Positions 1 to 64,000 of a DNA stretch of 64,000 bases are shown one piece after another. The stretch's first letter is position 1. Every line of letters starts with the position of its first letter. The notes beneath the pieces are model-generated. The model worked only from the letters and a program-made list of their open reading frames with translations, did not search any database and had not been told where the DNA came from. The translations under genes were made by a program, and so were the position numbers. Source of the stretch: Cetorhinus maximus (taxonomy: Eukaryota); the NCBI RefSeq assembly GCF_964194155.1, contig NC_135901.1, positions 868,001 through 932,000 on the forward strand, in the 5' to 3' direction.

Positions 1-329
1 GAGTTCGTGAAGCCTTTCCCACACACAGAGCAGGCGAACAGTCTCTCCCCTGTGTGAACTCGCTGGTGTCTCAGAAGGTGGGATGATTTAGTGAATCCCT
101 TCCCACACACAGAGCAAGTGAATGGCCTCTCCCCAGTGTGACTGCGGCGATGAATATGCAGCTCAGATGGGTAATTGAATCTCTTCTCACAGTCCCCACA
201 TTTCCACGGTTTCTCCCCGGTTGGATAACACTTGTGGTTTGACAGGTTAGATGATCGTCTGAAGCCTCGTCCACACAGAGAACACATGAAAGGCTTCTTC
301 CCATTGTAAACAGTGCTTTCTGATTCCAT
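1..329 (-). CDS. C2H2 zinc-finger gene A, 5' part (runs off the left edge)
   Basis: Manual translation from ATG at 329: [23 protein letters not shown]...[56 protein letters not shown]; family splice acceptor TTTACAG|G at 433/434. Confidence 0.85.
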
Positions 330-894
330 GTTCAAAAGCTGACCTTGTTCATGTCCCAATGAATTGAGTGACTGTCAGATTCTGATGCGATGATTGATTT
401 GAGGTTCCCATCCACAAATCATCTCCTAATATCCTGTAAAATTAATTCAAATGGGAGAAAGAGAAGTGATAAACACAGTAGCAGGTTGTGAAATTGAGCT
501 GAATGAGTCTGGTAACTTGTGGGGAGGGCACTAAGAAAAAGTGACCATGAAAGCTGCCATTGTCATTAAAAACTCAACTGTTCCTTCAGTGAAGGGAATC
601 TGGCCTGGACCTACACAAGAATCCAGCCTCGATGGGAGGAGAAAGACTGAGGTGGGAGAGGGATGGAGTGAATGAGAACGTTTACCATCCCAAAGGACAC
701 GGGAACAATATCTACCGCAAATTCCCCTTCCAATCGCAAACCAAGCTGACTCACACTTACAGTGCCATTACCTCATTGTTGCTGGGTGAAAATCCTGTAA
801 CTCCTTAACTCACAGCACTGTGGCAGTACCTTCACCACACAGACTGCAGCGATTGATCAAGCATCACCTTCTCAAGGGGAAACTGCTGATTGTC

Positions 895-1250
895 AATATT
901 TTTTTGAATTCATTCACAGATGTGGGTGTCGTTGATTAAGCCAGCATTTAATATCCATCCCCAACTGCCCTTGAGATGATAGAGGTGAGTCACCTTCTGG
1001 AAAGGCTGAAGTGCATGTGGTATAGGTACACCCACAGTGTTGTTAGGAAGGGAGTTCCACGATTTTGATCCAGCAACAGTGAAGGAATGGGGATATAGTT
1101 CCAAATCAGGATGGTGTGTAGCTTGGAGGGAAACTTGCAGGAGGCGATATTCCCATGCATCTGCTGCCCTTGTCCTTCGAGGTGGTAAAGGTCGTGGGTT
1201 TGGAAGGTGCTGTTGAAGGAGGCTTAGCGAGTTGCCGGTCATGCTCGTGT
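895..1250 (-). mobile_element. 3' fragment of a CR1/L2-group LINE (tail shared with the tRNA-derived SINE)
   Basis: Homologous to 34080-34750 and 41813-42590 (SWNSLPNNTVGVP...FQK..H.HLKG); ends in a GAATGAAT plus A-rich tail. Confidence 0.65.
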
Positions 1251-1539
1251 TGCCCATGTCCCAATGACTAATTTTAAAAGGTTGTGTATTTAAAATATAA
1301 AGCGTAGACAGAAATACTTTCTCCCACTTGAAACATGGCTTTTAATTGGTCCGTCTGTGTTTCTATACTTGGATTTGTCAGCAATGCGTACAATTAAACA
1401 AAAGCAAAACATGCACATGCAGGATATCTGAATTTTTTTTAAAAGTGCTGGTTAAGGCAGCATCTGTGGAGAAGGAAACAGAGTTTGCAACATAACACTC
1501 ACCGATAGGCACTGACTCATGGTGGCTGTTATTCCCACA

Positions 1540-1890
1540 ATCCCCCGCACCCCAGAAACTGCTCCTTTCCCCAGGCGCTGAGAGTGCGCATGCTCCCTAC
1601 GGCCAGTCGCGGGTCATTCTGGGCGGCTCCTTTGTTGTGAGTCGGACTCGGTGGAAACGGGAGAAGAAACCGGGAAGCGGCGGCGAGGATGGGGGAGACG
1701 CTGCAGCATCGCTTTAATGGGCAGCGCCGACCCCCAGCCCGGGGAGATCACCGCACTTCCGCCGGGCCCAGTCGCTCTCATTCGGTCACTGTTCCTGAGG
1801 CTGCCACATCGCGCATGCTCTGTGCATGCAGGCCGACACAGGGGGCGGGGCCTTTCCGCACCTGCGCGTTACGGCCCTTCTGATGGGGTG
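1540..1890. promoter_or_regulatory. CpG-rich promoter/first-exon region, probably for ZNF gene A
   Basis: High CpG density in CpG-poor surroundings; TGCGCATGC (NRF1-like) near 1586, CGCGCATGC near 1810, GC box GGGGCGGGGC near 1842. Confidence 0.6.
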
Positions 1891-2129
1891 GGACATGTCT
1901 CAGGCTTTGACATCCCGTTTCAAGTGTGATGCCCAGAACTGAAGACAGCATTCCCACTGAGGTCTAACCAGTGCTTTATAAAATCAAGCGTTAACTTATT
2001 TAACATAAACACACTCAAAATAAATTGTTCAAGTTATGCACTAAAATACCACATGGAGTTCACATCAGGTTGCTAACTGCTACAACAATTGTACATCAAG
2101 CATTTGATCTCCAGGTAAAGAACATTGTG

Positions 2130-2575
2130 GTTGTCCATTGGTTATCCCTTATGTCGGGGATGATTCTTTCTTTTGGATGACTGTGTGGCAGTGAGATGTC
2201 AGTGGGTTCACAGGTGACTAATGAGCCCTATCTTAGCCTTGCAAGCTCTTCCTACAGTCAGGACATAGGGGTTGTCAGCCAGTCGAGTTGGTGGTGGATT
2301 GTTGGCTCGAGCAACTGCCCTCTCTGGTCATCTCTTGTTGGATATTTTTGTTGATTGGAAAGTTTTGACACCATTTTTGATGATGAGTCACCACTTGGGT
2401 CGTGATTGTGCATCTGCTTCCCAAGTGTTTATATTCATAGAGCAGACCATCATGGAGGCTTTGATATTGTCTTTGAAACATTTGCTTTGGCTCCAAGTGA
2501 AGGAGTGCCTTGGTGTAGCTCTGAGCACAGCACCTGTTTGTGCAATCTGAATTCGGGCATTCTGATCACATATCC
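2130..2575 (-). mobile_element. RTE-clade LINE 3' fragment, degenerate
   Basis: Minus strand reads RMPEFRLHKQVLCSELHQG, matching the RTE C-terminal motif RMPxxRxPKQxLYxEL. Confidence 0.6.
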
Positions 2576-3030
2576 AGACATAGTGGTTACATCAATGAAT
2601 TAGTAATCTGGAGACTGGAATAATAATCTGGAGTTCAAATCCCACGACAGCAGTTAGAGATTTTAAATTCAGTTAGTTAAGTAAATCTGGGATAAACATC
2701 TACAATAAAAGCTGGTATCAGTGACCATAAAACTACCGGATTTTCCAACTGGGCGTCCATTGGATATCCTTTAGGACAAGAAACCTGCCATTCCAACCTC
2801 ATGGGTCTGCAGGTTACTCCAGAACAACAGCAATGTGCTTGACCCTTTGAAATGGCCTAAAAGCCACTTGGTTGTATCAAAACTGCTCAGAGAAACTAAA
2901 ATCCTCATGGACTGCAGTAGTTCTAGAAGATGGGTTGCCAAGGGCAGTGATCTTGAGGGCAGTGAGGGATAGCAATAAATGTTCGCCTTGCCAGTGACAC
3001 CCGCATACAGTGATGAATGAAAAATAATTC
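2575..3030 (+). mobile_element. tRNA-derived SINE (SacSINE1/DeuSINE-like)
   Basis: A-box-like TAGTGGTTA, B-box GTTCAAATCCC, central body and LINE-like tail ending ATGAATGAAAAATAA; paralogous to 30985-31350. Family name is from memory. Confidence 0.6.
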
Positions 3031-3379
3031 CCTGTGTTATAGATGTGTGGCAGCATAACTGAAAATACATGACCAGGAGTATCCACGAGAATGAGCCCTA
3101 TTTTAGTCTTGCAGGCTCTTCCTCCTGATCTCCTGAGATCACGTTTGATTGGGAGGGTTTGGATTCTTCTGTCATTGCTGTTGTTTTGGGAAACATTTGA
3201 GGGATTCGCGATTCTCCATCAATTGCTACTCCCCTTCTTTCTGGTGGATAATGGAAGGTCTGTGCACTTGGGTTTCTGTACAATTTGCTTCTTAAATTTA
3301 TCCATTTCCCGACCCGCGCACCAATCTCCACATCATTGTAAAAGACAATCACTATCCACTAATTAGGACTTTTGATGGC

Positions 3380-3790
3380 GGGAATCTTACCCAGCATTCC
3401 TCGCGATGGTTAATGTCCCCTATCTACACCACAGGAGAGCCGTGCGCAGGGGCAGTACCGATCACTGTTTGGAGCATGCGTGATGTGATGGAGATGGGGC
3501 GAGAAGCTCCTTCTCCGCATCTGCAGCCGGTAATGATCCTGAAACGCGGAGGGAGCGATGAAGCAGTTGGACGGGGAGGGTTTCTAAACGCCTGATAAAG
3601 ATCTCAAACCTCGAATAAAACCCTGGGGATCCCGCGTTTGCAGCTCCGGCGCTTTTCTCCTGAGAAGAGGCCCACATTAACAGCCGCCATCTTGGTTCAT
3701 CTGGGAGCAGAGGGCATGCGCAGCCGTTCTGTGACGTAACGGTAGGCGGGGCTTCTGGATCCAGTGACCGGGAGAGAAAATGATTGTCAC
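3380..3790 (+). promoter_or_regulatory. CpG-rich promoter of ZNF gene B
   Basis: CpG-rich; YY1 consensus CAGCCGCCATCTTG at 3681-3694; GCATGCGCA near 3715; CRE/ATF-like TGACGTAA near 3732; paralogous to 26620-27000. Confidence 0.65.
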
Positions 3791-4410
3791 TCTGTGGATA
3801 GGAGCTGGAGAACTGAACCCAGGCAGTGGAGAGGGAGAGAGGGAATTGGGAGCGGAGGAAAGAAATGATGGAGATGGTGAGATGAGTTTGAATTTCAGCA
3901 CAGGGAGGAGGGAGAGTGTGTGGGACAGGAATTTACAGCTTTAGGGGAACAAGAAAGGAAAAAATGATCCATGGAAATTAGAATTGTCTGTTCCGAATTT
4001 CTATCTGGGACTTAAAGTAATGATTTTTGTAAACTCCTTTTACAGGATATTAGAATGGGAGGATTTGCAGATGAAAAATTCAAACCAAACATCACATCAA
4101 GATCTGATGGAGTCACTCGATTCACCAGGACCTGAACATCATCAGCCTTTCGAATGTAGAAGGAAAAATGATTGACTGTTCTGGTTGAGGGAAAAAAAAA
4201 TAACATCAGTGTGACTGGAAAATCACTGAGACACACACACACTCAAGTGAGAGTGTTCCAGTGCACTGACTGTGGAAAGAGCTTTAACCAGTTACAGAGC
4301 CTGAAAAAAAAACACACCTTTCACAGCAGCAATAAACTGTACACTTGTTCAGTGTGGGGTAAGGCTTCAATCAATCATCCAAACTAGACAGACACAAGAG
4401 TAACCAAAGC

Positions 4411-5013
4411 ATGGAGAAACCATGGAAATGTGGGGACTGTGGTAAAGGATTCAATTATCCATCCCGGCTGGAACACCATCGACGCAGTCACATTGGGGCC
4501 AGCACCATGGAGAAACCATGGAAATGTGAGGACTGTGGTAAAGGATTTGATTATCCGTGCCTGCTGGAAATCCATCGACGCAGTCACACTGGGGAGAAGC
4601 CGTTCATCTGCTCTGAGTGTGGGAGAGGATTTAGAAAGACAGCCTTCCTCATGTCACACCAGCAAATTCACACTGAAGAGAGGCCGTTCAGATGCTCTTC
4701 TTGTGGAAAGAGGTTCAGGCAGTCATCGACCCTCACTGCACACCAACGTGTTCACACTGGGGAGAAGCCATTCATCTGCTCTGTATGTGGGAAAGGATTC
4801 ACTCATTCATCTGGCCTTTGGTCACACCAGCGAATTCACACAGAAAACAAGCCATTCGGCTGTATTGTTTGTGAAAAGCGGTTCAGGCATTCATCTGATC
4901 TCAGTGTACACAAGCGAGTTCACACTGGGGAGAGACCATTCACTTGCTCCTTGTGTGGGAAGGGATTTACTCAGTCATCCAATCTTCTGACACACCAGCG
5001 AGCTCATAAGTGA
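4411..5013 (+). CDS. C2H2 zinc-finger protein B, 7 fingers; upstream part of the exon (4046-4410) is frameshifted
   Basis: 200-aa ORF with 7 CxxC-x12-HxxxH repeats and TGEKP-type linkers; acceptor TTTTACAG|G at 4045/4046. Confidence 0.85.
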   Translation: MEKPWKCGDCGKGFNYPSRLEHHRRSHIGASTMEKPWKCEDCGKGFDYPCLLEIHRRSHTGEKPFICSECGRGFRKTAFLMSHQQIHTEERPFRCSSCGKRFRQSSTLTAHQRVHTGEKPFICSVCGKGFTHSSGLWSHQRIHTENKPFGCIVCEKRFRHSSDLSVHKRVHTGERPFTCSLCGKGFTQSSNLLTHQRAHK

Positions 5014-5439
5014 CTGCAGGGGTTGGATTCTGCTGTTGTTGCTGCCGTTAATCACATCCAGGATTGATTGTCTGACAATATTTAGTTTGTTTCTGTTGAT
5101 GTTAGCAACACTATAACTGGCTGGAGTTTAATATTATGAAGGTGTTGCTGACTTTCACAGTTGCAATGTCCCTTTGTAAAAGCACCATCTGTGATATTTC
5201 CCTTTGATTCAAGAACTCTTACCAGGAATTAGCTTACAATAAAATTATGAACTTTTATTTCAATCCTAAATTGATATTTGATGCAAAATCTACAATTCAG
5301 TGTCTGAAAGGTTCCATGATTAACATCTCCAATTAGAAAGTGCTGATTAATCCTTGCTGACAATTCTTACTGACTTGCACATTCTTCACATTGGCACCTC
5401 CATGATGAAATTAAATTATCAAGGAACATGAAACAAAGC

Positions 5440-6625
5440 AGTAAAATGTTTTATAAGCACATCAATAAAAGCTTTATCAATCAACATTGATATTGATGAA
5501 GTTTGGAAGTCGCTGAGTTCAATCATTTCTGACACAGCAGCAGCAACTTTTGGTAAAGGTAGGACAAAGATTGGTTTGTGACCCACTCAGCAAAGATGAC
5601 ATCTGTCATTGAAGCAAAAAGCAAAGCCTACCTGATGCACAACATAAACCCAAAAGCTAGAACGCTGCATAGCTTGAAAGTAGCCAAGATAGTCATGTAA
5701 AAGACAGGGAGACACTCTGTAAATAAACATTGGATCAACCTACAAGAAATCCAAACTCTTGGTGTCAACGGAAATCGATGTGTTATGTATGATGGGATCA
5801 AGAGGGCGCTTGGTTCGACCATCACCAAAGTTGACCCACTGAAATCAGCAGCTGGTGGAGTATTCACCATTCGAAGTAAACATATGTCCTGCTGGGTTGA
5901 ACATTACTGTGAGCTGTACTCCCGTGAGACAGACATCTCCCAGATCTCCCAGTCTCTGTTTGACTCTCTCCAGCAGTTTCATGGTTGAATTGGATGATGA
6001 AACCTCACCACTTGAACTCACAAAGGCTATTGATTGCTTAGCAAGCAGAAAGGCACCCGGCAAGGATGGAATTCCAGCTGAACTGCTCAAGCAAGGAATG
6101 TCTCATCTACTGTCACACCTTCATGAGCTCCTCCTTCTCTGTCGGAAGGTAGGATCTGTTCCACAGGACATGGGTGATGGAAAAATCATCATAATGTTGA
6201 AAAATAAAAGTGACAGAGGAGATTGCAACAACTACAGGGACATTTCACTCCTTAAAGTCACTGGGAAGGTCTTCACTGGGGTCTTGCTTAAAGACTTCAT
6301 CTACTTGCAGACTGAGTGTATCCAGAAGCACAGTGCGGTTTCTGTGCTGTCAGATCTACAGTGAACATGATCTTCTCCATACAACAACTACAAGAGAAGT
6401 GTAGGGAACAGGATATACCTCTTTACCTTACTATCGTAGATCTCAGTAAAGCATTCAACACCGTTAGCAGGGCAGGACTCTACAAGATTTGGGAGAAAAT
6501 TGACTGTCCCCCAAAGCTGCTCAGTCTCATCCACTCCTTTCATGACAACATGCAGTGACTGTACAGTTTGACGGCACCACTTCCGACAGGTTCGGGGTGA
6601 AGAATGGAGTGAAACAGACGCCTAC
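5440..6625 (+). mobile_element. RTE (BovB-like) LINE reverse transcriptase fragment, frameshifted
   Basis: KAPGKDGIPAELLK, DCNNYRDISLL, PEAQCGF..RSTVNMIFSIQQLQEKCREQ, VDLSKAFNTVSR, CPPKLLSLIHSFHDNM are diagnostic RTE RT motifs. Confidence 0.85.
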
Positions 6626-6996
6626 ACCGAAAACAACAGTCCACAACGACACCTGATAACCCCGAATAATAATAACTTCTATCAGGGAGATAGAACAGGG
6701 AGATGTGACATTGATAATGAGATGAGTCATGAGATAAGTGCATTTAAAGTCCAGATAGCTGTTGTTTAAATCAGTGCCTCCCAAACTTTTTCCCAGTGTG
6801 ACCACATTTTAATTCCTCAGACTTCATGTGACCCCCAAGTGAAAATTTGAGTGGACGAGAGTTGTTGTGCGGAGTGGGGAGGGGGCTTCAGCGGTTGAGC
6901 AGGGGGGATTATTAAACTGTTTTAACTCTGATTATTACTGTAATAGCATCCTGATCATTCACCTTATAGGATCCTGATTATTGAAACAATTGGCAA

Positions 6997-7555
6997 ATGG
7001 GCAAGATTCTAAAAATAATTATTTGGGATAGAATTAGCAGTCAAATGGAAATATATGGGTTCATAAGGAAGAGCCAACATGGATTTCTATACGGGAAATT
7101 GTGTTTAACTAATTGGCTGGAGTTTTTTGAAGAGGTAACAGAAAAGGTTGATGAGGGTAATGCTGTCGATGTGGTGTACATGGACTTTCAAAAGGCATTT
7201 GATACAGTGCCACACAACAGACTTGTGAGAAAAGTCATTGCTCATGGAATAAAAGGAACAGTAGAAATGTGGATACAAAATTGGATGAGGAATAGGAAGC
7301 AGAGAGCAGTGGTCAATGGCTATTTTTCAGAGTAGAGGAAGTTTTGTAGTGGAGTTCCCAGGGAAGTATTGGGACCTTTGCTTTTCTTGATATATATTAA
7401 TGATTGAGATCTTGGTATGCAGGGGATAATTTCAAAGTTTGCAGATGATACAAAGCTGGGAATGGGCAGATAGGTGGCAGATGAAGTTCAATGTGGAGAA
7501 GTGTGAGGTGATGGATTTTGGGAGGAAAAATATGGACAGACAATATAAAATAAGT
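6997..7555 (+). mobile_element. CR1 LINE RT fragment
   Basis: SQHGF...CLTNWLEFFEEVT...VDVVYMDFQKAFDTVPH...WIQNW...FADD. Confidence 0.85.
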
Positions 7556-8180
7556 AAACAGTGTTGTTCAGCCTCAGACAGTTTCCAGGGAGGGGGATGG
7601 ACTTGGTAGTTAGGGAACAGAATTTGTAGTGGTGACTGAAGACAATGGCTTTGGTCTTCCCAATTTTTAATTGGAGGAAATTTCTGCTCATCCAGTACTG
7701 GGTGTTGGATAAGCAGTTTCATAATTTAGTAACAGTGGAGGAATGGAGAGGGATGTTGGTGAGGTAGAGCTGGGTGTTGTCAGTGTACATGTAAAACTAA
7801 CACGGTGCTTTTGGATGATGTCATCTCGTAGCAGCATGTAGATGGGAAGTAGGAGGTGCCGAGGATTGGATGGTCAGCAGTTTAGTGAGAATCAAGAGAG
7901 TAGAAGGCAGGTCTCATGGACAAGGTGATCTCTGAGGGAAATAGAAGATAGAAGCAAAACTGGAGAAAGATGCAAGTTCAGGGCTTGGACAATGGGAGAC
8001 TTCAGAGACAGTTTTGCCCAGTGCGCTAGTGGAAGGGAGGCAAGCAGCAGGGGCAGCTGATCAGATTGTCTCAATCTTAGTGACAAAGAAGCTCCATGAG
8101 ATCCTCACACTTGGTGGGGGTGAGGATGGAGGAGACAGGGGAGAGGGAGAGCCCTTCAAAAGGAACTAACTTATGTTAGA
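7556..8180 (-). mobile_element. L2-like LINE remnants, part of the duplicated ZNF 3' flank
   Basis: WMSRNFLQLKIGKTKAIVF and a (F)HMYTDNTQLY-like degenerate YADD; the same block flanks ZNFs at 13.5, 38.5-39.2, 52.6 and 55.3-56 kb. Confidence 0.7.
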
Positions 8181-8353
8181 GATATTAAAAAGATTCAATA
8201 CACCGTGTTTCACACAAAGCTGATTTATTTGACTTTTATCCAGAGTATTAGTTCATATGACTGGGCTGGATTTTATGAACATCAGCAGCGACAGACACCA
8301 ATGAAAATGGTTCAGTCCTGGATATGATTAACAGCAATATCCCATCACCATCG

Positions 8354-8717
8354 TTACCTGTGAACTCGCTGGTGTTTCAGCAGGTGGATGAGGTGGTGAA
8401 TCCCTTCCCACAGTCAGGGCAGCTGAACGGTCTTTCCCCAGTGTGAAAGCGCTGGTGTGTCGGCAGGGTGGATGACTGAGTGAATCCCTTCCCACACATG
8501 ATGCAGGTGAATGGCCTCTCCCCAGTGTGAGCTCTCTGGTGTTGCAGCAGGTTGGATGGCTGAATGAATCCCTTCCCACACTCAGGCAGGAGAACGGCCT
8601 CTCCCCAGTGTGACTGCGCCAATGAGCTTCCAGTTCAGACGGAGATCTGAATCCCTCCTCACAGTTTCCACATTTCCACGGTTTCTCCCCACTCTGAATG
8701 GTGCTTTTTCCTTCCAT
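8354..8717 (-). pseudogene. C2H2 zinc-finger pseudogene C, 4 fingers, two frameshifts
   Basis: Fingers split between ORFs 8328..8723 and 8377..8622; frameshifts near 8585 and 8385; acceptor at 8826/8827. Confidence 0.8.
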
Positions 8718-10494
8718 GTTCAAAATGTGATGATATTCAGGTTATGGCAAATTGGGCGACTCTGTCAGGTCCCGATGTGATGTTTGGTTTGAATTTCAGG
8801 ACTGCAAACCCTGCCCTTCTAATACCCTGTGAAATTGATTTCAAACAGAAAATAAACGAGTGAGAGAGAACCCACAAAAACACAAAGGCAGCTTGTGAAA
8901 TTAAGCTGAGTGAACCTGGAAATTTGTATGGTTGGCACTAGGAAGAAGTGACCATTAAAGCTGCTGCATTTTTTGTAAATAACCAACTGGTTCACTAACT
9001 TCCTTTAGGGAAGGGAATCTGCCACCCAGTCTGGCCTAGACAAGACTCTCACCTCTATAGGAACAAACACCCTGTGGAACCTGCTCCACCGTTCAACATG
9101 ATCATGGCTGATCTTGGTCTTCAACTCCACTTTCCCACCCACTCCCCATATCCCTCGATTACCTGAGACCAAAGATCTCTCCAACTCAGCCTTAAATATA
9201 TTTAAAGATGGAGCATCCAGAGACCTCTGGGCTAGAGAATTCTCTGTACCAAGAAAGACAGAGAGAAGGAAAGGAAAGGAGTGGGAGAGAGAGAAAAAAA
9301 ACATTGAGAGGAATCAGATAGAGAGAGAGGGTGGGGCAGGGAGTGGGAGAGGCAGAGGGAAATGGAGAGGCATTTTATAGACCTACAAATGTTCCACAAC
9401 TTGACAGAATCTCCCAAACCCTCAACCTCCACCAGCTAGAAGGGCCAGGGTAGCAGGTATATGTGAACACCATCACCTCCATGTTCCCCTCCAAGTCACA
9501 CACCATCCTGACTTGACTGACGTCCAGTACTGGATGAGCAGAAATTTACTCTATTTATATATTGGGAAGACCAAAGCAATTGTCTTCAGTCCCCTCTGTA
9601 AACTCCACTCCCGAGCCACCAACTCCCTCTACCTGCCATTTGTCTGAGGATGAACCAGACTGTTCAAAACCATGGCAAAATATTTCACTCCAAGAGGAAC
9701 TTTCAAACACATATACACATCATTACCAAGACCGCCTATTTCCACCTCAGTAACATCTCTTGACTCCACCCTAGTCTCATTTCATCTGCTGCAGAAACTG
9801 TCAACCATTCCCTTGTTACTTGTTATTTCTAGACTTAACTCTAGCTGGAGGTTCTGGAGCCAGGGGAGAGAGTCTCAGAATAAAGGGCAGGCCATTTGGG
9901 ACTGAGACAAGGAGGATTTTTTTTCACTCAGATGGTGGTGGATCTTTGGAATTCACTGCCCCACAGGGCTGTGGAGGATCAGTCATTGATTATGTTCAAG
10001 ACTGAGATCGATAGATTTCTACATCTCAGAAACATAAAGGGATACGGGGATAGTGCAGGAAAATGGTATTGAAGTAGAAATGATCTCATTGAATGGATGA
10101 GCAGGCTCAAAGGGCTGAATGGCCGACTCCTGTTCCTATTTCTTATGTTCTTAGGCTCTCTCCCAACATTCAACCTCCCTGTAATCTTGAGGTGATCCAA
10201 AATTCTGCCGCCTGTGTGCTTACTCACACCAAGATGTGTTCACCCATTACCCCTGTGCTCACTGACCTACAAAGGTTCCTTTTGAAAAGCAATAAAACTT
10301 TAATTTCTCATCCTTGTTTTTAAATCCCTCCATGGTCTTGCCTCTCTCTATCTCTCTAATCTCCTCCAGTCTCACAACCCTCCAAGATCTCTGCACTCCT
10401 CCATCTGTATTGTAACCATTCAATGATTTAATGATAAAGAACTGACACTGGAGACCAGGGACCAGCCTCTGGAGCCAATGCCTAACCTGATACA

Positions 10495-12176
10495 ATCTAG
10501 TAACATCCCCAATGTTCAAGAGAGTCGGGGGGCGGAGGTGAGTATGGTGGCCATTACCAAGGAGAAGGTGCTAGGAAAACTGAAAGGTCTGAAGGTGGAT
10601 AAATCACCTGGACCAGATGAATTACAGGCCAGAGTTCTGAAGGAGATAGCTGAAGAGATAGTGGAGGCGTTAGTGGTGATCTTTCAGGAATCACTCGAGT
10701 CAGGGAGGGTCCCAGAGGACTGGAAAATCGCTAATGTAACCCCCCTGTTTAAGAAGGGAGTGAGGCAAAAGACAGGAAATTCCAGGCCGATTAGCCTGAC
10801 CTCGGTCATTGGTAACATTTTAGAGTCCATTATTAAGGATGAGATTTCAGAATACTTGGAAGTGCATGTTAAAATAGGGCAAAGTCAGCATGGTTTCATC
10901 AAGGGGAGGTCATGCCTGACAAATCTGTTAGAATTCTTTGAGGAGGTAACGAGTAGGTTAGACAAAGGAGAGCCAATGGATGTTATCTACTTGGACTTCC
11001 AGAAGGCCTTTGACAAGGTGCCGCACAGGAGGCTGCTCAGTAAGATAAGAGCCCATGGTGTTAGAGGCAAGGTACTAGCATGGATAGAAGATTGGCTGTC
11101 TGGCAGGAGGCAGAGAGTGGGGATAAGGGGGTCCTTCTCAGGATGGCGACCGGTGACTAGTGGAGTTCCGCAGGGGTCAGTATTGGGACCACAACTTTTC
11201 ACTTTATACATTAATGACCCAGATGAAGGAACTGAGGGCATCCTGGCTAAGTTTGCAGATGATACAAAGATAGGTGGAGGGACATGTAGTATTGAGGAGG
11301 CAGGGAGGCTGCAGAAGGATTTGGACAGTCTAGGAGAATGGGCAAAGAAGTGGCAGATGGAATACAACGTGGGCAAGTGTGAGGTCATGCACTTTGGTAG
11401 GAAGAATAGATGCATAGACTATTTTCTAAATGGGGAGAGAATTCAGAAATCTGGAGCGCAAAGGGATTTGGGAGTCTTAGTCCAGGATTCTCTTAAGGTT
11501 AACTTGCAGGTTGAGTCAGTAGTTAGGAAGGCAAATGCAATGTTGGCATTTATTTCGAGAGGACTAGAATATAAAAGCAGGGATGTGCTGCTGAGGTTTT
11601 ATAAGGCTCTGATCAGACCACATTTAGAATATTGTGAGCAATTTTGGGCCCTGTATCTCAGGAAGGATGTTCTGGCCCTGGAGAGGGTCCAGAGGAGGTT
11701 CACGAGTACGATCCCAGGAATGAAAGGCTTAACATATGAGGAACGTTTGAGGACTCTGGGTCTATACTCAATGGAGTTTAGAAGGATGAGGGGGGGATCT
11801 GATTGAAACTTACAGAACACTGAAAGGCCTGGATAGAGTGGACGTGGGGTAGATGTTTCCATTAGTAGGAGAGACTAGGACCCGAGGGCACAGCCTCAAG
11901 AGTAAAGGGAAGACCTTTTAGAACAGAGATGAGGAGAAACTTCTTTAGCCAGAGAGTGGTGAATCTATGGAATTCATTACCACAGAAGGCTGTGGAGGCC
12001 AGGTCATTGAGTGTATTTAAGAGCGAGATAGATAGGTTCTTGATTGGTAAGGGGATCAAAGGTTACAGGGAGAAGGCGGGAGAATGGGGTTGAGAAACTT
12101 ATCAGCCATGATTGAATGGCGGAGCAGACTCGATGGGCCGAATGGCCTAATTTCTGCTCCTATGTCTTCTGGTCTA
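10495..12176 (+). mobile_element. 5'-truncated CR1 LINE with a largely open RT and complete 3' end
   Basis: 442-aa ORF 10478..11806 (KSPGPD, QHGF, YLDFQKAFDKVPH, SGVPQGSVLGP, KFADD); frameshift in the G-run near 11790; CR1-type tail ...CCTATGTCTTCTGGTCT. Confidence 0.92.
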
Positions 12177-12179
12177 AAC

Positions 12180-12550
12180 CGGCTCTTCATTGATCTGGGA
12201 GCTGCGGCCCCGCTCGATGCAAACGGGGGAGGGGGACCGGTCAGTTTATTTCCGGGGTTTGCGGTTTACACAACATGTTTCCGGAGCCTCTCCGTCCACC
12301 CGCCGAATCCATCGCTCCCTCCGCCCCGCCATCCCCCCCTTTACCCATTGTGGACCCGTCTCCCTATCGCCGTTACCCGCACTGCGCATGCTCAAGTCAC
12401 AGCCCGGCCCCACCCCTTCATTCACTCCGATTGGTTGGAGGACCAGTCCCGCCTTCTAGGTCCTCCAGTCCTGCCCTCTCTTCCTATTGGTCCGGAGCTG
12501 CCGTCAATCACCCGGGCATTGTGACGGTTTCAAACGCTGAGAGCGGCCAC
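12180..12550 (-). promoter_or_regulatory. CpG-rich promoter/non-coding first exon, probably for ZNF C
   Basis: ACTGCGCATGCTC (NRF1-like) at 12381, CCAAT boxes (ATTGG) near 12430 and 12485; paralogous to 20070-20440, 46060-46420 and 62450-62700. Confidence 0.6.
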
Positions 12551-12652
12551 AGACTCAGCCTGACTTGCTGATTCTTGGCAGCATTTTCTATTTGGGAATT
12601 AGAGCTAGAGATGGATGGTCAGTTCCCCTCTGTCCGGGGGGGATTCACACTC

Positions 12653-12724
12653 ATTTCCCCAGTGCAGTGATTATCACGTTTACTTTACATGAGAAAGTCC
12701 CCGGTTCAATCCCGGCTGGAAACT
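12653..12724 (+). pseudogene. tRNA-Val(TAC)-like pseudogene
   Basis: ATTTCCCCAGTGCAGTGATTATCACGTTTACTT-TAC-ATGAGAAAGTCCCCGGTTCAATCCCGGCTGGAAACT aligns by eye to vertebrate tRNA-Val; D-loop GG lost and stems mismatched. Confidence 0.75.
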
Positions 12725-13949
12725 TTGTGTTTAACATTGTTACTGATGAGGAATTAACAGTGAGTTTGGTTTCATGTCGAACAGGGTGACAGTTACTGTT
12801 GTCTCATTCCAGAGAAAACTGATCCTCTCTGACCCAAAAACAAAATACTGTAACACTCTAGGTGGAAATCCAACCTAGAACTAGGGGGTCACTGTTTAAA
12901 AATAAGGGGTGGCCCATTTAAGACAGAATTGAAGGGAATATTTTTCACTCAAAGGGTCATGAGTCTTTGGAATTGTCTTCCTCAAAAGGTGGTGGAGGCA
13001 GAGTCTTTGAATATTTTTAAGGCAGAGCTCGGTAGATTCTTGATAAGCAAGGAGGTGAAAGGTTATCAGGGATGGGCAGGAATTTGGAGTTAAGGTTACA
13101 ATTAGATCAGCTCAGTTAGATCAGGCTCAAGGGGCCGAGTGGCCCACTCCTCCTCCTAATTCATATATTTGTTTGACCTCAAAACAGAAAATATTGGAAA
13201 CTCTGAGCAGGTCAAACAGCATCTGCAGAGAGGGAAACAGAGTGAATGCTTCACGTCAGGAACCTTTGATCCAAACTGGAAAAAAATTAGAGATCAAACA
13301 GTTTACCAGCAAGTACAAAGTTAGAGAAAAGAGAGTGGAGGAGGATGGTGGGGTCGAAGGATTTTCTTATGATGAGAGACAACAGTGGGTTTAAAGGTGA
13401 GAGGGACAGTACGAAAAGAGAGAGAACCGTTAAGTATATTGTCTAAAATGTGGAAGTTGGATGGTCAGCAGTTTAGTGGGAATAGTGTCAAGGAAGCCGA
13501 AGGCAGGTCTCATGGACAAGATGAACTGAGGGAGATAGAAGATAGGAGAGAAACTGGAGAAAGATGCAAGTGCAGAGCTTGGACAAGAAGGTGCTTCAGA
13601 TACAGTTTGGCCTGGTGGGCTAGTGGAAGGGAGGGAAGCAGCAGAGGCAGCTGATTGGATTGTCTCAATCTTAGTGACAAAGAAGCTTCATGAGCTTCTC
13701 ATACTTGTTGTTTGAGGTGAGGAGGAGGATACGGGGAAAGGGAGAGCACTTCAAAAGAAACTAACTTCTGTTAGAGAATTTAGAAGATTCACCACACTGT
13801 GCGTTTAGAACAAAGCTGATTTATTTGATTTTTATCCAAAATATTAACCATTATAACTAGGCTGGAGTTTATTAACATCAGCAGAAACAGACCCTAATGA
13901 ACATGGTTCAGTCTTGGGCATGATTAACAGCAAAATCCAATCACTGTAA

Positions 13950-15540
<1,591 letters not shown>

Positions 15541-15639
15541 TATTACAGGTGTTATTAACATCAGCAAAAACCAGAATTAATATGGTTCAATGTTGAATGA
15601 GACTAACAGCAGGCATAACAGCAGAATACAGCTCCTTTA

Positions 15640-15866
15640 GTGACTTGTGGACCCACTGGCATCTCAGCAGGGTGGATAACTGAGTGAATCCCATCCCACA
15701 CTCAGAGCAGGTGAACGGCCTCCCCTAGTGTGAATTCACTGGTGTCTCAGCAGGGTCGATAACTGAGTGAATCCCCTCTTGCACTCAGAGCAGGTGGATA
15801 GCCTCTCCCCAGTGTGAACTGGCTGGTGTCTCAGGAGGTGGGATGATTCAGTGAATCCATCCCATT
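15640..15866 (-). pseudogene. C2H2 zinc-finger relic E (last ~3 fingers plus family 3' UTR)
   Basis: Degenerate [20 protein letters not shown] repeats with indels; ZNF-family 3' UTR at 15545-15640. Confidence 0.7.
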
Positions 15867-15869
15867 CCT

Positions 15870-18110
15870 AGACATTTGCTAATTTGTTTAAATCTAAGCC
15901 CTCTGGTCATTGACATCTCTGTTAATGGAAGTAGGTCCTTCCTATCGACTCCATCTGGCCCCTCATAATTTTATACATCTCAGCTAAATCTCCGCTCAGC
16001 CTCCTCTGATCCAAAGAAAACAACCCCAGCCAATGCAATCTTTCCTCACAGTTAAAATTCTCCAGCCCTGTCAACATCCTCATAAATCTCCTCTGTACCC
16101 TCTCTGTTGTGAACACATCCTTCCTGTAATGCAGTGATCAGAACTTTAGTCAGTAATCTAGCTGTGGTATAACTAGTGTTTTATACTGCTTTAGTATAAA
16201 CCCCCCTGAGTTTGGAATAAAAACAGAAAATGCTAGAAATACTCAGCAGCTCTGGCAGCATCTGAGGAGAGAAAGGGGCTTCAGGTCTGTGATACTTCAT
16301 CAACAGAACATGCTGGAAATATTTCCTGCTCTTGTATTCTATGTCTCAGTTAATAACAAAAAGTATCCTGTCTGCCTTTTTAATCACCTTATCTACCTCT
16401 CCTGTCACCTTCAGGGATCTGTGGACATGCACTCCAATGTCCCTCTGTTCCTCTACACTTCTCACCATCATACCAGTAATATTCTTTCCCTTTGCCTTGG
16501 TTTTCCTCCCCAAATGTATTTATTACCTCACACTTCTCCAGGCTGATCTCCATTTGCTACTTTTTTGCCCACCTGATCAGTCTATTGATATCTTTCTGCA
16601 GCCTATAGCTTTCTTCCTTACTGTTAACCACAAGGCTCCCAATATCCTAATCATGGCCCATATGTTAAAGTCTAAATCAGTGATTTATACCATAAAGCAT
16701 GGGATCCTGCAGTAAGCCATCCAGAGCTCCACTGGAAACAGCCCTCTTGTCCCAAAAACACCTCTCAACCATTCCCCTTCATGATCGTCCAGCACATAGG
16801 ATGCATCCTGGTTTTCCCACATGGAACCGGATGCGAAATTCACAGGACTTGTATGCCCTGCCATCCCTTTGTTTATCCAATTATTAATTCATTTAAGCAA
16901 AATAAACTAATGATTAAAATAATTAAGGATTCATCGGCTACTCTCCAATTAGCTTCTTCCATCGTGTTGAAGTCAGCTTATTTTTATAGGAAATTAACAG
17001 AAATGTTTGAGTTGATTAGGATTATATTCGCTGGAGTTCAGAAGAACGAGGGGGGATCTCATAGAAACCTATAAAATTTTAACAGGACTAGACAGGGTCG
17101 ATGCAGGATAAATGTTCCCGATGGTGGGTGAGTCCAGAACCAGGGGTCACAGTCTGAGCATATGGGGTAGACCATTTAGGACTGAGATGAGGAGAAATTT
17201 CTTCACCCAGAGAGTGGTGAGCCTGTGGAATTCGTTACCACAGAAAGAAGTTGAGACCAAAACATTGTATGTTTTCAAGAAGGAGTTAGATATAGCTCTT
17301 GGGGTGAAAGGGATCAAAGGGTATGGGGAGAAAGCAGGAGCAGGCTATTGAGTTGGATGATCAGTCATGATCATAATGAATGGCAGAGCAGGCTCGAAGG
17401 GCCGAATGGCCTACTCCTGCTCCTAGTTTTTTATGTTTTTCTTAACTCCGAATACCTAAACACCTCAGAGTTTAATTTCCTGAAAAATTCAGACTTCTTC
17501 ACTATTTCAATTCCTGGTTAGTTAGCTTTATCATTATCCCCTAGATTTGATTAATTACTGACTCTAATTATATGATAAATTATCAATTTGTCTTTAGTTT
17601 TAGGCTGTGATTACTTTATAGTTGATCAATGCAGTGACCAGAGCTGTACTCAGTACTCTAGCTGTGCTCTAACTAGTGTTTCACACAATTCTAACATAAT
17701 CTCCCTGCTCTTACATTCTAGTCCTCAGACAAGAAAGTGTCCCAAATGCCTTTTTGACCACCTGATCTACCTGTCCAGCCACATTCAGGGATCTGTGGAT
17801 CTGCACTCCAAGGTCTCTTTGTTCCACAAAACGGGATGCTGCTGAGAAGTATATTGTTCATTCTCTTGTCTTGTTTACCCTCCCAAATTCTTTATCTCAC
17901 ACTGCTCCAGATTGAATTCCATTTGCCATTTTTCTGCCCATCTGACCAGTCCTTTGATATCTTCCTGCAGTCCACAGCTTTCTGCCTCATTGTCAGCCAC
18001 ACCAGCAACTATTGTATCGTCTGTAAACTTCTTAAATGTAGGGGCAATGAGTAAGTCCAAATCATTGATATAAACCACAAACTGCGGAACACCATTGGAA
18101 ACAGGCGCCC
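15870..18110. mobile_element. Cluster of CR1 fragments on both strands
   Basis: ERVQRRFMRML (15922-16116, -), RTRGHSL...RNFFTQRVV..WNSLP (17112-17351, +), YINDLD...KFTDD (17875-18078, -). Confidence 0.75.
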
Positions 18111-18196
18111 AGACATGATTCAGTGCTGGATGTGATTAACAGCAGCAATAACAACAGAACCCAACCCCTGCTGTTGCATGTGAACTTGCTGGTGTC

Positions 18197-19267
18197 TTAG
18201 CAGGTTGTTTGACTGAGCAAATCCTTCCCACACATTGAGCAGGTGAACGGCCTCTCCCCAGTGTGAACTCGCCGGTGTGTCAGCAGATTCCTTTTACTTT
18301 TAAATCTCTTCTCACAGTGAGAACACTTAAAAGGTCTATGATCAGTGTGAACAAGTTGGTGTGTAGTAAGATGAGATGTCTGAGTGAATCTCTTGCTGCA
18401 CACAAGGCAGGTGTATGGTTTCTCCCCAGAGTGAACTCGCTGGTGTATCACAAGGTCAGATGAATCAATGAATTCCTGTCCACATTGACTGCAGGTGAAT
18501 GGCCTCTCCCCAGTGTGAACTCGATGGTGTCTCACCAGGTGGGCTAACCGAGTGAATCTCTTCCCACAGATAGAGCAGGTGAATGGCCTCTCCCCAGTGT
18601 GAGTTTGTTGGTGTTTCAGAAGATCCTTTTTGCTTTTAAATGTCTTCTCACAGTCAGAACAATGAAAAGGTCTCTGATCAGTGTGAACAAATTGGTGTGT
18701 CAGAAGGTGGGATGAACAATTGAATCTCTTACTACACACGGAGCAGGTGAATGGCCTCTCCCCAGTGTGAGTGCGTTCGTGGTTCAGTAAATCCTTTTTG
18801 CTTTTAAAGCTCTTCTCACAGTCACAACATTCAAAAGGTCTCTTGTCAGTGTGAACAAGTTTGTGTGTCAGGAGGTGGGATGACTGAGTGAATCCCTTCC
18901 CACACACTGAGCAGGTGAATGGCCTCTCCCCAGTGTGAGTGCGTTGGTGTGTCAGTAGATCCTTTCTGCTTTTAAAGCTCTTCTCACAGTCAGAACATTT
19001 AAGTGGTCTCTCATCAGAGTGAGCCCGATGGTGAGTCTGGAGGTTTGATAAAGCATTAAATCCCTTCCCACATTCAAGGCAGGTGAATGACCTCTCACCA
19101 GTATGAACATGCTGGTGTGTGTAGAGGCTGGATGACTGAGTGAATCCCTTCCCACACACAGAGCAGGTGAACGGTCTCTCCCCAGTGTGACTGCGTCGAT
19201 GAGTTTCCACCTCAGATGGGGAATTGAATCCCTTCCCACAGTCCCCACATTTCCACGGTTTCCCCAT
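18197..19267 (-). CDS. C2H2 zinc-finger protein F, 12 intact fingers; 13th broken by a 1-nt frameshift
   Basis: 356-aa ORF starting at ACC ATG G; acceptor at 19616/19617 with decayed upstream fingers. Confidence 0.85.
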   Translation of the reverse strand: MGKPWKCGDCGKGFNSPSEVETHRRSHTGERPFTCSVCGKGFTQSSSLYTHQHVHTGERSFTCLECGKGFNALSNLQTHHRAHSDERPLKCSDCEKSFKSRKDLLTHQRTHTGERPFTCSVCGKGFTQSSHLLTHKLVHTDKRPFECCDCEKSFKSKKDLLNHERTHTGERPFTCSVCSKRFNCSSHLLTHQFVHTDQRPFHCSDCEKTFKSKKDLLKHQQTHTGERPFTCSICGKRFTRLAHLVRHHRVHTGERPFTCSQCGQEFIDSSDLVIHQRVHSGEKPYTCLVCSKRFTQTSHLTTHQLVHTDHRPFKCSHCEKRFKSKRNLLTHRRVHTGERPFTCSMCGKDLLSQTTC

Positions 19268-20069
19268 GGTGCGGGTGTCCTTGTGTCTCTCCAGGTTGCG
19301 TGGTTAGTTGTACCCAGGCCACACACATACAATATGTGTACAGTCTCTCCCCACTGTGATGTTTTTTCAGGCTGTGTAACTGGTTAAAACTCTTTCCACA
19401 GTCAATTCACTGCAACACTGTCACTCGGGTGTGTGTCTGTCTTCATGCTTTTCCAGTCACATTTATGTTTGAAATCTTTTCTCACAGACAAACATTCCTC
19501 CTTCCACATTCAAAGGCCGATGACATTCAGGCCCTGGTGGAGCAATTGTCTCTGTCAGATCTTGATGTGATGTTTGGTTTGAATTTCCCATCTGCAAATC
19601 AAACCCTCCGAATACCCTGTAAAAAGAGTTTAATTTGAAATACTCAAAATATGCAATGCACAAACAGGCCATTCTGTCCAACTATTCTGCTAGTTTTATG
19701 CTTCTCCTCCCATTCCATCCAAATTATCTCAGCCTTTCAGTTTATCTTTCTAATCCCTTTTCTCTCACGTACTCATCTAGTTTCCTGTTGAAATTATCAG
19801 TTTTCGTCCCTCAATGGTTTCCTGTGAGTTCCACATCCTCACCACTCTCTGAGTAAAGAAATTTCAAGTGGAAACATTGTCTCCATATCTACTCCATCCA
19901 ACCCATTGATCATTGTAAAGACCTCCATCAGCTCACTGTTCACTCTTCCTTTTCTCAAGAAAAAAAGCCCCAATCCAAACTTTCCCAACGCCTGTAATTT
20001 TTTTTTGGTTTCCAAAACCCATCCCCCTGTCAGTTCAGGATAGAAATTCACAACATTCTCTCCTCCTGC

Positions 20070-20440
20070 ACCGGGTTTGTCACCGGGACATTTCCTCTCG
20101 GGTCCACTCGGTGCAAACGGGGGGTCGGTAGCTACTCATTCGAGGTTTGCGGTTTACACAACATGTTTCCGGAGCCTCCCCGTCCACCTGCCGGATCCCT
20201 CGCTCCCTCCACCCCGCCATCCACCCCTTTACCCATAGTGGATCCGGGAAGCAAGCGTCTGTCCCTGGTCATGACTGACACTGCGCATGCTCCCAGCACT
20301 GGGTGGCACCGCGCCTGCGCACTGCTCCGCTGCGGTATGGATAGGGGACATTTTCCACCCGCGGGATATGCTGGGTAAAAGCGACGCCATTGTAAACAGA
20401 AATTTTTTATTGCTTTCACACTGGGATCGGACGGCAAATT
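20070..20440 (-). promoter_or_regulatory. CpG-rich promoter/first exon of ZNF F
   Basis: Shares TTGCGGTTTACACAACATGTTTCCGGAGCC with 12259-12288; CTGCGCATGCTC at 20281. Confidence 0.65.
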
Positions 20441-20449
20441 GGTAAGATG

Positions 20450-21595
20450 AAATCCGTGCTGGCTTTCCTTTCCATATTTGTCGGCGTGATTATTAATTTT
20501 ATCCCGAATCATTGTTTCAAGAAGTTTCCCCACCGCTGAAGTTAAACTGACTGATCTGTAGTTACTGGACTTATCTTTACCCTTTTTCAACAAAATTGTA
20601 ACGTTTGCAATTCTCCAGTCCTCTGAACCACCTCTGAGTCTAAGTAAGATTGGAAAATTATGTCCTTTGCCTCCACAATTTCCACTCTCACTTCCCTCAT
20701 TATCCTTGGATGCAACTCATTCAGTCCTGGTGCTTTATCAACTTTGAGCATAGACAGCCTACCTAATATCTCCTTCTTATCAATTTTAAATACTCCTAGT
20801 GTTTTAATTACCTCCTATTTCACCGTAGCCTGGTAGCATCTTCCTTGGTAAAGACAGATGCAAAATATTCTTTCTCTGTGAAATATTATTCTCTCATTTA
20901 TTCTCTCTCCAGGAAGAATGAGTCCATTGCCATTTGTTGTTTCATTGGCCTTTATTGCCTTTCATCATCCTTATTTGGCCTTTAATGCGAGGGGATTGGA
21001 GTACCAGAATGAAGTTGTCTTGCTACAATTATACAGGGCTTTGCTGAGACCACAATTGCGACCCTGTGTGCAGTTTTGATTTCCAGATTTAAGAATACAT
21101 TAGAGGTAGTACAGTGAAGGTTCACCACCTTGGTCCCTGGGATGAAATGGTTGTCCTATGGTGAGTGACTGAGTAAATTGGTCTTATAATCTCAGGAGCT
21201 AAAAGATGAGAGGTGATCCCATTGAAACATATAAGATTCTGGAGGAGCTTGACAGGGCAGGCATGGAGAGGTTGTCTCCCTGGCTGAAGAATCAAAAACA
21301 CGGGGCGCAGACTCAGGATTAGGAGCCAATCATTTAGGACTGAGAAGAGGAGAAATTTATTCACTCATGCTGTTGTGAGGCTTTGGAACTCTGTACTCCA
21401 AAGGGTTTCGGATGCTCCATTGTTGAATACATTTAAGGCTGAGATAGACAAATTTTTGCTCTCTTGGTGAATCAATGGAAATGGGGAACAGGAAGAAAAG
21501 TGGAGTTGAAGCCAACGATCGGCCATGATCATATTCAATGATGGAGCAGGCTGGAGGGGCCCAATTATCTATTCTGCTGCTATTTCTCATGAACT
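20450..21595. mobile_element. Two CR1 fragments (20450-20870 minus; 20975-21595 plus)
   Basis: KKGKDKSSNYRSVSLTS..GKLLE..IRDKI on minus; CR1 3' half and tail on plus. Confidence 0.7.
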
Positions 21596-22400
21596 TAGAT
21601 CCAGGAAATCCTTTTAACTTGTGAAACTGATTCTATTTCTGATTCCCAGCTGTTTGTGTTTTAATCTTGTCCCATTAAGTAATTTTAACGTGACTGAAGA
21701 CGGTTTTACTGATCAATGGACATTGAGCTCTCAGTGACTGCAGTGCAGAAACCACTCGTTTAACTGTTCTGTGTGAAAATGGGAAACTGAATAGGAAACG
21801 GTTAACAGGTGCACTTCTCTCCAATACTGAGGTTAGAGAGGGGAAATGTGTTGTTGACAGCAAGCAGTCTCAGGCATTCCATGTCTGATTGGTTGTTTTT
21901 ACTTAATTGGAAAAAATAGGGAAGTGTAACACAGAAATAGGAGGAGTTCATATACCACCACCCCCCCACTCCCCCAACATTTTACATCATTATTTTGTTA
22001 AACACTCCAATATTTAGTCTTTTTAATCCCATTTGTCTTCAATACTCGACTTTCCAAGAGCTTCTTTTAAATTCTTCAACTCATCTGTGATGGGCCACAC
22101 TCTGTGCCAAGCCTGCCTTTTTAGGAAATAAATTGATTGTAATTTCTCTCTGTCAGACTAACTTTCTCTCTTTCTATGTATCTGTCTTTCTCACTCTGCA
22201 TCATTCTCCATCAATCCCACTCTCCACCGTATTTGTAATATATATTGTTCTTCAATAGAAACAGGGGGAGGTCATTCAGCCATTGACACTACTTTGAATT
22301 CACTAAGAGAATTACTGATCTGCCTATCAGCATCATTCCCTTACCTCCATATTCCTCGCTCAACAAAAACGGAAACAACTCTGGCAAACCTCCAGGAGGA

Positions 22401-22483
22401 GGCTGGGTGGGGGGTGTTCAACTCACTTGAGCATTTGTTTATTGAACCCAAGTCCAACACCTTAATCACTCGACGATCCTGCT
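22401..22483 (-). pseudogene. tRNA-Leu(TAA)-derived pseudogene
   Basis: Minus strand AGCAGGATCGTCGAGTGATTAAGGTGTTGGACTTGGGTTCAATAAACAAATGCTCAAGTGAGTTGAACACCCC aligns by eye to vertebrate tRNA-Leu-TAA (ACCAGGATGGCCGAGTGGTTAAGGCGTTGGACTTAAGATCCAATGGACATATG...); anticodon and B-box degenerate. Confidence 0.65.
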
Positions 22484-23110
22484 GCATTGGAACCATTTGC
22501 TGACCGCTCATTGAACCAGACAGTTCACATTCCAATTGTCATGATGGGTTTCTTTTCCTCAAATGTTTCTTAGTTCTATTTTCATCAGAATGATGAATAT
22601 TATTTCCGATTTGACATGACTGACAAGTTTCTCTCGGTATTATAACGAGACTGTTTCCATTTGCTCAGCATTAACTGCATCTGGTAAGAGATACTTTGGA
22701 ATTATTTGAACTTGGCTTCAACCCATGAACCCAATGGTTCACTGAGGGCTCGGTGATACATGTGATCCCGACAAATTCACGATGTGGGAAAGAGACTGTG
22801 ATGAGAATCTGTGTATCTACATATGTATCATTATTACACAGACAGAGATAAAAAGGAGGAAAACTGAAATGAATGGGGTATATGAAGGCAGACATAAAGA
22901 CAGAAGAATACATGATGGATGTACACTGCTTATAATGTACCTTTACTCTTCTGTGATTACAGATATCCTGTAACATGATAGTTCTGAACTTGATGTTGTT
23001 TATCATATTTTGATTCAAGATTCAAACATCCACCTTCAAATTTGACATGTGGAGAATCTTCTCTGTTGCAGAGAGCTAGCTGCCTTTTCAGAGACTCATC
23101 AGAGGTTTCA

Positions 23111-23270
23111 ATGATGATGATGATGATGGTGATGGCGATCATTACTATTATTTTATGTCTATATAACAAAGAAACAGTGGAAAGTGGGAGGGATCCTCTT
23201 GTGACAGTTAATGAGGAAAGTAATGCCACACTAACCTGCACCTTTAAATTGAGGAATCGTAGACCTCAAC
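23111..23270 (+). pseudogene. Truncated Ig-superfamily V-like fragment with a hydrophobic leader-like start
   Basis: MMMMMMVMAIITIILCLYNKETVESGRDPLVTVNEESNATLTCTF resembles V-domain strands A'-B; no Trp or second Cys follows. Confidence 0.4.
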
Positions 23271-23513
23271 GATATAGTCAGAAGGTCAGTAAACCTCCAC
23301 CATGTCACACAGGAATGTTATTCCCACTCGGTCTGTAACAGTGGAACCATTCCCCCTGTAAGCAGACTGACTGTAGCCCAGTTCGGGGTGTTTCCATTCA
23401 CTGATATAAGGAGGTGAGAACATCCTGAGACACGACAGCAGATTATTGAGGGTGGGGTTTAGAACGGTTGTCTTCAAATATCCAGCTCTCCTTTCACAGA
23501 GCAGATAGAGACA

Positions 23514-23968
23514 ATGCGGCTCCTCAGCATCTGAATTGTGCGGGGTGCGTTTCTGACAGGTAATTATGGGTTAAACACATTTACTTCTTTAATTAGTTTT
23601 CTGAACATTATTTGAGCTAGAATTTTTAAAACCCGCAGGACTGAGTTTTTCCTGTTCGAACATTTTCTTCAGATCTGAGCCTTGGAGATTCTGTCACTCA
23701 ACCTCTGTCCTCGGGAAGTTACATTAGAAGGAAAAGTGGTGACTTTGCACTGTCTCTATGGGGGCACACGGAGCATCAATTATTTATACTGGTCCCGGCA
23801 TCCTCCAGACACACAGCCCAAGTTTATTCTGATGAAATACACCAGCGGTTATGCAGATAAAGCAGATTTTACAACAGCTCGTTTCTCAGCAGAGCTTAAG
23901 TTCACCATGTTGACTCTTTGAGGGCTACAACTGACAGACATTGCAGAGTGTTACTGCTCCCCGAGGCT
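23514..23968 (+). pseudogene. T-cell receptor alpha/delta-type V pseudogene 1 (leader 23514-23559, V exon 23673-23968)
   Basis: 46-nt phase-1 leader MRLLSI*IVRGAFLT with GT donor; AG acceptor; DLSLGDSVTQP/EVTLEGKVVTLHCLY...YLYWSRHPPDTQPKFIL...RFSAEL...LTL*GLQLTDIAECYC; stops, a frameshift and a deletion. Confidence 0.88.
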
Positions 23969-24007
23969 CTCAGTGACAGAAACCAGTGAAACTCTCAAAC
24001 AGAAACT
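23969..24007 (+). other. 23-bp-spacer recombination signal sequence (degenerate heptamer)
   Basis: CTCAGTG + exactly 23 nt + ACAGAAACT directly after the V exon. Confidence 0.85.
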
Positions 24008-24500
24008 CCCCTCGCTCTAGATACCTGGGCTCCAGCTGCTGACGCCTGATATAAGGGCGATCAGATGCTGACACGGTGCTGAGTCACGCTGCTGTGAGCT
24101 GACACACACTGAGATGGAGACAGGAAGCAGCCCCTTGTGTGAAGGGCTCACAACAGACTGATTCTGTGACACTGAGGAATGTTCTTGAGTGTCAGAAATC
24201 GTTGTCTCTGTGCTGATCTGAATATTGAGCCATGATTTTAAGGAGATAAATATTTGATCAGAAGCAGGAAGGAAGGTTTAACTTGTACATTTTTTCTCTG
24301 ATGGGTCTGTCTATCCGATTGGATTCTTCAATTTGTTTTCTTGGCTGCTCCTGGAGACAGTTGTGTGATAGTTTGACCCGAGGTTAATTTGATTTCCTCT
24401 AGATCTGTGTCTGAGCGCCTGACAGCCACATTATGGCTGTATCTGCCGAGATTCTATCTGACACCCAACAGACAGGAGCGCCCAGCCACAGTCCAAAGGT

Positions 24501-24539
24501 AGGTTTTGTACAGAGGTGAGACAGTTTTCCATCATTATG
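24501..24539 (-). other. 23-bp-spacer recombination signal sequence (degenerate heptamer)
   Basis: Minus strand CATAATG + exactly 23 nt + ACAAAACCT after YYCALSQT. Confidence 0.88.
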
Positions 24540-24988
24540 AGTCTGAGAAAGAGCGCAGTAATACACGGCACATTCAGCCAGCTGCAGCCCCGAAACAGTT
24601 AAACTGGTGAATTTAGTTGTGGCCTGGAGCTCAGATGAGAAACGAATTCCGAAGTCATCTTCTGTCTGTTGTTGTTCATCCCAAGACCATCTCCACACAA
24701 CAAACTGGAGTTCCTTGTCTGGTTGTTGCCAGCACCAATATAAATAATACAAGTTTTATGCAGTGCTATGGGTACATATTGAAGTGATTGTTCCACCTTC
24801 TCTCACGCTCTTTGATGCCTTGGGCTGAGTAACTGAATCTCCAATGTAACATGCGTTCAGGAAGAAGACAAGACCGAGTATTAAAAAGTGAAACAATATT
24901 AACACTTTAGTTTGAATACAGTACGACTGGAGTCATCCTTATCGAATATAAACATCCTAAGCACAACCCAGATGCTCAATATCTCCCT
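24540..24988 (-). pseudogene. T-cell receptor alpha/delta-type V pseudogene 2 (leader 24943-24988, V exon 24540-24853)
   Basis: GDSVTQPKASKSVREGGTITSICTHSTA*NLYYLYWCWQQPDKELQFVVWR...RFSSELQATTKFTSLTVSGLQLAECAVYYCALS; TAA at 24756-24758; leader (R)EILSIWVVLRMFIF with ATG>AGG, donor GT>AT, acceptor AG>CG. Confidence 0.9.
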
Positions 24989-25423
24989 GGCCGCTGCCGA
25001 GCCCGAACCTGCCGGTCCCTTTATGAGGTCAAACCCAGACTAGAACAGACCCCATCAGAGGATTCTGTAGATTCATCATCACTTCCTCCTCCCACTGTTC
25101 TCCTACAATGACGCCATATATTTAAATCAGATTGAAATGATGGCCCTGGGTCACTTGCAGCCCTTTGGTCCACAGCATAAAATCTCTGCCGATGGGGGTC
25201 AGTCATTCAGTGAGTACAGTCTATGGTGTGAGGTTAACTGCAGCCTTACTGAGGTTTGGAGATTTAGTTCCTAGGCTCGAATCGGTCAGTTTGCTGATTG
25301 TTTAGTTCTGCCCGTGTATGATGACCTACAAAGAGCATAAACTTCATTGTCATGTCCATTCCATGTTTACACTCTGTATGATAGATTTCCACTGATCACT
25401 TATATCACTGCCATGCACCTGCT

Positions 25424-25500
25424 TTCCAGGTGACCTAGTGGTTAGAATTTAGTACTTTCTGCACTGTGACCTGTGTTCAATTCCCAGGTGATGCTGGGAA
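25424..25500 (+). pseudogene. tRNA-Glu(TTC)-like pseudogene
   Basis: TTCCAGGTGACCTAGTGGTTAGAATTTAGTACT-TTC-TGCACTGTGACCTGTGTTCAATTCCC aligns by eye to tRNA-Glu (TCCCTGGTGGTCTAGTGGTTAGGATTCGGCGCT...GGTTCGATTCCC), largely via CpG decay. Confidence 0.7.
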
Positions 25501-26520
25501 TCTGAAGGAAAGAAAGAAATTGCTGCAGATACTCAGCAAGCCCAGCATTTATGGAAAGAGAAAATGAGTTAACATTTCCAGTTATGACCTTATACGAAAA
25601 GAAATAAAACAAAATGGGAAATCAGAGATTACAGTCTGAAATTGTTGAGTCCAGGAGATAGTAAAGTGCTTAATGCAAAGATGAGGTGCTGTTGAGATTG
25701 TATTGAGCTCCATTGGAACATGACAGTAAACCATGGACAGAGATATCAGCGTGAGAGGAAGGTGGAGAATTAAAATGGCAGGTTATTGGAAGCTCGGGGT
25801 CATGATTGCAGACTGAGCAGAGATCTCTGCAAAGCAGTCACCCAACCAGTGTTTGGTTTCCTCAATGTAGAGGAGGCAACATTGACAACAGCAAATGTAG
25901 TATATTAAATTGAAGGAAGTACTTATAAACCGCTGCTTCACCTGGAAGGAGAGTTTGGGGCCTTGGATGGTGAGGAGGGGATAAAAGGGTAGGTGATACA
26001 TTGCCTTTGTTCACTTGGAAAGATGCTGTGAGCAGGGGATTGATTGTAGGGGGTGAGAGAGAAGTGGATCGGGGATCACAGAGGGAATAGTCCCTTTGAA
26101 ATTTTGAAAGGAGAGGGGGAAGGGGAACATAAGTTTGCTGGCAGCATCACACTGGAGATGACCTGTTGAATATGGGGGCTGGTGGGGTGGAAAGTGAGGA
26201 TAATGGGAAACCCATCGGGCTTCTGTAAGGGAGTGGAAGATGTGAGGGAATTGGTTCGAGCATGGTCGAAGGACCTGTCAAACACAATATCTGGGGGTTG
26301 GGGGTGGGGATGGGAGATCTTCAGTTGAGGAAAAAGGAGGCTATATCTGAGGTGCTGTTACAGGAGGTTGCAACATCAGAACAGATGTGGTTTTGATGGA
26401 GAAGCTAAGGGAATGAAATTGAATCCCTACAGGGTGTATGGATTAAGGAACTATAGTTGTGGTAGCTCTGGGGAATGCTGGGCTTATGATGAATATTTGT
26501 TGATAGCCTGTCCCCAGTGA
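25501..26520 (-). mobile_element. Penelope-like retroelement 3' part with a degenerate GIY-YIG endonuclease
   Basis: PIILTFHPTSPHIQ and IQGPKLSFQVKQRFISTSFNLIYYICCCQCCLLYIEETKHWLGDCFAE match the Penelope GIY-YIG pattern (NLVYCIxCxxCxxLYIGET.RRLGDRF.EH). Confidence 0.85.
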
Positions 26521-26769
26521 TTCATTCACTCGACTCGCTAAGACACGACTGAGTTCACATGTAAATGCACGGGTTGGATTCTGCTGTTATTGTTGCTGTT
26601 TTAGGGACTGTCGATTGTTCATCAATTTCCAATTCCCTTCTTTCTCCTGGATAATGGAGAGTCCGTTCACTTCAGTTTCAGTCCAATTTATTTCCTAATT
26701 TTATCAATTTCCCCAAGTGTCCACTCCATTACAACAAAAAACCACTATGAACTAAGTGGAATGTTCAAT

Positions 26770-27320
26770 GGCGGATCATTCACCCAGCATTCCCCGCGGT
26801 GCAGAATACCCCCTATCCACACCACAGGAGACTATTGCGCAGGCGCAGTATGGAACAGTCTTGGCGCATGCCGACTGACACAGGCTTGTTTTTCACATCT
26901 GCAGCTGGGAAGCAGCGGCCACTTGGTGGGATCGATGAGCCCGGAGATGTGCGGGGAGGCGTCATAAAAATCAGGTGTAGGCCTGAAGGTCCGACCAAGG
27001 ATCTATCGGAATCTATCGGTGCGTTTGCACCGAGCGATTCGACAGCTGTAGCGCTTCTAATTACAACCATGTTAACGACTGCTATCTTTATTGGGGTCAA
27101 TGTACAATAGGCCGCATGCGCAGCCTCCATCTTTATCGGTGCCAATAGGCACTAGGTCGCATGCGCAGTCGCCATCTTTATCGGGGGTGAATACACACTA
27201 GGCCGCATGCGCCGTCGCGATCTTTATGCAGGGGGCATTGTGTAGACGGCGCAAGCGTGATCGTTCTGCGGCCTGGAGCTGGAGGAGAGATTTCTATGCT
27301 GTGCCGGCAGTGATGGCTTT
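26770..27320 (+). promoter_or_regulatory. CpG-rich promoter of ZNF G containing a tandem NRF1/YY1-like array
   Basis: TGCGCAGGCGCA near 26836; repeated CGCATGCGC and CCATCTT motifs; paralogous to 3200-3600. Confidence 0.65.
27075..27245 (+). repeat. About 45-46 bp minisatellite, 3.5 copies
   Basis: TAGGYCGCATGCGCMGYCKCSATCTTTAT units starting at 27108, 27153 and 27199. Confidence 0.8.
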
Positions 27321-29200
27321 TGAAAATTCCTTTTAGAGGGGATTAGAAGCCGTGGGGCACGAGGTGGAATTATAGACAGCAAACTCTTTGTTACTTCTGA
27401 ATATTTATTCTGCACTGATATTGGTGGCTTTTGAAGCTCTTTTTCCAGGGTATTAGAAGAGGAAGGATTTACAGATGAGAAACTCAAACCAAACATCACA
27501 ATAAGATCTGACAGAGTCACTCGATTCATCAGAACCTGAATATCATCAGCATCTTAATGTGGAAGGTAAAAAGCTGCAAATGCAACTTGTCTTTTGCACT
27601 GACATGCTGGGCATCATCATTGAGGTTGGAGTTGTTTGTGGAGCCTCCTCCTCCAGTGAGTTGTTTAATTGTCCACCGCCATTCACCACTGGATGTGGCA
27701 GGACAGCAAAGCTTAGATCTAACCTATTGGGATCATTTAGCTCTGTCTGTTGCATTCTGCTTCCGCTGTTTGACATGTCTGTAGTCCTGTGTTGTATCTT
27801 CACCAGGCGGATGCCTCATTTCTCAATATGCCTGGCGCTGCCACACATTTTTTAAATTCATTCATGGGATGTGAGAATCACTGGCTAAGCCAACATTTAT
27901 TGCCCATCCCTAATTGCCCTTGAGGAGATGGTGATGAGCTGCCTTCATGAACCGCTGCAGTCCATCACTGTTTCTTGAACTACTGCAGTCCGCTGCTCTC
28001 CTACACTCCTCATTGAACCAGGGTTAATTCCTAAGCTTGATGGTAATGGCAGAAATGAGGGATAGGCTGGGCCATGAGCTTACACATTGTGGTTGAATAC
28101 AATTCTGCTGCTGCTGATGGCTCACAGCGCCTCATGGATGTCTAATTTTGAGCTGCTGGATCCTCTTTGAATCTATTTCATTCAGCACAGCGGTAGTGCC
28201 ACAGAACATGATGGAGGGTATCCATAGTGTGTGAAGACAGCACTTGGCCCACCTGACTAGTCCAGTGATATCTTTCTGCACTCTTACAGCTTTTATTTTT
28301 ATTGTTAACCAGTACTGAGGCCTGCAGAACATCACTGGAAACAGCCTTCCATTCACAAAAACACACATTGACCATGCACCACCGCTTCCTGCCATTAGCC
28401 AATTTTGCATCCAATTTGCCACTCCTTCTAGGGTGCTATGAGCTTTTACTTTCCTGCCCAGTCTGCCATGTGGGATCTTGGTCAATGTGGAGAAAATGTT
28501 TCCACGTGTGAGAGAATCCAAAACTCGGGGCCAGAAATACAAGACAGTTACTGAGGAATCCAATAAGGAGAAATGTGTTCACTCTGAGATTGGTTAGAAT
28601 GTGAAACTCGTTGACACAGGAAGTGATTGAGGCAAAATGCTTAGATGTTTCAAAAGGAAACTAACTGATTACATGAGAGAAAAGGGAATAGAAAGATAAG
28701 CTGAAAGGCTGACTTGAAGCAGATGGAATGGAAGGGGATGAGTTTGGAGCATAAATATGGGCACAAACTTGCTGGACTGAATGGTCTGTTTCTGTGCTCT
28801 ATATTCTAAGTAATTCTGTGTGAACTCCTTTTACAGGGGATTAGAACGGGAGGATTTACAGACAGGAAACTCAAGTCAAATATCACATCAGGATCTGACA
28901 GAGTCATTCGATTCATCAGGACCTGAATATCATCGGTCTTTGATTGTGAAAGGGGAAATGTTTGCGTGTTCGGTCTGCGGGAAAATATTTCAAACATCAG
29001 TGTGACTGGAAAAGCATTGAGACACACACACCCGAGTGAGAGTGTTCCAGTGAACTGACTGTGGAAAGATCTTTAACCAGTTACAGATCCTGAAAAAACA
29101 TCACACCATTCACAGTGGGGAGAGACCGTACACGTGTTCTGTGTGTGGATGAGGCTTCAACTGATCGTCCAACCTGGAGAGACACAAGGACACTCACACC

Positions 29201-30043
29201 ATGGAGAAACCGTGGAAATGTGGGGACTGTGGGAAGGGATTCAATTACCCGTCTGAGCTGGACACTCATCAACGCAATCACACTGGAGAGAAACCCTGTA
29301 AATGCGGGGACTGTGGGAAGGGATTCAATTATCCATCCCAACTGGAGATTCATCGGCGCAGTCACACCGGGGAGAAACCATTCACCTGCTCCATGTGCAG
29401 GAAGGGATTCACAGAGTTATCCAAGCTGCACATGCACATGCGAGTTCACACCGGGGAGAGGCCATTTTCCTGCTTGGTGTGTGGGAAGGAATTTGCACAG
29501 TTATCCACCCTGCTGACACACCGACGTGTTCACACTGACATGAGACCTTTTAAATGTTCAGAATGTGAGAAGAGTTTTAAAAGCAGAAGTGAGGTGGTAA
29601 CACACCAACGCACTCACACTGGGGAGAGGCCATTCACCTGTTCTCTGTGTGGGAAGGGATTCACTCAGTCTTCCACGTTGCAGAAGCACCAGAGAGTTCA
29701 CACTGGGGAGAGGCCGTTCATCTGCTCCATGTGTGAGAAGGGATTCACTCAGTCTTCCAGTCTCATGGAGCACCAGAGAGTTCACACTGGCGAGAAGCCA
29801 TTCACCTGCTCGGAATGCGGTAAGGGATTCACCCATTCATCCCACCTGCTGACACACCAGCGAATTCATACTGGAGAGAAGCCATTCACCTGCTCTGTGT
29901 GTGGGAAGGGATTCACTCAAAAATCAAGCCTGCTGGGACACCAGCGACTTCACACTGGGGAGAGACCGTTCACCTGCTCTGAGTGTGGGAAGGGATTCAC
30001 TCGGTCATCCAACCTGGTGACTCACAAGCGAATTCACAAGTGA
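29201..30043 (+). CDS. C2H2 zinc-finger protein G, 10 fingers
   Basis: 280-aa ORF from ACC ATG G; acceptor at 28836/28837 with decayed upstream fingers; AATAAA at 30181. Confidence 0.88.
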
Positions 30044-30202
30044 CTGCAGAGGTTGGATTCTGCTGTTGTTGCTGCTGTTAATTACATCCAGGATTGAACA
30101 GTGTTCATTCTAACAGCTGGTGTTTCTTTCTGCTGATGTTTATAATCCCTGTAACTGGGCTGGAGTTTAATATTCTGTGAAATAAATCAGGCCTCGCAGT
30201 AT

Positions 30203-30308
30203 CTGTGGAGAGAGAAACAGAGTTAATGTTTTGAGTCCATATAACTCTCGTCCTTCGAGGAAGAGTTATACTGGACTCAAAACATTCAATCTGTTTCTCT
30301 ATCCACAG
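30203..30308. repeat. Imperfect palindrome formed by inverted Penelope-like termini
   Basis: CTGTGGAGAGAGAAACAGAGTTAATGTTTTGAGTCCATATAACTCT ... AGAGTTATACTGGACTCAAAACATTCAATCTGTTTCTCTATCCACAG. Confidence 0.75.
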
Positions 30309-30984
30309 AAGTTGACAGACCTGCTGAGTTTTTCTGGCATTTCCTGTTTATATTTCAGAATTCCAGCATCTGCAGTTTTAAAAACATTGTTGTTGATTTT
30401 TGTCCTGAGTGTTTAACATCACCTGGCTGGAGGTCAGAAAGGACAATCTGGGGGAAGATCGTACGGCAGGAACAGAACTTCAGCCTGGACACAGTCCTTC
30501 AGGGTCACACTGAGAGGGACAAACGGCACTTTGGTCTTTCTCATCTCTCTCCACTGACCAAAGTCTCCGTGTGGGTTAATCCTGAGGTGTGTAAGAAATA
30601 AGTCCCAGCCGCTCATGGTTCAGAGCTCCTAGACTCGGAACAGAAGGCTCCTTTACAACTATGTTTAGAGTCAGGAAGAACAACAGTGAATGCTGGAAAC
30701 GTGCTGTCAAATCAGAGATTGGTGTAAAACTGTGACCTGTTCCTGACTGACAGTGAAATGGCAGGTTTAAGTTTCCAGTCTGGAAATGATTGTGGTAATT
30801 ATTCTAGAATATTTAATGTGACAGTCCTGAATCTACCATTTTGAGGCAGGTGTTACTTTGTTTTCAAGAAACCTTTTGAAAGTAAGTTGGTTAAAGTCTG
30901 CAATTAAATTAGGAGGAGTTTACATGAGCCTGTTAACTGTTGCTATAATTAAACAACAGGCATTTGATCTTAATATAAAGAAGG

Positions 30985-31350
30985 GTACAGTAGCTTAATG
31001 GTTATCTTACTGGGTTAGTAACACAGAAGCTGACCTGATAATCTGGTAGATGTGAGTTCAAATCCCACCACAGAAGTTGGGGAATTTAAATTCTATTAAC
31101 TGAATAAAAAGCTGGTATCACATGAAACTACTGTGTGGTTGTAAAAGTCTAACTGGTTCACTGACATCCTTTAGGAAAGGAACCTGTACTCCTAACCTCA
31201 CCTAGTGACTCCAGAATCAGAGTAACGTGGCTGACTCTGAAATGCTCTCTGAGCCACTCAGTTATACCAGAACCATGTCCTAAAAGGCATCTCATCACCA
31301 CCTTCTCAAGGACAATGATGGATGGGCAATAATTGGTGACCTTGCCAATG
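30985..31350 (+). mobile_element. tRNA-derived SINE, second copy
   Basis: TAGCTTAATGG A-box, GAGTTCAAATCCCACC B-box, body and tail homologous to 2575-3030. Confidence 0.6.
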
Positions 31351-31399
31351 ACACCTGCGAGAGCTTGCCCTTGTTGACCTGATCTAAACCTGTCATAAC

Positions 31400-33270
31400 A
31401 TCCCAGAAATAGCTGCAAATCAAGAAATGGAAGGGAGGAAGTAACTCAAGAAAATTACAATCAGCCATGATCTGATTGAATGGCGGAGGAGGCTCGAGGG
31501 ACCGAGTGGCCTTCTCCTGTTCCTAATTCGTATGTTTGTATGTACATCTATCAATCTCCTTTCAATCTCTTTTGCTCCAAGGAGAACAATCCCAGCCTTT
31601 CCAACCCAACTTTATAACTAAAACCCCAATTCCTGGAACCATTCTGGTAAATCTCCTTTGCATCGTCTCAAGGACCTTCTCATCTTTTCTAAAGTGTGGT
31701 GAACAGAACTGGACTCTAATTTGGCCCAAACCAGATCTTTATAAAACTTCAGCATAACTTTCCTGCTTTTGTGCTCAATATCTCTATTTATTGAAGTCCA
31801 GGCTCCCATCTGGTTTGCTAATCACTCTCTCAATATGAACTGCCTCCAAAGATCAGTGGACATGCACCCTCCCTTTGTCCCTCCACACTCTTTAGAATGG
31901 GCCATTAAGTTCATATTGCCTCTTCCAATCCCTTCAACTCCATCTGCCACTTGCCTGCCCATTCTGCTAGCCTATCATGCCCTGTTGCAGGCGATTTGTA
32001 TCATCGTCACTCTTTGCCACTCCTTCAAGTTTGGCATCATCGGCATATTTAGAAATTTTATTCTGCCTTCCAAAATTCTAGTCATTTATATATAGTAAAC
32101 AAAGAGTGGTCCCAGCACTGACCCTTGGGGAACATCACTGTACCAGCCTCAAATGATAGAAGAATAGAGCAGGAATGGTGGCCATTTGGCTCTTTGTCCC
32201 TGTCTCTGAAAATGTTACCATTCTGTCCCACTCCCCTGCTGTTCCGGTATCGACAAGGTGGATGTGGAAAGGATGTTTCCTCTTGTGGGTGAGTCCAGAA
32301 CTAGGGGGCACTGTTTGAAAATTAGGGGTCGCCCTTTTAGGACAGAGATGAGGAGAAATGTTTTCTCTCAGAGGGTTGTGTGACTTTGGAACTCCCTGCC
32401 TCAGATGGAGGTAGAGGTGGGGTCACTGAATATTTTTAAGGCAGAGGTAGATAGATTCTGGTTAGACAAGGGAATCAAAGACTATTGGGGATAGATGGGA
32501 AGGCGGAATTCGAATCACAAACAGATCAACCATGATCTTATTGAATGGCGGAGAAGGCTTGAGAGGCCGAGTGACCTACGTATGCTCCTATTTCATATGT
32601 TCATATAAATCTTTCCTTATTAAGTAAAAGCCGAAATCACTTTTGAAAGTTACCTTTGGATCTGCTTCCACCAGTCATTCAGACAATGTGTTCCAGATCA
32701 TCAGAACTCACTGAATAAAATAATCTCTTCTCATCTTCACCCTGGATTTTTTGCCAATTATTTTAAATCTGTGTTCTGCAGCTACCAACCATCCTGCCAA
32801 TGAAAACAATTTCTCCCTTTGTAGATGATAACTCCTCAAAATGTCCACACCTCTATTAAATCGCTTGGTAACCTTCTCTGCTCTAAAGAGAACAATCTCA
32901 GCTTCTCCAGTCTCTCCTCAAAACTGAAACTGCTCATTCCCAATTCCATTCTAGTAAATCTCCCATGCTCCCTCTGCAAGGGCTTGACATCTTTCCTAAA
33001 GTGTGGTGCTCAGAACTGAACACCCGACTTAAAATTGAGGATGAATCAGTGATTTATAAAGATTCAGGATAAGTTCCTTACTTTTGTTCTCCATGTCTCC
33101 ATTGATAAAGCCAAGGGTTATCTGTAAAACAAAACAGCTGGATAAACCTTTCCTGCTCCCTTCAAAGATTTGTGTCTATACACTCCCAGGTCACTCTGTT
33201 CTTGCACTCTGTTTAAAATTGTACCATTTAGTTTATTCTGCCTCTCATTCGTCCTCCCAAAATTCAGCAT
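31400..33270. mobile_element. Cluster of CR1 fragments on both strands
   Basis: CR1 tails at 31460-31540 and 32245-32605 (+); minus-strand IEHKSRKVMLKFYKDLV and KLNGTILNRVQEQSDLGV. Confidence 0.7.
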
Positions 33271-34079
33271 TGACTGTGAATCACTTTGGGATGTTCTGAG
33301 GGTGTGAACGGTTCTAAAGGAACACAAAAACTTTCTTTCTCTTTTAAAGCTGATTAAAAGTTGTAGATTTTGAATCAAAGATTAAATTCAGATTGATCTT
33401 CAAAGTTAACTATTTTACTGCAGAGACAAGTCCAACTGGGAGTCAGTGAATTAAGAGGAAAGGTCCCAGACAGCGGTTCTTCAAGGTACACTGCAGGCCC
33501 GACAGCTCAATCAGCCCCACTCTCAGCTCAGGAGACCTCAACAACTCCACATACTGTCCACAGGGGAGCTCTCCTGGTGCAGTGGGACCAACATTTGTGT
33601 TTTAACTAACACCACCTAAAGAAACTGGATTAATCGGTCACTGGTCTGATTGCTACTTATAGAAACTAACTGTGCACAACTGGCTGTTGTGAAACAGTAA
33701 CAACTTGTATTTATATAACACGATTAATGTGCTTCAGACAAGTTTCATAAAACAAAAGTTGACACCGAGTCACATAGGGGTTATTTTGGTAAATGGCCAA
33801 AGTTTGATTGGAGAGGCAGATTGTAACAAGAATCTCGAATAGGAGAGAGGTTAAGAGGTTTAGGGAGGGAATTTCGGAGCTTCACACCTGGGCCTGGTGA
33901 CCAATGCAGTAATTAAAATCAGGGGTGCTAAAGAGGTCAGAATGTGAAGAGTGCAGATATCTCAGAGGGTGTGTGATTGGAGATTACAGAGATAGGGAGG
34001 GAAGAGGCCATGGAACAATTTGCAAACAAGGATGCAAATTTTAAAACTGAATCATTGCTTCACCAGGAGCCAATCACAC

Positions 34080-34750
34080 ACGACATCAACATTATCATTG
34101 ACCAGAAACTAAACTGAAACAGCCATATAAATACTGTGGCTACAAGAACAGGTCAGAAACTAGGAATTATATGGCAAGAAACTCAGCTCCCGACATCCCA
34201 AAGCCTGTCCACCATCTACAAGACACAAGTCAGGTGTGTGATGGAATACTGCCCACTTGCCTGGATGAGTTCAACTTCAATAACACTCAGGAATCTCGAC
34301 ACCATCCAGGCCAAAGCATCCTTTGGCACCTCGCTTGCTTGGCACCCCATCCACTAGCTTAAACATTCACACCCTCCACCAGTGACAGCAGTGTGTACCA
34401 TCTACAAGATGCACTGCAGCAATTCACTAAGGCTCCTTCGACAGCACCTTCAAAACCTGCAACCTCTACCACCTAGAAGGTCAGCAGAAACATGGGAACA
34501 CCACCACCTGCAAGTCCCCCTCCAAGAAACACTCCATCCTAACTTGGAACTCTATGGTCATTCCTTCACTATCACTGGATCAAAATCCTTAAACTCCCTT
34601 CCTAACAGCACTGTGGGTGTACCTACACCACATGGACTGCAGCAGTTCAAGAAGGCAGCTCACCACCACCTTCTCAAGGGCAACTAGGGATGGGCAACAG
34701 ATGCTGGCCTAGCCGGGTCACCCATATCCTGTAAAAGAATAAATCAAAAA
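34080..34750 (+). mobile_element. CR1/L2-group LINE 3' fragment
   Basis: SQSLSTIYKTQVRCVMEYCPLAWMS and AVCTIYKMHCSNS.RLLRQHL; absent from the paralogous site near 54985. Confidence 0.75.
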
Positions 34751-35143
34751 TGGTGAGGAATGGATGAACGGGACTTGGTGTGAAAAAGCACAGGGGCAGA
34801 GTTTTGGATGATTACATGTTTCCACGTGGGGGTGGGATGAATATGAGAGTCTGGCCTGGAATGTATTGGAATCGTCAAGTCTAAAGGTAACACGGGCGTG
34901 GATTAGGGTTTCAGCATCAGATGGTCTAGGGTGGGGTTGAGACAGGCGACGTTATGGAGGTTGAAATATCTGGTATTAGTGATGGTGTAGATATGTGGTC
35001 AGAAACTCATCTTGGGGTTAAATCTGACACCATGATTGTGAAGAGTGTTGTTCAGCCTCAGACAGTTCCCAGGGAGAGGGATGGACTCAGTGGTTAGGGA
35101 ACGGAATTTGTAGTGGTGACTGAAGACAATGGCTTTGGTCTTC

Positions 35144-38100
35144 GAGGTGGTGGGCGGGCGACTCCTCGTAGCAGACGTAATGTACAAGAACGCTCCACTC
35201 CGGTTAATTAACGTGTATGGCCCGGCACAAGGGGCTGAGCGGCTGGAGGTTTTTCAGCAGCTCCCACTGCTGCTGGCGACCTCCAGGCCGGTCATTCTGG
35301 GCGGGGACTTCAACTGCATCATCGATGCGGCTGGACGATCCGGCAGGGCCGGAAGCAGATTGGACGCTACGTCCAGATCCCTGATGGAAACAGTTAAGGA
35401 TGCCAAGCTGCACGACGTCTTCAGCAACCCTGCAGACGGAGCGCAGCGTAGATACACCGGGTCGCGGCCAGACGGGTCCATTCGTTCCAGGATAGACTTC
35501 CTGTTTGTGTCCCGTGCATTCACAGTCAGATCCACCGAGGTCAAGCCGGTGTTCTTCTCTGACCACTGCCTCCTACTGGCGGACTGCCACTTGGAGAAGG
35601 ACCTGAGGGTGGGCAGGGGGGCATGGAAGCTAAATGTGCAACTGCTGACCCCAGAGAACATTGAGGAGCTCAAGAGGGATTACAAAGGTTGGAGAACCGT
35701 GAAACCCCTCTTTGAGTCCCTGACACACTGGTGGGAAGTGATCAAGGGAAGCATCAAGAGGTTTTTCATCCGCAAAGGCACCCAGAAAGCTAGAAAGGAA
35801 CAGAGGGAAATGTCCCGACTCCAGAAAAAGATGCAGAATCTGCTCCGGCTGCAGTCGATGGGGGTCGATGTCAAGGAGGAGCTCCAAGAGGTGAAGGGCC
35901 AGCAAGCCTCGCACTTTGCCTCGGAGGCCTCCAAGATCATCTTCCGTTCCAGGGTCCGCTCCGTGGAGCAGGATGAGACGTGCTCACGTTTCTTCTTCCA
36001 AAAGGTACACAGAGAGCGCTCTGTGATCAGCAGCCTGAAGGAAGAAGACGGCTCAGTAAAGTCATCACGGTCCGACATTCTGAGGATCAGCAAATCCTTT
36101 TATGCCGGACTGTATGACGTGAAGCCCACGGACATAACGGCCTCCCAGTCCTTCCTGTCCTCTATCACGGAGGTCTTAGACCACAGTACACGGGAGAGCC
36201 TAGACAAACCGCTAACTCCTGATGAACTGACTAAGGCCCTCGAGTCCTTCGAGAAGAGTAAAACTCCCGGAAGCGACGGCTTGCCGGCGGAGTTGTATTC
36301 GGCTCTGTGGGACTTGATCGGCCCAGACCTGCTAGGAGTGTACGAGAGTATGCTCCTGGCCGGTAGTATGTCAGAATCCATGAGGAAAGGCATCATCACC
36401 CTCATCTACAAGCACAAGGGGGAAAGGGAGGAAATTAGAAATTGGCGACCCATTTCACTGTTGAATATGGACTATAAGATTCTGTCCAAGGTCATCGCCA
36501 ATCGGGTCAAATCCGCTCTGGAATTGGTGATTCACCCTGACCAGACCTGCTCTGTGCCAGGCAGGAAGATCTCTGACAGCCTGGCGCTGCTCAGGGATAC
36601 GATTGCCTATGTACAGGACAGGGGTGTGGATACCTGCCTCATCAGCTTGGATCAGGAGAAGGCCTTTGACAGAATATCGCACACCTACATGGGGGATGTG
36701 CTCTCCAAAATGGGGTTTGGGGAGGGAATTCGAAATTGAATCCAACTGCTCTACACTAACATCAGTAGCGCAGTCTCAATCAATGGGTGGGAAACAGATA
36801 GCTTTCTGATTAAATCTGGAGTCAGGCAGGGCTGTCCTCTCTCGCCTGTCCTTTTCGTGTGTTGCATAGAACCCTTTGCCGAGTCCATCAGGAAGGATCC
36901 GGGCATAAGAGGAGTGACGATCCCAGGCAGTGGAGGCACTCAGGTAAAAGCCTCCCTGTACATGGACGACGTCGCCGTCTTCTGCTCGGATCCGCTGTCG
37001 GTGCGCAGACTGATGCACGTCTGCGACCAGTTCGAACTGGCCTCGGGAGCCAAGGTAAATCGTGGGAAGAGCGAGGCCATGTTCTTTGGGAACTGGGCTG
37101 ACCGATCCTTTGTCCCCTTCACTGTCAGGGCTGACGGCCTGAAGGTGCTGGGGATATGGTTCGGAGGGACCGGGGCATGCGTTAGAAACTGGAAGGAGCG
37201 AGTGGCTATGGTGAAAAGGAAACTGGGCATGTGGGAGCGACGCTCCCTCTCCATTGCGGGTAAGAACCTGGTCATCAGGTGTGAGGTACTCTCGCTGTTG
37301 CTGTACGTGGCGCAGGTCTGGCCCATTCCAGACTCCTGCGCGATGGCGATCACTCGAGCCATCTTCCGCTTTATCTGGAGGTCGAAAATGGATCGTGTCC
37401 GCAGGGACGCGATGTACAAGCCTCTAGATAAAGGGGGAAAAAACGTGCCCAACATCGCCCTCATACTGATGGCCACCTTTGTGTGTGGCTGCATCAAGCG
37501 GTGCGTAGACCCTCAGTACGCAAACACCAAGTGTCACTACGTGCTGAGGTTCTACCTGTCCCCGGTGTTGCGAAGGATGGGTCTGGCCACGCTGCCGCGG
37601 AACGCTCCAAGTAGTTGGACCGTGCCGTACCACCTGTCCCTGGTGGAAAAGTTTATGCAGAAAAACACCTTGGACCACAGGTCCATCAGGCAGTGGTCAG
37701 CACGTAACGTCCTAGAGGCCCTGAGGGAAAAGGAGAGGGTGGACCCTGTGGGATGGTTCCCCGAGCAGACTGTCAAAGTCATTTGGCAGAATGCCTCATC
37801 GCCAGAACTTTCCAACAAGCACCAAGACGTAGCTTGGCTGGTGGTGAGAAAGGCCCTCCCCGTTAGATCCTTCCTACACGCCAGGAGGCTCACCCCCTCT
37901 GCACGTTGCCCTCGAGGTGGCTGTGGTGGGGAAGAGACCGTTGTTCACCTCCTTGTGGATTGTGCCTTTGCAAAGAAAGTCTGGAGAGAGATGCAGTGGT
38001 TGCTGTCGAGGTTCATCCCGAGCAGTTCTGTGACACAGGACTCTGTGCTCTACGGGCTGTTCCCAGGGACACACACCGAGACAAACATCAACTGCAGCTG

Positions 38101-38525
38101 GAGGATCATCAACTCGGTGAAAGAGGCGCTTTGGTCTGCCCGAAACTTGTTGGTCTTCCAGCACAAAGAGTTGTCCCCGACCGATTGTTGCGGACTGGCA
38201 CAATCCAAAGTCCAGGACTACGTGCTGAGGGACGCACTAAAGCTTGGGGCAGCTGCCGCAAAGGCGCAATGGGGAAGGGTCGCTGTCTAAGACCTTTCTA
38301 CCACAGCGCACCGAGAGACTGGGAACTGTTTAGAGCCCCTCGGGCTGTACAGATCAAAATGAAAGGCTGTAAATGATTGTAATATTGTTTGTACTGATGC
38401 ACCTGGTGATACATTTTGTAAAAGTTTAACCTGGATTGTACCCTTGTAATGTTGTTTTTGAAATGGTTTTGAATGTGATTGAAGATAATTTATGAATAAA
38501 GTATATTTTTACAAAAAAAAAAAAA
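35144..38525 (+). mobile_element. Young 5'-truncated Tx1/L1-clade non-LTR retrotransposon (APE-RT-zinc finger ORF2)
   Basis: GDFN, SRID, SDH endonuclease motifs; GVRQGCPLSP and YMDD RT motifs; C-terminal CPRGGC...HLLVDC; single in-frame TGA at 36737-36739; AATAAA at 38495, poly(A), 16-bp TSD AATGGCTTTGGTCTTC (35128-35143, 38526-38541). Confidence 0.95.
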
Positions 38526-39565
38526 AATGGCTTTGGTCTTCCCAATTTTTAATTGGAGGAAATTTCTGCTCCAGTACCGGGTGTTAGATAAGCAGTTTGA
38601 TAATTTAGTAACAGTGGAGGAATGGAGAGGGATGGTGGTGAGGTAGAGCTGGGCATTGTCAGTGTACATGTGAAAACTAACACGGTGCTTTTGGATGATG
38701 TCACCTACTGGCAGCATGTAGATGAGAAATAGGAGGGGCCAAGGATAGATCCTTGAGGGACACCAAGTTCAAGGGCTTTGGAGAGGAAAGGAAATTGGAG
38801 ATGGGGAGTAGGTTGCAACGACAGTGGAGTGAAGGGTTATTTTAGGATGTATGGTGATGGTGCAGTTAAAGATGAGGACAATATCAAGAGGAGAGAAAAC
38901 TGTTAACAATATCAGCTAACATGGGGAAGATAGATGGTCTAGTGTATTGAGAATAGGGTGAATGGAGCAGAAAGTGGGTCTCAGAGACAAGATGAGCACT
39001 GAGAGGGAGATAGAAGAGAAACTGGAGAAAGATGTGAGTTCAGGGCCCGGACAAACGGGAACTTTAGAGACAATTTGGCCCGGTGGGCTAGTGGAAGGGA
39101 GGGAAGCAGCAGAGACAGCTGATCAGAGGGTCTGAATCTTTGTGATAGAGAAGATCCATGAGCTTGTTGTTGGAGGTGAGGATGGAGGAGAGAGCACTTC
39201 AAAAGTAACAAACTTATGTTTGAGATATTAAAAAGATTCAACACACTGTGTTTAGTGCAAAACTGATTTATTTGACTTTTATCCATAACCTTAACCCCTA
39301 AAATTGGGCTGGAGTTTATTAACATCAGCAGAAACAGAATCCAATGAATATGGTTCAGTCCTGAATGTGGTTAGCAGCAAAATCCCATCACTGTGGAAAC
39401 TTGTGAACTTGCTGGTGTTTCAGCAGGGTGGATGACTGAGTAAACCTCTTCCCACACTGAGAGCAGCTGAAAGACCTCACCCCTGAGTGGACTCACTCAT
39501 GAACAGTGAGTTCAGATGATTGCATGAACCCAGTCCCATACTGAGAACACCTGAACGGTTTCTCA

Positions 39566-40606
39566 TCAGTTTAAATGAACTTGTTGGTGTCTCAGCAGGT
39601 GGGATAACTGAGTGAATCCCTTCCCACACTTGGAGCAGGTGAACAGCCTCTCCCCTGTGTGGACTCGCTGGTGATTCAGCAGGTGGGATGTTTGAGTGAA
39701 GCCCTTCCCACATTCAGAGCAGGTGAATGATCTCTCCCCAGTGTGAACTCGCTGGTGTACGGTGAGTTCAGATGATCGCCTGAACCCAGTCCCACAGTGA
39801 CAGCACCTGAACGGTCTCTCATCAGTGTGAACACGTTGATGGGACATCAGTTCCCCAGAACTTTTATAGCACTTCCCGCAGTCTGGGCATTTGAAAGGTC
39901 TCTCAGCAGTGTGAACTCGCTGGTGTGTAAGCAAGTGGGATGAATAAGCAAATCCCTTCCCACAGTCAGAGCACGTGAACTGTCTCTCCCCAATGTGAAT
40001 TCGCTGGTGAACAATGAGTTGCGATAATCGCCTGAACCCAGTCCCACAGTGACAGCATCTGAATGGTCTCTTGTCAGTGTGAACACGTTGATGATGCATC
40101 AGGTCCAGGGAACTTTTATAGCACTTCCCGCAGTCTGAGCATTTAAAAGGTCTCTTGTCAATATGAACTCGCTGGTGTCTCATCAGGTTGGATGAATTAG
40201 AGAATCCCTTCCCACACTCAGAGCAGGTGAGTGGTCTCTCCCTAGTGTGAACTCGCTGGTGTCTCAGCAGGTGGGATGACCAAGTGAATCCTTTCCCACA
40301 CTTGGAGCATGTGAATGGCTTTTCCCCAGTGTGTATTTGCTGGTGAGTCAGCAGGTCGGATGATTGAGCGAATCCCTTCCCACACTCGGAGCAGAGGAAT
40401 GGTCTCTCCCCAGTATGAATTCGCTGGTGTGTCAGCAGGTTGGATGACTTAGTGAATCCCTTCCCACACTCGGAGCAGGTGAACGGCCTCTCCGCAGTAT
40501 GAACTCGCTGATGAATTTCTAGCTCAGATGGGTAATTGAATCCCTTCCCACAGTCCCCACATTTCCATGGTTTCTCCCCGGAGTGAACAGCGCTTTTTGC
40601 TTCCAT
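39566..40606 (-). CDS. C2H2 zinc-finger protein H, 12 fingers; decayed extra fingers at 39400-39565
   Basis: ORF 39566..40612, first ATG at 40606 ([13 protein letters not shown]); acceptor at 40715/40716. Confidence 0.88.
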
Positions 40607-41548
40607 GTTCAAAGGCTGATAATATTCAGGTCAGAGTGAATCGAGTGACCCCGTGAGATCCAGATGAGATGTTTGGTTTCAGTTTTCTGACTGCAAATCC
40701 TACCCTTCTAATACCCTGTGAAATTGATTTAAAACCGAAAAAAGGGAGTGAGAGAGAACCCACAAAAACACAAAGGCAGGTTGTGACATTGAACTGAATG
40801 AATCTGGTAATTTGTGGGGCTGGCACTAGGAAAAAGTGACCATGAAAACTGCTCGATTGTCCTAAAAACGTGACTGGTTCACTAATGTCCTTCAGGGAAG
40901 GGAACCTGCCACTCAGTCTGGGCCTACACAAGACTCTGGTCTGTATGGGAAGAGAGGAGGAAGAAGGCAGGGAGCAAAGGAGAGGGATAGGAGGGGGATT
41001 TTATATATATATACAGCTTGACCAAAACTCTGACAGAATCTCCAAAACCTTCAACCTACACACCAAGTAGAAAGACCAGGGTAGCAGGTGTATGTGAACA
41101 CCTTCACCTCCAAATTCCCCTCCAAGTCACACACCATCCTGACTTATCTGACATCCACTACTGGATGAGCAGAAATTTACTTCATTTAAATATTGGGAAG
41201 ACTGAAGCCATTGTCTTCAGTCCCTGCTACAATGTCCACTCTCTAACCAACTCCATCGCTCTCCACAGCAACTGAACCAGACTGTTCACAATCACAGTGA
41301 AATATTTCACCCCAAGATAAAGTTCCAACCACATATCCACATCATCACCAAAACCACCTATTTCCACCTCAATAACATTGTCCAACTCCGCCCAGTCTCG
41401 GTTCACCAGCTCCTCAAACCATCATCCATCCCTTTGTTACCTCTAGACTTAACAACCCGAACGCACTCCCGGCCGGCCTCCCACATTCAACCTCTCTGTA
41501 ATCTTGAGGTCATCCAAAACTCTGCTGCTCGTGTGCTACTCACACCAA

Positions 41549-41806
41549 GGGCAGAGTTTTGCCCTCGCTGGGTGGGCTCGGCAGGGGCGATTGGGAAGCT
41601 GACCGCTGCCCGCGATTGGGGCCCCGAGCACAATTTCATGCTAGCAGGCCAATTAAGGCGTGTGATGCAGCACTGCCTGTGTGGAGGAGGGCGAGCGCAC
41701 GTGTGGAAAATTTCCCTGAGGCACAGAGCTGCCTGACCTCATCGAGCGTCATTTTACACTCATTCCAGTCGGGCACACGCCCACCTGATGAGTGGAAATT
41801 CTGCAC
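41549..41806. mobile_element. MITE / non-autonomous DNA transposon with a 3-bp TSD (PIF/Harbinger-like)
   Basis: Imperfect TIRs GGGCAGAGTTTT...GGTGGGC and GCCCACC...AAATTCTGCAC; CAA on both sides; empty paralogous site CACACCAAGTC near 58187. Confidence 0.7.
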
Positions 41807-41812
41807 CAAGTC

Positions 41813-42590
41813 ATCTTTTTATTCATTCATAGGATGTGGTCATCGCTGGCTGGGCCAGCATTCATTGCCCATCCCTAATTGCCCTCGAGAAGGTGGTGCT
41901 GAGCTGCCTTCTTGAACCACTGCAGTCCATGTGGTGTAGGAACACCCACAGTGCTGTTAGAAAGGGAATTCCAGGATTTTGACTCACTGACAGTGAAGGA
42001 ACAGTGATATATTTCCAAGTCAGGATGGTGAGTGACTTGGATGGGAGCTTACAGGTGGTGTATCTGCTGCCCTTGTCCTTCTAGATGGCAGAGTTCGTGT
42101 GCTTGGAAGATGCTCTCGAAGGAGGCTTGGTGAGTTGCTGCAGTGCAGTGTAGGTGGTACACACTGCTGCTACTATGCGTCAGTGGTGGAGGGAGTGAAT
42201 GATTAAGGCGGTAAATGTGGTGTCAATCAAACAGGCTGCTTTGTCCTGGATGGAGTCGAGCATCTTGAGTGTTGTTGGAGCTGAACTCATCCAGGCAGGT
42301 GGAGAGTATTCCATCACACTCCTGACCTGTGTCTTGTAGATGGTGGGCGGGCTTTGGAGAGTCAGAAAATGAGTTGCTCCTCACAGGATTCCGAGCCTCT
42401 GACCTGCTCTTTTAGCCACAGTACTTTTGTAGCTAGTCCGGTTCAGTTTCCGGTCAATGGTAACTGCGCCCCCTCCTCCCCCGGATGTTGACAGTTGGGG
42501 CTACAGCGATGGTAACATTGAATGTCAAGAGGAGATGGTTAGATTCTCCCTTATTGGAGATGGTTATTGCCTGGCACTTGTGTGGCACGA
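41813..42590 (-). mobile_element. CR1/L2-group LINE 3' fragment
   Basis: Reverse homologue of 34080-34750 with ATGAATGAATAAAAA tail; absent at the paralogous site near 58198. Confidence 0.75.
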
Positions 42591-43484
42591 ATGTTCACCC
42601 ATCTTCCCTGTGCCCACTGACCTACAAAAGCTCTAGGTATGAAATATCAAAATTTAAAAATTCTCACCCTTATTTTCAAATCATTTTGCCCTCCCTATCC
42701 CTATAATCTCCTTCAGCCCAACCAACACCACCCCCCTCCATCCCCACACACAGATCTGCGCTTATCTAATTCCAACATCCTGAGCATTCCTGATTTTAAT
42801 CGCTCCGTCTTTGGTTGCTACACCTTCAGCTTCCAAGGCCATAAGCTGTGGAATTTCCTCCCTCAACCTCTCCATCTCTCTGCCTCACATTCCTCCTTTA
42901 AGATACTTCTTCAAACTTGCCACTTTGACCAAACAATTGGCCATCTACCCTCATATCTCCTTATGTGGGTCAGTGTCAAATGTTATTTATAGCATTTCTG
43001 TGAAACACCTTGAAAATTTCTCTTCCATGAAAGACGCTATATAAATACAAATTGTTGTTGTTGATTTGGACATAAATCACTTCCTTCATCATTGCTGGGT
43101 GAATAACCTGTAACTTCTTACCTAATAGCATTGTGGGAGCACCTTCACCACAGACTGCAGCAGTTCAAGAAGGTCAAACATCATCTTCTCCACAGGTAAC
43201 TGGGGATTGGTCATATCTACTACTGGTCTTGTGTTTGTGAAAGGGCAGGGGAGTGGGACCAGCTGATTTACTCTTGCAGACAGCCAGCACAGGCAGGACA
43301 GGTTGAATAGCCTCCGTCTGTATTGTAATCATTCAATGATTCTATGACTTGATGAAAAGGGACCCAGACTGGAGTCAAGGAATTAACATCTGCAACAAAA
43401 AGGCCACTGTCCTATAAACTGGCTCTTAACTGGTCTGTCGGTGATTCTAGTCTCGGTTCTGTGAGCAACACCTGCAATAAAATA

Positions 43485-44369
43485 TGTCAGAAAGATATAA
43501 TAATTCTCATTATATTGTTGGAATTTATTGTAAAATAGAGTATTAGTAAGATGTGTCTATATGTGGCTCTGTGTGTGTGTGTAGGACTTGATTGAATAAG
43601 AGGCAGCTAGTCTGGGTGCTTTGATGTAAGGAGGAGTTAGGTTTGAAATGTTAATTAGGTAAACATGGAGAAGTTTAGAAACATAGGTGTCAAGGGAACA
43701 TTTGCATTTTTAAATAAGCCAGGCTGGATTGTTTTCAAAAGAGGGAGTGAAATGTGTCACCTAGCCAGCTGAAGTTTAGAAAGAGTGTGTTTATTTTTCC
43801 CAAAGATGCATAGTAAAACTTAGTTATATGAGAGGTTTTTATTATCAGGGAGATAAAGTCCAAAGACATAGTGAAACAATGGGTATTTGCATTCAAAGAG
43901 GGAAAGATGTATAAAGGAGAGAAGACTGTTTGTAAGGGAAGGCATTTTTAAGAGCTTACAAGTGTGAAAAAGCCTTCAGCATCTATGCCTCAAGTTGCTG
44001 TCTTCAAAGGACTGAAGGTAAGAAAATTCACTTTGAATTCGACTTGTTCAGGGTATTATCTTTCTTTGCCTTGGTCTTTTAAAATCTATGTATCTTACTG
44101 TTGCCTTAACGAGTTAGGTTGATTAGGGGATTTAGAAGTTATCATAGTAATTTATAGATCTATGTATGTATTTAAAAATCATTTCTCTTGTTAATAAATG
44201 TTTAATTTAGTTTTATAAAAACCTATAAGACTTGCTGGTCTTATTACTACTAAATTCAAGGCACACATCTCAAAATTTACACAGACTGCAAAACAAGTTG
44301 TGGCAGTTGTTTCAAGGTTCCCTTTGGGATTTGAACAACTCAGCATTTATCATCAACTGTGTCATAACA
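43485..44369 (+). mobile_element. Solo LTR (885 bp)
   Basis: TGT...ACA termini, 4-bp TSD AATA (43481-43484, 44370-44373), TATAAA near 43910, AATAAA near 44193; empty paralogous site near 59365. Confidence 0.8.
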
Positions 44370-45769
44370 AATAATAGCAAAATACCACAGCTGATGGAAA
44401 TCTGAAATAAAAGGAGAAAATGCTGGAAATACTTAGCAGATCAGGCAGTGTCTGTGAAGAATGAAAGAGTTAACATTTCAGGGTGTGTGGAATGAATTAT
44501 GGAGAATAAAAATGGTGCAGAATTTGACGGTCAATAATAGCTCAGAAGCAGAAGAGAAATGGCCTATAGTGCAGAAAAAAACAATTCTTGACTATGAAAG
44601 GTACTGTGGGAAGATAAGCTGGGAAGCCAGCAGCACATGGTCGGGGGAATGGGCAGCAGTGGAAACCACATTTAGGCATGGTCGGCAGAAGTAATAATAA
44701 AATACTAAACATAGCTAAGATACACCCAATATTAGAGACAGAGGAAGTTAGACAGTAGCAGAGAGGTGATCAGGAGGGCAGAGGTGAAACAGAGCAATGG
44801 ATGCACATGGATTCAGATCCACAATAAAGGAGCCACACCAGCCCCAGGGCCATGGAACCAGAGCACAGATAACAGAGCAGAGCAGTAAAAACTCTAACTT
44901 GTAGACGAATGCTCAAAAATACTCACCTCTGAAACAATTTCACACTTTTCAATTTTAAAATCTCCTGCTGCAGCCTGCAGCTAAGAGATATCAGAAGCAC
45001 TGGAGTCAGAGAAAAATCTCCCAGTTGAGTAAATACCCAGGTAGCGGGGTGATGTCACTGAGCAATTGTCAGTGCGTGATGACATCACAGACACGAACAC
45101 AGAACATCTGGGTCTGTGCAAACCAGTGATCACCACACATTATGAAGGATGTGAGGGTCCTTGAGAAGGTGCAGAGAAGGTTTACGAGGATGGTTCCAGG
45201 GATGAGGAATTTTAGTTGCAATGTTAGGTTGGAGAAACTGGGGTTGAGAGAAGATTAGATGGAGGTGTACAAGTTTATGACAGGTTTAGAGAAAGTAGAT
45301 AAAGAAAAGCTGTCCACATTCGCTGATTATAAAAAGATTTCAGGACACAGATTAAGATTTTGGACAGGATCTACAGGATGGATGTGAGGAAGAACAGACA
45401 CATGCAGTGAGTGGTAATGATCTAGAACTCAATGCTTACACTCAAAAGACGATTATATCCAGGTTCTGATGAATTGAGTGCCGCTGTTAGATTTTGATGT
45501 GATATTTGGTTTGAGTTTCCTTTCTGGAAGTCCTCTTCTAATACACTGTAAAAGAAGTTTACAAGTCATCACGGACAGACCAGGATAGAACTTTAGAAGA
45601 GACAAACATTTCCCTTGGTTTGAGTTTGCTCTGTATTAATCCTCCCCTTCCAACCCCCTGCAAAAGGAGTTTCCAAAATGCATCCCTGACAGCCCAGGAT
45701 ATAAATTCACAGCATCCTCTCCTCCTGCTACCTGGCCTAGGATGACCGCACATGCACCCTGCTGCAGAT

Positions 45770-46060
45770 TGCCCCTCATTGTCATCAGCAGTCCCTCGGT
45801 TTGAGGATGGCGTCTACTCTGGGTCATGAGTTTCTGCCGTGGGTCTTCATGTGACTGGACAGACTCGCAGATCATTGGACACATGGGGCAGGACATCCCA
45901 TGATATAGTGGGATCAGGAGAGCAGGATTTGCTTCCTTTTCTTTGCTGCTCTGCCTCATTAATAAGACATTGGGACTCAAAGCGTGATGCAGCTTGATGG
46001 ACAAGTTGTCCCCATTCTGAACTATTGGCCACAGGCTCACCCCGGTCATTGAAAACATTG
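45770..46060 (-). mobile_element. RTE-like LINE 3' end
   Basis: C-terminal Cys-knuckle remnant (SCPMCPMIC...SH) and a tail resembling RTE 3' ends. Confidence 0.5.
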
Positions 46061-46420
46061 CCCAGGGCGGTTAACCCGCGCCAAGCCCTGGAATCTGCGG
46101 CCACGCTCGGTCTAAACGGGGACCGTTAAGTTCTTTTTCGGGGTTTGCGGATTACACATCCTTACGAAGCCTCTCCGCCCACCCGCCGGGTCCACCGGTC
46201 CCTCCAAATGCGGACCCGAGAGAAAAAGTCTCTCCATCGCCAGTACCCTCACTGCGCATGCTTCAGTCATTGTCCCGCCCCCTCACTCAATCCGATTGGT
46301 TGGAGGAGCAGCCACTCCAGGTCGGTCCTCCAGTCCCGCCCTCTCTTCCTATTGGTCAGGAGCTGCCGTCAATCACCCGTGCATTGTGACGGTTTCCAAA
46401 GCTGAGAGCGGCCACAGACT
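46060..46420 (-). promoter_or_regulatory. CpG-rich promoter/first exon, probably for ZNF H
   Basis: ACTGCGCATGC at 46251, CCGATTGGTTGG and CCTATTGG CCAAT boxes, CCCGCCC GC boxes; close paralogue of 12230-12550. Confidence 0.6.
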
Positions 46421-46517
46421 CAGCCTGGCTTGCTGATTCTTGGCAGCATTTTCTGTTTGGGAATTAGAGCTAGAGATGGATGGTCAGTTCCCCTCTGTCC
46501 GGGGGGGATTCACACTC

Positions 46518-46589
46518 ATTTCCCCAGTGCAGTGATTATCACGTTTACTTTACATGAGAAAGTGTCCGGTTCAATCCCGGCTGGAAACT
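46518..46589 (+). pseudogene. tRNA-Val(TAC)-like pseudogene, second copy
   Basis: Differs from 12653-12724 at only 2 positions (TCCCC vs TGTCC). Confidence 0.75.
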
Positions 46590-46789
46590 TTGTGTTTAAA
46601 GTTGTTATTGATGATGAATAAACAGTGAGTTTAGTTTCATGTTGAACATAGTGGAAGTTACTGTTGTCTCAATCTTTCAAATTTATTTCTCTTATTTATT
46701 TAAACACTAATGTTAAGTGATTTAGATCTGATCCACCGTGATCCAAGAACAAGATACCGCAGATGCTGAAAATTCTACCTCAAACTTAA

Positions 46790-47800
46790 GAAATAGAAGC
46801 AGCATTAAGCCATCTGGCCCATCGAGGCCGCTCTGCTATTCATTTAGATCATTGCTGATCATCTTGCTCAACACCACTTTCTCACCCTCTCCCCATATCC
46901 CCTGATGACATTAATATCCAGAAATCTATCGATTTCTGTCTTGAACATGCTCAATGATTGAGCTTCCACAGCCCTCTGGGGTAGAGAATCCCAAAGATTC
47001 CCCACCCTCTGAGTGAAAAAAAATCCTCCTCATCTCATCCTTAAATGGCCTGTCCCTTATTCTGAGACCGTGTTCCATGGTTCTAGACTCGCCAGCCAGA
47101 TGAAACATCCTATCTACATCGATCCTGTATGAGTTTTGTAAGTTTCAATGAGATCACTTCTCATTTTTCGAAACTCTAGAGAAGAAAGACCCAGTTTCCT
47201 CAATCCCTCCTCATAAATCAATCCCGCCATCCCAGGGATTAGTCTGGTGAGCTTCTGTTGCACTCCCTCTATGGAAAGTATATCGTTCCTTAGATAAGGA
47301 GAACAAAACTGTACACAATACTCCAGGTGTGGTCTCACCAAGGCTGTTACAAGTCATCAAATCCCATTGCAATGAAGGTCAACATACCATTTGCCTTCTT
47401 AATTGTTGCTCCACCTGTATGATAGCTTTTAGTGACTCATCAACAAGGACACGCAGGTTCCTTCGGACATCAACACTTCCCAATCTCTCAGCATTTAAGA
47501 AATAATCTGTCTTTCTGTTTTTTTCCACCAAAGTAGATAACTTCATACTTATTCACATTATATTCCATCAGCCATGTTCTTGCCCATTCACTTAACCTGT
47601 CCAAATCTGCTTGAAGCCTCCTTGCATCCTCCTCACAACTTACATTCACACCTAGCTGTGTGTCATCAGCAAATTTGGAAACATTATATTTGGTCCTACA
47701 TCCAACTCATTTATATAGATTGTGAACAATTGTGGCCCCAACACTGATCCTTCAGGTACCCCACTTGTAACAGCCTGCCACACTGAACATGACATGTTTT
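46790..47800 (-). mobile_element. CR1 LINE 3' fragment
   Basis: VRPHLEYCVQFCSPYLRNDILSIEGVQQKLTRLIPGM, followed by the CR1 3' region. Confidence 0.85.
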
Positions 47801-49389
47801 TAATTGAATGAATTTAATTTATCTTTTAATCAGGAAAATGCACAAACAAGGTGCACACAAATTTCAAATCCACCATCTCGCTGCTCAGCAATCATATTAA
47901 TTTAGTCTGTCCTAGTGTCATCATGCTGAAATCCAGTCATTCTCCAACATTGTTCTTCATGGCATAATTGCTGAACTAAGAGTGAAAATGGACCTCTACT
48001 TCATTATAATTGTAACAGACAAATTTGTAGATGCTCCATAATGTCACAGAGTGGCTCATTGGATTTGTTCATTTAAACTGGTCTTATTTTCTGCTAATGC
48101 GAAAAATGGCGGAATAGGGGATGTTGAATCACAGCTGGAAACCACAGTCCTCTCTCCTACTGATCCTTCCAACAAACAGGCATTTGTGAGTTGTGAGCAA
48201 ACGGTGAGTTGGATACTCAGATTAGCTCGGTCTCCATATTATATAATAGATCTAGGAACACTGAAGAAAGCGTAAGAAAGATCTACTGGAATGATGCCGA
48301 AAATGAAAAGTTGTATCAATCACAAAAACTGAGCATGTTAAATAGGTTTTCTCTAGAAAAGAAAGTGAGGAATGCCTGATCGAGGAATTTAAGATTATAC
48401 AGGGATTTGACAGGGTTGACAAGTGGAAGATGTTTTCACTTGCATATAGATGAGAATAAATAGAAGTTAATCATGAATAAATGTAATGTCCAACTTCTTT
48501 AACCAGAGATAAGAGCATAAAATGCCAGAAATACTCAGAATATCTGACACATCAATGGATTGAGAAACAAAGGTAAATTTTCAGGTCTGTGCACTGACAC
48601 AGTGCAGTTTTGAGAAAAGGTCATAGACCTGAAATGTAAACTTTGTTTCTCTATTCATATACACAATCAGGTCTGCTGATAATCCCCGTATTTTCTGTTT
48701 TTGTTTCAGATTTACAGCACCTGCTTTTCTCTATCTGGAACTCCCTCCCTAACAGCACTGTGGGTGTACCTACATGACGTGGACTGCAACGGTTCAATAA
48801 GGCAGCTCACCACCACCTCAAAGGTAATTAAGAGTGGGCAATAAATGCTGTCCTAGCCAGCGACGCCCACATCCAGCGAATGAATAATAAAAAAATGGCT
48901 GAGAATGTAGAACTCATTTCTGCAATGGTTTGAGATTCCACCGTGAAAAAAATCATTCAACAGGTGAAAGTGGAAGTGGATTCACTCGATCATCACATTT
49001 GCTGACATTGCAGCATAGTCACACCTGAGGGAGATCATTCAGACACTTTGTGTGTTCAAAGGGATTCACTTAGTCTGCCCAGCTGTTAATACCCTTACTT
49101 TAAATGTTCAAAACATTTCATCCACCATCGAAACATTCTTACTGACAAGATTAAGTTGAAATGTTCTTTGTATGGGGGGAGAAAAATCATTTGTTCACCC
49201 CAGCTGCTGAGGCTCCAGCAAGTTCAAATCCAATTGTACGGGATTGTTCTGCTGTCAATGGCATCCAGGATGGAACTGTGGAAGAGCCCGTGCATTTTGC
49301 CGTATTTATGCAGGCTTTAATAATTTTATCCCATGGCTCCAATCGTAATCGGAGCAAAAAACATAATATTTTCTTCAAAAATTAAACCA

Positions 49390-49610
49390 CTCAATGGCGG
49401 AGTGCTTACCCAGCATGCACAGCGGAGCTGAATGTGCCCTATCTTCACTACAGGAGCGCCTTGCGCAGTCGCAGCACCGGGCTATGGTTCGAGCATGCGC
49501 CTTAGTGGCTCTAACTAGAGCATGCGTAGTATTAGCTGTACTAAGAGCTGAGAAATGGCGAGTGAATGGAGCCGGTGGGCGGGGAGGTTTCATAAATACC
49601 AGATGGAGGT
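49390..49610 (+). promoter_or_regulatory. CpG-rich promoter, probably for ZNF I
   Basis: GAGCATGCGC and GAGCATGCGT motifs, AAATGGCG (YY1-like) at 49553, GGGCGGGG; candidate donor AG|GTGAGT near 49657. Confidence 0.55.
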
Positions 49611-50778
49611 TTAAACTCCAGCAGATTATCATATTAAAAACTGAAATTGTTTCAGAGGTGAGTACTTTTGACCATTCACCTGCAATTTAGAGCTTTTCGT
49701 GCTATGCTCAGTGATTGAACAATGAGTGTATTTTAAATGCGTTCAGTATTTCATTGTTATGTCTGCTGACTGTGTCTCAATGAGGTTCCCACCGCTGCCT
49801 GTCCCCTGACCATGTGCTGCTGGCTTTCCAGCTTCATCTTCCCACAGCATCTTTCACAATCAGGAATTGTTTTTCCTGCACTATAGTCCATTTCTCTTCT
49901 GCTTCTGAGCTTATATTGACCGTCAGATTCTGCATCATTTTTATACCCCGTAATTCATTCTGTACACCCTGAAAAATTAACACAGTTTCTCGCTCCACAG
50001 ATGCTGCCAAACCTGCTGAGTTTTTCAAACGCTTCCTGTTTTATTTCAGATCTCCAGCCTCGACAGTATTTTGCTTTCATTGAAGTCAGGATGGTGTGTG
50101 ACTTGGAGGGGAACTTGGAGGTGATGGTGTTCACATACACCTGCTACCCTTGTCCATCTAGGTGGTGGAAGTTGAGGGCTTGGAAGATCCTGTCAAAGTT
50201 CTGGTTGAGTTGTAGGTATTTGAAATCCCTCACCTTCTCTCCCCCCCCCCCCCCCCCCGCCTCCACCTCTCCCATCTCTCTCTCTCTGCTCCAATAGAGG
50301 TCAGAGTCCTGTGTAGACCCGGATCAGGTGGTCAGTTCCTTCCCTGAAGGACATTAGTGAACCAGTCAGGTTTTTACGACAATCCAGCAGCTTTCACAGT
50401 CATGTTTTCCTAGTGCCAGCCCCTCAAATTACCAGATTCATTCAGTTCAATTTCACAACCTGCCTTTGTGTTTTCACTCCCTTTATTCTGTTTTAAATCA
50501 ATTTCACAGGGTATTAGAAGGTGATGATTTGCAAACATCAAACTAAACATCACATCAGGATCTGACAGTCGCCCAATTTATCGTACCCTGAATATCATTG
50601 GATTTTGAACGTGGAAGGAGAAAGCAGCTTTCACAGTGGGGAGACACCGTACGCGTGTTCTGTCTGTGGACGGGGTTTCAGCTAATCATCTGGCCTGTCA
50701 GAACATAAATGCAGTCACAACAGGGAGAAACCATGGAAGTGTGGGGAGGATGGTAAAAGATTCAGTTACTCATTCAAG

Positions 50779-52071
50779 ATGGAATTTCATCGGGGCACTC
50801 ACACTGGGGAGAGGCCATTTACCTGCTCCAACTGTGGGAAGGGATTCACTTCCTTGTCACACCTTCTCACACACCAGCGAATTCACACTGGGGAGAGGCC
50901 GTTCACCTGCTCCAAGTGTGGGAAGGGATTTGCTTGTTCATCCAACCTGTTAAGACACCAGCGAGTTCACACTGACGAGAGACCTTTTAAATGCCTGAAC
51001 TGCGGGAAGTGCTATAAGAGTTCCCAGGAACTGGTGTCCCATCAACATGTTCACACTGACGACAGACCATTCAGCTGCTCTCACTGTGCGACTAGGTTCA
51101 AGCAATCATCTGACCTCACTAAACACCAGCGAGTTCACACTGGGGAGAGGCCGTTCACCTGCACCAGGTGTGGGAAGGGATTTGTTCACTCCTCCAACCT
51201 GCGAAGACACCAGCGAGTTCACACAGGAGAGAGACCTTTTAAATGCTCGGATTGCGGGAAGTGCTATAAAAGTTCTGGGGAACTGATGTCCCATCAACGT
51301 GTCCACACTGACGAGAGACCGTTCAGGTGTTCTCACTGTGGGACTGGGTTCAGGCAATCATCTACCCTGCTGAGACACCAGCGAGTTCACACGGGGGAGA
51401 GGCCGTTCACCTGCTCCAGATGTGGGAAGGGATTTTCTCACTCCTCCAACCTGCTGATACACCAGCGAGTTCACACTGGGGAGAGACCTTTTAAATGCCC
51501 AGACTGCGGGAAGTGCTATAAAAGTTCTGGGGAGCTGATGTCCCATCAACGTGTTCACACTGATGAGAGACCGTTTAGGTGCTCTCACTGCGGGACTGGG
51601 TTCAGGCGATCAGCTGACCTCACTGTACACAAGTGCATGCACACTGGGGAGAGGCCGTTCACCTGCTTTGAGTGTGGGAAGGGATTCACCACCTCATCCC
51701 ACCTCCTAACACACCAGCGAATTCACACTGGGGAGAGGCCATTCACCTGCTCCGACTGTGGGAAGAGATTCACTCAGACATCCCACCTGCTGACACACCA
51801 GCGAGTTCACACTGGGGAGAGGCCATTTATCTGCTCCGAGTGTGGGAAAGGATTCACTACCTTATCAGAATTGCTGACACACCGGCGCACTCACACTGGG
51901 GAGAGGCCATTTACCTGCTCCGAGTGCAGGAAGGGATTTACTTGTTTATCCCACATGCTGACACACCAGCGAATTCACACTGGGGAGAGGCCATTCATCT
52001 GCTCCAAGTGTGGGAAAGGATTTGCTCACTCATCCAACCTGCTGAGACATCAGCGAGTTCACACTGATTAA
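50779..52071 (+). CDS. C2H2 zinc-finger protein I, 15 fingers; decayed fingers on both sides (50510-50778, 52072-52383)
   Basis: 430-aa ORF; acceptor at 50509/50510; premature TAA from a small linker deletion; may be a truncated gene or pseudogene. Confidence 0.8.
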
Positions 52072-53199
52072 ATGCCCAGACTGTGGGAAGTGCTATAAAA
52101 GATCGGAGGAACTGATGTCCCATCAACATGTTCACACTGACTAGAGACCGTTCAGGAGCTCTCACTATGGGACTGGGTTCAGGAGATCATCAGATCTCAT
52201 TACACACCAGCGAGTTCACACTGGGGAGAGATCGTTCACCTGTTCCGCATGTGGGAAGATATTCTCTCAGTCACCCCAACTACTGAGACACCAGTGTGTT
52301 CACACTGGGGAGCCTGTTCCGTGTGTGGGAAGAAATTCGGTCATTTATTCACTCGGCTGAATCACCAGGAAGTTTAGAAGTAACGACGGTGATTAAATTT
52401 TGCTGTTAATTGCATCCAGGACTGAATCATGTTCATTAGGTCTGTTTCTGCTGATGTAAATAAACTCCGGCCCAGTTACAGGTGTTAATATTCTGGACAA
52501 AAGTCAAATAGATCAGCTTTGCATTAAACATAGCGTGTTGACTCTTTTTAGTTTCTCTAACACAGTTGAGTTCTTTTGAAAGGCTCTTGCTCTCCCCTAT
52601 CTTCTCCATCCTCAGCTCCAGCAAAAAAGTATGAGGAGCTCATGGAGCTTCTTTGTATTAAGATTGAGACAATCTGATCTGCTGCTTCCCTCTCTTCCAT
52701 GAACCCATCGGGCCAAACTGCCTTTGAAGCTGCCCCTTCTCCAAGCCCTGAACCATAATCTTTCTCCACCTTTTCCCTATCTACCCTAATGCCCTCTCAG
52801 AGCTCATCTTGTCCATGAGACCCACCCCTTCCCTCAATCCTATTCCCACTAAACTGCTGAACACCCCACTTGCCCATGTTCACTGATATTTTTCACAGTT
52901 CCCTTTTCTCGGATATGGGGAACAAAAGAACATAAAAAACAGGAGCAGGAGGAGGCCATTCGGTCCATTGAGCCTACCCTGTCATTCAATAAGATCTGAT
53001 CTGATTGTGGCCTTAATTCCACTTTCTCACCGACCTACATAATAACCCTTGACTCCCTTGAAGATCAAAAATCTCTCTAACTCAGCCTTGAATCTATTCA
53101 ATGACCCGGTCCCCACTGCTCTCTGTGGGAGAGAAGTCCGAAACTAACGACCCTCTGAGAGGAGAAATTCCTCATATCCTCCTTGTATCTTCCTCTCAT

Positions 53200-53638
53200 C
53201 AACAGGCAAATGCTGTTCACATGAACACACCTGTGATTGGACAAAAGCCACATGATTGTGTAGTGAAATGTACGTGGACAGTTCTGATTGGTAGCCTCAG
53301 GGGAGTGAGTTAGGGGGGTTTCCAGCATATGAACAGCCCTCTCAAGGGGTTTGATGCAGTGGAGAAAAGAACAAAGAGAAGACGATGAAGAAATAATAAA
53401 GAAGCAAGAAAGCTGGAAACTCCACAAGAAAACCAGAAGCTATGGGGAAAGAAGTGCGCTCTGCTGTCCAGATACAACACGGGAAGTATAGAGTTCACAT
53501 TGTTCTGTAAATCACTGTCTGAACTTTACCTTTAGTCTAGGAGTTTGTCCTGCCTTTCTCTTAATAAAGCTGCTCAATAACTGAACTCTATTGTCACGTC
53601 CGATCCTGTTGTAAGTAAGGAGTTCAATCCCTACGACC
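53200..53638 (+). mobile_element. Possible LTR fragment
   Basis: Sequence unique in the window, AATAAA near 53563, LTR-like end AGTTCAATCCCTACGAC abutting a ZNF relic; no TSD found. Confidence 0.3.
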
Positions 53639-53639
53639 T

Positions 53640-53885
53640 GTGAGTTCACACCAGGGAGGTGCTGTTCATCTACTCCATATGTTAGGAAAGGATTCACTTG
53701 TGTGTCCAGCCTCACTGCCCATCAAGTTGTTCACTCTGATAAGAGACCTTTTAATTGTTCTCACTGTCTGAAGAGTTTTAAAAGCTCTAAAGATCTGATG
53801 AAATACTGACTCACTCGTACCGGAGAGAAACCATTCACCTGTACTGAGTGTGGGAAGAGAGTCACTCAGTCAGTTGACACACCAA
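53640..53885 (+). pseudogene. C2H2 zinc-finger relic J (~3 degenerate fingers)
   Basis: [45 protein letters not shown]. Confidence 0.7.
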
Positions 53886-56195
53886 CCATCCTGCCAATGG
53901 AAACAATTTCTCCCTATGTAAACAAAAATTCCTAAAAATAAATATTACCACACTTCTATTAAATCACTCCTTAACCTTCCCTGCTGTAAAGAGAACAATC
54001 CCAGCTTCTCCAGTCTCTCCACAACTGAAACCCCTCATACCTGATACTATTCTGGTCAATTTTCTCTGCACCCTCTCCAAGGCCTTGACATCTTTCCCAA
54101 AGTGTGGTGCTCAGAATTAAGCACAAGATTTCAGATGAGGATTAATTGTGATTTATAAAGATTCAGTATAATTGTCTTGCTTTTCCACTCCATACCTCCA
54201 TTAGGAAACCAAGGGCTCCATGAGATTTTTATAAACAATTTGATCAACCTGTCCTGATGGATTCAAAGGTTTGTGTCTATACACTCCCAGGTCACTCTGT
54301 TCCTGCACTCTGTTTAAAACTGTACCATTTAGTCTATTCTGCCTCTCCTCATTCTTCCTTCCAAAATGCATCATTGACTGTGAAACGCGTTGTAATGTTC
54401 TGAGGATTTGGAAGGTGCTAAATGGACACAAGAATTTTCTTTCCCTTTGATGGATGATTTAAAATTGTAGATTTTGCTTCAATGAATATTAATCCAATTT
54501 AATCTACGTTAACTATTTTACTGCAGAAACAATTTCACCTGGAAGTCAGCAAATCTTACTTTGCACAAACTGCCTGTCATGAAACAGTAACATGGTGAAT
54601 TTATACAACACGATTAATGTAATAAAACATCCCGAGGTGCTTCAGAGCAGTTTCAGGAAGAAAATGTTGATACCGAGTCACAGGGCAATATTTGAGTCGA
54701 TGGCTGAAACCTTGATTGGAGAGGCAGATTTTAACAAGCATCTTTCATCAGGACAGAGAGGTGGAGGGGTTCAGGGAGGGAATTTCAAAGTTTCACGCCT
54801 GGACATGGCCAAGAATGGTGGAGTGATTAAAATCAGGGATACTAAAGAGGCCAGAATGGGAGAAGTGCAGATATATCAGTGGGTGTGTGACTGGAGATGA
54901 CAGACACAGGGAGGGACAAGGCCAGGGAAGGGTTTATAAACAGAATGTAAATTTCAAAGTCTTGGTATTGCTTGACCAGGAGTCAATGTAGTGAGCATAG
55001 GGGTGATGGGCGAACGGGACTTGGTGTGAGAAAGCACACGGGCAGCAGAGTTTAGGGTGATCTCACATTTCCACGTGGGGGTGGGATGAATGTGAGAGGC
55101 TGGTCAGGAATGTATTGGAATCGTCAAGTCTAAAGGTAACATGGGCATGGATGAGGGTTTCAGCAGCAGATGAGCTGGGGCAGAGTAGAGACGGGCGACG
55201 TTATGGAGATTGAAATATCTGGTATTAGTGATGATGTGGATATGTGGTCAGAAACTCATCTTGGGGTCAAATCTGACAAGATTGTGAAGAGTGTGGTTCA
55301 GCCTCAGACAGTTCCCAGGGAGAGGGATGGACTCGGTAGTTAGGGAACGGAATTTGTAGTGGTGACCGAAGACAATGGCTTTGGTCTTCCCAATTTTTAA
55401 TTGGAGGAAATTTCTGCTCAGTGAGGTAGAGCTGGGCGTTGTCAGTGTACATGTGAAAACTAACACGGTGCTTTTGGATGATGTCACCTAGTGGCAGCTT
55501 GTAGATGAGAAATAGGAGGGGCCAAGGATAGATCCTTGGGGGGACACCAAGTTTGGAGAGGAAAGGGAGGTTGGAGATGGGGCAGCAGTTTGCAAGGACA
55601 GTGGGGCCAAGGGTGGTTTTTTTTCAGGAAGGGTGAGAATGGTGTATTTAAAGGTGAGAGGGACAAAACCATAAGAGAGAGAGAGAGAACTGTTAACGAT
55701 ATCAGCAACATGGGGAAGATGGATGGTCAGCAGTTTAGTGGAAATGGCATCATGGACAAGATGAAGTCTGACAGGGATTGACAGGCAATAGAAGAGAAAC
55801 TGGGGAAAGATGTGAGTTCAGGGCTCAGACAAAAGGGAACTTTAGACACAGTTTGGTCCGGTGGGTTAGTGAAAGGGAGGGAAGCAGCAGAGGCAGCTGA
55901 TCAGATTGTCTCAATCTTAGTGACAAAGAAGCTCCATGAGCTCCTCACACTTGTTGTTGGTGAGGATGGAGGAGACAGGGGAGAGGGAGACCACTTCAAA
56001 AGGAACTAACTTATGTCAGGGATATCAACAAGATTCAACAGACTGTGTGTTTAACAAAAAGCTGATTTATTTTACTTTTATCCAGAATAATAACACATGT
56101 AATTGGGCTGGAATTTGCAAACATCAGCATAAAAAGACCCCAATGAACATGGTTGCATCCTGGATGTGATTAACAGCAAAATCCAACTACTGCAG

Positions 56196-57414
56196 TCACT
56201 TGTGAACTCGCTGGTGACTCAGCAAGTTGGATTTCTGAGTGAATCTCTTCTCACACTTGGAGCAGGTGAATGGCCTCTCCCCAGTGTGAATACGCTCATG
56301 TACAGTGAGTTGAGATGATCGTTTGAACCCAGTCCCACAGTGAGAGCACCTGAACGGTCTCTCATCAGTGTGGATACGTTGATGGCACATCAGATCGCTG
56401 GAACTTTTAAAGCACTTTCCACAGTCTGTGCATTTAAAAGGTTTCTCCTCAGTGTGAACACGTTGATGGGACATCAAATTGCTGGAACTTTTGCAGCACT
56501 TCCCGCAGTCTGGGCATTTAAAAGGTCTCTCATTAGTGTGAACTTGCTGGTGAGTCATGAGGTGGGATGACCGAGTAAATCCCTTCCCACACTCAGTGCA
56601 GGTGAACGGTCTCTCCCCAGTGTGAATTCGCTGGTGTTCAGTGAGCTGAGATGGCCACCTGAACCCAGTCCCACAGTGAGAGCACCTGAACGGTCTCTCG
56701 TCAGTGTGAACACGTTGATGAAACATCAGTTCCCTGGAACCTTTATAGCACTTATCACAGTCTGGGCATTTAAAAGGTCTCTCCTCACTGTGAACACGTT
56801 GATGGAACATCAGTTCCTTTAAACTTTTATAGCACTTCCTGCATTCTGGACATTTAAAAGATCTCTCCTCAGTGTGAACTCGCTGGTGTGTCTGCAGGGT
56901 GGATAACTGACTGAATCCCTTCCCACACTCGGAGCAGGTGAACGGTCTCTCCCCAGTGTGAACTCGCTGGTGTCTCAGCAGGTTGAAAGACTGAGTGAAT
57001 CCCATCCCACATTTGGAGCAGGTGAAGGGCCTCTCCCCAGTGTGAACTCGCTGATGTGTCAGCAGGGTGGATAACTGAGTGAATCTCTTCCCACATACAG
57101 AGCAGACTAATGGCCTCTCCCTGCTGTGGCTGCGTTGGTGAATTTCCAGTTCAGACGGGTAGTTGATTCTTTCCTCACAGTCTCCACATTTCCCTGGTTC
57201 TTCCCCACTGGAACTGCACTTGTGTCTCGACAGGCCAGATGATTGACTGAAGCCTCGTCCACACACAGAACACGTGTACGGTTTCTCCCCACTGTGAACG
57301 GTGCTTTTTCCTTCCATGTTCAAAATCCAATGACATTCAGGTTTCAATAAATTAGTCAACTCTGTCAGATACTGATTTGTTGTTTCATTTTGCAAATGCT
57401 CCCCTTCTAATACC
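56196..57414 (-). CDS. C2H2 zinc-finger protein K, 13 fingers (first degenerate); exon open from the splice acceptor
   Basis: ORF 56196..57470; acceptor TTTCACAG|G at 57414/57415; in-frame [37 protein letters not shown]; first exonic ATG at 57317. Confidence 0.9.
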
Positions 57415-60204
57415 CTGTGAAACTGATTTAAAACAGACAAAAGTGAGTGAGAGAGAACCCACAAAAACACAAAGTCAGGTTGTGAAACTGAGCTGAATAA
57501 ATCTGGTAATTTGTGAGGCCGGCACTAGGAATAAGTGACCGTGAAAACTGCCGGATTGTCCTAAAAACCCAACTGGTTCACTAATGTCCTTCAGGGAAGG
57601 GAACCTGCCTCCTAGTCTGGGCCTACACAAGACTCTGGCCTCTATATGCAGAGACAGAGAGAGAGATACAAAAAGATAAAAACCCTCAACCTCCACCATC
57701 TAGAAGGACCAGGGTAGCAGGTGTGTGTGAACACCATCACCTCTGAATTGCCCTGCAACTCACAGACCATCCTAATTGTCTGAAAACCGTGCTGGATGAG
57801 GAGAAATTTCCTTTAATTAAATATTGGGAATTTAAAAGCCATAGTCTTCAGTCTCCACAACAAATTTCACATCCTAGCCACCGACTCCATCTGTCTCCCT
57901 GGCAACTGTCTGGGGTTGAACCAGAGTATTCACAACCTCAGTAACATGCTTCATCCCAAACTGAGCATCCGACCACATATCCACATCATCACCAAGACCG
58001 TCCATTTCCACCTCAGTAATATCGCCCCACTGCACCCGAGTCTCAGCTCATCTGCTTCTGAAACTCTTGTCCATTCCTTTCTTACCTCTAGACTTAACTA
58101 TCCTAACACACTCCTGACCAACCTCCGACATACAAGCTCTCTGTAATCTTGAGGTCATCCAAAACTCTGCTACCCGTGTGCTTGCCCACACCAAGTCTTG
58201 TTCACCCATCGCCCCTGTGCTCGCTGACCTAAGAGGTTCCAATTTAAGAAGCACCAAAATTTAAAAATTCTCCTCCTCGTTTTCAAATCCCTCCATGCCT
58301 CTTCTCTTCCCTATCCCTGTAATCTCCTCCAGCTACAACCCTCTGAGATCTTCGCGCTCATCTAATTCCTGCCTCTTGAACATTCCTGATTTTAACTGCT
58401 CTGCCATTGGTGGCCGTTCTTTCAGTTGCCTAAACTCCAGGCTCTGGAATTTCCTCCTTAAACCTCTCCATCTCTCTACCTCACTTTCCTCCTTCATGAT
58501 ACACCTTAAAACCCAGCTCTTTGGCCAAGCTTTTGGTCTCTCTCTCTCTCTCTCTTCTGGTTTTGCCCCTGCCCTAATATCTCCTCATGTGGCTCAGTGT
58601 CAAATGTTGCTTTGTAATATTTCTGTGAAATGCCTTAGAACATTTTATTGATTTGGACATATATCACTGTTCCTTCATCATCGCTGGGTGAATAACCTGT
58701 AACTCCTTATCTAACATCATTGTGGGAGCACCTTCACCACACGGACTGCAGCGGTTCAAGAAGGTCAAACATCATCTTCTCCACAGGTAACTGGGGATGG
58801 GTGATATCTGCTGCTGGTCTTGTTAGTGACCCCCAAATCCCAAGGATATTGTAAAAATATGTATAAGTAAAATAGATAAAAAACATCTGCAAGAACACCT
58901 AATCCTTAAACGATCCCTTTTTACATTGTACAGACAGTGTCCGTTTAACAACCTGATCTCCCCTAGAATCTGCCTTCCCTGACATTGGAAATTGCCAAGC
59001 CTGACTGGGTTCCACCATCTCGGGGTTAAACCCAGCAGCTTCTCCTCCATCTCCCCTCCAGCTCAAACTGATGCAACAAAGGCCTTCAAAAGAAATTGGA
59101 CAAAGACCCTGGAGAGATAAAAAAAATCCTGCTGGGCTATGAGGAAAGGGCAGGGGAGTGGGACTCGCTGATTTTCTCTTGCAGAGAGCCAGCATGGGCA
59201 GGATGGGCTAAGTGGCCTCCGACTGTATTGTAATCATTCTATGACTGCATGGAAACGGTGCTACACAGGAGGACAGGGATCAACCTCTGCAACCATCCGA
59301 CATAAACCAACTCTCAATTGGTTCATCTCTGTTTCTAGACTCAATTCTGTGAGAAACGCCTGCAATAAAACAAAAGCAAAATACTGCAGCTGCTGGAAAT
59401 CTGAAATAAAAAGAGAAAATGCTGGAAATACTCAGCATGTCAGGCAGTAACTGCAAAAAGAGAAAGAGAGTTGACGTTTCAGGATGTGCAGGATGAACTA
59501 CGAAGAGTAAAAATGGTGCAATAAAAACGGTCGATATAAGCACAGAAGCAGAAGAGAAATGGACTATAGTGCAGGAAAATCAATTCCTGACTATGGAAGA
59601 TAAAGCTGGTAAATCAGCAGTGAGTAGGCCACGGGATGGACAGCAGTGGAAACCTCATTTAGACGGTTTGTGGAAATAACAGTAAAATACCAAACATGGT
59701 TAAATACACCTATGATTAGAGGCAGAGGAAGTTAAACAATGGCAGAGAGGTGATCAGGGAGGGCAGAGATGAAACAGAACAATGGATGGACATGAATTCA
59801 GATCCACAGTAATGGATCCACACCAGCCCCAGAGCCATAGAACCAGAGCACAGCATGAAGAGCTCTAAATTGTAGATGGATGCTCAATAACACTCACCCC
59901 TGAAATAATTTCACTGTTTTTAAATTTAAAATCTCCTGCTGGAGTCTGCAACTGTAAAGTTACCAGAAGTGCTGGAGTCAGAGAAAGGTCTCACAGTCTT
60001 CATATCTTCTAACTCCCTGTAAAAGGAGATTACAAAAGTCATAAGTGCCAGTTGAGGTTAGAAATTCAGAAGAGACAAACATTTCTCTTGATTTGAGTTT
60101 GCTGTGTGTAAATCCTCCACTTCTAACCACCTGTAAAAGGAGTTTCCAAAACCCAGTATAGAATTCACAACATTCTCTCCCCCTGCCTGCTGATCCAAGA
60201 TAAC

Positions 60205-60900
60205 TTGAGCAGGGACATAGTTGCATTGAAGCAGTTCAGAGAAGGTTCACTGAGCTGATTCTTGGAATGAGGATGTTTGTATCATGAGGAAAGGTTGAGC
60301 AGATTGGGCCCATACACATTGGAGTTCAAAAGAATGAGAGGTGATCTTATTGAAACATGTAAGATTCTGAAAATGCAGGAAAAACTCAGCTCTGAAGTAG
60401 GGTCAAACAGACTCGAAACGTTAACTCTGTTTCTCTCTCCATAGATGCTGTCAGACCTGCTGAGATTTTCCAGCATTTTCTGTCTTTATTTCAGATTTCC
60501 AACATCAGCAGTATTTTGCTTTTAATTATGTAAGATTCTGAGGTAGCTTAACAGGGTAGATGCCGAGAGGATGGTTCCCCTCATAGAGGAATCTAGAACT
60601 AGGAGGCTCAGATAAAAAATAAAGTGACTCTCATTTGGCTCTGAGAGAAAGAGAAATTTCTTCTCTCTGAGGGTCATTAGTCTTTGGAATTCCCTTTTCC
60701 AGTGAGCAGTGGAGGCTGAGACATTGAATAAATTCAAGGCTGAGTTCAACAGATTTTTGATCCATAGGGGAGTCAAAGGTTTGGGAGGGGTTGGTTGCAG
60801 GAAAGTGAAGGCCACAATCAGATCAGGCATGATCCATTAAGTGGGGAACCAAAATTGATGGGCCAAATGGCCTGCTCCTAATTCTGATGTTCTTGTTTTT
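60205..60900 (+). mobile_element. CR1 3' fragment interrupted by a Penelope-like terminal piece (60370-60525)
   Basis: ATGTAAGATTCTGA occurs on both sides of the insert (60357-60370, 60528-60541). Confidence 0.7.
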
Positions 60901-61089
60901 ATGTTCTTCAGAAGGTCACACATGCGCCCTACAGCACATTGTCCATCTGTTAACCTGGACCTGTCTCCAGCTCCTGTGTGTGGAGTGGAAGTAAAACCAA
61001 TGAGTCACCGATTTTCTCTCCCGGTCACTGGAACCCTGAAGTCACGCCCACTCCGTTACATCACCAAGATGGTCACACAAAAGAATTCT

Positions 61090-62360
61090 GAGGGACAGAA
61101 TATATTTGCACTTGGAGAGACATGGATTAATCAGGGATAGTCAGCATAGATTTATTAAAAAAAGGTCGTGTTTGACAAATTTGATCGAATTTTTTGAGGA
61201 GGTAACCAGGAATGTTGATGAGGGTAATGCATTTTATGTGGTCTGCAAGGGCTTTAGCAAGGCTATTGATAAGGTCCCTCATGGCAGACTGGTAAAGAAA
61301 GTAAGAGCCCATGGGATCCAAGGCAATGTGGCATGTTGGATCCAAAATTGGCTGAGAGGCAGGAAGCAGAGGGTGATAGTAGAGGGATGTTTCTGTGTCT
61401 GTTTCCAGTGGGGTTCCGCAGGGCTTGGTGTTAGGGCTCTTGCCGTTTATTGGGTTCATAAATGATTTGGACTTAAATGTAAGGGGTATGATCAAGAAAT
61501 TCGCGGATGACACGAAAATTGGTAGGGTGGAAAATAGTGAGGAGGATAGCTGTAAACTGCAGGAGGATATCAATGGACTGCTTAGGTGGGCGGAGCGGTG
61601 GCAAATGGAATTCAACCCGGAAAAGTGTGAGGTAAGGCACTTGGGGAGGGCTAACAAGGCAAGGGATTATACTATGAATGGTATGACATAGAAAGTACGG
61701 AAGATCTTAGGGACCTTGGTGTGCATATCCATAGATCCCTGAAGGTATCAGGATAAGTAGGTAAGGTGGCTAAGAATGCATATGGGATACTTGCCTTTAC
61801 TAGCCAAGGAATAGAATACAAGAGCAGGGAGGTTACGCTGGAACTGGTTAGGATACAACTGGAGTACTGTGGACAGTTCTGGTCACCACATTATAGGAAG
61901 GATGTGATTGCACTGGAGTGGGTGGAGAGATTTACCAGGATGCTGCCTGGGCTGAAGGGTCTGAGTTATGAGGAAAGATTGGATAGGCTGGGGTTGTTTT
62001 CCTTGGAGCAGCAAAAGTTGAGAGGGGACCTGAAAGAGGTGTATAAGATTATGAGGGGCATAGATAAAGTGGTTAGGAAGGCACTTTTTTCATTAGTAGA
62101 GGAGTCAATAACCAGGGGGGCATAGATTTAAGGTAAGAGATAGAAGGCTAAGAGGGGAGTTGAGGAGAAATGTTTTTACCCAGAGGATGGTGGGAATCTT
62201 GAACTTAGTGCCTGAAAGGATGATTGAGTTAGAAACTCTCGTAACATTTAAGTATTTAGATATTCACTTGCGTCGCCATAGCCTCCAGAGCTGGAAAATT
62301 GGATGAATGACGTCAGATCCTTGTTGACCATCACAGACGCGATGGGCCGAATGTATTGTA
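61090..62360 (+). mobile_element. CR1 LINE RT and 3' end, frameshifted
   Basis: SCLTNLIEFFEEVT, SGVPQGLVLG, KFADDTKIG, QLEYCGQFWSPHYRKD. Confidence 0.88.
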
Positions 62361-62760
62361 AACGTCGATGAGTCTGAAGTCGCGCATGCGCATTGCTGCC
62401 TCTGAAACAAGATGGCAGCCGCTAACCTGGGCCTGTTGCCCGGAAACAAAGCCTCCGAGCTGTAAACGCGGGACCTACAATGTCTTATTCGGGGCTTGAG
62501 GCCTCCACTGGGTTTTTATGAAGCTTCCCCTCCCTACCCACTCTCACCTTTGGGCTCCATTCCTCCCTCCGCCCCGCCCGCTCTCACCCATTTCCAAAAC
62601 CCCCGCACTCGCACGGCCGCTCCGAAACAGGTGACACTGCGCATGCTCATGGTAGTTCAGCACCACCGCGCCTGCGCACTGAGTTCCTGTAGTGTTAATT
62701 GAGCACATTCACAGCCGCAGGGAATGTTGGGTATCAGCAGCGCCATTGAAATATCCAATA
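62360..62760. promoter_or_regulatory. CpG-rich promoter, probably for ZNF K
   Basis: CGCGCATGCGCA at 62381, YY1-like CAAGATGGCAGC at 62408, CTGCGCATGCTC near 62637; homologous to 20270-20330. Confidence 0.65.
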
Positions 62761-63169
62761 CTCGAAAATAATTTTGTTCCGCAATTAAGATTTCTAAAAG
62801 TGATTTAAACTGCTGCTCTCTGGTGGGAGCTTTTAAAACTTTTCCCACTGGTTTCCCTCCCTCTCCTCCCCTGAAGGTGCTGACTCTAGCTGGGTTCAAT
62901 GCCACAGTCACTGGTTTCTCGCTCTTCCTCTCTTTATCCTGACACTGAATGTTCGCTGTTTTGTAGATGACACAGCACAGATGGCTTTTTGGAATATCTA
63001 TCCAATTAATTCCATATCCCTGCTGACACTGTCAGAACATTGTCTGTCTGCTGTAGAAATGGAAGAGGTGAATAGAAAAGGTTTTCTGGCTGGGTATCTC
63101 TCAGACTCGCTGACCCCTGTGGAAAGATCAATTGACCAGTGTACTGAGCAGATATTAAGGGTTCACTGA

Positions 63170-63585
63170 AATAAAAACGAAAGTGTGGAAAAACTCAACA
63201 GGTCTGGCAACACCATTGGAGGGAGTAACAGAGTTAATGTTTCAAGTCCAATATGACTCTTCTTCAGAACAGAACTGGACAATCTTTTGTTCTTTATTCT
63301 GATTTTAAAACTGACTGTGCTTTGTTTATTATAACCATTACCATTCTCTTTGCCTTTCGTTCAATCACACCATTGTTATTTAATTTCTCCCAACTTCCTC
63401 GTCCTCTCTTTTGTTCTACTTGACCCTCCCCACACACTTTCAATGCCAAAAAACCCATCCTATTTCTCCCTCTCTTCAGTTCTGAAGAAAATAATTTTGC
63501 ACTCGAAACATTAGCTCCGTTTCTTTTTCCACAATAATACCTTTATTTCAGATCTCCAGCATCCGCAGCATATTGCTTTTATTTA
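63170..63585. mobile_element. Penelope-like terminal element with inverted ends and hammerhead-like cores
   Basis: Minus strand 63235-63270 CTGAAGAAGAGTC-ATATTG-GACTTGAAACATTA; plus-strand degenerate copy near 63481-63512. Confidence 0.6.
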
Positions 63586-63593
63586 AGGGTTCA

Positions 63594-63975
63594 GTGGTTA
63601 GTTAAGCATAGAGTACCTGGTAGAGTTTAATTCAATAATTCTACGTGCCCCCACATACCACAGTGACATTATTAATAAAGGGTCAAGTGAAGGGAGTATC
63701 CCCAGTGTGATAGAGTAGATGAATTATGGAGTTACAAATCAAGGGTATTAAAATGCTGTAACCTCACAAATACCATTTGTCTGGGACGTTACAGTATGAA
63801 AGAAACCCACATACTTGTCAGGTGAAAGAGGCCGTGTTCAATGAATGTATTAAATCCACACCACTATCCAATTCCACTGGTGTTTATGTGGATGGGTCTT
63901 GGTTTTATGAACAAAGGCTGCATCAGACTGGAGCTGCATCCTTGCTTCCCCTTGACAATGAGGACAATATTTTTA
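63594..63975 (+). mobile_element. Decayed retroviral-type pol fragment (connection/tether plus start of RNase H)
   Basis: WLVKH/EYLVEFNSIILR/PHTTVTLLIKGQVKGVSPV**SR*IMELQ, then VYVDGSWFYEQRLHQTGAA (GTT at 63882). Confidence 0.6.
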
Positions 63976-64000
63976 CCTCATTCTGGGATGTGGGCGTCAC

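Follow-up and report, generated by a model that had tools for sequence, protein, structure and literature searches.

The locus analysed here raises the question of whether two V-like units embedded among zinc-finger genes are TCR V segments and how they came to lie there. The window, that is, the whole 64-kb stretch of DNA that was analysed (C24:868,001-932,000), belongs to C24, a scaffold of 65.2 Mb in a shark genome of 3.99 Gb. Positions in Mb are C24 coordinates, and small coordinates are positions within the window. The plus-strand V unit is termed V1 and the minus-strand V unit, which faces it, V2. Together with a third fragment, V1 and V2 are very probably inactivated V segments that were carried as passengers in zinc-finger block duplications on the chromosome of the receptor locus itself, and the pair most likely represents unremarkable debris of duplication.

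Structure and identity of the V1/V2 pair

Both units are composed of a split leader, an intron, and a V exon that finishes after the second cysteine, with the splice sites of V2 mutated. A sequence-only reading of this DNA had placed two V units here, with 46-nt leaders and exact 23-nt spacers, and these features are present in both V1 and V2.

23411-23513, plus strand: V1 upstream region, homologous to DNA 5′ of intact V genes; putative promoter
23514-23559, plus strand: V1 leader exon, 46 nt, phase 1; codon 7 is an in-frame stop
23560-23672, plus strand: V1 intron; GT donor and AG acceptor intact
23673-23968, plus strand: V1 exon, a pseudogene of TCR alpha/delta V type; FR1 is frameshifted, and a 12-base deletion and an FR3 stop are also present
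23969-24007, plus strand: V1 recombination signal, 23-nt spacer; heptamer with 1 mismatch (second base), nonamer with 2 mismatches
24501-24539, minus strand: V2 recombination signal, 23-nt spacer; heptamer with 2 mismatches (third base lost), nonamer with 2 mismatches
24540-24844 (about), minus strand: V2 exon, a pseudogene of TCR alpha/delta V type; the acceptor is deleted and CDR1 contains a stop
24943-24988, minus strand: V2 leader-like exon of 46 nt, with mutations in the start codon and in the splice donor

The signals at the V ends are not chance matches, since only seven signal-like sequences (at most 2 + 2 mismatches) are found in the window's 128 kb of strand, the V1 and V2 signals included; by our own arithmetic, a given V end would have such a sequence within 10 bases by chance with a probability of ~4e-4. 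The earlier description of "complete leader-intron-V-RSS units" holds for the layout, which is recognisable, but not for the sequence, in which stops, a frameshift, losses of start and splice sites, and heptamers lacking CAC are observed. In V1, the leader stop occupies a position that is Trp in the 25.5-Mb and 0.984-Mb relatives, the FR1 frameshift consists of one additional base, and the 3′ coding end reads CYCSPR rather than the typical YYCAL that had been invoked. In V2, AGG replaces the ATG start codon, AT replaces the GT donor, and a 10-base deletion removes the splice acceptor. Neither unit combines the open frame, the start and splice sites, and the CAC heptamer of a functional V segment. 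The CAC of the heptamer is required by RAG and is absent from both heptamers, so the V1/V2 pair would not rearrange; it would also yield no protein.

Pfam V-set scores of 28.7 bits for the V1 exon and 27.0 bits for the V2 exon exceed the cut-off of 26, and such scores alone cannot separate a TCR V from a V domain of the wider immunoglobulin superfamily (IgSF). The best PDB matches of V2 are mostly TCR alpha and delta chains. Phylogenetic placement was based on a tree of 78 V sequences and an AU test of 29 rows, TCR beta V being in neither and two nectin-like sequences (L302 and L303) having been removed from the AU rows by a motif filter. In the 78-sequence tree, V2 clades with the delta-chain V sequences P0001 and P0002, each a V joined to a C-delta-type constant domain, and with intact C24 V genes (support 99/91), and V1 clades with the alpha-chain V sequence P0003, a V joined to a C-alpha-type constant domain, and likewise with intact C24 V genes (support 95/95). 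V1 and V2 share one clade (99/94) that excludes the IgM VH, TAILV-like, IgL, and single-exon VJ rows. The names TAILV, NAR-TCR, IgW, and UrIg are used here as presumptive labels, assigned from sequence and layout rather than taken from a named database match. V2 is 54% identical to the V of P0002, and V1 is 48% identical to the V of P0003. V1 and V2 have the leader-intron-V-23-signal layout of these shark TCR alpha/delta V families and differ from them in that both the coding sequence and the signal are disabled.

The tree and the AU test support the assignment of V1 and V2 as TCR alpha/delta-type V pseudogenes. The sequence-only reading had named grouping with non-rearranging IgSF V domains as the outcome that would overturn this assignment, and the AU test rejects it: a tree constrained to unite V1 and V2 with four single-exon V/VJ domains is worse by 86 log-likelihood units (p-AU 2.4e-79). 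That the two units are IgSF V domains of this kind rather than TCR V segments is vanishingly improbable. It is refuted, within the sequences tested, by tree position and AU test, and it runs counter to the split leader, the exon end after the second cysteine, and the 23-spacer signal that V1 and V2 both possess. It also conflicts with the DNA homology to intact V genes, which spans the upstream region through the signal; the window segment 23411-23987 aligns with an intact V gene at 1.27 Mb at 72.7% aligned identity (E 2e-90).

The duplicated zinc-finger block

Around the V pair, the window contains a third V remnant, zinc-finger exons, and a LINE, all placed with respect to a segmental duplication.

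17433-47728, no strand: core of the young segmental duplication, common to the C24 copies; extends over 4578-53027 in comparison with the 3.41-Mb copy
18197-19303, minus strand: C2H2 zinc-finger exon co-duplicated with the V remnants; collinear at 0.367 and 0.984-0.990 Mb
23159-23299, plus strand: third V remnant, from a different C24 V family and limited to its 5′ part
29165-30043, plus strand: next C2H2 zinc-finger exon, within the young duplicated block
35128-38541, plus strand: LINE insertion with a 16-base target-site duplication; marker of copy history

The third remnant, overlooked in the sequence-only reading, shares 51% identity over 37 amino acids with an intact V of C24 (22.81 Mb; pairwise E 4e-10), and its 25 genome matches lie without exception on C24 or on unplaced contigs. 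The zinc-finger exon at 18197-19303 and the V remnants are collinear with a relic at 0.367 Mb (81-88% identity), and the same exon with a V1 relative is observed as an inverted copy at 0.984-0.990 Mb (86-96%). The collinearity at these two sites identifies the duplication unit as a zinc-finger gene plus V remnants. A tRNA cluster, also proposed to be part of this mixture, is not there, as ARAGORN and Rfam each find 0 tRNA genes in the window.

On C24, copies of the young block are found at 3.41 Mb (99.3% identity to the window), at 6.28 Mb (98.3-99.6%), and, in inverted orientation, at 13.5 Mb (98.2-99.6%) and 25.5 Mb (93-96%). The V pair is additionally present on three unplaced contigs, giving eight young copies in all, five of them on C24. 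The AGG start, AT donor, and CDR1 stop of V2 recur in all six aligned pseudogene copies, including that at 25.5 Mb; the FR1 region and the 12-base deletion of V1 recur in 8/8 young copies; and the FR3 stop of V1 is common to the window and the 13.5-Mb copy. Because most lesions are common to the copies, the most distant one included, V1 and V2 were likely dead before the young round of copying. An older family, with 84-87% identity, occupies nine C24 sites and four unplaced contigs, and in all 13 of these relics little survives beyond the third remnant, the V2 signal, and the 3′ end of V1. Among near-full-length matches to the V1-V2 spacer (21 of 40 scored), 14 are on C24, seven are on unplaced contigs, and none is on another chromosome.

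The best 150 scored matches for each V include no intact parent of the pair. The closest relatives of V1, at 0.984, 6.37, and 8.38 Mb, are broken and lack the nonamer, and the best intact relatives of V1 and V2 have only 55-62% protein identity; the source array is thus not among them. Since the duplications are recent (81-99.6% identity), the V pair says little about the organisation of an ancestral immune region, on which the sequence-only reading had expected it to bear.

The LINE is present in the window and at 13.5 Mb and is missing at 3.44, 6.30, and 25.49 Mb. Its presence and the FR3 stop ally the window with the 13.5-Mb copy, and the left flank of the window is common to the 3.41-Mb copy; on these grounds, the window is a mosaic, as would be expected of non-allelic recombination or conversion. 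The LINE in the window occupies the same insertion site as that at 13.5 Mb and is shorter by 1.87 kb of its 5′ part. In the 13.5-Mb element (13.518-13.519 Mb), the first ORF is long and is followed by the beginning of a second. In the older relics, the heptamer and nonamer of the V2 signal are intact or nearly so, with the V2 exon gone; such stray signals could misdirect RAG.

The receptor core and the V field on C24

C-delta and C-alpha each give a single match, at 14.233 and 14.050 Mb, respectively, both on the minus strand. Their assignment rests on the surrounding segments: 102 J-like segments and no D are found between C-alpha and C-delta (14.18-14.19 Mb left out), and J-delta, D, IgH-like V, and NAR-TCR-type cassettes are found above C-delta, at 14.24-14.36 Mb. 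The distance to TRAC and TRDC, which the sequence-only reading had proposed to map, is ~13.2 Mb from the V1/V2 window to this core, on the same scaffold and with at least one gap between. In 120 ten-kb stretches, the sole gap is a 200-N scaffold gap at 13.987 Mb, on the 3′ side of C-alpha and 63 kb from it; both the 13.2-Mb separation and the block order therefore depend on scaffolding. The local V/zinc-finger neighbourhood is robust to scaffolding because it recurs at 81-96% identity. An arrangement of several TCR clusters, each with its own C, was considered and ruled out, as C-delta and C-alpha each give a single match and the numerous C1 exons of C24 belong to IgH.

The stretch from 14,040,000 to 14,360,000 constitutes a complete core comprising C-alpha, ~102 J-alpha, C-delta, J-delta, and duplicated D-J units, which lie above C-delta, each with its own IgH-like V. 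At least three NAR-TCR-type cassettes are on the opposite strand, together with supporting V that have three tandem 23-spacer signals 62 bases apart.

For the two V clades, and among the matches listed, at least 147 distinct V positions in 45 groups extend from 0.17 to 25.5 Mb; among these, 114 of 147 are 3′ of C-alpha (62 on the plus and 52 on the minus strand) and 33 are 5′ of J-delta. Six-gene groups resembling the V array at 160,000-216,000 recur at about 4.1, 4.5, 5.7, 8.9, 11.8, 12.7, 13.3, 16.3, and 16.6 Mb. Among the best 150 C1-set matches, at least 49 IgM CH4-type exons are distinguished by length and score at 0.29-23.8 Mb, and all eight that were translated are IgM-type. Among the matches listed, these exons have a median spacing of 326 kb, and TCR V lie in 25 of the 48 intervals between them. 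One C24 CH4 exon is 94% identical to a named shark IgM chain. A database protein labelled Aeromonas veronii (P0012) is 93% identical to this shark IgM exon and is likely host contamination of the record. IgM-type VH exons germline-joined to D and J are observed at 8.70 and 20.88 Mb.

Non-IgM heavy-chain constant exons are found at 10.18 and 33.46 Mb. Those at 10.18 Mb, for which the database match gives no shark name, are putative IgW exons; the 33.46-Mb exon has as its best single-domain match 4q9c, a novel antigen receptor. PSMB5 is located at 10.27 Mb, and its exons match equally well there and on the unplaced contig C298, a sign of haplotype duplication among the unplaced contigs. An exon on C22 is presumably MHC class II-like, and the MHC appears to be on C22. 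Single-exon VJ domains are present at 35.42 Mb on C24, on contig C248, and at 6.74 Mb on C22; the C24 domain is a candidate UrIg2 and the C22 domain a candidate UrIg.

Within 738-982 kb, which contains 32 zinc-finger arrays, an in-frame screen for the two main V families finds no V matches besides the V pair, so the pair can be called stranded locally but not on C24 as a whole, where V groups and IgM clusters lie elsewhere. An IgM cluster is present at 704-719 kb, and V groups flank the window at 0.17-0.22, 0.98, and 1.06-1.27 Mb; several V genes at the latter two are intact and have near-perfect signals. Of the two origins offered by the sequence-only reading, interdigitation of the zinc-finger field with the TCR alpha/delta locus is borne out, in that the zinc-finger field alternates with TCR V arrays and IgM clusters along the scaffold that also has C-alpha and C-delta. 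Movement as orphons is correct insofar as the pair moved with a zinc-finger gene, but its location is not a foreign chromosome. In mammals, orphon V genes are non-functional copies moved by segmental duplication, usually onto other chromosomes. They lie outside the receptor locus, whereas V1 and V2 lie inside a dispersed field of V and IgM genes on the locus chromosome. A strict orphon, lying away from the V genes of its locus, was rejected as a description, since V groups and an IgM cluster flank the window.

Origin of the V pair and comparison with known loci

In the proposed mechanism, a piece of a V array would have come to adjoin a zinc-finger gene, after which the V genes would have lost function. 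The unit would then have been copied in at least two rounds, corresponding to identities of about 85% and 93-99.6%, likely via non-allelic recombination among similar zinc-finger, LINE, and Ig repeats.

An alternative is that the V pair is real and that assembly artefacts, in the form of haplotigs and mis-ordered contigs in a repeat-rich region, account for most of its copies and of its separation from the C genes. The copies do reach 99.6% identity, a scaffold gap separates the window from C-alpha, and single-copy PSMB5 is also on an unplaced contig, which is why double assembly of alleles may account for the unplaced copies and for some of the 99% copies. A diploid genome has two alleles per locus, yet eight young copies are observed with distinct flanks, indels, and LINE state, and the 25.5-Mb copy and the 13 older relics are too diverged to be alleles. 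All copies retain V remnants, the two examined closely retain the zinc-finger neighbour, and the gap is the only one in the stretches scanned. Artefact on this scale is therefore improbable. Retention for a purpose is less probable still, to the point of being very hard to credit: in this scenario the dead V segments would be kept as donors for AID-driven gene conversion of TCR alpha V, or as regulatory sequence for the zinc-finger genes. Shark TCR alpha is hypermutated by AID (as described in the portion of PMC5931798 drawn on here), and the unit has been copied many times; against this, the older relics lack most of both exons, and the lesions in leader, splice sites, frame, and signals are those expected under neutral decay. 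A protein identity of 55-62% to intact V genes would also be low for conversion donors.

The preferred reading, inactivated V segments duplicated with zinc-finger blocks, can be compared with other elasmobranch loci. In the portions of Flajnik et al. 2025 (PMC12227049) used here, the antigen receptor complex (AgRC) of four elasmobranchs is described as uniting IgM, IgW, IgNAR, TCR alpha/delta, and PSMB5 on one chromosome, where IgH clusters have some V exons of TCR alpha/delta type between them. Table S1 of that paper places white shark V genes, pseudogenes included, at 8.2-17.1 Mb among IgM genes and on the 3′ side of a plus-strand TCR alpha model, and catshark V about 29 Mb from psmb5. C24 resembles that AgRC in carrying IgH clusters together with TCR alpha/delta and PSMB5; in contrast to the AgRC as presented there, the V groups of C24 span 25 Mb, with the core between them, and its V remnants are copied with a zinc-finger gene. 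The main text of PMC12227049 has 0 mentions of "zinc" or "ZNF" and lists gene models rather than duplicons. Relative to those portions, co-duplication with zinc-finger genes and a layout on this scale were not found in print, V segments between IgH clusters having already been published. A report of V and zinc-finger co-duplication was likewise not found in the largely open-access literature covered. Verissimo et al. 2023 (PMC10751288), in the part consulted, describe shark MHC-Ia-like genes amid zinc-finger arrays. Their locus and the window are alike in that immune genes in elasmobranch genomes are encircled by many zinc-finger genes; theirs concerns the MHC, here apparently on C22, unlike the TCR/IgH chromosome C24.

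The V pair itself matters little and serves as a marker of the growth of the shark antigen receptor chromosome. V segments travelling with zinc-finger genes in duplicated blocks could explain how TCR V exons came to be dispersed among IgM clusters, as published. The C24 map also allows a direct test of the reach of RAG. In mammals, V(D)J recombination is known to reach over about 3 Mb. It is conceivable, albeit unlikely, that the 25-Mb field works as one locus in which very long inversions connect J with intact V that have perfect signals, lie as far as 14 Mb off, and in many cases are 3′ of C-alpha. If this is true, IgM clusters and TCR V arrays would have multiplied jointly, through zinc-finger duplicons, to either side of one D-J-C core, V(D)J recombination would operate over several-fold the mammalian distance, and the V pair would be dead fringe. 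Judging by orientation, the 62 plus-strand V positions 3′ of C-alpha could join by inversion, and the 52 minus-strand positions would have no stable chromosomal join. Between some distal intact V and the most similar copy near the core, the divergence is 3-5%. For the intact distal V at 1.27 Mb, the sequencing runs X16 and X17 give 0 contigs, and X13 and X15 give 70 and 59 short pieces, respectively, which speaks neither for nor against distal V use. At 160,000-216,000, a dense V array 14 Mb from J contains several intact genes with near-perfect signals.
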